Shown piece after piece: positions 1-45,218 of a stretch of 45,218 nucleotides of DNA (the first letter of the stretch is position 1; each line of letters opens with the position of its first letter). The DNA is from an uncultured archaeon. Its GTDB lineage: Archaea > Asgardarchaeota > Thorarchaeia > Thorarchaeales > Thorarchaeaceae. The translations under genes were made by a program, and so were the position numbers. The stretch spans positions 1-45,218 of the forward strand of contig CAZSWP010000032.1 of assembly GCA_964610875.1 (NCBI GenBank), in the 5' to 3' direction. The notes below the pieces were generated by a model, which was given only the letters and a program-made list of their open reading frames with translations, ran no database searches and was not told where the DNA came from.

Positions 1-2
1 CC

Positions 3-191
3 TATCACTCCAAGTACTTCGAGCGGAAGAAACTGAGGGAGCAGTTACCTGATGACGTCATAGAGCGTGTAGCTAAGTCTTCCCTTGAGAGAGCTAGACA
101 GGAGTTTCCCGATGCGTGGTCACCACTGGAGAGTAGTTTTGCTGGTTCGATTCCCGTCATTGAGCAGGCTCTCATTCATGATTTTGTCTAG
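3..191 (+). CDS. 3' end of a hypothetical protein (truncated by window start)
   Basis: Frame 3 is open from the window edge (YHSKYFERKKLREQLPDD...ALIHDFV) to TAG at 189-191; no recognisable motif. Confidence 0.5.
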   Translation, partial: YHSKYFERKKLREQLPDDVIERVAKSSLERARQEFPDAWSPLESSFAGSIPVIEQALIHDFV

Positions 192-602
192 TATTCAAAG
201 TGTTTACGAGAAAGAACCCCCTTTTCGAACAGTGAATAATTAAGGGATATATGTTTCAGGCAGTGGTGACTTGATGAATTCAGGTTGAGTTAAAACCCGA
301 GGAAAACAATTTGACAGTAGCTACGAATAGTAGTACGGGAAACCGATAGAGGCATTGATGATTGCTGTAATGATTGCTGTAAATATGGACCTCTGCTTAC
401 AATGACCACTCTATACTTGGACAGCCTTTGCTAACGCATACTGAACTACCTTGCTCATGAATTGTTTGAGATGAATGCCCACAGTTGGGTCAATTGTAAA
501 CTTATCCGTGGAACTATCCAACTCTATGATGTTAGTGGGATTGAAAAGCTTGTTTCTTATAGCTTCATCAAATGCATATCAAGATAGTACGGTAAGAAAC
601 CT

Positions 603-875
603 TCATGATAACGATTGATTCGAGGGAGAATTGATTGGTCTATTTCTATATCCAACATGCCAGAAGGCGATGAGTGATACAATAGGTACAAACACAAAGA
701 CGAGTATGAACAAAGGCAAGTGTGCAGGGTTCTCAAAAACGTAACCTGCAACCTGTAGTGCTTCAGCTATCGCAAATACGACAAATGGAATAAGACATAG
801 GGAGTATTTCTTGAAATCAGAATCATTCTCAAATGAGATATTATTTCCCTCCTTAGGTCTGAGAAAGACTCTCAT
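603..875 (-). CDS. Small hypothetical membrane protein (2 TM)
   Basis: 90-aa ORF with two hydrophobic segments; 15 bp downstream of the co-oriented 891-1214 ORF. Confidence 0.5.
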   Translation of the reverse strand: MRVFLRPKEGNNISFENDSDFKKYSLCLIPFVVFAIAEALQVAGYVFENPAHLPLFILVFVFVPIVSLIAFWHVGYRNRPINSPSNQSLS

Positions 876-890
876 GCTTCACTTATCAAT

Positions 891-1214
891 TTATTCTGGT
901 TTCTCAGAGTCCTCCCTCTCTTTGTCTGAATATGCCTTGTGCGTTGCAGTCTTCTTCCTCTCTGTCTTCAGTCCTACGGGAAATGGTGCTTGAGAACCTC
1001 TTATCGTAGGAGTATACGAATAATCATACCCTCTTGTTCCCCCAAAACCATCAACTGAGTCTTCCTTTGGACTGGTCCTCTCAACCTTGGCAGATTGGGG
1101 TGAATTTCCAAAAGACAACGCTGCACAAATCATTACTATAGCAAAAAATACCACGAAAATGATGAGCTCTATTATTACGAATTGCATCATAGTTCTTCGT
1201 ATGAAATGATTCAT
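891..1214 (-). CDS. Small hypothetical membrane-anchored protein
   Basis: N-terminal TM (FVIIELIIFVVFFAIVMICAAL) followed by a hydrophilic low-complexity tail. Confidence 0.55.
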   Translation of the reverse strand: MNHFIRRTMMQFVIIELIIFVVFFAIVMICAALSFGNSPQSAKVERTSPKEDSVDGFGGTRGYDYSYTPTIRGSQAPFPVGLKTERKKTATHKAYSDKEREDSEKPE

Positions 1215-1242
1215 GTGAACACGTATAATCTTTTGTAAATTG

Positions 1243-1432
1243 ATGGGTTTCTAACAGCTACATGAAACCTAGACAAACCCGGATATGTTATGAAGTATCT
1301 TATATCCTTTGATACGAAATGCTATCATAGGTCAATTGACACCGCTGTGCTGACCCCACGGAGTGACGTTCCAGTGCCGTCCCTAGACAGACAAAGCTCC
1401 GGTGTCCAGATCTGTCCAGCTTACAATGAACG
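1243..1432 (+). repeat. Copy A of a dispersed ~185-nt structured non-coding element (candidate ncRNA or MITE-like element)
   Basis: 1329-1431 aligns with the reverse complement of 40649-40750 at about 83/103 identities (manual); both copies also share the 5' motifs ATGGGTT, ACAGCT, CTAGACA and TCTTATAT. Confidence 0.85.
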
Positions 1433-1450
1433 ATTTGAACAAAGAAAAGA

Positions 1451-1536
1451 TGGCGCTGAGGGAGAGATTTGAACTCTCGAGCGGAAACCGCACTGGATTA
1501 GCAATCCAGCTCCTTACCAGGCTGGGATACCTCAGC
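1451..1536 (-). tRNA. tRNA-Ser(GCT), CCA encoded
   Basis: Cloverleaf with acceptor GCTGAGG/CCTCAGC, anticodon arm CTGGA-TTGCTAA-TCCAG, long variable arm, T arm GAGAG-TTCAAAT-CTCTC, discriminator G and CCA. Confidence 0.97.
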
Positions 1537-1679
1537 ACGCGGTTCTGCGGGTTATAGTTTTCTCTTAAACATTACCGTGCGGTCCCATTGAAAGTAACTA
1601 ATCCTTGTGGAGTTTCCAGATTGTTTATATGGACACGTTCATAAAAAAATAACTACCTTTACAAAACAAGTAGTGGTAA

Positions 1680-2678
1680 GTGTGGTTGATGAGGTGTAAT
1701 TATCCTTTCATTGGATTTGTATTAGTTCTATTCGTGATTGTATCTAGCCCCTTTGTCCTCTCAGGAACTGCAATTCACGGTAGTCGCGGGAGCGGCACAC
1801 TAAGTCCGGGTGGGACCAGAGTAGATGATTTTTCAGGAGAAGTCGGTGGTATCATCGAAGGAGAGGTGATTCTCTCTGATGGTGAAGTGTTTTTGTACAT
1901 CCTACATGAGGATGATTATGACCCCGAAGACGGCACTATCAATGAACTTGCCTGTATAGTGCATGAACGAGCTTCTTATCATAGTTTTAGCTTTGAGGTT
2001 GAGAAAGCAGGTGATTGGTATATGATTCTGGAGAATCCCTGCACCTTTGACATAACCTACAACTACACTATACAAAGCATTGCAGCTTCTGAAATACCCA
2101 TCATAATGATCAGTTCATCTTTCCTCCCCGGTTTAATCGTTATTCTTTCCATTCTCTTTGTGGGAATGGTACGTAGAGGTCCAATCGAGAAGGGCAATAA
2201 AAAATTGGAATCAACCACACTAATTAGTGGTCTCACCCTCCTAATCCTCGTCTTCATACTGCCTTTTCATATCGAACATGAGTATTACTCCGAAAGCAAC
2301 GTGACCACTGAGATTGTATCCGTATTTTGGACTCTGTTGATACAGGATGGTGGTATTGAGATTGTACTGAATGCCAGAACGAATCCCTTCTGGTGGATAT
2401 CAATACTTTTCATAATGGGTCCTCTGTTGATGCTTCCCTTTACAATGGTATCTTATTATCAGGGAAGGCTGAGTTTTCGTCGAACCATAATCATTGGCAT
2501 CCTTACTCATTCTTTTCTCATCTTTGGCCTTATATCGACTCTCTTGGCAAGTGTGAGTGGTATGGTACAGGCATTCATGGTCCCCCTCCCAGTGCTTCTT
2601 TTCATCTATCTTGGATTACTCTTCATCTTACCAAGAACCAAATTCCTTGAGAACAAATCTGTTGACACTATTGCTTGA
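1680..2678 (+). CDS. Multi-pass membrane protein with an extracellular beta-rich (GOLD/p24-like) domain
   Basis: Signal peptide, then a ~105-aa acidic beta-rich domain (SFSFEVEKAGDWYMILEN), then ~5 TM helices. Confidence 0.7.
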   Translation: MWLMRCNYPFIGFVLVLFVIVSSPFVLSGTAIHGSRGSGTLSPGGTRVDDFSGEVGGIIEGEVILSDGEVFLYILHEDDYDPEDGTINELACIVHERASYHSFSFEVEKAGDWYMILENPCTFDITYNYTIQSIAASEIPIIMISSSFLPGLIVILSILFVGMVRRGPIEKGNKKLESTTLISGLTLLILVFILPFHIEHEYYSESNVTTEIVSVFWTLLIQDGGIEIVLNARTNPFWWISILFIMGPLLMLPFTMVSYYQGRLSFRRTIIIGILTHSFLIFGLISTLLASVSGMVQAFMVPLPVLLFIYLGLLFILPRTKFLENKSVDTIA

Positions 2679-2701
2679 TGAAAAAGGAGTACCAATAAAG
2701 G

Positions 2702-3017
2702 TGCGACGGCTCCTCTATTTCGGGTGTCGTTATTCGGCGGGCAGATCAGTGCATTTCTCAGAGCAGCTACCTCTGAGGCTCCACCACTCTCCCTTAGAGC
2801 TGTTCCCGCCAGGGCCTGACTCGGTTCGGGAGTCTGAGCAAGCTCACAACTGTCCTACGACCGTTGCTGCCGCCGTGACAGACTTCAGAGACCGCTCGTC
2901 AACGTCTTGCAACTGGACCCACCGAGGTCCCGGTTCACTCTCAATGTTGGTTACTGGCTCCGGTTATTGCCATACCGGTCACAGGCCGCGGCAAACGGCC
3001 CAGCCCTACCCGTCGCA
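2702..3017 (-). ncRNA. ffs: Archaeal signal recognition particle (7S) RNA
   Basis: Ends pair (TGCGACGG/CCGTCGCA); Alu domain with UGUGA motif and complementary loops (UUGCC/GGCAA); helix 6 GUAG tetraloop; helix 8 CAGGCCC-N4-GGGAACAGC; ~316 nt. Confidence 0.92.
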
Positions 3018-3064
3018 AGTGAATTACTTGAAAATTCGCCTAAAAACGTTGTCAATCGGCCATG

Positions 3065-4846
3065 TTAGACAAAAGCACCTGCATCTCGCTTGATCTGAAC
3101 AATCTCATCATAGACCTCAATCTCTGGTTGGGTCAGTTCATCCATGAACTTCTTGCGAATCTGGAGAATATGTTTGTCAGGCATATCTACATAGAGTACC
3201 TCATCATCCTTAATCTGGCGTCCAATGGTTGGCCCCCGTATAGAAACTGCTACTTCCATCCCAGTGGTTGCTTCATCGATATTCACACTTCTATCCTGTA
3301 TCTGCATGATAGTACCAATCCTACGCCCATCAGAGTTCATCAACATGATTCTTGGTGTGATTCTACCGTGAACACGCACTCCTACTACTGCCGGTTTACT
3401 CTGTCTGAACACATATTCAGGAATCAACTCGATCTTACCCGGTCGTATGATGGAACTGAGTGATTCTGCTTTCGCCTGTTCACTCTTCACAATATACCAT
3501 GCATGATAATCGTCGTACAATCGATAAATGACATCACTAAGAAATACTTCAACACCATATTCCGCAGCCAGCTCTTCAATATCTGGTGCAAATTTGACAT
3601 TGAATCCAAGAACAACTGCATTCAACGGATCTGTGTCACCTGCAGCATGAGCTTCGATTATGTCCCGTTTGACTATTGGGCCTACATCTGCAATTCTCAC
3701 AGGAACTTTGCGTTCTTGTAGAAACTGTGTCACTGCTTCAAGAGACCCCAATGTGTCCGTCTTTACAACAATACCCGATCTATCAGTTTGGATTCGAATA
3801 GCACTAATCTCTTTTCGTACCTTTTCTCTCATCTCTTCGAGTTTTTCAGGGTCTGATACTGCATAGACTGGTGCTCCTGCGACTGCTCCATGAATATCTG
3901 GTGATACGATCTTGACACCAGCTGCGGCATGCACTTCATCTACCTGAGTAAATTTCTCCTTAGGGTCTCTTATCTCATCAAGTTCCTTTGGTTGCATCAA
4001 CGCTCTAATCTTTGCTACAATCACATCATCCAGACCACCAATGACTACGGTGTCCGTCTTTTTGAGTACCCCATCATAGATGATAGTATCTAATGTGACT
4101 CCCAGTCCTGTTTCTTCCCGGACTTCAAGAATTGCTCCTTTGGCAGGACCTTCTGACACAGTGAGACGGTCTTTCATGTACTGTTGAGTTAGACCTGACA
4201 ACACCATCAAAAGTTCCGGTATTCCCTCTCCAGTTATCGCACTAGTGGGCACAATTGCTACATTCTTCTTGAAGTCTTTTACCCTGTCAAAACGTTCAGA
4301 CATGATATTGTTGGCAGATAAGGCTCCTACAATCTCATAGATTCGTCTGTCGATATCTGCTTGAACTGACTTATTTTGAGATTTAATTGCCTGCATGAGG
4401 GGCATATCTGATTTACGTTGCCATCCTGGTATTTTGTCAAGCTTGTTTGCCGCAATCAAGAAAGGTGTCTTCCCAGATCTCAATATTTTCAATGACTCAT
4501 AGGTCTGTGTCAAGGCGCCTTCGGTAATGTCCACAACAAGAATTGCAATGTCTGCAATAGCGCCACCTCTTCTTCTCAGATTGAGATAAGCCTCATGTCC
4601 TGGAGTGTCAATAAACAAAAGTCCATCAATTGTCAGTTCGGTGTTAATTGCCTTCAAGAGATGTCCACAAATGGAAATGATGGTTTCTGTGGGGAAATAA
4701 GAAGCTCCAATATGTTGTGTAATCCCGGCAGCTTCTCTACTTTGAACACCAGTCCCTCGCATCTTATCAAGAAGTGAGGTCTTACCATGATCGATATGAC
4801 CAAGGACAGTAACAATTGGGGAACGTAATTTTGCTTTCTCTGCCAA
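3065..4846 (-). CDS. infB: Translation initiation factor aIF5B (IF-2)
   Basis: LRSPIVTVLGHIDHGKT, DTPGHEA and NKLD motifs; GAGGTG SD before the TTG start. Confidence 0.97.
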   Translation of the reverse strand: MAEKAKLRSPIVTVLGHIDHGKTSLLDKMRGTGVQSREAAGITQHIGASYFPTETIISICGHLLKAINTELTIDGLLFIDTPGHEAYLNLRRRGGAIADIAILVVDITEGALTQTYESLKILRSGKTPFLIAANKLDKIPGWQRKSDMPLMQAIKSQNKSVQADIDRRIYEIVGALSANNIMSERFDRVKDFKKNVAIVPTSAITGEGIPELLMVLSGLTQQYMKDRLTVSEGPAKGAILEVREETGLGVTLDTIIYDGVLKKTDTVVIGGLDDVIVAKIRALMQPKELDEIRDPKEKFTQVDEVHAAAGVKIVSPDIHGAVAGAPVYAVSDPEKLEEMREKVRKEISAIRIQTDRSGIVVKTDTLGSLEAVTQFLQERKVPVRIADVGPIVKRDIIEAHAAGDTDPLNAVVLGFNVKFAPDIEELAAEYGVEVFLSDVIYRLYDDYHAWYIVKSEQAKAESLSSIIRPGKIELIPEYVFRQSKPAVVGVRVHGRITPRIMLMNSDGRRIGTIMQIQDRSVNIDEATTGMEVAVSIRGPTIGRQIKDDEVLYVDMPDKHILQIRKKFMDELTQPEIEVYDEIVQIKRDAGAFV

Positions 4847-5019
4847 GATTGAACACCTCGAAGAAGCCTCACTGCCTGCAATTTATCAATACATATGAAA
4901 CTGTCGTTTGGTCAACAGCATTTACCGAGCTGTCACAAGCCTAAAATAACTATCATTTTGGAGCAGGCATATCAAAGACACAGCATTCCGTGTTGAAGAC
5001 TACAAATTGGTGATTAGAT

Positions 5020-5685
5020 TTGGAACGGTCATTAGTTATCATAAAACCCGATGGAACAGTTCGTAGAACAGTGAGTGCAATCGTATTGAAGGAATTTCTT
5101 GATAAAGGATTCAAACCTGTTGCTTTCAAAGAGATGAAAGTACCCGAGTTTCTAGCCAAGATGCACTATGATGTGCATAAGGAGAAACCATTCTTTCCAT
5201 GGCTAGTGGATTTCATTTCCTCAGCACCAGTTCTCACTATGATATTAGAGGCTGAAGATGTGATACAGGGAGTACGTGATGCACTTGGTGCCACGTTTGT
5301 ACAGGAGGCTTCTCCCAACACACTACGAGGAAAATACGGTATCTGGGCAGGAATCAATATTGCCCATGCATCGGACGCTCCTGAAACTGCTGCTAAGGAA
5401 ATTAATCTCTGGACAAGTGAGAGTGAGTTGAAGGAGTCATCTGATGCAGAAGAAGAAGCTAGAACATACATAAGAAAATATGGATCGGGTGATGCAGACT
5501 ATACAATGGAGATTCGTGGTATAGTAAAAAGCGCTATTGAGAACAAGGACCAGTCGGAAGAGGTTCTTTCATCTTTGAAAAACCTTCTCGGAAAAGATGC
5601 AGAAGGTATACCCGAAAGTCAAGTTTCTACCCTTGCTGAAGTCATTTTTGATTTTGTAATCGAAGAGATTGAAAAAACAGAATAG
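5020..5685 (+). CDS. ndk: Nucleoside diphosphate kinase with C-terminal extension
   Basis: IIKPDG, HYDVHKEKPFF, TLRGKYG and catalytic NIAHASD motifs; ~85 extra C-terminal residues. Confidence 0.92.
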   Translation: MERSLVIIKPDGTVRRTVSAIVLKEFLDKGFKPVAFKEMKVPEFLAKMHYDVHKEKPFFPWLVDFISSAPVLTMILEAEDVIQGVRDALGATFVQEASPNTLRGKYGIWAGINIAHASDAPETAAKEINLWTSESELKESSDAEEEARTYIRKYGSGDADYTMEIRGIVKSAIENKDQSEEVLSSLKNLLGKDAEGIPESQVSTLAEVIFDFVIEEIEKTE

Positions 5686-5692
5686 AAACGAA

Positions 5693-5713
5693 AGGTGGCA
5701 GACTATGCCACCT
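5693..5713. terminator. Hairpin between convergent ndk and rpl24e
   Basis: AGGTGGCA-GACTA-TGCCACCT, a perfect 8-bp stem in the convergent intergenic gap. Confidence 0.55.
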
Positions 5714-5740
5714 ATCTCATTATTTGAAGGCTAAAGCAAC

Positions 5741-5944
5741 TTAACGTCGCTTGGCTTTGCCACCCTTTTCGTAGCCTTCAGTCCATTTAGTATCCCTAGG
5801 TTTCATCTTACGTTTTATCCTAGCAGTCTTGCACTTATTTGAACAGAACCACTGAACTGAGCCATCCTTTGTCTGCACAAAGGCAATACCGGTGCCTGGT
5901 TCAATGTCCTTCCCACAGAAGGTGCAGCGTTGGGTTCCCACCAT
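5741..5944 (-). CDS. rpl24e: 50S ribosomal protein L24e
   Basis: CTFCGKDIEPGTG...FCSNKC zinc motif, PRDTKWT. Confidence 0.96.
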   Translation of the reverse strand: MVGTQRCTFCGKDIEPGTGIAFVQTKDGSVQWFCSNKCKTARIKRKMKPRDTKWTEGYEKGGKAKRR

Positions 5945-5999
5945 CCTCAGTTCACCTCAGAGTATATTGTCATTGATAGATGATTCACAACCATTTCAC

Positions 6000-6218
6000 C
6001 TAGCGCCTCCTCATTTTACGTGCTTCACGTTCGGTTTCTCTCAAGATGAGAATATCTCCCAAACGCACCGGGCCCTTGACATTACGGGTCAGGACACGCC
6101 CTTTGTCCCTGCCATCAAGGATTTTCACTCGGACTTGAGTTATCTCCCCTGTCACTCCAGTCCGTCCTAACAACTGGATGACTTCTGCAGGGATTGCAGG
6201 ACTTGCTTCTTCACTCAT
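6000..6218 (-). CDS. rps28e: 30S ribosomal protein S28e
   Basis: [14 protein letters not shown]...[23 protein letters not shown]. Confidence 0.97.
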
Positions 6219-6238
6219 TGACCATCATCACCTGGGTT

Positions 6239-6613
6239 CTACTTACGTAGGCCGCCAATCTTGTCAACAATATCTGTGACCAAATCCTTGGCTTTTCCTT
6301 CAACTACAATGGCAACAGCTGCTGTTGGACGTTCGATTCCAGCGGCATTGCCAAGATTTTTCTTACTTGGAACATAGATGTATGGCGCTTTCTTGTCATC
6401 ACAGAGACCTGGCATATACATGGTGATCTCTGGCGGTTCGACATCCTCTGCAATGAGTACTAACCGTGCTATTCCTCGCTCAATACTCTTTGTAGCCTCA
6501 TTAATTCCCTTCTTGATTCTGCCAGTATCTTTGGCAATCTCAAGGGCTTCAAGTGCTTTCTTTTGAATCTCTTCAGTAGCTTCCCAATCTACAAAACTCG
6601 GTTTTGGCATCAC
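6239..6613 (-). CDS. rpl7ae: 50S ribosomal protein L7Ae
   Basis: KKGINEATKSIERG, IAEDVEPPEI, LGNAAG. Confidence 0.97.
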   Translation of the reverse strand: MMPKPSFVDWEATEEIQKKALEALEIAKDTGRIKKGINEATKSIERGIARLVLIAEDVEPPEITMYMPGLCDDKKAPYIYVPSKKNLGNAAGIERPTAAVAIVVEGKAKDLVTDIVDKIGGLRK

Positions 6614-6617
6614 TGTC

Positions 6618-6644
6618 TACCTCAGTTTTCTTACTTCATTGGTA
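6618..6644 (-). promoter_or_regulatory. Kink-turn in the rpl7ae 5' UTR overlapping the SD (autoregulatory site)
   Basis: Minus strand reads UACC-AAU-GA-AGU-aagaaa-ACU-GA-GGUA: C-stem, 3-nt bulge, tandem G.A/A.G pairs and NC stem; GAGGU is the SD. Confidence 0.8.
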
Positions 6645-6747
6645 TTCAGTACTTATCGTATGAATACAGATTTAACACATCGAATGAATGCGTCTGGTGG
6701 CGCTCTTCATAAGTTCTTTTAAAACTGTCGAACTGACTGTTCTCTCA

Positions 6748-7776
6748 TCAATATTTCAGTATATCAATTGCATCCAGAAGAGCCTCATCACTAGCATCAA
6801 TATGCTTGAGAATTGAATATCTGCCACGTTTTTCCATTATTTTAAGGGCATGATGAATGTCGTCCAAGAACATAGCCTTCGTCATATCAAGCTCTTTGAG
6901 CTCTACTGGCATCCTATGACCTACCAGAAATTCTCTAATCTTCATTGGAGAGTGATTTCCATATTCTGTCTTCTCAAGAAAATGCAGCACCAATGGTGTG
7001 GCAAAAGCGACCTGCAGTCCATGCAGACTAGGAACTCTTCGATCCATCGCATGTGAGATTGCATGCTCTGTTCCTGAACATGGTCTTGAACTACCGAAAT
7101 CAGCCATTGCATTTCCTGTTTCAATGATTGCTCTAACAAGGGTTTCTAGACTCGTATCTTTAAGAATGACATCAAGAGCATTTCTCACACAATCATATAC
7201 ACCCTGGTCGAATGTTTCATTTGCGACTTCGTGTGCCAGCTTCCACTCTGCAAGACTCGAAGTCTTACAGATTATATCGCCGATTCCTGAAAGTGTAAGG
7301 ATTTTTGGCGCAGTTGATATGATTTCTAGGTCTGCAAGAATTAGATTCGGTTTCTTGCATTTTTTGGAATATCTGTAACCATTTTGCATGACAGAAGCAA
7401 CATCACTTGCGATACCATCGTGCGATGCGGCAGTTGGCACTGATATCCATTCAAGTCCTGCCTCGATTGACAGTATCTTTGCTAAATCGATACTTTTTCC
7501 TCCTCCAAACCCGACGATTATGTCTACTTTTGGATACTGAGAAACCATTCCTTTTTGAAAATCTGGTGAGATCGCCCATACGACATCGGCATCAACAAGA
7601 CTCTCTATCAGTCCACGATATTTATCATAAATCACAACATCTGTCACAATGAGCGGTTTCTTATAGAAACTAAGAACTTCATTGAGCTTTTCTATGGCCC
7701 CCTCTGAAATAATCATGTTATTATCACAAACAGGGACCAATGCTTTTCCGCTCCTAGTTTGCGAGTTATCTCTCAT
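6748..7776 (-). CDS. egsA: sn-glycerol-1-phosphate dehydrogenase
   Basis: GFGGGKSID, PTAASHDGIAS, SSRPCSGTEHAISHA and LHGLQV motifs. Confidence 0.88.
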   Translation of the reverse strand: MRDNSQTRSGKALVPVCDNNMIISEGAIEKLNEVLSFYKKPLIVTDVVIYDKYRGLIESLVDADVVWAISPDFQKGMVSQYPKVDIIVGFGGGKSIDLAKILSIEAGLEWISVPTAASHDGIASDVASVMQNGYRYSKKCKKPNLILADLEIISTAPKILTLSGIGDIICKTSSLAEWKLAHEVANETFDQGVYDCVRNALDVILKDTSLETLVRAIIETGNAMADFGSSRPCSGTEHAISHAMDRRVPSLHGLQVAFATPLVLHFLEKTEYGNHSPMKIREFLVGHRMPVELKELDMTKAMFLDDIHHALKIMEKRGRYSILKHIDASDEALLDAIDILKY

Positions 7777-7949
7777 TGTTAAGGTCTTCTATCCGGCGCT
7801 AAATATATCATAATATCAACATAACACATCACGATTATGTAGGTCTTCTTTAGGCGCGAATCTGACAAGAAGTTAGTGTTACCACGACAATACTACAGCT
7901 GATATGTTTGGTATACTCCCTTTGTTCAAGGACGATAGAGGTCATCTCT

Positions 7950-8447
7950 ATGACGCAGTATGTCAAGGTTGCTCTCATGGGCTCAGGTTATGCCGGTAAG
8001 TCGACACTGATACGGTTGTTGACCGATAAAACGAAGAAACTTGAAACTAACTATAGACCCACACCAGGAATGGATTGTGGAACAATAACACTGGATGATG
8101 AAACAAAAGTCACCCTTGTGGAGATGGGTGGTCAGACTCATTTTGAGTTCATGTGGCCAGATTTTCTTAGAGGTAGCAGACTGATTGTGATTGTAACCGA
8201 GAGCACACCAAAAGCTGTACTAAAGACAAGACAGCTACTGCAAAAGTACAAAGAACAGTTAGATGGTTCTCAAGTCATTGCAATTGCAAACAAACAAGAC
8301 ATTCCTGGTTCGATGAATCCCGATTCTGTACAAGACCTACTTGGAATTCCAACATATGGAATGGTTGCTATTGATCCAAAAGAGAGAGTCAATGGATACC
8401 GAATGATTGTTGAAGGTCTCCGAGACCTCTGTCAGATTGCTGCTTAA
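7950..8447 (+). CDS. Small Ras-superfamily GTPase (Arf/MglA-like)
   Basis: G1 GSGYAGKST, G2 PT, G3 variant EMGGQ, G4 NKQD; GAGGT SD before ATG 7950. Confidence 0.88.
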   Translation: MTQYVKVALMGSGYAGKSTLIRLLTDKTKKLETNYRPTPGMDCGTITLDDETKVTLVEMGGQTHFEFMWPDFLRGSRLIVIVTESTPKAVLKTRQLLQKYKEQLDGSQVIAIANKQDIPGSMNPDSVQDLLGIPTYGMVAIDPKERVNGYRMIVEGLRDLCQIAA

Positions 8448-8506
8448 TTACTTGGTATTGCGGCTAGGTCACAAGTCTTTTAAAGATAGTAAAAATTGCA
8501 TTGAAT

Positions 8507-8585
8507 GCCCAGGACACGGGCGACAGAGCTAATTGTATCTATATGATTGCTTAGCGAGTCCGTCCGGGAACAGTGTCTTTTGGGT
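8507..8585 (+). promoter_or_regulatory. Long imperfect hairpin in the predicted 5' leader of the rpoD operon
   Basis: Nested stems GCCCAGGACAC/GTGTCTTTTGGGT, GGGCG/CGTCC and GCTAA/TTAGC; TTTTAAA box at 8478-8484. Confidence 0.5.
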
Positions 8586-8612
8586 AAAACTACCCCGCGG
8601 TCAGGTGAGATA

Positions 8613-9413
8613 ATGGAAATTACTATACTGCATAAGACTAGCGCTGATATCCATTTCTTGGTGGAAGGCGCAGATGTTGCCTTTGCAAATGCACTCCGCC
8701 GGACCATGCTGACTCGGTTGCCAGCAATGGCAATTGATGAGGTTCTGGTGCTGGAGAACACCAGTGTTATGTACGATGAGATGCTAGCACAGCGTCTTGG
8801 ACTAATACCCTTGACCACTGTGCTTGAAGACTACAACCTTCCTGAGGAGTGCGACTGTGAAGGTAAAGGCTGCAGTCTATGTCAGTGTGCACTTACACTT
8901 GAAGTTGAATCTGGTGAAGAGGATCAGATAGTATACTCACGAGATCTCACTTCTCAAGACCCAAAGGTAGTTCCCGCCTCAAGTGACATTCCTCTAGTCA
9001 AACTAGCCCCCAAACAAACATTGATAATTGAAGCCTATGCTCGACTTGGAAAAGGTGTTGATAATGCCAAATTCCAGCCCGTAGCAACAGTGGCCTACAA
9101 ATATGTACCAATTGTAACTGTTGATAAAAAGAAATGCACACAGTGTGGGGAGTGTGTAGAGATATGTCCAAAGAATATCTTGAGGCTTGATGGAGACACA
9201 ATTGCCACGCAGAACGTACTTGATTGTAGCTTATGTGAGGCTTGTGTCGAAGAGTGTGAACCAGGTGCTATCACAATCGATACCAAGGACAACGCGTTTC
9301 TCTTTAAGGTTGAATCAACAGGAGCATTACCCCCTGAAACAATTGTTGAGAAGTCTGCAGAACTCCTGATGGAACGAACACAAATAGCATTAGATTTCAT
9401 AAACTCACTCTGA
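8613..9413 (+). CDS. rpoD: DNA-directed RNA polymerase subunit D (Rpo3) with ferredoxin-like Fe-S domain
   Basis: FANALRR, ENTSVMYDEMLAQRLGLIP, CTQCGECVEICP and CSLCEACVEEC; AGGTGA SD. Confidence 0.97.
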   Translation: MEITILHKTSADIHFLVEGADVAFANALRRTMLTRLPAMAIDEVLVLENTSVMYDEMLAQRLGLIPLTTVLEDYNLPEECDCEGKGCSLCQCALTLEVESGEEDQIVYSRDLTSQDPKVVPASSDIPLVKLAPKQTLIIEAYARLGKGVDNAKFQPVATVAYKYVPIVTVDKKKCTQCGECVEICPKNILRLDGDTIATQNVLDCSLCEACVEECEPGAITIDTKDNAFLFKVESTGALPPETIVEKSAELLMERTQIALDFINSL

Positions 9414-9423
9414 GGGAGCCAAG

Positions 9424-9786
9424 ATGGTACAGTCTGGATCTACTGACCCAAATACACGAGCGCTCATTAATGCGCTGAAGAAGACGTCCACAAAACACGA
9501 CGTCAGAATATGGAAGAGAGTTGCTGAACTACTATCTCGCCCGTCAAGAAAACGAGCGGCGGTAAATGTAGGCAAGATTGAACGTCATACGAATGATGGT
9601 GATGTTGTCGTTATACCTGGAAAGGTTCTCGGCTCAGGATTATTATCTCATAAGGTGACAGTTGCTGCATTGAATGCTTCCGCTAGTGCGAGATCAGTTA
9701 TCGTAGGTGCTGGTGGCTCATTAATCTCAATTGATGAACTACTCAGCAAGTCCCCAGAGGGTAAGAATGTACTGATTATCACATAG
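9424..9786 (+). CDS. rpl18e: 50S ribosomal protein L18e
   Basis: IWKRVAELL, VNVGKI, VVIPGKVLGSG. Confidence 0.96.
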   Translation: MVQSGSTDPNTRALINALKKTSTKHDVRIWKRVAELLSRPSRKRAAVNVGKIERHTNDGDVVVIPGKVLGSGLLSHKVTVAALNASASARSVIVGAGGSLISIDELLSKSPEGKNVLIIT

Positions 9787-9795
9787 GTGATTTAG

Positions 9796-10248
9796 ATGAG
9801 CGAACAGAAAGTAAAAGTCTTCGACGCAGAAAATATGGTCGTAGGTAGGTTAGGTGCAAAAGCAGCTAAGGCTGCTCTATTAGGCGACAAAGTAATCATT
9901 GTAAACGCGGAGAAGGCAATCATTACCGGTGATAGAAAGACAGTTATCAAGGCACAAATAGATAAACTGAACATCAGAACCTCCTACAACCCTCGCAAGG
10001 GGCCTTTTTATCAACGCCGTCCTGATAGACTGGTACGTAAGATGCTTCGTGGAATGCTACCTCATGACAGACCAAGAGGTAAAGCTGCGTACAAACGCAT
10101 TCATGTTTACATAGGCGTTCCCAAGGAATACGCTGAACATGAAAAGATAGTCCTAGAGGAAGCTCGTTATGGGAGTCTGACTCGTAAGTTCATCAGGATT
10201 GAAGACCTGAGTTATGAACTAGGTTGGCGAAACCCGGAGGCTGTATGA
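9796..10248 (+). CDS. rpl13: 50S ribosomal protein L13
   Basis: DAENMVVGRL, VNAEKAIITG, RGMLPH. Confidence 0.96.
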   Translation: MSEQKVKVFDAENMVVGRLGAKAAKAALLGDKVIIVNAEKAIITGDRKTVIKAQIDKLNIRTSYNPRKGPFYQRRPDRLVRKMLRGMLPHDRPRGKAAYKRIHVYIGVPKEYAEHEKIVLEEARYGSLTRKFIRIEDLSYELGWRNPEAV

Positions 10249-10249
10249 A

Positions 10250-10648
10250 ATGAGAGTAGTTGTAACAACTGGTAAACGGAAAACTTCCCTTGCGAAAGCT
10301 ACCGTTACTAATGGAATAGGAAGGATAAGAATCAATGGACAACCTCTTGAAATCAGGCAGCCTGAGATTGCTAGAATGAGAATAATAGAGCCATTGATAA
10401 TCTTTGGAGAAGGATGGAAGCGCTATGATATCAGGATACGAGTCAAAGGCGGCGGTTTTATGAGTCAAGCTGACGCAATAAGGATGGCCATATCAAAGGG
10501 ACTCATTGAGATGAGTCAAGACTTTGAAGCCCGTTCGAAGATGCTTGAACATGATAGAACGATGCTGGTTGGTGACCCAAGACGTACTGAACCCAAGAAG
10601 TTCGGTGGTCCATCTGCAAGATCTCGATTCCAAAAATCATACAGGTGA
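10250..10648 (+). CDS. rps9: 30S ribosomal protein S9
   Basis: GKRKTS, GGGFMSQADA, DPRRTEPKKFGGPSARSRFQKSYR. Confidence 0.97.
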   Translation: MRVVVTTGKRKTSLAKATVTNGIGRIRINGQPLEIRQPEIARMRIIEPLIIFGEGWKRYDIRIRVKGGGFMSQADAIRMAISKGLIEMSQDFEARSKMLEHDRTMLVGDPRRTEPKKFGGPSARSRFQKSYR

Positions 10649-10660
10649 GGCGACAATACG

Positions 10661-10876
10661 ATGATTATACCCGTAAGATGTTTCACATGCGGCAAAGTTG
10701 TTGCAGACAAATATGAACAATTCAAGCGTGAAGTTCGACAGGGCGAAGACCCTGCTGAAGTGCTTGACAAACTTGGTCTGAAGAGATATTGTTGCCGTAG
10801 AATGTTACTGTCGCATATCGACATAATTGACAGCTTCATGGCATTTGCTACAGCTGATACTGCGGAGGTAAGATAA
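10661..10876 (+). CDS. rpoN: RNA polymerase subunit N (Rpo10)
   Basis: [12 protein letters not shown]...RYCCRRMLL. Confidence 0.98.
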
Positions 10877-11512
10877 ATGATTGGTCAAGAAGACATATCT
10901 GAGATTGATTTGTTAACGCCAATGGATAGGTACCTCGCGGCAGGCTGTCATATTGGAACACAAGTAAAGACCCAAGATATGGAACCTTTTGTATACCGTC
11001 AGAGACCTATCGGACTCTACGTGCTTGATGTTCGAAAGACAGATGAGAGAATCAGGATTGCCGCGAAGTTCATTTCCAGATTTGACCCACAGAAAGTCGT
11101 AGTCGTATCTGGCCGTGTCTACGGTAAACGACCTGTGCAGAGCTTTGCAAATTTCATTGGTGCACATGCTTTTACAGAACGTTTTGTACCTGGGACATTG
11201 ACAAACCCAAACATCGCAGGTCCAAGGGTCTATATAGAACCAGAATTGGTCATCATCACTGACCCAAGAACAGACCAACAGGCTCTTGATGAGGCTGCAA
11301 AAATCGGTGTTCCTGTCATTGCACTTTGTGATACAGACAACAACACTACGAACGTAGACTTTGTGATTCCTTCAAACAACAGAGGTAGAAAGGCATTAGC
11401 ACTAGTATACTTCTTGCTTGCAAGACAAGTCCTCAGAGAGAAAGGTGACCTGCCGGATGCAGAAGCGCCCTTTACCACTGAAGACTTCGAGCCACAGGTA
11501 TCAAGAATCTAA
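10877..11512 (+). CDS. rps2: 30S ribosomal protein S2
   Basis: YLAAGCHIG, RFVPGTLTNP, DFVIPSNNRG. Confidence 0.97.
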   Translation: MIGQEDISEIDLLTPMDRYLAAGCHIGTQVKTQDMEPFVYRQRPIGLYVLDVRKTDERIRIAAKFISRFDPQKVVVVSGRVYGKRPVQSFANFIGAHAFTERFVPGTLTNPNIAGPRVYIEPELVIITDPRTDQQALDEAAKIGVPVIALCDTDNNTTNVDFVIPSNNRGRKALALVYFLLARQVLREKGDLPDAEAPFTTEDFEPQVSRI

Positions 11513-11895
11513 TCATTTATGGTGACGACGCCGTTATCGGCGTCAACTACCACTTTTTGTCCAGTCTTTAGTTTTTCAACATCGACTTGGTCTACTGCAG
11601 GTATCTCAGATATGATGCACCCCACTGCAACTACTGGGTCCGTCGTACTGTTCACGATTGCCAGAGGTGCTTTTCCTGCTTTATACAATGCGTACAGGAC
11701 ATATGAACCAACAGTTGAACCCTTCCCAGTTGGAAAAACGAGGACTTTTCCTGATACTGACTGCCCTTCTAGTTCATGACCCTTTTCAACAATCTCTCCG
11801 GTTTCAGGATCGCAACCACCGTAGAAGGATATGTCTTGGGATGTTGCTAACACTTCACCTTCTGCTTTACCTTTGAAGATTCTTCTCCCTTTCAT
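11509..11895 (-). CDS. Phosphomevalonate dehydratase small subunit (aconitase X swiveling domain, DUF126)
   Basis: GKAEGEVL, FPTGKGSTVGSYVLY; translationally coupled to the large subunit. Confidence 0.88.
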   Translation of the reverse strand: MKGRRIFKGKAEGEVLATSQDISFYGGCDPETGEIVEKGHELEGQSVSGKVLVFPTGKGSTVGSYVLYALYKAGKAPLAIVNSTTDPVVAVGCIISEIPAVDQVDVEKLKTGQKVVVDADNGVVTIND

Positions 11896-13079
11896 TTTAA
11901 CGCCTCCTCAATGCACTCTGGTACCGTACCTATCTCTGTCTTGAACTTGTTCTTTCCTCTTGCATAATAACAGGCCTTTGCAGAGTCAGTCATCAGTCCC
12001 TGAAACCTTCCTTTTAGCGGGGCAACAGCACAACATGCATCGCTGACAAGATATGCTCCGGCCTTTTCGATGGTGTCATAGTACCCCATCTTTCGTGCAA
12101 GGTCTTTTGTTGGACGTGCAGTAGTGATCCAGACCGTCTTTCCCTCTGCTACTTGTTTTCCTTCGAGCAGTTCTGCAATTGTTGCAATCTCTTTGATACT
12201 AGCGTGTGGACAGCCGATACTGATGAAATCTATCTCAGCTCCTTCGTCATCCAATGCCAGTCTTGCGGCATCGACATCTGCCTGTGTCACAGTTTCGACC
12301 TCTTCTGGAACGGTCGTCCGATTCGGTGTGATACCTTCCATGTGGAAGAGTGCAATTCCTCCGTATGTTGCTATGGATGCGCAAAAGGACTTCAGCTCCT
12401 CCGTTGTTGCATCTTCTATTCCTATGATATACGGAATAGTCTTTCCTGTTCTCTCTCCTATCACTTGTCCGAGAAGACCAAAATCATCGGTGTTCTCTAT
12501 CTTTGCTTTAACATCATATCTCACTTGTGCAACACGATTTCTCTCAAGATGGAAGCCGTACTCAGCTGTTCTACCTGTGAGAGCGGTTGCAAGAGCACTT
12601 GGTCCCCCTTCACGATTTGTCAGAGCTCCAATGACTGAGTTTGCGAAACATACTGCAGAAGACTCAGCCCATGCTATATGTTCTCCATAGTGTGGCAAGT
12701 TTCCTATCAGATAGGGTGTGCAGGTACAGGTTGTAACAACACCCATCTTTGCAAATGCATCAACAACTCGTTGTTGATTCTCTGCAAAGTCTTCATCAAT
12801 CCCATGTTTCTTCCATTCCTCGAGGTCCATACCTGCAGGGTTCAGGGTAGTGAGTACACGTACTTGTCCATCTACTGCCAACTCTGAGAGATATTCAAGC
12901 CCTGCTTCCCCAAGATTATGATAGGAAACACCTGCAATCTGTACGCTTGAAACTGGTATCAATCTCTCTGCATCATAGATTTCTCCAAGTGTGGTAATAA
13001 TCTCCATCGCTTTTTGTGTCGCATTACCATTTTTTCCATCAAGCATCTTTTGTTCTTCTGCAGTCAGTTTCAACCCCAT
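11892..13079 (-). CDS. Phosphomevalonate dehydratase large subunit (aconitase X, DUF521)
   Basis: TTLNPAGMD, TCTCTPY, AWAESSA...ANSVIGA.TNREGGP and GCPH motifs. Confidence 0.9.
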   Translation of the reverse strand: MGLKLTAEEQKMLDGKNGNATQKAMEIITTLGEIYDAERLIPVSSVQIAGVSYHNLGEAGLEYLSELAVDGQVRVLTTLNPAGMDLEEWKKHGIDEDFAENQQRVVDAFAKMGVVTTCTCTPYLIGNLPHYGEHIAWAESSAVCFANSVIGALTNREGGPSALATALTGRTAEYGFHLERNRVAQVRYDVKAKIENTDDFGLLGQVIGERTGKTIPYIIGIEDATTEELKSFCASIATYGGIALFHMEGITPNRTTVPEEVETVTQADVDAARLALDDEGAEIDFISIGCPHASIKEIATIAELLEGKQVAEGKTVWITTARPTKDLARKMGYYDTIEKAGAYLVSDACCAVAPLKGRFQGLMTDSAKACYYARGKNKFKTEIGTVPECIEEALK

Positions 13080-13085
13080 GTCGAC

Positions 13086-14390
13086 TCACTCCAAGTATTT
13101 TTTCAGGTCTACTTGTGGAAATTCAGCCCTCTCGTAGCTTTTACCTTTGGAATCAAGCACCTTAGTGCAGTCAAAGCCTATCTTTGTGGTCATCTTCGTG
13201 CCTAGCTCAGCACTCGGATCTAGGCTAGACCCAGCTTCTCTATCTTTCACTAACATGTCTACATCGCCTTGGAACCTAGTGGCAAACGCCCATTCCCTCT
13301 CCTGCTCGTCATAAATATCAATATCTTCATCGTACACCCAAACGTGTTTAGCACTCTTATGACCATCAAATGCTGCATCAAGTGCCTTGAGACCGTCGTC
13401 TTCGTTCTGTTTTCTCACCTTCACAGCGATATGTAACCAACTTGAGCCACCGGGTGTGATATTGACATCAAGGACATCTATACCACGGTCCTTTATCTCT
13501 CGAAAGACAGTTGGTTCTCTTGGCATACCCATGAGGACCTTATGCTCAGACCGTCCTGGGAGTAGTGCTTGCCAGATTGCAGTCTTTCTATGAGTTATCT
13601 TCTTCACTTCAAACACTGGTTCTTCTCGAATCACGTCTACTGTTTCGGTGAGGTCTATAAACGGTCCCTCATCATGGCGTTCTTCATAGAATATTCTCCC
13701 TTCTATCACAAACTCGCAATCTGCAGGAATGAGTAAGTCTGTAGTTTTTGCTTTGGTCACCCGTAGTGGTCTAAGAGCATTAGCAATCTCAAGTTCGTTT
13801 ATGCCCGTTTTTACAGATGTTGCTGCAGCAATCAATACTTCTGGTGTATTTCCTATGCAAAATGCCACATCTATTTCACCATTCTTCTCCAAGAACTTTG
13901 CAAAGTCTCTTCCTTTTACAACTCTGGCTACCATCTTGTTCTTTTCAATTTGCATCGCACGATGGAAGTCGAGATTTTGTCCAAATTCAGGGTCCGAAGC
14001 AACTACGACACCTGAGGAGATGTAAGGTCCTCCATCCACTTTATTGTGGAATAAAATTGGCAGCTTATTCAAGTCCACATTGCTTTCAACCACCTCTTGA
14101 CACGGCGCATCATCAATCTCTTCTGGCAGGCTTCTATTGTCTATCGCATTTGCAAGTGTAGGTATAATCTCCTGTGTTTCTATTCCAAAGTAGTCAGCAA
14201 TTTGTGATTTGGTACAAAAGAGATTACCTGAAACGCGAAATTCGCAATCTTCTACATTCTCAAATAATAGTGATTGAGGTTCTAGAGTTTTCAATACTCC
14301 GGCTATCTCGAAATTCTTTGAGATTGGCTTTTTCACAACAGTGATTTTTTCGTCTTTCTTTAATGTTTCAATAAACTTTTCAAGTATCAT
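13086..14390 (-). CDS. UbiD-family decarboxylase, probable trans-anhydromevalonate-5-phosphate decarboxylase
   Basis: DGGPYI, EGPF.D, SSLDPS and TKIGFDCT UbiD motifs; lies between mvk and the dehydratase genes. Confidence 0.85.
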   Translation of the reverse strand: MILEKFIETLKKDEKITVVKKPISKNFEIAGVLKTLEPQSLLFENVEDCEFRVSGNLFCTKSQIADYFGIETQEIIPTLANAIDNRSLPEEIDDAPCQEVVESNVDLNKLPILFHNKVDGGPYISSGVVVASDPEFGQNLDFHRAMQIEKNKMVARVVKGRDFAKFLEKNGEIDVAFCIGNTPEVLIAAATSVKTGINELEIANALRPLRVTKAKTTDLLIPADCEFVIEGRIFYEERHDEGPFIDLTETVDVIREEPVFEVKKITHRKTAIWQALLPGRSEHKVLMGMPREPTVFREIKDRGIDVLDVNITPGGSSWLHIAVKVRKQNEDDGLKALDAAFDGHKSAKHVWVYDEDIDIYDEQEREWAFATRFQGDVDMLVKDREAGSSLDPSAELGTKMTTKIGFDCTKVLDSKGKSYERAEFPQVDLKKYLE

Positions 14391-14404
14391 TATCAGTATC
14401 CCCC

Positions 14405-15340
14405 TTATTGGAACATTGTTTCCCATACAACAACAGCACCTGCATCTTTGAGTGCTTTCGCCACCTTGCTCCTTGAAGCTTCATCTTTGACAAGAGCTAT
14501 CATGTTTCCTCCCCTTCCCGTCCCAGTCATTTTTGAACCAAGAGCACCATTCTCTCTTGCAACCGACACGAGATGGTCCAGTTCTTTACAACTGACTGTG
14601 AGTTCTTGAAGCAACTCATGGTTCTTGTTCATCATCTCTCCAACTACTTCTAAGTTCTGTTCCTTGAGTGCTTGTATTGCTCGTTCAAGAGCATCTTCGT
14701 ATTCCTTTGCAATCTTTTTGAACCAATCAGGATCTGTATCTTTCTTCTTTCTTACATTGCCAACGACTTCCGTAGTGCTAGCAGTGAGGCCCGTGGAAGC
14801 TACTACAAGGTATATGGGCTTGTCCAGTTTAATCCTCTCAAACTGAATTGGTTTGCTTGGTTCACGTTTGTACCAGATGATTCCACCATATGTTGATACC
14901 GTATTATCAAGACCTGATGGTGTCCCATGGTAGCCTTTCTCTCCTTCATAGGCAGCTTCATTGATCTTTTCATCATCAAACCCAAGATTATACTCTTCAT
15001 TAATTGCTCGTGCTAAGGCAACACAACTTGCAGCGCTAGCACCCACACCTGATGCACAGGTCAGGTCCCCACCAAACTCTATTTGCATTCCTTGTTTGCT
15101 GGAATCAATGCCACAATATTTCAGTACATTCTCAATAGACACCTTCTGTTCATCCAACTTCTTTTCTTTATATCCCTTAACAGCTGGTCTGTCATCCAAG
15201 AGAACCCAACCTCTACTACGTTTTCTGGTTACTTTAGCTATCGTTTCAGCTTCAATACCTGCAGCAAGTGCTGGAATCCCGTATACTACAAAATGTTCTC
15301 CAAATAGAATGCTCTTGCCTCGACCTTTTCCGACACCCAT
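14405..15340 (-). CDS. mvk: Mevalonate kinase
   Basis: GKSILFGEHFVVYG, GHMP motif SGVGASAA, HGTPSGLDN, KMTGTGRGG. Confidence 0.92.
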   Translation of the reverse strand: MGVGKGRGKSILFGEHFVVYGIPALAAGIEAETIAKVTRKRSRGWVLLDDRPAVKGYKEKKLDEQKVSIENVLKYCGIDSSKQGMQIEFGGDLTCASGVGASAASCVALARAINEEYNLGFDDEKINEAAYEGEKGYHGTPSGLDNTVSTYGGIIWYKREPSKPIQFERIKLDKPIYLVVASTGLTASTTEVVGNVRKKKDTDPDWFKKIAKEYEDALERAIQALKEQNLEVVGEMMNKNHELLQELTVSCKELDHLVSVARENGALGSKMTGTGRGGNMIALVKDEASRSKVAKALKDAGAVVVWETMFQ

Positions 15341-15497
15341 CTCATTTCACTCAATGCTATAGTGTTATGACGGCCTAGTATATCGGTGCTTTTGAATGTA
15401 ATCTTCGATAATTTTGCAAGTGTTATACCATGCCATACTCTTGATAAGCGCAGTTCAATGTTCGCTATATATCTGACCACTTTTGGTGTTGATAATC

Positions 15498-16469
15498 ATG
15501 AGTCTGAGAGTCCTTGATTTATTCTGCGGAGCTGGAGGTTTCTCCTATGGCTTCTCTCAGGCAGTGAAAGGACGATATCTTGCTATTGACAAGGATCCAA
15601 TAGCTCTCACTACATTCAGACATAATTCTCCTGAGAAGATAATATTACAGCGGGACATCAATGACCTGCACTCGGATGAAATTGTTAAGATTCTCGGAGG
15701 AACACCTGATATCATAATTGCATCACCACCCTGTGAAGAGTTCAGTCTTGCAAACCCAACTAGCAAACAGTCTGCAGCTGAACGAATATACAGTACTGGT
15801 ACCGCACGACTTGTTCTGGATACTATTCGACTGATATCAGACCTCTCTCCAAGTGTCTATGTTATCGAGAACGTTGCTGCGATACTACAAGCAGGTGGCA
15901 AAGGAATACTCCATAGAGAAATGCGACAAGCAGGTATTGATGAAATAGTCTTCAATTTAGTACGAGCCCACAGACATGGTAACCCGTCCAAGCGACTTCG
16001 AGTATTCATTAGCAATCTAAAACTAAGACTACCACGAAGTCCTCCTCCAACTGTTATGGCCACAATTGGCGATCTTCCCTCTCTTGGACTTCATGCAATT
16101 CTCACCCCTGAAAATAATGTTCCTAATCATTGTATAAATGTTGTAAGTGATGACAAGCTCAAAAAGATACGAAAGCTAAAATTTGGGCGTGGTGTAAGAC
16201 ATTTTCGTGGAAGGAGCAAGAAGATCATTCCTAATTGGGTACGATTACATCCGAATCGTATATCAACATCAATAATTGGTCTGTCAAAATATGTCCATCC
16301 CTATGAGAATAGACTGTTGACCGTCCGAGAACATGCAAGACTGATGTCCTATCCTGACAGTTTTGAGTTCCTAGGACATATTGACAGTCAATATAATCAT
16401 GTTGGAGAGAGTGTTCCACCCTTAATATCGAGACTGATAGCTGAGGAGGTAAGAAAGAAAATTGAATGA
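15498..16469 (+). CDS. C5-cytosine methyltransferase (orphan)
   Basis: Motifs I DLFCGAGG, IV SPPCEEFS, VI ENV, VIII RLRVF, IX/X LTVREHARLMSYPD...GESVPP. Confidence 0.9.
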   Translation: MSLRVLDLFCGAGGFSYGFSQAVKGRYLAIDKDPIALTTFRHNSPEKIILQRDINDLHSDEIVKILGGTPDIIIASPPCEEFSLANPTSKQSAAERIYSTGTARLVLDTIRLISDLSPSVYVIENVAAILQAGGKGILHREMRQAGIDEIVFNLVRAHRHGNPSKRLRVFISNLKLRLPRSPPPTVMATIGDLPSLGLHAILTPENNVPNHCINVVSDDKLKKIRKLKFGRGVRHFRGRSKKIIPNWVRLHPNRISTSIIGLSKYVHPYENRLLTVREHARLMSYPDSFEFLGHIDSQYNHVGESVPPLISRLIAEEVRKKIE

Positions 16470-16935
16470 AAGTATGAAGAAGGTGTATGTTGTACTACAC
16501 AATGTGCACTCTGTATCAAAAGTAATTGAAACCGCACAAGTAGTATACGGTCTGGGCTTTGAGAACTATGTTATTTCAAAAGCAGAAGGGTCTGCAGCTC
16601 AGTCTGGTGTTCCTGAGGCAAACAAACTCGCTCTGAAAATGAAGAGAAGGTTCATGGTGCTTCCTGGTCTATCGGATGTAATTGAGGTTCTTGGTGTTGA
16701 AAAACCTATGATGCTTGTGTCACCAGTCCTCACTAAGAACCGACTTGCTCTCAATGAGGCCTCAAAACGGATGGAATCTGAAGATAAGATTGTATTTGTC
16801 GTGTCCGGCAGTAATAGCTCATTTTCTAGGAAAGAAATGGACATGGGTGAGTGTACCAGTATTGAGGCAAAAGTCGACATAGGTCCTGCTGGCACGATTG
16901 CAGTGGTTCTCTACTCTTTGATAGGTAAAGAATGA
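16462..16935 (+). CDS. DUF2122/COG4080 family protein (predicted SPOUT methyltransferase, often annotated RecB-family nuclease)
   Basis: VVLHNVHS, SKAEGSAAQSGVPEA and a SPOUT-like C-terminus VSG...FS.KE...DIGPAG. Confidence 0.7.
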   Translation: MNESMKKVYVVLHNVHSVSKVIETAQVVYGLGFENYVISKAEGSAAQSGVPEANKLALKMKRRFMVLPGLSDVIEVLGVEKPMMLVSPVLTKNRLALNEASKRMESEDKIVFVVSGSNSSFSRKEMDMGECTSIEAKVDIGPAGTIAVVLYSLIGKE

Positions 16936-16936
16936 T

Positions 16937-18220
16937 TCAGAACAAATCCGGTGTTAGTGCAGTAGAGCCATGTATCTTGGCAAGGACAAATGCTTTGATT
17001 GCCTGAAACTTGGAAGGCACTAATTCTAAGGGACTAACTCCCATAAGTTTACAGAGAGCTGTTGTTGTTGACGCAAGACTATTACAGGCAGGTGAGAGAT
17101 ACACATTCTTTTCCCCCAATTTTTCTTCTAATCGTGTTCGCACTTCCTGGATTGCACAATCGCCTGCCAATAGGACCTGTCCCTCTATCTCATTAATGAC
17201 TTCTTCATCAAACCCCTTTCCCATTACTATTGTAAAGCCACCTTTTCCTTCATGATCATAATATAGCAACTGAAGCAGCATTCTCACATTCAAATCACAA
17301 CCTTCTCTACACAGTTTCTCTTTTCCCCTAATAATGGTCACATCCTCTGGCATTCTATCAATAATATCGTGGGGATATCTCTTTGAGAATCGTTTCATAT
17401 CTCCATCTATTCTGATACTCCCATAGTCAGTATTTCCTATGCCCTGAAGCGCTAACAGTGACAGATGCTGCACATCATCAACATCATATCCCAGTATTTT
17501 TGCACCGGCTGTGTCTACTGCAAGTGTATCGGGTCCTCCAACTAGGATATCCAGTCGGTCGATTGACTCGGATAGAAATGATTCCAGAGGATAATGACCA
17601 TTATAAACTGCATGGACCCCATCAATGAGAGTGAAGTCTGGTTGTACTTGGAGGTAGATGTCTGCAAGCAGACTATGAAGTCTTGCATCATGATTTCGAC
17701 TTCTGTATGCATGAACTGGAAAAGCCATCTGATTCTTCACGCCTAGAGTCACAGTACTCATTGAATGAGTCTTGAGTTTAGGCACGTTCACATACGTATG
17801 CTCTTCTTGCTCTTCGATGAGTTTTTTGACCACAATCTTTGGGAATGTAACTGCTTCTTTAATATGTTCAAGTTGGACTGGTACTGTTGGTTGTTCATCA
17901 AGGTAGATACTCTTTGCACCTGTCCTTTTACAGACTTCTTTGTATCCCGTGACCTCAAACACAAGACGAGTGACATTTGCTTGAGTTGAGTTCTCCATTA
18001 CAAAGACCTGTGTAGCTCCCTTGTTATAGAAATAGTCAATGACACCTTCCAATACGAGGGGATCAGTATGAGTGAATGGTTTGAAATCAATGCCATTCGG
18101 TTTTACATACACCTCACCTGATGACTTAATGAGACTCTCTCCATCTACAGTCCTTTCAAATACCTTGTTGATGGCCTGCCCAATGTCATCATCAATGTCT
18201 ACCACTGCTACATCTGCCAT
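16937..18220 (-). CDS. DUF362 domain (Fe-S-associated) protein
   Basis: VYVKPN, T.P.V, NVPKLKTH...TLGVKN, D.LAVD; C-terminal cysteines (CREGC, GDC, PAC). Confidence 0.8.
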   Translation of the reverse strand: MADVAVVDIDDDIGQAINKVFERTVDGESLIKSSGEVYVKPNGIDFKPFTHTDPLVLEGVIDYFYNKGATQVFVMENSTQANVTRLVFEVTGYKEVCKRTGAKSIYLDEQPTVPVQLEHIKEAVTFPKIVVKKLIEEQEEHTYVNVPKLKTHSMSTVTLGVKNQMAFPVHAYRSRNHDARLHSLLADIYLQVQPDFTLIDGVHAVYNGHYPLESFLSESIDRLDILVGGPDTLAVDTAGAKILGYDVDDVQHLSLLALQGIGNTDYGSIRIDGDMKRFSKRYPHDIIDRMPEDVTIIRGKEKLCREGCDLNVRMLLQLLYYDHEGKGGFTIVMGKGFDEEVINEIEGQVLLAGDCAIQEVRTRLEEKLGEKNVYLSPACNSLASTTTALCKLMGVSPLELVPSKFQAIKAFVLAKIHGSTALTPDLF

Positions 18221-18297
18221 TAGCGTCACCTTAGTATAATAGACATCCAACCGAAAAAGACTTGCCTATTCCATCCTACAATCCTTTAGATAATTAT

Positions 18298-18374
18298 TGG
18301 TGGGCCGGAGGAGATTTGAACTCCCGATCCCTTGGATCCGAACCAAGAATCATACCAAGCTAGACCACCGACCC
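18298..18374 (-). tRNA. tRNA-Pro(CGG), CCA encoded
   Basis: Acceptor GGGTCGG/CCGGCCC, anticodon arm CTTGG-TTCGGAT-CCAAG, TTCAAAT T-loop, A-CCA end. Confidence 0.95.
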
Positions 18375-18441
18375 TTGCAATTACACCCTTTCAAATAAGG
18401 GACAGCAATCAGTCCTTTTTATGAACGATTTAATCATTTCG

Positions 18442-19281
18442 TTATTTTACATCTGGATTATACTGTTTCCTTAGTGTTTCCACTGTGCCAAGAAATACCC
18501 CCTCCAAACTAAATACTTCAGAAGTAAGCAGGTCAGCACAGTCATTCTCAAATAATGGTCCTTGAAATCGAACATCAGAACGATTGATACTAACCCCTGT
18601 TATCAAGTCATTGAAGGGGGGCAAGGTCAAAAGTGTCGCATCCCCGTCATTTAATTCTAACTTTCCCTGTTTACTTCTAACACAGTCCCTGTTTAATTTT
18701 GAGCTCATTACTACTGGTACAACATGTGACGAACGTCGTCTTTCTGAACGTCCTATAACTAAAGAAGAAACATCGAGAACCCTTCTCACATTGGGGTGAT
18801 TATGTCCCACAACGATTAATTTCGACTGTAATACATCATCTGATGGCCATGCATGACCATGTAAAAAGCCAATACGTTCTTCTTTTGTTTCAAGTACCGT
18901 ACCTTGCGTTTCAGTGATTTTAATTGACCTGGGTAGGAGAGGACCGAGGTTACCATCATGATTGCCCGGGATTATGGTAATCGGTGTGTAATTTACAACG
19001 CGCTCCATAAACTCTGGAATCGTTCTCCAATTGTATGAACTATCGGTGTGAATGGTATGTTTCACATCTCCTATGATGTAGAGCCATTCTATACTATATT
19101 CACTGACCAACCTAACAATTCTTTCAAGCATCTTTTCATGTTGATATGGAAAATGCGTTCCTGTTCTCTCTGATAGGTCTATCTCATATCCTAGATGTAA
19201 ATCAGATATTACCAATATACTGATGTCATCTAGTTCCAAGACCAATGCCCTGTCTTCAAAGATGAGATTCATTTCATCCAA
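18442..19281 (-). CDS. Calcineurin-like metallophosphoesterase (COG1407-like)
   Basis: SDLHLG, GDVKH, GNHD, HGH and GHNHP motifs. Confidence 0.9.
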   Translation of the reverse strand: MDEMNLIFEDRALVLELDDISILVISDLHLGYEIDLSERTGTHFPYQHEKMLERIVRLVSEYSIEWLYIIGDVKHTIHTDSSYNWRTIPEFMERVVNYTPITIIPGNHDGNLGPLLPRSIKITETQGTVLETKEERIGFLHGHAWPSDDVLQSKLIVVGHNHPNVRRVLDVSSLVIGRSERRRSSHVVPVVMSSKLNRDCVRSKQGKLELNDGDATLLTLPPFNDLITGVSINRSDVRFQGPLFENDCADLLTSEVFSLEGVFLGTVETLRKQYNPDVK

Positions 19282-19336
19282 TACTCACAACACACATGGT
19301 TTTAACGTCGTCGTCATAACTAAAATAGAGAGAAAA

Positions 19337-19723
19337 ATGCTACTCCTGCCACATGAGATCAAGATGTTGTCGGAACAAGAACTCAGTCAAAAGACCATCA
19401 ACTACTTCAAGGACCGATATGACAAACGTTTTGTGAGAGCATTACGCGCAGTAGATGAAGACAGGGTTGTACGTTATCATTTTGTTCCTAGCGATTCAAC
19501 TACTTGGATTGTATGCGGGAGACGGCGTGAGTACATGGTTATTCCAGAAACATACTGCACCTGTCGTAGTTTCTATCAAGATGTAGTGATATCACGAGAG
19601 AGCAAGTTTTGTTATCATCTATTAGCACAGAAGATTGCTCAATTGAGAAACAGCTACAAATTGAAGGAATCAACTGACTCTGAAAGAAGAAAACACTATG
19701 TCAGTTGGAGAAGAACTGACTAA
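19337..19723 (+). CDS. SWIM zinc-finger protein (Sws1/ZSWIM7-like)
   Basis: YCTCRSF-x11-CYHLLA SWIM motif in a ~128-aa protein. Confidence 0.8.
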   Translation: MLLLPHEIKMLSEQELSQKTINYFKDRYDKRFVRALRAVDEDRVVRYHFVPSDSTTWIVCGRRREYMVIPETYCTCRSFYQDVVISRESKFCYHLLAQKIAQLRNSYKLKESTDSERRKHYVSWRRTD

Positions 19724-19811
19724 GTCTGGTACCACCTTCAAACTGAGGATACATTTAAAACACTGGTCAAGATGTTGCACGCTGTCTGAGCAAATAGGTC
19801 GAGATGAGTCC

Positions 19812-20915
19812 ATGTTACGCCTCAGGAATGCAACTAAAATCTGTGTGACGGTTATTACCCTACTGCTTGTAGTATCAAGCATACCTAATACAGTCAATGC
19901 ACAGTCGTCTGAACTTGATCCCCTTTTGATTATGTATGATGCAAGCCATAGCCCCCAGTTTGCCGCTGATAACGAAGAAGAGGGTCTAAAATTAATGCTT
20001 GACATGATTAATGAATCAACAAGGTATAAAGTTCGCATTAATTACGCATTCTTGAATACAACAATCCTCAATGATGTCGATGTTCTAATAATTGCCAGCC
20101 CTGATGCGAGTGCTGAATTCAATTCAGAAGAAATTCTGGCAATCGATGATATGCTGACCAACGGTAGCTCATTACTCTTGATGGGAGATCCAAGCATTGA
20201 TCAAAATTCAACCTACTGGAGTAATCAACAATTCAGAGATATTGGTGAAAATTGGGCTATCAATAGAATTCTGACCTCCTTGAATATCTCTGGGCCCTCC
20301 TTCAGCTTCAATGAAACACTCAGTGGTGATGAAACAGTTTACAGGGGCGAAGCAATGTTTGACTACGAACATGCTGTCAATAGCACCTCTCCATCAATTA
20401 TTCAATTTGATGCAACAACATGGGATGAAACACATCCTATCTTCCGAGACATCAACTCGATAATCGCCATGACTGCCACCCTCAAACCAATTGGCCTTAG
20501 TAGTTCAATAGCAACAGGTTATGACACCTCTTTTGCACAATACAGACGAGGACCAAATACTTTTGGTAACCTGACATATCCAAATATGACGCTTGCCGAG
20601 TTTGAAGAACACCCTCGGTCATACTCTGCAATCAACGGAACTTTCCCATCTTGGCTGTCTGCTTTCGAATATGACAATAGCAGGATTATTCTCACTGGTT
20701 CAACAATCATGTTCAGTGGAAAATATCTTGATATCGAGGACAGTGAAGAACAATGGTTTTACCAAGCTGACAACTCTCGTCTTTTCATGAATATGCTTAG
20801 CTGGTTGACTGAGGGCTTTGTAGAGAGTCCTGATGCAACAATACCTATTGCGATAATTTCATCCGTGATACTCGTACTTGGTATTGCGATTTACTTATTC
20901 AAAAAGATGAGATAG
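19812..20915 (+). CDS. Type I membrane glycoprotein with GIFT (GldG/IFT52/OST48-like) domain
   Basis: Signal peptide; YDASH, LNDVDVLII, GSSLLLMGD, SRIILTGS..FS, N..LFMNMLSWL; many NxS/T sequons; C-terminal TM followed by KKMR. Confidence 0.7.
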   Translation: MLRLRNATKICVTVITLLLVVSSIPNTVNAQSSELDPLLIMYDASHSPQFAADNEEEGLKLMLDMINESTRYKVRINYAFLNTTILNDVDVLIIASPDASAEFNSEEILAIDDMLTNGSSLLLMGDPSIDQNSTYWSNQQFRDIGENWAINRILTSLNISGPSFSFNETLSGDETVYRGEAMFDYEHAVNSTSPSIIQFDATTWDETHPIFRDINSIIAMTATLKPIGLSSSIATGYDTSFAQYRRGPNTFGNLTYPNMTLAEFEEHPRSYSAINGTFPSWLSAFEYDNSRIILTGSTIMFSGKYLDIEDSEEQWFYQADNSRLFMNMLSWLTEGFVESPDATIPIAIISSVILVLGIAIYLFKKMR

Positions 20916-20917
20916 TT

Positions 20918-21535
20918 TCACCAATGGGGGTTTTCAATCCCCATTGTTTTGAGATTACTTTCTATCTCCTTTTTCACTTTTCCAATGCCCTTCTTTTTCT
21001 TTGCTGTAGTTGCTATAATAACCGGTTCATGGTCAGGAAGAGCAATCTCTAATTTCTCTCTGAGATACATCAGTTCTCTCTCCTGCTCCTTTTTCTTTAC
21101 TTTGTCAATTTTGTTTGCAACTATAATAACATTCGCTGCAATCTCCGATAGAAAGGTATAGAATTCAACATCTATCGGAATCTCACCACGAGCATTCCAT
21201 CTTTCAAACAACACTCTAAACAAGGAAACATCAATTACTAGAATGGCAACTGCTATTCTTTCACTCATCCTTTCAAGTGTATGGACAATACGTGTTTTCA
21301 TTTCATCGACGGATGTCTTACTCTGTCCAGCCATGTAGCCAAAGCCCGGAAAATCAATCAAAACGACCGATCCAAGGTCTATCCTATGCTCCCATCTAGT
21401 GCTACCAGGTTTTTTTCCAACTTTGATTTTAATTCCAGTTAATGCTCTTATTGTACTGCTCTTTCCCACATTACTTCTTCCAGCAAAAACTACGAGAGGT
21501 TTTCTCTTAGTCCCAGAATGGTCGTGTTCTCTCAT
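20918..21535 (-). CDS. engB: EngB/YihA-family GTPase
   Basis: FAGRSNVGKSS, GKKPGST, DFPGFGY, NKID. Confidence 0.92.
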   Translation of the reverse strand: MREHDHSGTKRKPLVVFAGRSNVGKSSTIRALTGIKIKVGKKPGSTRWEHRIDLGSVVLIDFPGFGYMAGQSKTSVDEMKTRIVHTLERMSERIAVAILVIDVSLFRVLFERWNARGEIPIDVEFYTFLSEIAANVIIVANKIDKVKKKEQERELMYLREKLEIALPDHEPVIIATTAKKKKGIGKVKKEIESNLKTMGIENPHW

Positions 21536-24350
21536 ATTGTTTCTCCGCCTTAGCTATTGTACGAAGTATTGTCAGTCTATCGGTCAATTGAGGGTTGAGA
21601 ATACGTGATGCTGTTTGGGGACCAATCCCTCTCCCTGCAAGAATCAACAATGCGACTTTCCCATATTCAGAAACAAGACTTGCTGTCAGTGCTCCTGTTC
21701 TGTATTTCTTATACTCTTCTCTTGATAGTTTGTTACCCGCTGCATGGTTTTTTACAATCTTGACGAAATCTTGGTCAACTGTAGAAACTGCAGCAACCAT
21801 TGAAGAATCGCATATTGGACAAAATATCTTGTCATCCAGTGTGGATAATGTTCTTACCGAGTTCCAGTCAACGTTACCCATACAGACCAACCTGAATTTC
21901 TTTGACATAAGTCGATCTTCCATCATTTTCAATACTTCATCTTCCTCTGAGATTTCTCCCATTACTTCAAATCTAGTCTTCTCCTCAATAATTAACCGGG
22001 CAAATGATGATGGTCTTTTCGTCTTGACCACTATAATTTCCATTTTTCCATCTGCAATTTTTTGGAAAAGTTCGATGATTCTTTTCTCATCCAGCTTATC
22101 TCGAAGTACCTCATTCATAGCTTCAGTAAATACTGGAGAGTTCTCATATGATTTAATGAGTCGTTGAACAGGAATTTCGTGTATTTTTGCGTCACGTCTA
22201 ATGATACCCATCCGTCGTCCCACATGTACAAAACGGGATGCAAAATTTTGTGTTTGCTTTACTGCTATTCTCAGAATAGAAACTATCTGTCTTGTATCAT
22301 AAGTCCTCAATATCTCAGGAAGTATATCTGCATCAATACCACCAGGCGTTGTAAATAGAACTCGATAAGGGTCTCTCTCAACGGCAACCTCAATTCCTAA
22401 CTGTGTCGTAAGCAAAGCACCTAATACAACACCAAGGGTTTCATTCGCCCGTGTTCCAAGTGCAATATGTACCACAATTCCATCATCAATTTTCTCAATA
22501 ATCACTCTATCATTTGACGGAAGCGTTCCAAACGCTTCTTTCGCTGCAATAATAGTGGAAATTACATGATTCTGTGCATTTATCGAAATCCGATATTCCT
22601 TCTCAAGCTGTTTTCTAAAAACGGATTCGCTATCGTCAATGAGATTCCATACTTTGGCAACCTCCGAAGCAACCTCGTAAGGCACTGGAATCATCTCGCC
22701 AATCCATCTCGGCGCTTCAACCTCTGTTTCTACTACTGGTGCACAAAGGACCTCTTCCTTATCATCATCCACTGATACAATCTTCCATGGCCGTCCACGA
22801 ATCACAAACACACTTCCTAAATCCATACTCTCCACGAATGTTTCATCAAGAACACCTATACTTCTTCTACTGGCCATGTCCACAGCTCGTACCTGTTGAA
22901 CATCAGGTATAGTACTAAGATGCTCATAGTAAAACGACCGCGTCCTTTTGTATCTTTTAACTAAACCGTTCTCAACTCTGAGTGTTTTCCGCTCTTCTAA
23001 GAAATTCAAGATACTCCTCAGTTCAATTTCAGTAATCTTCTTGAACGGTTGTGCTTGTTGTACCAGTTTGAATAACTCATTGAAATCAATCTCATCAATA
23101 TCGAGTAGAATTCCTGCTACCTGTTGACTGAGGACATCCCATGCCTTCTCAGGAATCTTAGCATTCTCCACCTTGTTTGCTCTTGCTCTTCTCAATATCA
23201 CTCCAGACTCAAGAATATCATCCAAATTTGCAGTAGCAATGATAATTCCTTTTGATACTCTACCTACACCGTGACCAGATCGTCCCACACGTTGTAAGAT
23301 TCTTGACACCTCTCTAGGTGATGAATACTGAACCACCAAGTCTGCCTGCCCAATATCTATTCCTAACTCTAGACTGGAAGTGGCAACTATTGCCTTGGAA
23401 ATGCCATTCTTTAGACGGTCCTCAGCTTCAAGCCTCACATCCTTTGACAATGAACCGTGATGCACATCAAATTCAAAGGCTGGAGAAAGTATCCGTATTT
23501 TTGAGCCTAAAACTTCTGCAAAGGAACGTGTGTTAGTAAAAACAAGGGTTGACTTATGTGATTCAATAAGTTCCATAATTCGTTTCATGCGGGCTGTAGA
23601 GTGGGGTGGATATGAAATCCTTCGAGCAAGTTTCTTATCGTCGGATGATGGTTCTGGCATTTCTACCGTCATCTCAGTTTCTCGCGATTGGTATCCTGCC
23701 CAAAAGGTGTGTACATCACGTTCATTTCCAACAAGTAGCTCGGCAACATCTTTTGGATTCCCAACAGTCGCTGACAATCCAATACGTTGAATTGAGTTCC
23801 CTGCTAATCGTTCAAGTCTTTCAAGGCCTAACGAGAGTTGTACTCCTCGCTTTCCGTCTGCCATCTCATGAACCTCATCCACAATGACCGCAAATACGGT
23901 CTTTAGATGATAGCGAAGTCGCTTTCCCGGAAGAATGGCTTGCAGAGTTTCAGGCGTTGTAATTAACAGATTTGGGGGACGTATGGCTTGTTTTCTCCGA
24001 GCGTATTGTGTTGTATCACCATGACGGACTGCAACCGTAATTCCAAGATGACTGCACAGCTCTTCGATCCTTTTGAACACATCCCGATTGAGTGCACGGA
24101 GTGGTGTGATATAGAGAACATAAAATCCAAACAACTCTTGTTCTTCTTTCATTTTGTACAATTTATGAAGTAACGGCAATAGAGCCGCTTCAGTTTTGCC
24201 ACTCCCGGTAGGTGCTAATAATAATACGTTCTTTCTATCTTCAAGAATTGCAGGTATCGCTTTAGATTGGATATCGGTGGGATTCTGTATTCCACTCGAT
24301 TGTAAAAAATTGGAAACATCTGAATCGAGCAGACTGAATACATTCATCAC
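21507..24350 (-). CDS. lhr: Lhr-family SF2 helicase
   Basis: APTGSGKT, PLRALNRD, DEVHE, SAT, HHGSLS, SSLELGIDIG, QRVGRSGH; C-terminal CPIC and GRGIGP extension. Confidence 0.92.
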   Translation of the reverse strand: MMNVFSLLDSDVSNFLQSSGIQNPTDIQSKAIPAILEDRKNVLLLAPTGSGKTEAALLPLLHKLYKMKEEQELFGFYVLYITPLRALNRDVFKRIEELCSHLGITVAVRHGDTTQYARRKQAIRPPNLLITTPETLQAILPGKRLRYHLKTVFAVIVDEVHEMADGKRGVQLSLGLERLERLAGNSIQRIGLSATVGNPKDVAELLVGNERDVHTFWAGYQSRETEMTVEMPEPSSDDKKLARRISYPPHSTARMKRIMELIESHKSTLVFTNTRSFAEVLGSKIRILSPAFEFDVHHGSLSKDVRLEAEDRLKNGISKAIVATSSLELGIDIGQADLVVQYSSPREVSRILQRVGRSGHGVGRVSKGIIIATANLDDILESGVILRRARANKVENAKIPEKAWDVLSQQVAGILLDIDEIDFNELFKLVQQAQPFKKITEIELRSILNFLEERKTLRVENGLVKRYKRTRSFYYEHLSTIPDVQQVRAVDMASRRSIGVLDETFVESMDLGSVFVIRGRPWKIVSVDDDKEEVLCAPVVETEVEAPRWIGEMIPVPYEVASEVAKVWNLIDDSESVFRKQLEKEYRISINAQNHVISTIIAAKEAFGTLPSNDRVIIEKIDDGIVVHIALGTRANETLGVVLGALLTTQLGIEVAVERDPYRVLFTTPGGIDADILPEILRTYDTRQIVSILRIAVKQTQNFASRFVHVGRRMGIIRRDAKIHEIPVQRLIKSYENSPVFTEAMNEVLRDKLDEKRIIELFQKIADGKMEIIVVKTKRPSSFARLIIEEKTRFEVMGEISEEDEVLKMMEDRLMSKKFRLVCMGNVDWNSVRTLSTLDDKIFCPICDSSMVAAVSTVDQDFVKIVKNHAAGNKLSREEYKKYRTGALTASLVSEYGKVALLILAGRGIGPQTASRILNPQLTDRLTILRTIAKAEKQYERTRPFWD

Positions 24351-24577
24351 CTTGGACCTCTTGACGAAACATGCTTAATTTCGTTCAAAAGGATACGCAT
24401 ATCAGTTTTTAATGTCACTTCAGCTTCTGCCATCTCTTTTTCTATGAATTGAATACTCTCTACTAGATTAGAGCACTCTTTCTCAACCATCGTTATTATG
24501 CTACGGATAGCATCAAGATTTGACATATGTCCTGCGACGTTCTCAAAAGCAGTCTGAATGATTTCAATATGGGGCAT
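24347..24577 (-). CDS. Hypothetical helical protein (76 aa)
   Basis: GGGGG SD; stop overlaps the lhr start codon. Confidence 0.65.
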   Translation of the reverse strand: MPHIEIIQTAFENVAGHMSNLDAIRSIITMVEKECSNLVESIQFIEKEMAEAEVTLKTDMRILLNEIKHVSSRGPR

Positions 24578-24603
24578 TTACTGAACCCCCTGCATGTGTC
24601 CAG

Positions 24604-24726
24604 CTATTCTTCTTCAGGTTCTCCACCATAGACTGAATATGCTAGAATAAGCACTAGTGCAAACACGCCCATTATATTTAGTACAACAAAGATGATTGAG
24701 TTTGCTAATTCTGGCGTTATCTGCAT
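24604..24726 (-). CDS. 40-aa single-TM miniprotein, OST4-like
   Basis: Not in the ORF track. ATG 24726 to TAG 24604 encodes MQITPELANSIIFVVLNIMGVFALVLILAYSVYGGEPEEE; GAGTGA upstream; co-oriented with its neighbours. Confidence 0.7.
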   Translation of the reverse strand: MQITPELANSIIFVVLNIMGVFALVLILAYSVYGGEPEEE

Positions 24727-24837
24727 AGTAATCAAAATCACTCGGATTTAGTCCGCTTATAACCATTGCTGAATGTGGCATCTTGTACTAGTATACTTCA
24801 CTATACTCATAGATACAATATTAGAGAGAAAAATAAT

Positions 24838-25089
24838 TTATGCCTCAGCTTTTCTTGCGGCATAGTATTGATCTATAAAGTCACCGTACACATCAACAGC
24901 TTCTGTGAGAGGGTTGATTGATTCAATAACCATTTCTAAACCACATGAACCGCACGTCACCGTAGCCATTCCATTATCCTTGTAGACAACGATTCGAATG
25001 GCGGTGTTTCCACAAGTTGGACAATCATATACATCAGGTATCTTCTTTTGTGGTCGTCGTCGTACTTTCTGTCGTCTTCTTCTTCCCAT
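24838..25089 (-). CDS. elf1: Transcription elongation factor Elf1
   Basis: Basic N-terminus MGRRRR, CPTCG...CGSCG zinc ribbon, L.EAVDVY..FID. Confidence 0.93.
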   Translation of the reverse strand: MGRRRRQKVRRRPQKKIPDVYDCPTCGNTAIRIVVYKDNGMATVTCGSCGLEMVIESINPLTEAVDVYGDFIDQYYAARKAEA

Positions 25090-25249
25090 AAGACTCACCC
25101 TTTGTTTGCCTATTTCTCACAGACACGATAACACTGCCCTCAAAGAAACAGAGCAAGCTGCTCCTCGAGAGTGCTCATTTAAGATTTTTGTTAAGGATAA
25201 TATGACGGAAACAAAGCTTTCATATCCTAGCTTGCTGGGGGTCAATATA

Positions 25250-25483
25250 ATGACCGATCTCACTAAAAACGCGAAATGTGTTCTTAAAATTCTTGAGAAA
25301 GAAGATGGTCTTACAACATCTGAAATCCTAGAGTTTGCAAGAACATCCGAGTTTTCTGAGATTTGCCAAGACTGTGCAGGTGGGGATGCTTTTATTGTTG
25401 CCGCCAATCAATTAGTTGAGCGTGGGTTCATAACCAAGAAATTTGGTAAAGGCGGATATCGTTGGTACCACCAAGAGAGATGA
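25250..25483 (+). CDS. Small winged-helix protein with CxxC
   Basis: GGGGG SD; VLKILEKEDGLTTSEI...CQDC...LVERGFITK...GGYRW wHTH pattern. Confidence 0.7.
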   Translation: MTDLTKNAKCVLKILEKEDGLTTSEILEFARTSEFSEICQDCAGGDAFIVAANQLVERGFITKKFGKGGYRWYHQER

Positions 25484-25490
25484 TTTATTC

Positions 25491-26723
25491 ATGTTAGATG
25501 TTAGAGAGGATTTTCCAGTTCTTAAACGGGTGATTAATGGAAAACCATTGGTCTACCTTGATAGTGCATGTATGGCGTTGAAACCAAAACAAGTCATTGA
25601 AGCTATGAATGAATATTATGAACAGTTTCCTGCATGTGGTGGCCGCAGTATCCACAAATTGGGTGAGGAGGCTTCAAATGCATATACGAAAGCGCGTGAA
25701 AAGTTTGCACGTTTCATTAATGCATCTGAAATGGAAGAATGTATTTGGACTCGAAACGCAACTGAATCAATAAACATTGTTGCAAATTGTGTAAAACTAC
25801 CAAAGGGCTCGAAAATAATCACTACTTCTCTAGAACATCATAGTGGTTCTCTGCCATTTGTAGAACGCGCAAAACGTGATGGTCTGAAAATCGAGATTGT
25901 CAAAGCACAAGAAGATGGCACGTTTGACTTGGAAGACTGGAAAAAAGCTATCGATAATTCCACAAAATTGGTTTCTGTCGTGCACTCGTCTAATGTGACT
26001 GGAACTGTTGCACCAATCAAAGAGATTATTGAAATCGCTCATGACCACGGAGCGTTGGTCTTGTCAGATGATGCACAATATGCACCTCATCATCCGCTCG
26101 ATGTACAGGACACGGATGTTGATTTTTCTGCTATTTCAGTACACAAGATGTGTGGCCCCTCAGGTATGGGTCTCTTATATGGCAAAATGGATTATCTCAA
26201 AGCGATGGATATGTTTCTGACTGGTGGAGACACTGTAGCTGACGTCAAGTTTATCAATGGCAGAATAGAACCTGAATATCTTCCACCCCCTGAGAAGTTT
26301 GAGGCTGGTCTGCAAAACTATGCTGGTGCTATTGGTGCCGGTGCTGCTGCAGAATACCTACAATCTCTTGGGATGCACAAGATCCAGAAACATGAACGGT
26401 CACTCCTTTCTAAGGCTTTGAAAGGATTACAAGAACATGAACAAATCAGGATAATCGGGACTGACAATATAGACATCAAGACAGGTCTGTGTACCTTCAC
26501 TGTTGGTACTGTGGACTCCGCTCATGACGTAGCCACCTTCCTGAATGATGAATTCTCTGTGATGGTGAGGTCTGGTGCACATTGTGTTCACCCTTATCAC
26601 TATCAACTCGGTATTCCTATATCTAAAGGAAGTGTGAGGGCTAGTTTCTATCTCTACAACAACTCGGAAGATGTGGAAACCTTCCTTGAAGGAATCAACC
26701 AACTCATAGAGGCAAGTGGTTAG
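25491..26723 (+). CDS. sufS: Cysteine desulfurase (SufS/CsdA group II)
   Basis: VYLDSA, EHHS, SNVTG, D.AQ, SVHKMCGP (PLP Lys), RSGAHC. Confidence 0.9.
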   Translation: MLDVREDFPVLKRVINGKPLVYLDSACMALKPKQVIEAMNEYYEQFPACGGRSIHKLGEEASNAYTKAREKFARFINASEMEECIWTRNATESINIVANCVKLPKGSKIITTSLEHHSGSLPFVERAKRDGLKIEIVKAQEDGTFDLEDWKKAIDNSTKLVSVVHSSNVTGTVAPIKEIIEIAHDHGALVLSDDAQYAPHHPLDVQDTDVDFSAISVHKMCGPSGMGLLYGKMDYLKAMDMFLTGGDTVADVKFINGRIEPEYLPPPEKFEAGLQNYAGAIGAGAAAEYLQSLGMHKIQKHERSLLSKALKGLQEHEQIRIIGTDNIDIKTGLCTFTVGTVDSAHDVATFLNDEFSVMVRSGAHCVHPYHYQLGIPISKGSVRASFYLYNNSEDVETFLEGINQLIEASG

Positions 26724-28498
26724 TCCAAGAGGTCTTGGACGGCTGCCTTCTTTCTTTCAATCTCCTTTTCTGGGTCTGCAAATTTCAGGCCACTGGCACT
26801 AAGATCTAGAGAGTCTCTATACTTCCTGACTCTCCCATTAATGACCACATAGCTTCCCATTATTGAGTCTACAGCCTGAGCTATCGGTGCTTTCTCGTCA
26901 CCAGTTTCTTCAATTAGCTTCTGGGCTTCATCAGCAGACATTCCAAGTAAGAGCTCACCAGCTTCTCCAAACAGGGTGGTACGGATAGAACCGGTGCCGT
27001 CATCAATGGTCACTTTGTACAACATACGATACTGAGGTTTCTTTACAGGTCCACATTGTGGGCAAGCAAACTTTCCTTTCTCGGTTTCTTGTACCTTTTT
27101 CATACATTCCGGACAAGATGGATATACTGGTGCGGTTTGACCTACCTGTACAACAAAACCACAGATTTCAACATTGGTGTTCGCACTATCTTTGTCGATA
27201 TCTGTAATAAAAACACGTCCTGCTTTTGTCTTAGGTGCTGTGGATACGTCTGATAACTTAATCTGTGCAATCTCTGATTCTACATCCTTTGGATTAATCT
27301 CGATTTCTGCACGATTTCCAACACCAAATTCAATATCATCCCGGAATCCTTTCTTGACATAACCATGAAGGACTCTAATCAGGTCGCCTTCCTTCAAGTC
27401 TTTTATTTTATCGACATCATCGTGCCAAAATGCCAGTCTTACTGTCTGTCCTGACTCATCAGTCACAATAATATTTTGAACACGTCCTTGTGTGCCTTCT
27501 CGTTCAAAAGTTGTCACGTCAAATATCTTGACCACTTTTCCTTCGAGGTCAACATCCCTCATACCTATTTCCATTTGATCGATGGTCTTTCTACCAAGAG
27601 GTTTTGCTGTAACACCACTCTCAACTTCTACCGCATCCAAATCTACCTTCAGGTCTCTTTCAATCTGTGTTGAGCGTCCACCATGAACTTCTAATTCTCC
27701 ACCCCTGCCCTTTTTGGTATATACGCCTGTTATAGAAATAATCTCACCTGGTTCAGCATCTTGCATCTCTTCTGCCTGATCGTCCCAGAAGACAAGTCGT
27801 GTACTTGCTGTATCATCTGCAACAATCATGCTGACTACTTTACCCTCTGAATCATCACTCTTTCTTGTGAAGGTTGATAAAGGAAATACACGATCAACTT
27901 TGACGGTAAGTGAAACATCATAGACATCAGGCTTCAGCTCGTCAATTTTCATCGATTCGGTTGCCTTGAAATCAATACCGATCTCTTCTATCTCATAATC
28001 TTCCAGAACACGAATAGCCCCCATTCTACCTAGATTCAATTCAAGAACATCACGTAATCCGCGCTTTACGTACGCGCCACGTATCTGAATCACACTGCCA
28101 ATGTCAATAGCATCTTCTGATACTGCACGGGTCATATCATCCCAGAGTGCTACCCGAATGCTACCCGAGTCATCGATCACAATAATACTGGCGACTTTTC
28201 CTTCTCCACCATCTTTTCTTGAAAAGGTCCGTACTGGACTTATGTTGGCAACCTTGGCAGTCAGAATCACATTACGTGTACTCTCTGTTATATCAGAGAT
28301 TTTGAGCCGTGATTTTGGAGCGACTTGATGCAAATCTATTCCTAATTCACGAGCAACAATCATTGCTGCTGATTCTTCATTTACAACATCTGGTCCTAAT
28401 TCCTGACGTTTCTCCTCAATCATCTTCAATACGTCATTTCTTTCGTATTTTGGGAGGTTCTTGAGAATGAGCTGTATAGTTTCCTCCAATGAGAGCAT
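26720..28498 (-). CDS. rpa: Replication protein A large subunit (helical N-terminus, 4 OB folds, Zn finger)
   Basis: Repeated D.SG.IR..LWDD OB motifs; CPECMKKV...CPQC in the last OB fold. Confidence 0.9.
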   Translation of the reverse strand: MLSLEETIQLILKNLPKYERNDVLKMIEEKRQELGPDVVNEESAAMIVARELGIDLHQVAPKSRLKISDITESTRNVILTAKVANISPVRTFSRKDGGEGKVASIIVIDDSGSIRVALWDDMTRAVSEDAIDIGSVIQIRGAYVKRGLRDVLELNLGRMGAIRVLEDYEIEEIGIDFKATESMKIDELKPDVYDVSLTVKVDRVFPLSTFTRKSDDSEGKVVSMIVADDTASTRLVFWDDQAEEMQDAEPGEIISITGVYTKKGRGGELEVHGGRSTQIERDLKVDLDAVEVESGVTAKPLGRKTIDQMEIGMRDVDLEGKVVKIFDVTTFEREGTQGRVQNIIVTDESGQTVRLAFWHDDVDKIKDLKEGDLIRVLHGYVKKGFRDDIEFGVGNRAEIEINPKDVESEIAQIKLSDVSTAPKTKAGRVFITDIDKDSANTNVEICGFVVQVGQTAPVYPSCPECMKKVQETEKGKFACPQCGPVKKPQYRMLYKVTIDDGTGSIRTTLFGEAGELLLGMSADEAQKLIEETGDEKAPIAQAVDSIMGSYVVINGRVRKYRDSLDLSASGLKFADPEKEIERKKAAVQDLLD

Positions 28499-28660
28499 AT
28501 TAGTACCCTTCCTCACAGCCTTATTGGCTTCATCATTTCTTTCTGTTCAAAGCGCTTTAAAGTACTATCTCTGAATGCACGAGCTATATAGCGCTTATTT
28601 TTTCACCTTGGGACAAGCTCATAACTAAATAGATACCATCATAAAATTAGTTGGTTTGCT

Positions 28661-31600
28661 GTGAAAGACTCGAAACCCAGTTTGCCGATACATAGTAAGA
28701 ACTATGGTCTATATTTCGAATCATTAACCAAAGAAGTTGATAAGATATACACTGTAGCCGAGGAAGCGAGAGCAAAAGGATTCGATCCTGAGACCCATGT
28801 GGAGATACCACAGGCACATGATGTGGCGGGACGTGTAGAAGCTACTCTTCAAGGGCCTAGAGGTGTGGCAAAACGAATAAGAGAACTTCAAGAGGAAATG
28901 ACCCGAGAAGAAGTCGCTTTTCAGGTGGCAAAAGAAATAGCTCTTGGTGAACTTGGAGAGTTTGATGATGAAGAGAAACGAGCTGATAAAGCAGTACGAG
29001 TCGCACTAGCAATATTGACCGAGAGTATAACAGCTGCCCCCATAGAAGGGATATCAAAAGTCATGATTCGAGGCTCTGATAGGAATCGCTATCTTGCCCT
29101 GTATCTTGCTGGTCCAATACGAGCTGCAGGTGGTACTGAAGCAGCAGTGACAGTGCTAGTTGCAGACTATGTACGACAAGTTCTTGGACTCCCAAAGTTG
29201 AAAAGCACTGAGGAAGAAGTTGAGCGAGCCCTTGAAGAAGTCGAACTCTACGCTCGTAATGTACATCTCCAATATCCTGTCCAGCCCGAGCTTGTGAGGT
29301 TTGCGGCTTCACATTTACCAATCATGTTGACAGGCGATCCGACTGAGGAATTCGAAGTATCTGCGGGAAGAGATTTAGATAGAATAGAAACAAACCGCGT
29401 TCGAAGTGGCTCAGTATTAGTCCTGAATGATGGTGTTGTTGGTCGTGCTGCAAAGCTTGCCAAGATTGTTCATCGCGTTGATATTCCCGGATGGGAATGG
29501 CTGGACGAAATCACTGCAAAGACATCCAAAGCAAAAGCATCACAGGACATTGAGGAGAAAAAGAAGCTCTCACCAAAATATGACTATTTAGCCGATGTAA
29601 TTGGTGGACGACCTGTATTTGCACATCCACAGCGTCGAGGAGGTTTTAGACTTAGGTATGGGCGTTCACGTAATACTGGCCTTGCGGGTGTTGGTATTCA
29701 TCCCGCAACAATGGTTCTTGTCGAGGAATTTCTCGCACCAGGTACTCATATTCGGACCGAAAGACCTGGAAAAGGTTCTATTGTAGCACCTGTTGACTCA
29801 ATAGAGGGACCTATTGTTTTACTTCAAGACGGTAGTGTTGTTCATGTCAGAACATATGACGAAGCAAGAACTTTGCAAGGAAAAGTTAGTACCATTTTGT
29901 ATCTCGGTGATATTCTAGTTGCTCTGGGAGAGTTCCTAGAGAATAATCACCCTCTGGTCCCCTCTGGTTATTGTGAAGAATGGTGGTCACATGATCTCGA
30001 ACAAGCATGTGCAAAACTGAGTACCGAGCAGTTGAAAGAAAGACTGAAGAACTCGAGCCTAACTCCTGAAGAGCTGAATGGGTTCATTCAGTCACCATTA
30101 TCACGTATTCCTTCTCCGAATAATGCAGTTCATCTTGCAGAGCAACTTCAAATTCCTTTACATCCCCACTATCTATACCGTTGGTCTGCTCTGACAATCA
30201 AAGAACTGAAACAGTTAAGGACTTGGATCTTAAAAGCAAAAAGAAAGGACTTTGATGGTGCTGAATTACTCAATTTACCTCTGAATGAGAAGAAGAAGGC
30301 ACTTCTTGAGAAAATGGGATTTCCACATCTTGTAAGTGGAAAACGAATTATTCTCTCTGATTCTCCATTAACGATACTTGCACAACTAGGAGAAAAGAGT
30401 GCAAAACCCAAGGGGCAGACCCCCCTTGAAATATTGAATTCGGTGTCTCATGCAAAATTAAAAGACAAGTTAGGGTTTCCAATTGGCGCACGAATGGGAC
30501 GTCCAGAAAAAGCTGAGATTAGAAAGATGCGACCTCCGGTGCAGGTACTATTCCCTGTAGGACGGGCAATGGGAAGTGAACGGGGGCTTGAACGTGTGGC
30601 AAAAGGAATACAGCATGTCACAACACTCAAATCCTTTGATGAGGACAACAGTCAACCCGATATAAGCTCCTCTTTCTCTGGTGTTGAAATTGAACTTGTA
30701 AATCGGTTCTGTCAGAAATGTAACAATGGGACATTTGAATCACGCTGTCCGATTTGTGGGACTCATACGCAAGTGCAATACTGGTGTTCTCACGAAGACT
30801 GTGGATTGCCAGTTGTTGATGAGCACAGTATTTGCGAAAAGGGACATGATATCAACCTTGTTCGTGCCACGCGAAGCATTATTGTTGATATTCAAGGTTT
30901 CCTAGACCGTGTAAAAGCCGATATTGAAGAACCCAAGTCATATGATGTTCGAGGAGTTCTAGGTCTGACAAATGATATAAAAGTGCCTGAATATCTCGGA
31001 AAAGGTATTCTACGAGCAAAGCATGGAGTCTATTGCTATCGCGATGGCACAGCTCGATTTGATGCAGTGGATGCCCCATTGACTCATTTCACACCTCAAG
31101 AGATTGGGGTACCTTTTTGGCGATTACGAGAGCTCGGTTACCTCACAGACATTCATGGTGAAGAGCTCTCATCTGATGATCAAATACTCGAACTAAGAGT
31201 ACAGGATATTGTGATATCGGAAAAATGTGCAAATTATTTGGTAAACGTTGGAGGTTTTGTAGATGACTGTCTTGAGAAAATCTGTGGTTTAGATAGATAC
31301 TACAATTTCAGGGATATGGATGATGTTGTGGGTGAACTTATAATTGGTCTAGCTCCACATACCTCTGCAGGAATTATAGGACGTATCGTTGGATTTACGA
31401 ATGCTAGCGTTGGATATGCACATCCCTACTGGCATGCTGCAAAGCGACGTAATTGTGATGGCGACGAGGATGCAATAATCCTTGTTATGGATGCACTCAT
31501 TAATTTTTCAAGAGCATATCTTCCAAAAGGCCGTGGCGGATTCATGGATGCCCCCCTCGTACTTTCAGTTATCCTGAATCCTTCAGAGGTGGATGATGAG

Positions 31601-32200
31601 TGCCACAATATGGAAGTATGCTCTCGTTACCCATCAGAATTTTATAATATAGTTTCACAAGCAAAACACCCAAGGGTTGTGGAACATCTGGTTGACATCC
31701 TTGCCAATAGGCTAGAAAAGGAAATACAGTATGAGGGATTTGGTTTTACACATGGAACATCATCATTTGATATTGGTCCACTAAATTCTCGTTACAAGAC
31801 ACTTGGAAGCATGGCCGAAAAATTGGATGCGCAACTAAAACTTGCTAGTCTTATAGAATCGGTTGACGCACAGGATGTAGCAGAACGTGTTCTCTCACAC
31901 CATTTTATCAGAGACATCCGTGGAAATCTACGCGCATACTCTACTCAAAAGGTTCAGTGTCTAAAATGCCACACAGTGTACAGACGAGTCCCATTATCAG
32001 GTATATGTACATGTGGAGAAAAACTCTCTTTGACCGTTCGAGAGAAGAATATCTCAAAGTATTTTGATGTTGCACAAAATATGATAAAAGAACACAGTCT
32101 GGGTGTATATCTTCAACAACGTCTTCGAATGATTAACTGGTCTTTAGACTCTCTCTTTGTATCCCAACAGACCGTATTATCAGACTACTTTGAGGAGTGA
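28661..32200 (+). CDS. polC: DNA polymerase D large subunit DP2
   Basis: AGPIRAAGGT, GGFRLRYGRSRNTG, RMGRPEKA, catalytic HAAKRRNCDGDED, MDAPL; no intein. Confidence 0.98.
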   Translation: MKDSKPSLPIHSKNYGLYFESLTKEVDKIYTVAEEARAKGFDPETHVEIPQAHDVAGRVEATLQGPRGVAKRIRELQEEMTREEVAFQVAKEIALGELGEFDDEEKRADKAVRVALAILTESITAAPIEGISKVMIRGSDRNRYLALYLAGPIRAAGGTEAAVTVLVADYVRQVLGLPKLKSTEEEVERALEEVELYARNVHLQYPVQPELVRFAASHLPIMLTGDPTEEFEVSAGRDLDRIETNRVRSGSVLVLNDGVVGRAAKLAKIVHRVDIPGWEWLDEITAKTSKAKASQDIEEKKKLSPKYDYLADVIGGRPVFAHPQRRGGFRLRYGRSRNTGLAGVGIHPATMVLVEEFLAPGTHIRTERPGKGSIVAPVDSIEGPIVLLQDGSVVHVRTYDEARTLQGKVSTILYLGDILVALGEFLENNHPLVPSGYCEEWWSHDLEQACAKLSTEQLKERLKNSSLTPEELNGFIQSPLSRIPSPNNAVHLAEQLQIPLHPHYLYRWSALTIKELKQLRTWILKAKRKDFDGAELLNLPLNEKKKALLEKMGFPHLVSGKRIILSDSPLTILAQLGEKSAKPKGQTPLEILNSVSHAKLKDKLGFPIGARMGRPEKAEIRKMRPPVQVLFPVGRAMGSERGLERVAKGIQHVTTLKSFDEDNSQPDISSSFSGVEIELVNRFCQKCNNGTFESRCPICGTHTQVQYWCSHEDCGLPVVDEHSICEKGHDINLVRATRSIIVDIQGFLDRVKADIEEPKSYDVRGVLGLTNDIKVPEYLGKGILRAKHGVYCYRDGTARFDAVDAPLTHFTPQEIGVPFWRLRELGYLTDIHGEELSSDDQILELRVQDIVISEKCANYLVNVGGFVDDCLEKICGLDRYYNFRDMDDVVGELIIGLAPHTSAGIIGRIVGFTNASVGYAHPYWHAAKRRNCDGDEDAIILVMDALINFSRAYLPKGRGGFMDAPLVLSVILNPSEVDDECHNMEVCSRYPSEFYNIVSQAKHPRVVEHLVDILANRLEKEIQYEGFGFTHGTSSFDIGPLNSRYKTLGSMAEKLDAQLKLASLIESVDAQDVAERVLSHHFIRDIRGNLRAYSTQKVQCLKCHTVYRRVPLSGICTCGEKLSLTVREKNISKYFDVAQNMIKEHSLGVYLQQRLRMINWSLDSLFVSQQTVLSDYFEE

Positions 32201-33058
32201 TTATTTCTCTAGATGGTCTGCAGCAAGCTGTAACAGAGCTCTATCTTCAATCATGCCAATCAGTGCACCTTTTGCTGAGAGGACAGGTGCTTGATCGATG
32301 TCATTTTTTCTGAAAATCGAAACACAATCAGAAATACTAGTTACTTCGCTTACGCTAATTATCTCCTTTGTCATGATTTCTTCAATTGGTACATTTGGTA
32401 ATCTTAGAAGTTTCTTTGTGACAACCAGATAGTCTTTCGATGTCCATCCCCATTCAACATTGCTCTCTGTACCACTGAACGTTGCAGACACATTATCTTC
32501 TACGGTCACCTCAGACAGTCTAATATAATCACTAACAGAAATAACTCCATCTATGCTCCCTTCCTCATTAAGAACAACCATCGCATTCTTTCCTGACATC
32601 TCCATCATCATATATGACAATGGCAGAGGGGTTTTTCCCCATACGGATATCACCTGATTGGCCATATGATCCTTCACATTGGCAGACTTGAATTTCTCAT
32701 CATTCTCGAGAACCGCACCAAGAATGTCTGGCACAGAGATAAGACCTACAAGCTCATCATTGCTGACAACGGGAAGTCGTCGATAGTTCTTTTCAATCAT
32801 TATTGATAAGGCCGTTTTCAGACTTGTTCTTGGTGTCACAGTATCAGGGTCTCTTACCATTAGCATTGCTAATTGGTTTTCATCTGCTTTTCTAAGCAAG
32901 TCTGACCTAGTGACAATACCCACTAGTTTCTTTGTTCCTTTCTTAATGACCGGAAGTCCGTTTATCTGCTTCTCGGCCATGAGTTGTAGCACGTCTTCCC
33001 TTGTGCCAGGCACGGAAACGTAGACTGCGTCTGATTGCATACAATCCTTGACCATCAT
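32201..33058 (-). CDS. CBS-domain protein (4 CBS)
   Basis: Repeated motifs INGLPV/YRRLPV/IDQAPV and LVGIVT..DL. Confidence 0.88.
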   Translation of the reverse strand: MMVKDCMQSDAVYVSVPGTREDVLQLMAEKQINGLPVIKKGTKKLVGIVTRSDLLRKADENQLAMLMVRDPDTVTPRTSLKTALSIMIEKNYRRLPVVSNDELVGLISVPDILGAVLENDEKFKSANVKDHMANQVISVWGKTPLPLSYMMMEMSGKNAMVVLNEEGSIDGVISVSDYIRLSEVTVEDNVSATFSGTESNVEWGWTSKDYLVVTKKLLRLPNVPIEEIMTKEIISVSEVTSISDCVSIFRKNDIDQAPVLSAKGALIGMIEDRALLQLAADHLEK

Positions 33059-33247
33059 TGTTGATATACTCCGGCTTGATAGAATCTAGGTTTTCAATCT
33101 TCCTTCCATACTGACCCACTTGGAGTATTAAGTTCCAGAAATGGTTGGAACATGAATAAATCCTTCATGTACCTTTTATGTCTGCCGTTCACTATAATTG
33201 CCGTATCAATCTATATTTTCCATGGAAAATTTCTATCACGTTTGCTG

Positions 33248-33823
33248 TCACCACGGATTCTTCTTGAACCCCAGAACATAACCAACCGCATTTGAAATCC
33301 AATGTACTCCAAGAGTCACGACTATGAGTATCATTGCGTAGATTCCTTCAGGACGTAATACTGGATATGCAAAAATGAGACTCATTATGATAAAACCAAG
33401 TTGGTCTAACATTATTGATGGTCCGCCACTCTTGACATCCACTCTTCTTTTGACAAATGAACCAATAATATCGCCTACAAGTGCCCCTACTGACATTAAG
33501 AAAGCGACTGGCAATGACATGAATAGAACAATCTCCATAGTTGGTGTTACAACCAGAAACTCTTCCATCACTGGTTTAATGTAGGGTGCTGCTAGTCCCT
33601 GAAGGAGTCCTGTGAATGATCCGAAGAAGACACCAACAACAAAACCGCGTATGGTCTTTCCGTCTCCTAGAATACGATTACCATCTCTAAAAAGTCGTCC
33701 ACCATCGATAGGCCGTCCGCCTCCAAATATCACTGGTGTTGAGTTTGCCAGCCATGCAGGCAATCCCAACCACAGGGCAAGTTCTAACAGCGCGACACTT
33801 TCATACATTTGGCCTACATCCAT
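33248..33823 (-). CDS. carS: CDP-archaeol synthase
   Basis: PAWLANS.P, PIDGG...DG.RILGDGKT, GDIIGSFVKRR, LDQL, K..PW. Confidence 0.93.
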   Translation of the reverse strand: MDVGQMYESVALLELALWLGLPAWLANSTPVIFGGGRPIDGGRLFRDGNRILGDGKTIRGFVVGVFFGSFTGLLQGLAAPYIKPVMEEFLVVTPTMEIVLFMSLPVAFLMSVGALVGDIIGSFVKRRVDVKSGGPSIMLDQLGFIIMSLIFAYPVLRPEGIYAMILIVVTLGVHWISNAVGYVLGFKKNPW

Positions 33824-33847
33824 GATAGGACGATATGGATTCTAATT

Positions 33848-34549
33848 TCACTCTTTCTCCTCCGGCTTAATAGCAAGACCTCTACTTGTCTGATAGAGTA
33901 CACATCTTGGAGGATTACTCTCTGGTCTAACAAGCCTTAGTATTCTCTCACCCTGTTTCCTTCCAACGTTGATTCTGAGTACATAGTCTGACCAATAATC
34001 AAGGATATTCTCCGCCACCGGTTCAATCTCATTACTATATTTCATGCTTGCACGTACCTGATTCAAGACAAGTACAATTGCATCCCGATTTCGCGCAAAT
34101 CCTTTCAAAATGCCGGTTTGCCTGTTTAGCTCACGATGTGCAGCATAACTTGCTCTCTTATTTTCAAGAACCGTTCTATATAATCTAGTAAAAGTATCAA
34201 TTATAACTAACCGTGTTTTCTCTCGTGTGTATAGCTCAAGATCTTCAAAAATCTCACCTTGTTCTTTGAAAGCCCTGGGGGCCATGAACTTGATTTTGGG
34301 GTCAATATGTTGAATGTCAATACCACTAATTTGTTGGTACCGTTCCAATGGTGATTCCCCCTCAGAATTGATGTAAGTGACCTGATAGTCAAGGCGTACT
34401 GCAGCACTTGCAAATTGCAGTGCCAATGTGGTTTTTCCTGAAGCAGCTTCACCATACACATGCGTCAAAAGTCCACTCTTCAATCCGCCACCAAGTAATC
34501 TATCAAGGACGGACACACCCGACGGAAGAATCAAATTTATGACCACCAT
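33848..34549 (-). CDS. radB: RadB-like RecA/Rad51 paralogue
   Basis: LDRLLGGG, YGEAASGKT, VIIDT, LNQV; no N-terminal RadA domain; start likely 34549 or 34534. Confidence 0.8.
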   Translation of the reverse strand: MVVINLILPSGVSVLDRLLGGGLKSGLLTHVYGEAASGKTTLALQFASAAVRLDYQVTYINSEGESPLERYQQISGIDIQHIDPKIKFMAPRAFKEQGEIFEDLELYTREKTRLVIIDTFTRLYRTVLENKRASYAAHRELNRQTGILKGFARNRDAIVLVLNQVRASMKYSNEIEPVAENILDYWSDYVLRINVGRKQGERILRLVRPESNPPRCVLYQTSRGLAIKPEEKE

Positions 34550-34600
34550 GCCGCTATTGACACTATTGTGTGATAAAGATAACCTAGAAGGACCTTTCAT

Positions 34601-35359
34601 ATGCCAAGATGCGATGTGGCTATTGCCACCAGAAATCCAAAGGCGTACTATGTACTTACTAACCTCATAAGAAGAATGAAACTGAGGTTCTGTAGTTGTG
34701 CTCCTGGTGAAGATCAATGTTTTACAGCAAAAGTAGTAGTCACAACAACAGCTGAAGCTGATGAAATAAACAGAAATAATGTGATAATGGTCGATGAACA
34801 TCCTGACAGATTGAAGGCTGAGATAGCAATTATGGCACAATACCTGCGGGTGGAAATACCTTCTCAGGTCATCATTGGTATTGACCCAGGATTTCGAAAT
34901 GGATTGGCTCTTTTGGTTGACGGGAACATACTTTTGACACGAACAGTTGTTTCTCCCATAAAAGTTGTTGAATTAACATTGGAGTTTCTTGAGATTCTAA
35001 ACAAGATGTTTCCAGATATTCCTAGTATTGTACGCATTGGGGATGGGTCAAGACTATACATGATTCTCTTACTTAGGGGATTTGATAGACGAAATACTGA
35101 GGTTCACATTGAGCTGGTAGATGAAAAGAACACAACTGTTCCGCGTGGATATGAAACAAATGAATCCTCTGCAGTACTTATCGCTATGCGACTTGGACGT
35201 GAACCACTCCCTTCAGATAATAACATAGAACTAAAAGCTGGAAACATTCTTACAATCCAGCAACTCTATAAAAGAATCAGTGAAGATGGTAATGAACTAG
35301 GTTTTGATGAAGCGAAAGCAATACTCCAGGGCACAATTGATCTTGAGAATGTCCTATAG
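34601..35359 (+). CDS. Hypothetical protein with RNase H-like (YqgF/RuvC-like) domain
   Basis: IIGIDPG..NGLA, RIGDG and LVDEKNTT motifs. Confidence 0.65.
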   Translation: MPRCDVAIATRNPKAYYVLTNLIRRMKLRFCSCAPGEDQCFTAKVVVTTTAEADEINRNNVIMVDEHPDRLKAEIAIMAQYLRVEIPSQVIIGIDPGFRNGLALLVDGNILLTRTVVSPIKVVELTLEFLEILNKMFPDIPSIVRIGDGSRLYMILLLRGFDRRNTEVHIELVDEKNTTVPRGYETNESSAVLIAMRLGREPLPSDNNIELKAGNILTIQQLYKRISEDGNELGFDEAKAILQGTIDLENVL

Positions 35360-35361
35360 TT

Positions 35362-37311
35362 TCAGCGTTTGTCTTCAAAGAACTCCTGTATTCTTCTACC
35401 AACAGTCTTTGGTTCGTTTGGAAACACTTGCATAATCTCTTTGAGATAGGATGGAAGAAATCGCTTGAGATAAGGGGTTGCGAATCTTTGGTCCAACATT
35501 ACTATTGCTCCTCTATCATCAAGTCTACGTACTGGTCTACCTGCCGCTTGAATTGCCCTTGTCATTGCGGGTAGTACATATGCATAATCTCTACCTTTTC
35601 CATTAAATCTACTATCAAAGTATTCTATGAGTGCGTCCATTCGTGGTGTAGGTATTGCATATGGGACTCCCACAACGATAACACTCTCCATTGTAGGACC
35701 GGGAAAATCTCCCCCCTCCGAGTTTCTCCCTCCTTGTACTCCAAGTAATACTGCACCTCCCCGTGTACTAGCCTTCTTGAATCTACTCACCATTTCGTCA
35801 TTCTCAGTCCCCTTCATACCCGGGTTTTCAACAAACAATATTTTATCAAGTCGATCCTCCAGTCCTGCTTTCCGTAGACACTGTGCAACAAAATAACTTG
35901 TTGTAAAAATACCGATATTTCCTGGAGTTGCTCTGACTACTTCTACACAATGATCAACCATCTGTTCATACATCTCATCAGTTCTTGAGTTATACGACGT
36001 ATCAAGACCATCAACAATTATGCCAATCCGATTTTTTGTTGCAAACGGGCTCTGAAATTCTTCCTTGTATGAATCATCATCAAAACCAAGCATCTCTGAA
36101 TATGCGTCGAGTGGTGAAATCGTCCCTGAGATTGCCACTGAAGACCTAATTATACTTAGGATATTTCGTGTGACATTCACAGGATCTAATGCTACCATAT
36201 CCAATGAGAGTCTTCTACTCTCTCCATAACCCCTTTTTGATACAAGCAAAAATGCATAATCTTCTCTATCTGCATTTCGTAACCAACGCAACATGAAGTC
36301 TGATACTCTATATATTGCAGAACGCGGGAATTTCCCGTGTTTTAGCATCTCTATTCGTCTTCTAATCCCCTCCTCTTTCATATGTTTTAACGGCTCATCA
36401 TCAGCACCAAGCTTTGCGTCGTCAAGAACTTCTGAATAAAGCGCTATAGGATCTATACGAACCTCCTCGTTATCTTTCATATTGGTTGATCGTTCTAGGA
36501 TGATTTTTGCTAAGGTCTTACTGAACGATTTCGATATATCATCGTTATAGGTTGTGCCTTCTCTCATTGCTTGTCGTACTATACCGACAGTAAGTGAATC
36601 ACTGGCGGTGTCTAATGCAGTTGATGGGACATTATGCGCCTCATCTTGAACTAATACTACACTACTGGTATCTGGTGTAAGTTCCGGAATGAACATACTC
36701 ATGATAAACTCGTCAAAAATGTAAAGATATGAGAGTGCCACTACATCGGCTTCCTTTGCCAACATCTTAGCTAGTTCATATGGGCACATATGACGCGGCT
36801 CAGCAAATCTTACAATATCTGGCGCACTCATTGCACGGCTTGGCATCTCTTTTAGTAGATCATGTGGGTCTTTTCCTCTAAGTTTCTCATAATATGCACA
36901 TTGGCGTTCAGCCTTCAGTTGGCCACACACTTCACTAATCGGTACTGGCACACCTCCCCGTGCATCCTTCACAAATGGATTTAGACACATATGCCTTCGC
37001 CCGCGAAAAGACACTCCCGAAACTTTTGACCTCTGTTCGATTTCAGACAACTCCTCAATCACTCTATCTAGTTGTTTATGTGTTCGTGCACAATACACAA
37101 TCTTTCCACGATTTTCACACACCCAGGGAAGTATTCCAGATAGTGTTGTACATGTTTTTCCAAATCCGTTCGGTGCTTCACAACAGATATGCTTTCCTTC
37201 ACGCACTGCATTCTCTATGCACTCCATCATTTTTTCCTGTCCATCTCTCTTTGTGGAGTATGGAAAGAAGTCATTGTAGGTAATCGATTTGGTCATGAGA
37301 CATTCAGACAT
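35362..37311 (-). CDS. xpd: XPD/Rad3 Fe-S helicase
   Basis: EAPNGFGKT, ARTHKQ, Fe-S cysteines (MCLN, VCG, CAYY, MCPYE), DEAHN, SGT, QAAGRPVR. Confidence 0.93.
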   Translation of the reverse strand: MSECLMTKSITYNDFFPYSTKRDGQEKMMECIENAVREGKHICCEAPNGFGKTCTTLSGILPWVCENRGKIVYCARTHKQLDRVIEELSEIEQRSKVSGVSFRGRRHMCLNPFVKDARGGVPVPISEVCGQLKAERQCAYYEKLRGKDPHDLLKEMPSRAMSAPDIVRFAEPRHMCPYELAKMLAKEADVVALSYLYIFDEFIMSMFIPELTPDTSSVVLVQDEAHNVPSTALDTASDSLTVGIVRQAMREGTTYNDDISKSFSKTLAKIILERSTNMKDNEEVRIDPIALYSEVLDDAKLGADDEPLKHMKEEGIRRRIEMLKHGKFPRSAIYRVSDFMLRWLRNADREDYAFLLVSKRGYGESRRLSLDMVALDPVNVTRNILSIIRSSVAISGTISPLDAYSEMLGFDDDSYKEEFQSPFATKNRIGIIVDGLDTSYNSRTDEMYEQMVDHCVEVVRATPGNIGIFTTSYFVAQCLRKAGLEDRLDKILFVENPGMKGTENDEMVSRFKKASTRGGAVLLGVQGGRNSEGGDFPGPTMESVIVVGVPYAIPTPRMDALIEYFDSRFNGKGRDYAYVLPAMTRAIQAAGRPVRRLDDRGAIVMLDQRFATPYLKRFLPSYLKEIMQVFPNEPKTVGRRIQEFFEDKR

Positions 37312-37437
37312 TTGTCAAGGTCGTTGCTTGATAATCATGTTGTTTTAGTATCATATCCCCGATATTGATAGGAAGTATGTACTCATCACCAATGTGATTT
37401 ATTAGATAACACATAATCGGTGAATCAGGTTCGCAGG

Positions 37438-37782
37438 ATGGAGTTCAAAGACATTAAAGAGTTTGAATCAGACTACTCTCAAGGAAAACTAAGGGTAAGA
37501 ATAATGGACCTCACAAACGGAACATTGATTCTTCTTTCTGATACCGATTCTTTTAGACTTGGTCAGTCGGCGGTTGCTATTCCTCCCGGACACGGCCGTA
37601 GTGAACCAACTTCAACTGGATTATTCTCCACAGGAATTGATTCGACCCCTGTTCGTACAATCGCAGAACGTGTTGCGATTTTCACAAATCAGACCACTAT
37701 GGTGGTCGTGGGTGTAAAAGAAATCACGCAGTCGGTAATGATGGAGATTGTGCTAATACTCAAGAATCATTTTGTTTCATAA
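37438..37782 (+). CDS. Proteasome assembly chaperone 4 (PAC4/PSMG4)-like protein
   Basis: Pattern IMDLTN..LI, RLG..AVAIP, PTSTGL, IAERVA..TNQ..MV matches the PAC4 family as recalled. Confidence 0.6.
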   Translation: MEFKDIKEFESDYSQGKLRVRIMDLTNGTLILLSDTDSFRLGQSAVAIPPGHGRSEPTSTGLFSTGIDSTPVRTIAERVAIFTNQTTMVVVGVKEITQSVMMEIVLILKNHFVS

Positions 37783-37978
37783 GGTATTCAACTACTTCCC
37801 GCGCCCACTTTCCTAACGCTTCTTCTTCTTCAATGAGCGTAATAAACTCTGCCCATTCTATCTCTAGTGCATTTTTCCATATCCCGAAGGCATTCTTCAA
37901 ATTTTGAAATGCATCGTTATGATATGCACAGAAGTCTGATGATGTTTTATCCCTGCCACAAATGATGCACTCATTCAT
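37760..37978 (-). CDS. Small CxxC-x9-CxxH zinc-binding protein
   Basis: CIICG...FCAYH, followed by a W-rich helical region; start overlaps the topA stop. Confidence 0.75.
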   Translation of the reverse strand: MNECIICGRDKTSSDFCAYHNDAFQNLKNAFGIWKNALEIEWAEFITLIEEEEALGKWAREVVEYLMKQNDS

Positions 37979-40112
37979 CTCTTTTCTTCTCCTGCTTCCT
38001 CTTTAATCGTCTTTCTTCAAGAGATTTGAGATCTTCTTGTCTTCCGGGACATTGCGTCCAGTTCAAACAGGTTTCCCATGCACGTCTTCCTGATACCACC
38101 TTTATCATCTGGAAGCCACAATGGGGGCACATTTTATCGAGGGGAGTGATTCTTCCTTTCTGGGGTATTGGAAAAGTCTGATCACATCTTTTTTCCTTAT
38201 AGCTTGTACATCCGACAAACCGTTTCCCTGTCTTTGGAGATTTGATTATAATCAGTTTCCCTATTTCACATTTCGGACAAGTCCCTAGTTCTTCACTCTC
38301 TTTCCAATATCGTTGTAGTCCTGCAACTAGTGCTTGACCTATCTCCTTCTCTTTATTTTGAAACTCCCCTAATATCTGAAGCAAATCCCTTTTTGCTGTT
38401 GCAAGCACTTCGTCCTTATCACCAGTTTCGTTTTGGATTAATTCCATATCCTGCTCAAGCTGTTTTGTAAACTCAGAAGATAGCATCTGAGGTAAATAAG
38501 TCTGAAGCGTTTCAAACAGCGCGTAGCCTAGTGTTGACATCTCAAACCGGTCACTGAGTGTATATCCTCTTGAACGGACTGAATCAACAATCCCTGCACG
38601 TGTCGCCTTCGTGCCAAGGCCCTCCCTCTCAAGAATTCTGAGTAGGCTAGAAGGGTTGTATCGAGGAGGAGGTTGACTTCTTTTCTCCTGAGCTTCTACC
38701 TTTTTCAATAGGAGGAGATCCCCTTCATCCATTGGTGGTAGCAACTTCTCATTTAGAGATACATACTTGCCATAGATGGTCATCCATCCGGGCTCTAGTA
38801 CTCTTAATCCTCTAGCAAAGAATTTGTGTTCATCACAGCTTACATCTAATCGAATACTCTCTTTTTTGGCAGGTTCATCAAGTGAGGCTAGAAATCTTCT
38901 TACAATGATGTCATAGACATTTTTTTCGCTAGGCGTTAATCGGCGGGTGGGTTTATTACCCGTGGGATGGATAGCTGGATGTGCTGGGTCTTTCTTCTTG
39001 CCTTGAACTGGTTTGATTCTGCGCCGTTCTAACAAATCTTTGGCTGGAATTGTATAGTTTTTCTGTTGTGCTAGGTTGTTCAGAATCTCCTTTACATTCA
39101 CACTCTTGGGCAATTCTTCACTGTTGGTCCTCGGATAGGAGATAAGTGCATCAAGATATAATGCTTGAGCAAGAGCTAATGTTCTACTTGGTTTGTATTT
39201 GAAATGTCTATAACATTCTTTTTGTAATGAGCTGAGATTAAACAATGGATTCGATAGCTGCTCGGTCTTTTTTTTCTTCACTGAATCAACAGAAGCATCC
39301 CTTCCCTGTAAGAATTTAGCAATGGTGATTGCTTCAGCTAATTTTCTAATTCTTTCTTCTGCATATTCAAGTTCAATCTCACTCTCTCCAATAGTTGCAA
39401 TGGAAAATATTTTCCAATATGGTATTGGAACGAATGTATTGATTTCTCGGTCTCTCTTGGCGACAAAAGACAGCGTGGGGCCTTGAACTCTTCCTGTCGA
39501 TACAACCTTGAACCATCCTGACGCGTTTTTTATTGCCAAAGTTAGTGCTCGCGTCAAATTTATTCCATATAACCAATCAACCTTATGTCTGACCTGTCCT
39601 GCCTCAATCATTGGAAAATCTAGATTTTTCTCTCGGTTTTTATATGACTCTAGAAGTTCGGCTTTAGTAAGTGAAGAAAAGACCATGCGATGTGCAACTT
39701 CAGGATTTGCTTGACATGCATACTTGAGAGTAAGGTAACCTATCAGACTCCCCTCAATATCATAATCTGTTGCAACAATGAACTGATCCACATTCTTTGC
39801 AATGGATTTCAATAATCTAATGATTGGTTTTGTATTTTTCGCTTTCTTGACAACCTCATATTTTGGAAGCCACTCTGTTTCAAAACGAGGATACTTCCAC
39901 CCCGGTTCTGTCTGTTTTAGTTCATACAAATGACCTAAAGCATAGGCAACAATAATTTCTTCTTCGTCTAATTTGCATTCATAATATGACACACCCCGTT
40001 TTGTGACTTCTTGGGGAGTTCCATTATTGTCTAAGGCTTCTGCTATTTTCTTTGCTGCTGTTGGTTTTTCTGAGAGTACCATAATCTTACTCATATCAGA
40101 CTGACACTCCAA
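37971..40112 (-). CDS. topA: Type IA DNA topoisomerase
   Basis: SEKP, ATDYDIEG, STGRVQGP, ISYPRT (catalytic Tyr), GLGTKATR; C-terminal zinc ribbons. Confidence 0.96.
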   Translation of the reverse strand: MECQSDMSKIMVLSEKPTAAKKIAEALDNNGTPQEVTKRGVSYYECKLDEEEIIVAYALGHLYELKQTEPGWKYPRFETEWLPKYEVVKKAKNTKPIIRLLKSIAKNVDQFIVATDYDIEGSLIGYLTLKYACQANPEVAHRMVFSSLTKAELLESYKNREKNLDFPMIEAGQVRHKVDWLYGINLTRALTLAIKNASGWFKVVSTGRVQGPTLSFVAKRDREINTFVPIPYWKIFSIATIGESEIELEYAEERIRKLAEAITIAKFLQGRDASVDSVKKKKTEQLSNPLFNLSSLQKECYRHFKYKPSRTLALAQALYLDALISYPRTNSEELPKSVNVKEILNNLAQQKNYTIPAKDLLERRRIKPVQGKKKDPAHPAIHPTGNKPTRRLTPSEKNVYDIIVRRFLASLDEPAKKESIRLDVSCDEHKFFARGLRVLEPGWMTIYGKYVSLNEKLLPPMDEGDLLLLKKVEAQEKRSQPPPRYNPSSLLRILEREGLGTKATRAGIVDSVRSRGYTLSDRFEMSTLGYALFETLQTYLPQMLSSEFTKQLEQDMELIQNETGDKDEVLATAKRDLLQILGEFQNKEKEIGQALVAGLQRYWKESEELGTCPKCEIGKLIIIKSPKTGKRFVGCTSYKEKRCDQTFPIPQKGRITPLDKMCPHCGFQMIKVVSGRRAWETCLNWTQCPGRQEDLKSLEERRLKRKQEKKRDE

Positions 40113-40220
40113 TCAACGGTTGCATTAGATTTTTCAACCAATGGAATTGGGTAGTACGATTCTGCATATCACGATAGTCTTAAAAGCGGACCGCCAAACC
40201 AGACGTCTTGAGGTTGAGCC

Positions 40221-40646
40221 ATGAAACCCTGGTGGCCTAGATTTATTGTCAAACCGAGAGTTCGCCTAACACGTGCCCGTTTTAGCACACCCACAAGACC
40301 ACCTGATATCATAATCTTTGGTCTACTATTCATAATGGTGCTATTCATACTGGGTGGTAACATTTATACTCTTGTTCGAACTCCACCGGCTATCGCAGGC
40401 AGTCAATCTGGCGCACCCATTTTGATTTACCCGGGAATTGATGCACAGCTAGGATTAGAAGGGATTGTAGCTTCAGTCCTTATTCTGATGGGTACAATTG
40501 GTCTTGGGCTGCTTTATTATTCCTCAAAATACGTATTCCAACCAGGATATGCTACAAGACTGTTGATTCTTGGAATGGTAATTACTGGAATCACTATCCT
40601 AATCTTTGGATACTTCTTTGGAATTAAAACTAGACTATTTGAATAA
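40221..40646 (+). CDS. OST3/OST6-family oligosaccharyltransferase subunit, DC2/OSTC-like
   Basis: 3 TM; GGNIY.LV..PP.I and Q..LEGIVAS.L..MG.IG match DC2/OSTC; no thioredoxin domain. Confidence 0.8.
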   Translation: MKPWWPRFIVKPRVRLTRARFSTPTRPPDIIIFGLLFIMVLFILGGNIYTLVRTPPAIAGSQSGAPILIYPGIDAQLGLEGIVASVLILMGTIGLGLLYYSSKYVFQPGYATRLLILGMVITGITILIFGYFFGIKTRLFE

Positions 40647-40647
40647 C

Positions 40648-40830
40648 TGTTCATTGTCAGCTGGACAGACCTAGACACCGGAGTTTTGTCCTTCAAGAGA
40701 CAACACTGAACACAACTCCGTGAGGCCAGCACAACGCTGTCAGGTGACCTGGTTTTTTCCTGAGGTATATAAGACTCCTCCCAAAAATGTCTAGTTTTAT
40801 CTATAATTTTCGCAGCTGTAAGCAACCCAT
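40648..40830 (-). repeat. Copy B of the dispersed ~185-nt structured non-coding element
   Basis: Homologous to 1243-1432; fills the whole gap between two convergent stop codons. Confidence 0.85.
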
Positions 40831-40831
40831 T

Positions 40832-41578
40832 CTATTTTTGGACTAGGGATTCCCCAACCTTTCTTATGTAGAGTAGATTTGTAGTTAGTGAAAGTTCTTT
40901 GAGTAATTTTTCAGCTATAGTGAGCTTCATGAGTTTCCTAGATGATCCTTGGCAGTGTTCAGAGTGACCTGGTTTTGACCAACGTCCTACTATTTCACCA
41001 AAGTCCATTCCTATGAGTATTATTCGTTTTGGATTATAATGGGATACAATGTAAGCCGCCCGGTCACCATCAGTAAATCCTCCCCAAAGGAATACATTAT
41101 GAAGTGGTTCAACCTGAGTACTACCTAATACATTCCCAAGCTTGACAACATACTTCTCAAGTAATGGTATATTGTCACCATGCCCATGAACAATTGTGAT
41201 TGTGCCACTTTGTGATGCATTGTAAATATCTTCGAATTTTCCATCCAAATCAGTCACAAGTAAATCACATTGTATGTTTCTCTCTATGAGTGCAGTCACT
41301 GCGCCATCTGCTGCTACAATATATCGATGTTCAAGTTCAGACCTGTCCTTCAAATTGTCCAGAGTTACTCCCAGTGAGGGTCCTGCACCACATACAATCA
41401 CATCCTTTCCCACAATTTCGTTCTCTAGATTCTTCAATACCAACTTGAAATCGGTTCCTTCCAATAATGAACTAAGAATTGAGGTTGCCTTTCTATCGTC
41501 ATTTGAATTCAATCCTAATTGTTCAACAATCCACTCATAATGTGGTTTCCAATCAGTCCAATACATCAAATGACTCAC
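40832..41578 (-). CDS. mptE: 6-hydroxymethyl-7,8-dihydropterin pyrophosphokinase (archaeal type)
   Basis: GAGPSL, AADGA, VTDLDG, HGHGDN, GGFTDGDRA, GMDFG. Confidence 0.92.
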   Translation of the reverse strand: MSHLMYWTDWKPHYEWIVEQLGLNSNDDRKATSILSSLLEGTDFKLVLKNLENEIVGKDVIVCGAGPSLGVTLDNLKDRSELEHRYIVAADGAVTALIERNIQCDLLVTDLDGKFEDIYNASQSGTITIVHGHGDNIPLLEKYVVKLGNVLGSTQVEPLHNVFLWGGFTDGDRAAYIVSHYNPKRIILIGMDFGEIVGRWSKPGHSEHCQGSSRKLMKLTIAEKLLKELSLTTNLLYIRKVGESLVQK

Positions 41579-42783
41579 AACCTCTGTTCCCTATTCTTGA
41601 GGATTTCATCGATACTCTCACCCAGATGTTTCAACCCGAAATAGTGCATCCTCTTCATTTTCCCTATCAATCTTTCAAATACAATAGGTGTACCGAAAAG
41701 TAGAATATCCGTTTTTGGCATCTTGAAATCAATAGTATCATGATGATATGCTGCATCTCCACCAAGAGCCAGTAGTTCCTGTTTTAGTATCAACGCAGCC
41801 GAAACACTAATCTCTGATAGAAGAATGTTGAGAGTAACGCCCTTCTTTGAAAGAGATCTCCGAATCTTACTACCCACACCAACTTCTTCTAAAATCAACT
41901 CGACCTCTCTCTCATTTTTCAGAATACAAAATTCAGCTTGACCATTAGGAATTGGAACATCAAGACGTATTGCATACCCTATTTTCGATGCTATGATTGC
42001 CTCTCTGATGTCATGAGCACGGATGATATCCGCACCTCTCTCCACAGCAATGGCACTCGTAGCTATTGTTCCCTCCAACCTACTCTCAGGCCTTGGCTCA
42101 TCGATGCAATTTCCAATGAATGCTTTTCTTGACACTCCAACCAAGAGAGGATATCCAAGGCATTTGTATCTGTTAAGATGTTGGAGAATATCATAATCAA
42201 CCTCTGCCGGTTTTCCGAATCCTATACCAGGGTCCAATATTATATGCTCATTTGGAATACCAGCTTCTCTAGCAATCTCGAGGCTCTTCTTTAGATTATC
42301 AATTGAATCACTAATACAATCACAAGGTCTACTACAGTTTGCCATTAGAATCACAGGCACATCTCTCTCCGTCACAAGTTTTGCCATATTGCAATCATGT
42401 TGTAGACCACTTATATCATTGACAAGTGTAGCTCCAAGATCGAGAGCTGTTTCTGCGACTGTAGTAGATGTTGTATCAATCGAGATTGGCACTTTGATTT
42501 CTTCCCGAAGAATCTCTAAAGCACTTCTTATTCTTTCAATCTCGGTCTTGATAGGTGTATCAGTTGTGTCATAGACCTGCTTTGGTGCAGTAGAGGTTCC
42601 CCCAATATCGATTATATGAGCTCCATCTTCAACCATTCGAGTAACGATATCCAAGAGCCTTTTGTTATCTGCTACTGAATCGGCAAAGAAAGACTCAGGT
42701 GAGAGATTTACCACACCCATGACCTTTGGCGGATGTTTGGGTCCAATTTTCAACCCACCAATATTGACCTCTCTGTAAAACAT
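41575..42783 (-). CDS. folP: Dihydropteroate synthase with C-terminal accessory (pteroate-reductase-like) domain
   Basis: MGVVNLSPESF, IDIGG, SIDT, NDISG, DPGIGFGK, SRKAFIG, RAHD. Confidence 0.93.
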   Translation of the reverse strand: MFYREVNIGGLKIGPKHPPKVMGVVNLSPESFFADSVADNKRLLDIVTRMVEDGAHIIDIGGTSTAPKQVYDTTDTPIKTEIERIRSALEILREEIKVPISIDTTSTTVAETALDLGATLVNDISGLQHDCNMAKLVTERDVPVILMANCSRPCDCISDSIDNLKKSLEIAREAGIPNEHIILDPGIGFGKPAEVDYDILQHLNRYKCLGYPLLVGVSRKAFIGNCIDEPRPESRLEGTIATSAIAVERGADIIRAHDIREAIIASKIGYAIRLDVPIPNGQAEFCILKNEREVELILEEVGVGSKIRRSLSKKGVTLNILLSEISVSAALILKQELLALGGDAAYHHDTIDFKMPKTDILLFGTPIVFERLIGKMKRMHYFGLKHLGESIDEILKNREQRL

Positions 42784-42865
42784 ATACGATGACCTATATT
42801 TTTTTATTCCATAGAAGAAAATAAAGGCTAGCGCTGAGGAGCTGAAACCGTCTTGGTGAGCACAA

Positions 42866-44008
42866 ATGAATAAAGACCTTCAACGAACACAGCTTTACGA
42901 TTGGCATAAAGAACACGGAGATCTTGTACCTTTCGTCGGTTGGGAGATGCCAGTTCGCTTCTCAGATATCAGAGAAGAGCATATGGCAGTAAGAGAAAAT
43001 GTAGGCATCTTTGACACCAGCAACATGTACAGGTTCTTCATCTCTGGCCCTGAATCTGTTGATTTCTTACAGACTGTCACTACAAACAATGTACGTAAAC
43101 TTGGAGTAAATGATGGACAGTACTCAACTTGTCTGAACGAACATGGAGGTACTCGTGATGACCTTATGCTCTACCGAGTTGGAGAGCAGATTTTCATCTG
43201 GGTGACAAATGCATCAAATGGTCCAAAGATTCGTGAACATCTCTTGAAACATGCAGAAAAGTTCGATGTAAAGGTAGAAGACAGGTCAAGAGAGGTTTCG
43301 ATGATTGCTGTCCAAGGCCCAAAGGCGCTTGAACTTCTATCAAAGCTCGCTGGATTTGATGTGTCTGAATACGGTCGGTTCACGAGCCATCGTACAAAAT
43401 TGGCTGGTTATGATACCTATCTCTGTCGTACTGGGTATACTGGTGAAGATGGTGGAGAGATACTACTTCTTGATACACCCCACACCGAAGAGGGAAAGAG
43501 GAAAGCCATTGCATTTTGGGAAGAGATCCTCAAACAAAACAAAGAGTATGGAGTTAAACCATGTGGACTTGGAGCCAGAGACTCTTGTCGTCTTGAGGCA
43601 GGTTTTGTACTATATGGCCATGAACTGGATGAAAAAACCTCTCCTATTGAGGCCAAGATACCTTATGCTGTAAAATTCAAGGTGGAACCACACTATTTGG
43701 GATATGATACAGTTCAAAAGCAGAAGAAGGAAGGAGTAGAAAAGACGCGTATTGGTCTGACAATGATTGATCGTGGAATCCCTCGAGAACTCTATCCTGT
43801 TCACTTCAAGGGTGAAAAAATAGGCGAAACAACAAGTGGAGGACTGTCTCCTGTTCTTGGAAAAGGTATTGCTCTTGCATATGTCAAACCAGATGTAGTA
43901 AACGAGGGTGATGTAGTAGAGATTGACATTAAGGGTAGAATGAGAAAGGCTGAGGTCACATACTGGCCATTTTATGATCCAGATGAGTATGGCGCCACAC
44001 GAAAATAA
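42866..44008 (+). CDS. gcvT: Glycine cleavage system aminomethyltransferase T
   Basis: GWEMPV, EH.AVR, GIFD.S.M, RTGYTGEDG.E, GLGARD..RLEAG. Confidence 0.96.
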   Translation: MNKDLQRTQLYDWHKEHGDLVPFVGWEMPVRFSDIREEHMAVRENVGIFDTSNMYRFFISGPESVDFLQTVTTNNVRKLGVNDGQYSTCLNEHGGTRDDLMLYRVGEQIFIWVTNASNGPKIREHLLKHAEKFDVKVEDRSREVSMIAVQGPKALELLSKLAGFDVSEYGRFTSHRTKLAGYDTYLCRTGYTGEDGGEILLLDTPHTEEGKRKAIAFWEEILKQNKEYGVKPCGLGARDSCRLEAGFVLYGHELDEKTSPIEAKIPYAVKFKVEPHYLGYDTVQKQKKEGVEKTRIGLTMIDRGIPRELYPVHFKGEKIGETTSGGLSPVLGKGIALAYVKPDVVNEGDVVEIDIKGRMRKAEVTYWPFYDPDEYGATRK

Positions 44009-44068
44009 CTACACTTAGATGGATTTTAAAGGACACTCCTAATTAAAAGGCACCTTGGTGGACCAACA

Positions 44069-44467
44069 ATGTCCGAAGGAATGAAGGTATTGGATGATAG
44101 AAAATACTCGAAGGATCACGAGTATGCGAAGCTTGAGGGTGACTTAGTTGTGGTTGGTATAACTGACTATGCACAACACTCCCTTCACGAAATCACCTAT
44201 GTTGAGATTAAAGAAGTAGGCACAAAAGTGAATACTGGCGATGAATGTGGTCTTGTGGAATCTATGAAAGCCTCTTCTGACATCTTCTCGCCTCTTAGTG
44301 GAGAGATTGTGGAAGTCAACTCCCATCTAGAAGATGCTCCAGAGGTCGTTAATGAAGACCCGTACAATAAGGGCTGGCTGTTTAAAATAAAGCCCTCCAA
44401 TGTTGATGAAGACCTTGAAGGCCTTATGGACAGCAAAGAGTACTCAGAATATATCTCCTCCCTCTAA
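44069..44467 (+). CDS. gcvH: Glycine cleavage system H protein
   Basis: YSKDHE, GITDYAQ, lipoyl site VESMKA, N.DPY..GWL. Confidence 0.96.
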   Translation: MSEGMKVLDDRKYSKDHEYAKLEGDLVVVGITDYAQHSLHEITYVEIKEVGTKVNTGDECGLVESMKASSDIFSPLSGEIVEVNSHLEDAPEVVNEDPYNKGWLFKIKPSNVDEDLEGLMDSKEYSEYISSL

Positions 44468-44479
44468 ACTATCACAGAC

Positions 44480-44503
44480 AGAGAGGCATCCCGCCTCTCT
44501 TTC
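44480..44503 (+). terminator. Hairpin terminator after gcvH
   Basis: AGAGAGGC-ATCCC-GCCTCTCT followed by a T-rich tract. Confidence 0.6.
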
Positions 44504-44628
44504 ACTTCTGTTTCTAAAATATGTAATTATAACAAATATTAGTACATGTGTGTGTTCATCCGTAACCTTTTTAGCACATCTGAAATTGCCTCGCTTGACT
44601 TCATGTCATTACGGAGAGAGCACTCTAT

Positions 44629-45218
44629 ATGTCCTCATTTAGTAGGTTCAAAAGGTCTGCTGGACGTTTCCTACGGCAGGTCTTCCATAAACCAAAAGCG
44701 AAGATATCACGTGGATCAGTCATGATAATGCTTGCTCTAGTGCTTATCTTCTTTGCAGCACTAGTTATGCGCTTGACTCCCATGATTGATTCACAACCAA
44801 TAGTCAGAGCATTTGACCCGTGGTTCCAGTTGAAGGTCACAGAATTTGTAGCAGAGAATGGATACGGTGCATTCTTCTCTTGGTACGATTACTCAACATG
44901 GGTTCCTTATGGTCGTGATATGACAACTACCAGTTATATTGGTGTTCCATTCACTGCGGCAATGCTATACTGGATTGCAAATGGCCTAGGAATTCAAGTT
45001 TCTATAATTTACATAGCACTCATCATGCCTGCCCTCTTGGGTGCAGCTACTACCATTGTTGGATTCTTTCTTGGGCGCGAGCTTTCAAATACTACTGTTG
45101 GTTTGTTGAATGCAATTTTCTTGGCTTTCATGCCTGCATTTCTACAGAGAACTGTGTCTGGATTCTTTGACAACGAATGTGTTGGTGTTTTAGCTATTAC
45201 CCTGACCCTTTTCTTCTT
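44629..45218 (+). CDS. aglB: Oligosaccharyltransferase catalytic subunit AglB/STT3 (5' part, runs off window)
   Basis: Not in the ORF track. ATG 44629 opens MSSFSRFKR...; motifs RAFDPWF, W.D...W.PYGR, R...GFFDNE; multiple TM helices. Confidence 0.93.
   Translation, partial: MSSFSRFKRSAGRFLRQVFHKPKAKISRGSVMIMLALVLIFFAALVMRLTPMIDSQPIVRAFDPWFQLKVTEFVAENGYGAFFSWYDYSTWVPYGRDMTTTSYIGVPFTAAMLYWIANGLGIQVSIIYIALIMPALLGAATTIVGFFLGRELSNTTVGLLNAIFLAFMPAFLQRTVSGFFDNECVGVLAITLTLFF

What the first reader, a model, noticed from the sequence alone, without database searches (positions are those of the whole stretch)
1243..1432. Unannotated ~185-nt structured non-coding element present twice in the window (copy A)
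Seen: 1329-1431(+) and 40649-40750(-) align at about 83/103 nt, and upstream motifs (ATGGGTT, ACAGCT, CTAGACA, TCTTATAT) recur in order with variable spacers. Differences mostly keep helices: GGUCA/UGACC vs GGUCA/UGGCC, CGGAGU/GCUCCG vs CGGAGUU/AACUCCG, GUC-8nt-GAC in both, and long-range CUAGACA/UGUC(C/U)AG. G-U pairs favour A(+)/B(-) as the RNA strand. A 1-nt indel argues against a coding role. It matches no tRNA, SRP, RNase P, C/D sRNA or riboswitch that I recognise. Inference: a new multi-copy structured RNA family, or a non-autonomous mobile element.
Basis: partly seen in the sequence, partly recalled or inferred. Interest (0 to 1): 0.88.

Follow-up and report, generated by a model that had tools for sequence, protein, structure and literature searches.

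The report
Gene-less IS607 mini-transposon carrying TnpB guide RNA
The two look-alike stretches are old copies of a roughly 190-base, gene-less miniature transposon of the IS607 family, present about 50-60 times in this Thorarchaeota genome, whose right half encodes the folded scaffold of a TnpB guide RNA; this is a known kind of selfish element, not a new class of RNA.

Summary
Copy A (1245-1434, +) and copy B (40828-40646, -) are two of 44 full-length copies, plus about 30 partial hits (most of them contig-end pieces), in this 3.75-Mb genome. The element has sharp ends: [T/A]GGG|TTG... and ...AATGAACGG|T. The same genome holds the autonomous parent, an 8.6-kb IS607-like element. It encodes an IS607 serine-recombinase TnpA, a giant ORF and a 731-aa TnpB whose 3' end overlaps the same right end.

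The short element consists of:
- a left end with two CTAGACA repeats;
- a conserved TATA-like box;
- a ~105-nt RNA scaffold of three helices, with a pseudoknot next to the boundary.

Covariation across about 30 genomes is strong: 92% of cells paired, against 30-53% in slid controls, and 15 of 18 pairs show double changes. A model built mainly from the short copies hits the 3' end of all 10 large tnpB genes tested.

There is no Rfam match, and no RNA data could be obtained. Both window copies are diverged and have a mutated GG crossover dinucleotide, so they are probably immobile fossils.

Verdict: a new member of a known kind (standalone omega-RNA mini-IS). This scan already reached the same reading on another piece of this genome (e1-5563348).

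The parts
1244..1247 (+). Copy A: left-flank T plus GGG. This is the target / TAM-like motif; its last GG is the left crossover dinucleotide.
   Evidence: Across 44 copies, positions 0-2 are G in 43/41/41 and position -1 is A or T in 37. It matches the TGGG target/TAM of an IS607 IStron (10.1101/2023.11.20.567912) and the GGG TAM of ISXfa1 (PMC10711439).
1245..1434 (+). Copy A: whole mini-IS607 element, from GGG to the fixed right-flanking T (190 nt).
   Evidence: Family alignment with flanks shows sharp ends. nhmmer E = 1.6e-49. Nearest other copy is only 83% identical.
1248..1290 (+). Copy A: left end. It holds ACAGCT, the subterminal repeat CTAGACA (1269-1275) and a degenerate second repeat 10 nt further on.
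   Evidence: Aligns with the left ends of both autonomous elements on C18. The two 7-nt repeats at 10-nt spacing are inverted relative to the right end.
1298..1307 (+). Copy A: TATA-like box (TCTTATATCC), the putative archaeal promoter of the RNA.
   Evidence: A TATA-like hexamer starts 26-31 nt upstream of helix 1 in the gene-less copies of most genomes sampled. It is absent where the right end lies inside tnpB. Transcription was not tested.
1329..1434 (+). Copy A: TnpB guide-RNA (omega/reRNA) scaffold. H1 is 1330-1334/1351-1355. H2 is 1359-1364/1396-1401. H3 is 1370-1374/1383-1387. Pseudoknot a is 1338-1343 with 1401-1406. Pseudoknot b is 1377-1381 with 1429-1433, weakened here by a G-to-A change.
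   Evidence: Model R1 scores 109.6 bits, E = 1.3e-25. Covariation.
1403..1419 (+). Copy A: right-end subterminal repeats TGTCCAG x2 at 10-nt spacing, the inverted partners of the CTAGACA repeats.
   Evidence: the repeat finder D2. Conserved in all copies.
1432..1433 (+). Copy A: right crossover dinucleotide, mutated to GA (the family has GG).
   Evidence: 43 of 44 copies have G at each of the two positions; the two exceptions are the two window copies.
1435..1454 (+). Copy A: flanking sequence that would be read as the guide. It runs towards the 3' end of tRNA-Ser(GCU), which lies on the opposite strand at 1451-1536.
   Evidence: Inferred from the IS607 reRNA architecture (PMC10711439). tRNA. 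No TAM-adjacent second match in the genome.
40646..40828 (-). Copy B: whole mini-IS607 element (183 nt). It is wedged between the stop codons of two convergent ORFs, 40832..41578(-) and 40221..40646(+).
   Evidence: nhmmer E = 1.5e-39. ORFs. Nearest other copy is 75% identical.
40765..40774 (-). Copy B: TATA-like box (TCTTATATAC).
40646..40750 (-). Copy B: guide-RNA scaffold. Right-end repeats lie at 40677-40671 and 40667-40661. The crossover dinucleotide is mutated to AG (40648-40647). The fixed flanking T is 40646.
   Evidence: R1 scores 96.6 bits, E = 2.2e-22. In pseudoknot b the G-to-A change at the boundary is matched by C-to-U in the H3 loop.
40788..40804 (-). Copy B: left-end subterminal repeats (ATAGATA, then CTAGACA).

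Best explanation
Each copy is a gene-less deletion derivative of an IS607-family transposon, a mini-IS also describable as a MITE or PATE-like element.

Its left ~45 nt and right ~30 nt carry the inverted 7-nt subterminal repeats and the GG crossover dinucleotides. The element's serine-recombinase TnpA, supplied in trans by the 8.6-kb autonomous copies, would use these to excise the element as a circle and re-insert it at [T/A]GGG sites.

Between the ends lies a TATA-type promoter followed by a ~105-nt RNA. This is the scaffold of the guide RNA (omega/reRNA) of the element's large TnpB nuclease. It has three helices, and a pseudoknot ties the last five or six scaffold bases (AACGG plus the fixed flanking U) to the apical loop of helix 3.

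Transcription would run across the right boundary, so the next ~16-20 bases of host DNA become the guide. TnpB loaded with this RNA would cut the empty GGG-plus-guide site left after excision, and recombinational repair would put the element back.

Shown here: the ends, copy number, parent element, RNA covariation, strand, and linkage of the RNA to tnpB.
Inferred: transcription from the TATA box, loading onto TnpB in trans, and homing.

The two window copies are old (83% and 75% identical to their nearest relatives). Each has one G of the right GG mutated, so they are probably no longer mobile, though they may still be transcribed.
For: 1. Copy number and ends: 78 nhmmer hits, 44 full length, with sharp ends and unrelated flanks. 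Four subfamilies of 7, 6, 5 and 3 copies are at least 99% identical, which indicates recent mobility.
2. Autonomous parent with the same ends at C18:16148-24730. Its TnpA passes the NCBIfam IS607 transposase equivalog (175.5 bits, cut-off 110). Its 731-aa TnpB-like protein has an intact D-E-D triad and CxxC pairs, and ends 25 nt before the right end. A second, diverged copy lies at C18:60599.
3. Ends [T/A]GGG|... and ...ACGG|T match the published IS607 rules: GG crossover, TGGG/GGG TAM, scaffold ending in CGG, and a fixed right-flanking nucleotide (10.1101/2023.11.20.567912; PMC10711439).
4. Filled versus empty site: the copy at C2:111376 interrupts a nitronate-monooxygenase gene (PF03060, 148 bits, profile positions 25-330). 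An uninterrupted paralogue at C3:18205 reads straight through ...GAT GGG CC CATAC....
5. RNA structure: 92.4% of cells paired, against 30-53% with slid partners. 15 of 18 pairs have double changes. 0 of 500 shuffles reach the observed values.
6. Strand: 61 G-U cells against 24 A-C cells.
7. Pseudoknot b is complementary in 38-40 of 43 sequences, with one compensatory change, found in copy B.
8. Model R1, built from 43 short copies plus one tnpB-linked right end, gives exactly one hit overlapping the 3' end of the large tnpB, on its strand, in 10 of 10 loci; 9 of these are from other genomes.
9. Co-occurrence: R1 is found in 30 of 41 genomes of the family and the large TnpB in 25 of 41. All 25 genomes with the TnpB also have R1.
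10. The TATA-like box sits at a fixed distance only in the gene-less copies.
11. No guide has a second TAM-adjacent match elsewhere in the genome, as the homing model expects.
Against:
- The TnpB is distant from curated models (guided_TnpB 56.5 bits, below the cut-off of 100). Its predicted structure is poor (pLDDT 63, pTM 0.37), although the listed top 50 Foldseek hits are all Cas12, TnpB or Fanzor structures.
- Pseudoknot b is nearly invariant, so covariation can hardly test it. Pseudoknot a overlaps a recombinase repeat and rests on a home-made duplex scan (5.3 against 4.4 +/- 0.14).
- The covariation alignment was fitted to the model, which favours the model's structure.
- Five genomes have R1 hits but no intact cognate TnpB with this query. 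G010, for example, has 46 hits and only remnants.
- Both window copies carry a mutated GG, and copy A has a weakened pseudoknot b.
Confidence: 0.87

Rival explanations
1. A host small-RNA gene family. On this view the ~105-nt RNA, driven by its own TATA promoter, has been taken over for a cellular job, such as guiding a domesticated nuclease-dead TnpB or acting as an antisense regulator of neighbouring genes. The transposon origin would then be history only.
For: The promoter-like box is conserved only in the gene-less copies. Old copies such as A and B still keep the helices. Some genomes hold many copies without an intact cognate TnpB.
Against: Near-identical subfamilies, insertions into genes and intact GG ends show current selfish mobility. 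The guide regions are simply the local flanks. None of 59 guides has a second site next to GGG, and all 65 extra 12-mer seed matches but one (a 19/20 match, no GGG upstream) end within 12-16 nt. Helices kept in old copies can be inherited from master copies without any selection in place.
Confidence: 0.06
2. A DNA-level repeat only. On this view the conserved 3' part serves as recombinase binding sites or a cruciform, and no functional RNA is made.
For: The CTAGACA/TGTCYAG repeats are clearly DNA-level inverted repeats. Single-sequence folding is not better than shuffles. No transcript data are available.
Against: IS607 recombinases act on double-stranded DNA and need no hairpins (10.1101/2023.11.20.567912). 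Fifteen of 18 pairs show compensatory changes. Wobble pairs are 2.5 times more frequent on one strand, which DNA symmetry would not give. The same structure sits at the 3' end of every large tnpB tested, where TnpB guide RNAs are known to lie.
Confidence: 0.05
3. A new kind of self-removing insert, intron-like. On this view copies inside genes are tolerated because the RNA folds and is spliced out, as in IStrons.
For: About 7 of 44 copies interrupt long open frames. IS607 elements fused to group I introns exist (10.1101/2023.11.20.567912).
Against: No group I or group II intron model matches. 190 nt is too short for a ribozyme core. The inserted DNA is 187 nt, so it shifts the reading frame. 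An earlier follow-up in this scan rejected the intron reading for the same family (e1-5563348).
Confidence: 0.02

Closest known systems
IS607-family transposons with TnpB and right-end guide RNA (ISXfa1 of Xylella fastidiosa, PMC10711439; Clostridium botulinum IS607 IStron, 10.1101/2023.11.20.567912)
   Same: Serine-recombinase TnpA with a MerR-type HTH. GG crossover dinucleotide at both ends. GGG / TGGG next to the left end. Guide-RNA scaffold overlapping the tnpB 3' end and ending in ...CGG plus a fixed flanking nucleotide. Three stem-loops plus a pseudoknot between the guide-adjacent bases and an apical loop.
   Different: Here most copies have lost all genes and carry a TATA-type archaeal promoter directly upstream of the scaffold. 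The parent is 8.6 kb, with a ~1800-aa ORF between tnpA and tnpB, and the TnpB is 712-731 aa rather than about 400. The host is an Asgard archaeon. There is no group I intron.
Standalone, mobilised omega-RNAs and PATE-like gene-less IS200/IS605 elements (Altae-Tran et al. as summarised in PMC10691335; Geobacillus stearothermophilus elements in PMC10055086)
   Same: Short elements with both transposon ends and a guide-RNA scaffold but no protein gene. Many copies per genome. Presumed to be mobilised by TnpA and used by TnpB in trans.
   Different: Those examples are mainly IS605-type, with a Y1 transposase, single-strand hairpin ends and a 4-5-nt target. These are IS607-type, with a serine recombinase, double-stranded recombination and a GG core. 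They are archaeal, and the promoter-like box is conserved across a whole family of genomes.
Classical MITEs (deletion derivatives of DDE transposons)
   Same: Size (~190 nt), high copy number, no coding capacity, inverted repeats near the ends, and subfamilies of identical copies.
   Different: No true terminal inverted repeats and no target-site duplication beyond the shared GG. The ends are asymmetric. The element carries a functional-looking RNA gene.

Membership tests
IS607-family transposon (non-autonomous derivative) | An autonomous relative with the same ends encodes a small serine recombinase TnpA (HTH plus resolvase catalytic domain). | tested here: met
   L031:719-1339 scores 175.5 bits on NF033518 transpos_IS607 (cut-off 110). 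Pfam finds Resolvase plus HTH_17/MerR. The left end aligns with the short copies.
IS607-family transposon (non-autonomous derivative) | Matching GG crossover dinucleotides at the left and right boundaries, with no longer target duplication. | tested here: met
   Met for the family: G in 41-43 of 44 copies at each position, and the filled/empty comparison agrees. Not met by the two window copies themselves: copy A has GA and copy B has AG at the right end.
IS607-family transposon (non-autonomous derivative) | Insertion next to a G-rich target ([T]GGG) that doubles as the TnpB TAM. | tested here: met
   GGG is nearly invariant, and position -1 is A or T in 37 of 44 copies. TAM use by TnpB was not tested.
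IS607-family transposon (non-autonomous derivative) | Excision as a circle and re-integration catalysed by TnpA. | not testable with these tools
   Only indirect evidence: identical copies at different loci and an uninterrupted paralogous site.
TnpB guide RNA (omega-RNA / reRNA) | Encoded at the right end, overlapping the 3' end of tnpB on the same strand. | tested here: met
   R1 gives one hit at the 3' end of the large tnpB in 10 of 10 loci, extending 30-45 nt past the stop codon.
TnpB guide RNA (omega-RNA / reRNA) | Conserved secondary structure supported by compensatory changes on the transcribed strand. | tested here: met
   92.4% paired; 15 of 18 pairs with double changes; 0 of 500 shuffles; G-U 61 against A-C 24.
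TnpB guide RNA (omega-RNA / reRNA) | Pseudoknot between the bases next to the guide and an apical loop. | tested here: inconclusive
   CCGUU in the H3 loop is complementary to AACGG at the boundary in 38-40 of 43 sequences. A sixth pair involves the fixed flanking base (A-U 10, G-U 28, G-C 4). Both sides are almost invariant, and there is only one compensatory change.
TnpB guide RNA (omega-RNA / reRNA) | Transcribed, bound by TnpB, and directing TAM-dependent DNA cleavage. | not testable with these tools
No assay was possible.
TnpB / Cas12 superfamily (the parent's 731-aa protein) | RuvC D-E-D triad with a zinc finger, and a TnpB-like fold. | tested here: met
   Motifs GADRG, YFENL, HADVNAARN and CxxC...CxxC are present. 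Pfam Cas12f1-like_TNB scores 50.9 bits (cut-off 26.3). The listed top 50 Foldseek hits are all Cas12, TnpB or Fanzor. However, NCBIfam guided_TnpB is below its cut-off (56.5 against 100), and the model quality is low.
Any curated Rfam family | Score at or above the family's gathering threshold. | tested here: not met
   The whole window at gathering thresholds gives only SRP RNA and two tRNAs. The permissive scan of 1150-1500 gives nothing inside the element.
Classical MITE | Terminal inverted repeats and a target-site duplication. | tested here: not met
   The inverted repeats are subterminal (17 nt, 88%). The termini are asymmetric, and only the GG is shared.

The most novel reading that the evidence does not exclude
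The gene-less copies are more than passengers. Because each carries its own promoter, the 50-70 copies per genome could form a dispersed library of guide RNAs. This library might be used in trans by the oversized TnpB (possibly together with the conserved giant protein encoded beside it) or by the family's nuclease-less TnpB remnant, for something other than homing, for example gene control or defence in Thorarchaeota.
Probability: 0.06. Interest if true: 0.75.

Novelty: new member of a known kind. Interest (0 to 1): 0.3.

Why it matters
This explains a conspicuous repeat that fragments Thorarchaeota assemblies: about 25 contig ends of this genome fall inside it. It removes a tempting 'new RNA family' or 'new intron' reading.

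It also gives a clean archaeal example of an IS607-type mini-element in which a guide-RNA gene has acquired its own promoter. There are enough diverged copies (about 700 hits in 30 genomes) to define the RNA structure by covariation.

That RNA model, together with the cognate 712-731-aa TnpB, is a ready starting point for testing an Asgard RNA-guided nuclease. The unusual 8.6-kb parent, with a conserved giant gene next to tnpB, is the more novel object and deserves its own study.

Tried and rejected
- Rfam at gathering and permissive thresholds: no family matches the element.
- Single-sequence folding on both strands: not better than shuffles, so thermodynamics alone says nothing.
- H/ACA or C/D guide RNA (considered because of the ...ACA near the 3' end): rejected, because the sharp transposon ends, the parent IS and the lack of a pocket or box architecture explain the conservation.
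- IS200/IS605 (Y1) origin: rejected, because the parent's TnpA is a serine recombinase and the ends carry GG rather than a 4-5-nt target plus hairpins.
- Aloposon: rejected. Those integrate at tRNA genes and carry tandem 3000-6000-aa genes (PMC8813620).
- Search for trans targets of the 59 guides: 65 extra 12-mer seed matches, none next to GGG; all but one (a 19/20 match without GGG upstream) extend no more than 16 nt.
- Giant ORF: no Pfam or NCBIfam hit even at E = 5. The protein-atlas look-alikes (Mrr-type nuclease plus STAND NTPase clusters, scores 0.79-0.82) are below the level that counts as evidence.
- Structure of the large TnpB: low confidence. It was used only to confirm the superfamily.

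Full report
**Observation.**
The 3' ~105 nt are about 81% identical. The upstream motifs ATGGGTT, ACAGCT, CTAGACA and TCTTATAT recur in the same order. Rfam finds only an archaeal SRP RNA (2704-3015, -) and two tRNAs in the window, and nothing in the element even at permissive thresholds. Folding either copy alone is no better than shuffled sequence.

**It is a high-copy element with sharp ends.**
- A search of the window's own genome (3.75 Mb, 124 contigs; the window is contig C32) found 42 BLAST matches.
- After iterating nhmmer there were 78 hits, 44 of them full length.
- Most partial hits are 50-55-nt pieces at contig ends, so the repeat breaks the assembly. The true number is roughly 50-60.
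- Aligned with 40-nt flanks, all copies start at GGGTTG... and end at ...CAATGAACGGT, with unrelated DNA outside.
- Base counts: GGG in 41-43 of 44 copies, A or T before it in 37 of 44, and GG then T at the right end in 43 of 44 each.
- Four subfamilies of 7, 6, 5 and 3 copies are at least 99% identical. Copy A's nearest relative is 83% identical and copy B's is 75%.

**The parent element.**
- Internal 5'-only and 3'-only hits led to C18:16148-24730. There the same left end is followed by a 206-aa protein with a MerR-type HTH and a resolvase domain, then a 1838-aa ORF on the other strand, then a 731-aa protein with a Cas12f1-like TNB domain that runs to 25 nt before the same right end.
- The first protein passes NCBI's IS607 transposase equivalog (175.5 bits, cut-off 110).
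- The 731-aa protein has RuvC motifs GADRG / YFENL / HADVNAARN and two CxxC pairs. It matches TnpB and Cas12f models only below their cut-offs. In a low-confidence fold, the listed top 50 hits are all Cas12, TnpB or Fanzor structures.
- A second, diverged copy (TnpA 70% and TnpB 43% identical) with the same three-gene order starts at C18:60599 and runs off the contig.

**Agreement with published IS607 rules.**
For a Clostridium IS607 IStron, TnpA needs a GG core dinucleotide, prefers TGGG targets, TnpB uses a TGGG TAM, and the guide-RNA scaffold ends in ...UCGG (10.1101/2023.11.20.567912). For ISXfa1, crossover is between GG dinucleotides and the TAM is GGG. Its right-flanking nucleotide is fixed and belongs to the scaffold. 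The RNA has three stem-loops plus a pseudoknot between the guide-adjacent bases and an apical loop (PMC10711439).

The present ends, [T/A]GGG|TTG... and ...AACGG|T, fit these rules point for point.

A filled/empty comparison supports the exact junction. The copy at C2:111376 sits in a nitronate-monooxygenase gene: the downstream half hits PF03060 at 148 bits over profile positions 25-330. The sequence reads ...AAT GGG [element ... GAACGG] TC CATAC..., whereas a paralogue at C3:18205 reads ...GAT GGG CC CATAC... without interruption.

**Anatomy of the short element.**
- Left end: two CTAGACA repeats 10 nt apart.
- Right end: two TGTCYAG repeats 10 nt apart. Together with the left-end repeats they form a 17-nt, 88% complementary subterminal inverted repeat.
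- Between the ends: a purine-rich stretch and a TATA-like box whose first T lies 26-31 nt upstream of helix 1. This holds in the gene-less copies of most genomes sampled. The box is absent where the right end lies inside tnpB coding sequence.
- In the parent, the region corresponding to helix 1 encodes the RuvC-III motif, and the rest encodes the TnpB C-terminus. The short copies therefore keep the last ~105 nt of tnpB as RNA rather than as protein.

**RNA structure.**
RNAalifold on 44 sequences predicts three helices with compensatory changes. I built a covariance model, R1, from these.

R1 finds 55 matches in this genome and matches in 30 of 41 genomes sampled from the same family, up to 67 per genome. 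BLASTN found nothing in 16 genomes outside the family. In the other genomes most of the best hits are again complete ~190-220-nt gene-less elements.

On an alignment of 43 hits from about 30 genomes (caveat: fitted to the model):
- 92.4% of cells form standard pairs, against 30-53% when partners are slid by 1-3 columns;
- 15 of 18 pairs show changes on both sides;
- none of 500 shuffles reaches the observed values;
- wobble pairs number 61 on the proposed strand, against 24 A-C cells that would be wobbles on the other strand.

Two pseudoknots are possible.
- (a) GACAC in the helix-1 loop with GUGUC after helix 2. The mean best duplex is 5.3, against 4.4 +/- 0.14 for shuffled loops. Covarying cases are GACAUC/GAUGUC and AACACA/UGUGUU.
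- (b) CCGUU in the helix-3 loop with the terminal AACGG. This is complementary in 38-40 of 43 sequences. A sixth pair to the fixed flanking base reads A-U 10, G-U 28, G-C 4. This is the published TnpB-type pseudoknot. It is almost invariant, so covariation cannot really test it, although copy B shows C-G changed to U-A.

**Linkage to TnpB.**
R1 was built from 43 short copies plus one tnpB-linked right end. It gives exactly one hit overlapping the 3' end of the large tnpB, on its strand, in all 10 loci tested, nine of them from other genomes. The large TnpB occurs in 25 of 41 family genomes, and all 25 also have R1. Five genomes have R1 only. One of these, G010, has 46 hits but only a fused TnpA/TnpB remnant with these queries. 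A scan of named genome records finds this TnpB only in Thorarchaeota/Promethearchaeota and unnamed archaeal MAGs.

**Mechanism.**
The best reading is the known selfish circuit. TnpA, supplied in trans, moves the mini-element through GG recombination. The element's RNA, read across the boundary into the flank, guides TnpB to the empty GGG-plus-flank site so that repair restores the element (PMC10055086, PMC10691335). In line with this, the 59 guide regions match only their own flanks: 65 extra 12-mer seed matches were found, none next to GGG, and all but one (a 19/20 match without GGG upstream) extend no more than 16 nt.

**The two window copies.**
- Copy A lies 31 nt upstream of the start of a 107-aa minus-strand ORF (891..1214) and 16 nt from the 3' end of tRNA-Ser. 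Its second left repeat is degenerate. Its right GG reads GA, which also breaks one pair of pseudoknot b.
- Copy B is wedged between the stop codons of two convergent ORFs. It lacks 8 nt between the TATA box and helix 1, and its right GG reads AG.
- These are the only two of 44 copies with a mutated core. Mismatched core dinucleotides abolish excision in the Clostridium system. Both are therefore probably immobile fossils that may still be transcribed.

**Novelty.**
Standalone mobilised omega-RNAs and PATE-like gene-less elements that encode guide RNAs are already described. An earlier follow-up in this scan reached the same reading for another copy in this genome (e1-5563348), and my independent analysis agrees.

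What is new is modest: an IS607-type (rather than IS605-type) version in an Asgard lineage, a conserved promoter-like box, and an RNA not represented in Rfam. The 8.6-kb parent, with a conserved giant gene beside an oversized TnpB, is the more unusual object.

Noticed in passing
L031:649-9231 (G000:C18:16148-24730) and L047 (G000:C18:60599 to the contig end): The autonomous parent is an 8.6-kb IS607-like element. A 1764-1838-aa ORF with no Pfam or NCBIfam hit lies on the opposite strand between tnpA and an oversized (731-aa) tnpB. Its N-terminal ~430 aa are found divergently upstream of the large tnpB in 7 of 9 loci from other genomes. Weaker homologues sit beside three more distant tnpB-like genes of this genome (C78, C3, C37)..
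   Followed up: partly
L026:1249-2575 (G000:C2:111376-111566): A recent copy interrupts a nitronate-monooxygenase (PF03060) gene after about 42 codons. After computationally removing the element, about 7 of 44 copies lie inside stop-free frames of 270-470 codons. A sizeable share of insertions therefore appears to disrupt genes.
   Followed up: partly
Genome-wide, e.g. C51:2-54, C37:2-53, C86:1-55, C41:32841-32894: About 25 contig ends stop 50-55 nt inside this element. The repeat is a main cause of fragmentation in this assembly, so copy counts from MAGs are underestimates.
   Followed up: no
G010 (same family, 98% complete), e.g. G010:C81:166301-166743: This genome has 46 matches to the RNA model. 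With my queries it shows only a fused remnant of TnpA (107 aa) and the TnpB C-terminus (54 aa). This may be a population of orphaned mini-elements, or they may be served by a TnpB my query cannot see.
   Followed up: partly
window 1451-1536 (-) and 2704-3015 (-): tRNA-Ser(GCU) and the archaeal SRP RNA (99.6 bits) lie just downstream of copy A. Copy A's would-be guide runs antisense into the tRNA's 3' end.
   Followed up: no
L005:1647-1656 and window 1382-1392: A left-end-like motif (CCTRGACAGAC / AGACAAAGCT) recurs inside the right end. It overlaps the 3' strand of helix 3 and could form an alternative hairpin with the first TGTCCAG repeat. That hairpin is not conserved in other subfamilies.
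   Followed up: partly
G000:C13:57416-57884: Two copies of different subfamilies sit head to head, 55 nt apart.
   Followed up: no

Follow-up and report, generated by a model that had tools for sequence, protein, structure and literature searches.

A conserved single-helix miniprotein of Thorarchaeia as a possible OST4-like partner of STT3

The window analyzed here is the entire stretch of 45,218 nucleotides from contig CAZSWP010000032.1 of an uncultured Thorarchaeaceae archaeon. It carries, on the minus strand, a small gene for a membrane miniprotein of 40 amino acids, whose ATG is located at 24726–24724 and whose stop codon is at 24606–24604. The encoded protein has a short polar N-terminus starting with MQ, a single transmembrane (TM) helix spanning approximately residues 9–33, and an acidic tail, GGEPEEE. 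These properties match well with an earlier description made from the DNA letters alone (below, the sequence-only reading), which had pointed to a 40-residue frame with one TM segment at 24604–24726 and had likened it to the eukaryotic oligosaccharyltransferase (OST) subunit OST4. The features relevant for the analysis, together with the RNA genes of the window, are given in Table 1.

Table 1. Features of the window, with coordinates counted from its first nucleotide.
Feature	Position	Strand	Remarks
RNA gene, tRNA	1454–1536	−	Rfam match
RNA gene, archaeal SRP RNA	2704–3015	−	Rfam match
RNA gene, tRNA	18301–18374	−	Rfam match; the three RNA genes are the sole Rfam matches in the window
Lhr-type helicase gene (lhr)	21507–24350	−	last in the conserved miniprotein–p76–lhr row
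p76, gene of a 76-residue helical protein	24347–24577	−	overlaps the start of lhr; present in most of 20 Thorarchaeal loci and in family f15
Miniprotein gene	24604–24726	−	40 codons plus stop; single open frame in orthologues
TATA/BRE-like element ATGRTTATAAG, putative promoter	24755–24766	−	motif recurs forty bases before the ATG, at a fixed distance, across nearly all 20 orthologous loci
STT3/AglB gene, start	44629–45218	+	runs off the contig end and continues on another contig (C89); includes TM1, TM3 and the basic segment KPKAKISRG before TM1

A GTG codon located five codons upstream of the ATG could serve as an alternative start and would yield a 45-residue form, while the ATG with its MQ start is the one conserved among relatives. 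The orthologues have lengths of 33–41 residues with one hydrophobic stretch each, and the conserved residues of the helix are L16, M19, G20, A23, L24, Y30, and G34. The miniprotein has no basic residues to which the positive-inside rule could be applied. We have also considered an overlapping 55-residue frame at 24614–24781, which was rejected because no frame other than that of the miniprotein stays open in more than 7 of the 35 distinct orthologues.

The miniprotein gene is genuine, conserved, syntenic, and under purifying selection. Searches with the single protein match a small open frame in each of 24 genomes from its family, and a profile built from 20 orthologues recovers the miniprotein, at E ≤ 3e-11, from 75 of the 76 genomes of that family. 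All 35 distinct orthologues keep the frame open, and their pairwise differences amount to 0.40, 0.22, and 0.66 at codon positions 1, 2, and 3, respectively, with a median dN/dS of about 0.23. In the protein database, 186 clusters are found, all of them small and, among the 120 listed, mostly of 36–41 residues; the few that bear an organism name are labeled "hypothetical protein" from Thorarchaeota MAGs, and none of the 120 carries a precomputed Pfam domain. It could be argued that the locus is non-coding, either because the open frame arose by chance or because the p76–lhr unit has a conserved leader there, as the frame is very short and a strong Shine–Dalgarno (SD) site is absent in Thorarchaeota. 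However, such a locus would be expected neither to keep one frame open in every orthologue nor to change fastest at the third codon position with a low dN/dS. In addition, the amino-acid pattern is kept across families that differ in DNA, start codons, and SD sites, and no RNA family of Rfam is matched at the miniprotein locus. We consider a non-coding origin to be highly improbable.

The gene order around the miniprotein is well conserved. In 20 of 20 fetched Thorarchaeal loci, a cysteine desulfurase gene is followed divergently by elf1, the miniprotein gene, and lhr, with p76 between the last two in most cases. The miniprotein is accordingly found in every one of these loci between elf1 and lhr, which is where the sequence-only reading would have its syntenic orthologues searched for. 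The element TTATAA at 24757–24762 lies some 31–36 nucleotides upstream of the ATG. Since such a TATA-like element is found at a fixed short distance from the start codon, the gene appears to be served by a promoter of its own and its transcript to have a very short leader, and we infer a promoter role for the TATA/BRE-like element on the basis of its motif and position. The p76 gene starts 26 nucleotides past the miniprotein stop codon behind a GGGGG site that resembles a ribosome-binding (SD-like) site, and the spacer contains no T-run. The two genes are probably co-transcribed. The p76 protein, for which Pfam and NCBIfam offer no family and which displays the motifs AFENVAGHISNLD and (D/E)(V/I)TLRTDIRILINE, is probably a small partner of Lhr.

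The STT3 gene is located at a considerable distance. In five of five relatives it lies about 20 kb from the miniprotein gene, a spacing that is a matter of large-scale synteny and not of an operon, and the miniprotein gene never adjoins the gene of STT3 or that of the DC2-like protein, which the window encodes at 40221–40646.

Beyond its own family, the miniprotein gives weaker matches to frames of about 40 residues that have their own ribosome-binding sites and start with ATG, GTG, or TTG. Divergent copies occur in four or more further Asgard families. With a broadened profile at E ≤ 0.001, the miniprotein is found in 75/76 genomes of family f1, 2/3 of f13, 3/4 of f15, 5/6 of f19, and 14/21 of f22; in the remaining families, at most a few of the searched genomes yield it. 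The neighboring proteins identify f19 as Jordarchaeia/Freyarchaeota and f13 as Candidatus Atabeyarchaeum. The miniprotein of f22, which is Heimdall-labeled, aligns with the family profile with an hhalign probability of 95%. Its gene (loci L058–L063) has no ATG; a conserved GGAGA lies 7–8 nucleotides before a TTG, the second codon after a stop codon, and owing to this arrangement the TTG is likely the start. The f22 gene adjoins that of ribosomal protein eS1 (S3Ae). An exhaustive profile search of 1.84 billion representative proteins returned only 22 proteins, of 29–54 residues, and the 14 of these that were inspected are all of the same Asgard miniprotein type. No fused or longer forms of the miniprotein were found, which is weak evidence.

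The neighborhood in these families bears on a quite different possible function of the miniprotein. In f15, a phosphoesterase gene is followed divergently by a SWIM gene, the miniprotein gene, p76, and lhr, and in f15, f19, and f13 alike the miniprotein gene stands directly behind the SWIM zinc-finger gene. At the loci L064, L055, and L053 (f15, f19, and f13, respectively), the row can be written as metallophosphoesterase, divergent SWIM, miniprotein, and then either p76–Lhr or RPA. In Thorarchaeota (window 18442–24726), the miniprotein–p76–lhr block appears flipped with respect to the SWIM gene. The miniprotein might therefore be unrelated to glycosylation and work with the SWIM protein, p76, and Lhr, for instance by tethering a nucleic-acid module to the membrane or by regulating it. 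It heads the miniprotein–p76–lhr row, the short spacer and the SD-like site before p76 tie it to the downstream genes, the same order recurs in f15, and a gene order kept over class-level distances usually indicates co-regulation. On the other hand, such a function has no known precedent, p76–lhr is not adjacent to the miniprotein gene in f19 and f13, and small genes often ride in conserved neighborhoods. The complex prediction discussed below, moreover, offers STT3 as a confidently predicted alternative partner. We regard this scenario as unlikely. A bolder version, to which we assign a slightly smaller chance still, is that the miniprotein with its acidic tail has a role other than, or beyond, that of an OST subunit and constitutes the membrane-anchored first product of an Asgard SWIM–miniprotein–p76–Lhr unit, linking the helicase module to the membrane.

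We now turn to the likeness to OST4. In an ungapped alignment of human OST4 residues 12–25 with miniprotein residues 17–30, 5 of 14 positions are identical (N, G, V, L, and Y). The alignment given by the sequence-only reading is thus correct when checked against PDB 2LAT, from which residues 1–29 of the human protein were taken; the yeast Ost4 sequence used is identical to that in PDB 1RKL and 6EZN. Correct is also its remark that the His following the Tyr in OST4 is a Ser in the miniprotein. The identical positions are conserved to very different degrees within the miniprotein family, G20 being kept in 67 of 68 sequences and Y30 in 68 of 68, L26 being the majority residue (51/68), while N17 occurs in 23/68 and V21 in 8/68. 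The invariant Tyr30 is followed by Met, Ser, or Thr in the majority of these 68 sequences.

To calibrate these identities, 1268 natural TM segments from long open reading frames of the same genome were used as a null set. Five or more identities out of 14 to the human OST4 core are reached in some ungapped register by 24.6% of these decoys, and the resemblance noted by the sequence-only reading is therefore at background level. The spacing of Gly and Tyr by ten residues (G-x9-Y), which the miniprotein has in common with both yeast and human OST4, is present in 4.7% of the decoys.

The Pfam Ost4 model (PF10215) gives no match to the miniprotein at E ≤ 10. In a six-frame scan of the genome, it gives nothing at the miniprotein locus and spurious matches only, and in 301 Asgard genomes it yields zero matches above the 25-bit cut-off. 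Its best matches in these 301 genomes, at 22–23 bits (L069/L071 in genomes G183 and G139), fall on the last helix of a 345-residue multi-pass membrane protein, which shows that the Ost4 model easily matches unrelated helices. When 26 family members were scanned against Pfam, one touched Ost4 with E = 0.019, below the cut-off, and 17 other, unrelated single-helix TM families were matched as well. Two members gave weak matches to Sarcolamban (best E = 0.0021), which, in view of the many TM families matched, are part of the general noise. For the miniprotein and the 26 members together, Pfam and NCBIfam return no consistent family.

Profile comparisons lead to a similar picture. The family profile retrieves no OST4 chain from the PDB sequences at E ≤ 10. 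With the Thorarchaeal profile, human OST4 obtains 1.4 bits and yeast Ost4 0.3 bits, values that 27% and 49% of the decoys, respectively, equal or exceed. In the reverse direction, with an OST4 profile that is shallow because it consists of the yeast and human sequences only, a score of 0.4 bits is obtained for the miniprotein of the window and a median of 1.3 bits for the family, levels attained by 37% and 22% of the decoys, respectively. The best family member, from f15, reaches 8.3 bits, a score equaled by 0.3% of the decoys. An hhalign comparison of the Asgard alignment with yeast plus human OST4 recovers the very register of the sequence-only reading, with a probability of 5.7% and a score of 14.0; however, 10 of 100 column-shuffled alignments also reach 14.0. 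The profile of the orthologues thus finds no match in Ost4, which is one half of the refutation that the sequence-only reading had named for its own proposal. It should be kept in mind that yeast and human OST4 find each other in the PDB search with E = 0.08 only; the OST4 family carries so little information that the negative outcome is itself a weak one. As far as sequence comparison goes, the likeness of the miniprotein to OST4 is no better than chance.

The idea of an OST4 in Asgard archaea is already in print. Eme et al. (2023, Nature 618:992, PMC10307638) report Ost4 and Ost5 homologues in most Asgard classes, although the sequence-only reading was not aware of any described archaeal OST4. 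In the supplementary discussion of that paper, OST5 and WBP1 are the only subunits named. The Asgard Ost4 of Eme et al. represents the same kind of claim, Thorarchaeia being among the groups studied. A 2024 study on the MK-D1 translocon covers OST1, OST3/6, and STT3, and the term "Ost4" is absent from it.

In light of this, one has to consider that the miniprotein is a true homologue (orthologue) of eukaryotic OST4, inherited from an Asgard ancestor. In favor of this are the equal size, the single TM helix, the shared G-x9-Y spacing, the same predicted orientation and site on STT3 (see below), and the published claim of Ost4 homologues in most Asgard classes, as well as the fact that some family members score within the top few percent of the decoys, with the f15 protein as the best example. 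Against it speak the lack of any match of the Pfam Ost4 model above the cut-off in the 301 Asgard genomes, the near-background profile and hhalign scores, and the occurrence of G-x9-Y in unrelated TM segments. Furthermore, the Heimdall-labeled branch lacks the Gly and bears no likeness to OST4, and among the 14 proteins inspected from the exhaustive search none is like eukaryotic OST4. Common descent with OST4 is possible, but, weighing these points, we consider it doubtful.

The question of a shared function is distinct from that of descent, and was addressed by means of complex prediction. One STT3/AglB gene, of eukaryote-like type, is the sole one found in the genome. It is split by the assembly, such that the N-terminal 196 residues lie at the end of the window and the rest at 5679–6476 of contig C89 of the same assembly (G000, minus strand). 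Because the STT3 gene is divided over two contig ends, the pair from G007, the closest relative with a whole STT3, was modeled instead, using the STT3 membrane domain (residues 1–530) and the miniprotein of that genome, both supplied as alignments. The G007 STT3 consists of 920 residues and is 74% identical to the 196-residue fragment of the window, while the two miniproteins are 65% identical. The input alignments are shallow, the STT3 rows being 62–82% identical.

The STT3–miniprotein complex was predicted with a score of 0.71 (0.70–0.72 in three runs). Among solved complexes, 58 of 80 score that high, and among mismatched pairs 2 of 110 do. At least 88% of the contacts are common to the runs, and the pLDDT of the partner is at least 71. 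The best of three controls scored 0.00; the two partner controls among them are natural but unrelated proteins, which need not be TM helices, and the difference between 0.71 and 0.00 is thus not a measure of specificity among TM helices. The predicted interface on STT3 comprises residues 28–54 (TM1), 155–167 (TM3), 450–461 (end of TM12), and 486–505 (TM13), where the TM helices are numbered by a hydropathy count. On the side of the miniprotein, the contacts with the lowest predicted error involve L16, M19, G20, A23, L24, L26, and I27, among which are its most conserved residues. The contact residues of the miniprotein are barely more conserved than its non-contact residues (entropies of 1.21 and 1.43, respectively), a comparison that, with five non-contact positions, is not informative.

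Residue 16 of the miniprotein is predicted to contact STT3 residues 43–47, and residues 26–27 to contact 35–36. This order of contacts along TM1 implies that, in the model, the miniprotein helix runs antiparallel to TM1, which would place the N-terminus outside and the tail in the cytoplasm. A review on the yeast structure describes Ost4 as "nestled between TMH1 and TMH13 of Stt3" (PMC7226087). The miniprotein is hence predicted to dock on STT3 at the OST4 site and in the OST4 orientation; a failure to dock at that site was the other half of the refutation named by the sequence-only reading. As to the orientation of the eukaryotic subunit, Ost4 reportedly has a lumenal N-terminus and a cytosolic C-terminus. 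The docking at this site, which rests on the confidence of the model, is the only positive evidence for an OST4-like role, and it has to be considered that the complex model has seen solved STT3–OST4 structures and may for that reason place any suitable helix there.

On balance, we lean narrowly toward the view that the miniprotein functions in the manner of OST4, as an accessory subunit of AglB/STT3. Part of this slight preference goes to true common descent with OST4, which taken by itself is the doubtful proposition discussed above. Several observations speak against an accessory STT3 subunit altogether. No sequence test favors kinship with OST4, and the tail is acidic where that of OST4 is basic, the Tyr–His pair of OST4 being absent as well. 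The miniprotein gene stands apart from glycosylation genes such as that of STT3, and its conserved neighbors in several Asgard classes are the SWIM protein, p76, and the Lhr helicase. The prediction, finally, is open to the recall of OST structures by the model, to controls that were not shown to be TM helices, and to the shallowness of the alignments.

If the miniprotein is such an accessory subunit, the following mechanism can be proposed. The gene, leading a short transcription unit, would be transcribed from a TATA promoter of its own, and the miniprotein would span the membrane once, the N-terminus facing outward and the acidic C-terminal tail reaching into the cytoplasm. With its conserved face of small and aliphatic residues (L16, M19, G20, A23, L24, and I27), the helix would pack into the groove of STT3 formed by TM1, TM3, TM12, and TM13, and the glutamate tail would come to lie beside the conserved basic segment that precedes TM1 of STT3. 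In eukaryotes, OST4 is needed for the stability of Stt3 and for the incorporation of Ost3/Ost6 (or DC2). By analogy, the miniprotein would stabilize STT3 and might perhaps help to recruit an Ost3/DC2-like subunit.

Should this turn out to be true, the core of OST subcomplex II (Stt3–Ost4–Ost3/DC2) would have been assembled in Asgard archaea before eukaryotes arose, which would back the view, already published, that the N-glycosylation machinery of archaea is complex. The miniprotein would also provide a concrete and easily synthesized 40-residue partner of Thorarchaeal STT3 for co-expression and structural work. Beyond the idea already published, the present analysis contributes a defined family with its conserved residues, its putative promoter, its distribution, and a predicted interface, together with the caution that sequence alone does not prove homology.

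It is instructive to compare the miniprotein with known small subunits. KdpF of the Kdp ATPase and sarcolipin and sarcolamban of SERCA are, like the miniprotein, helices of 30–40 residues that pack on a large multi-pass enzyme; the family matches of the miniprotein, however, are inconsistent, and nothing points to a partner of that kind. The closer comparison is with eukaryotic OST4 and yeast Ost4p (PF10215; PDB 1RKL, 6EZN, and 6C26; human PDB 2LAT and 6S7O). The miniprotein differs from these in having no significant sequence or profile similarity, in its acidic (EEEEE) instead of basic tail, in having no His after the Tyr, and in an N-terminus that starts with MQ and has no conserved Asp-x-Gln-Leu. 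It differs also in that its gene lies in a helicase neighborhood and in that its binding to STT3 is predicted. Common to both are a length of 36–40 residues with one TM helix and the Gly and Tyr ten residues apart inside that helix. If the complex prediction for the miniprotein is correct, a non-cytoplasmic N-terminus and contact with TM1 and TM13 of STT3 would be added to these.
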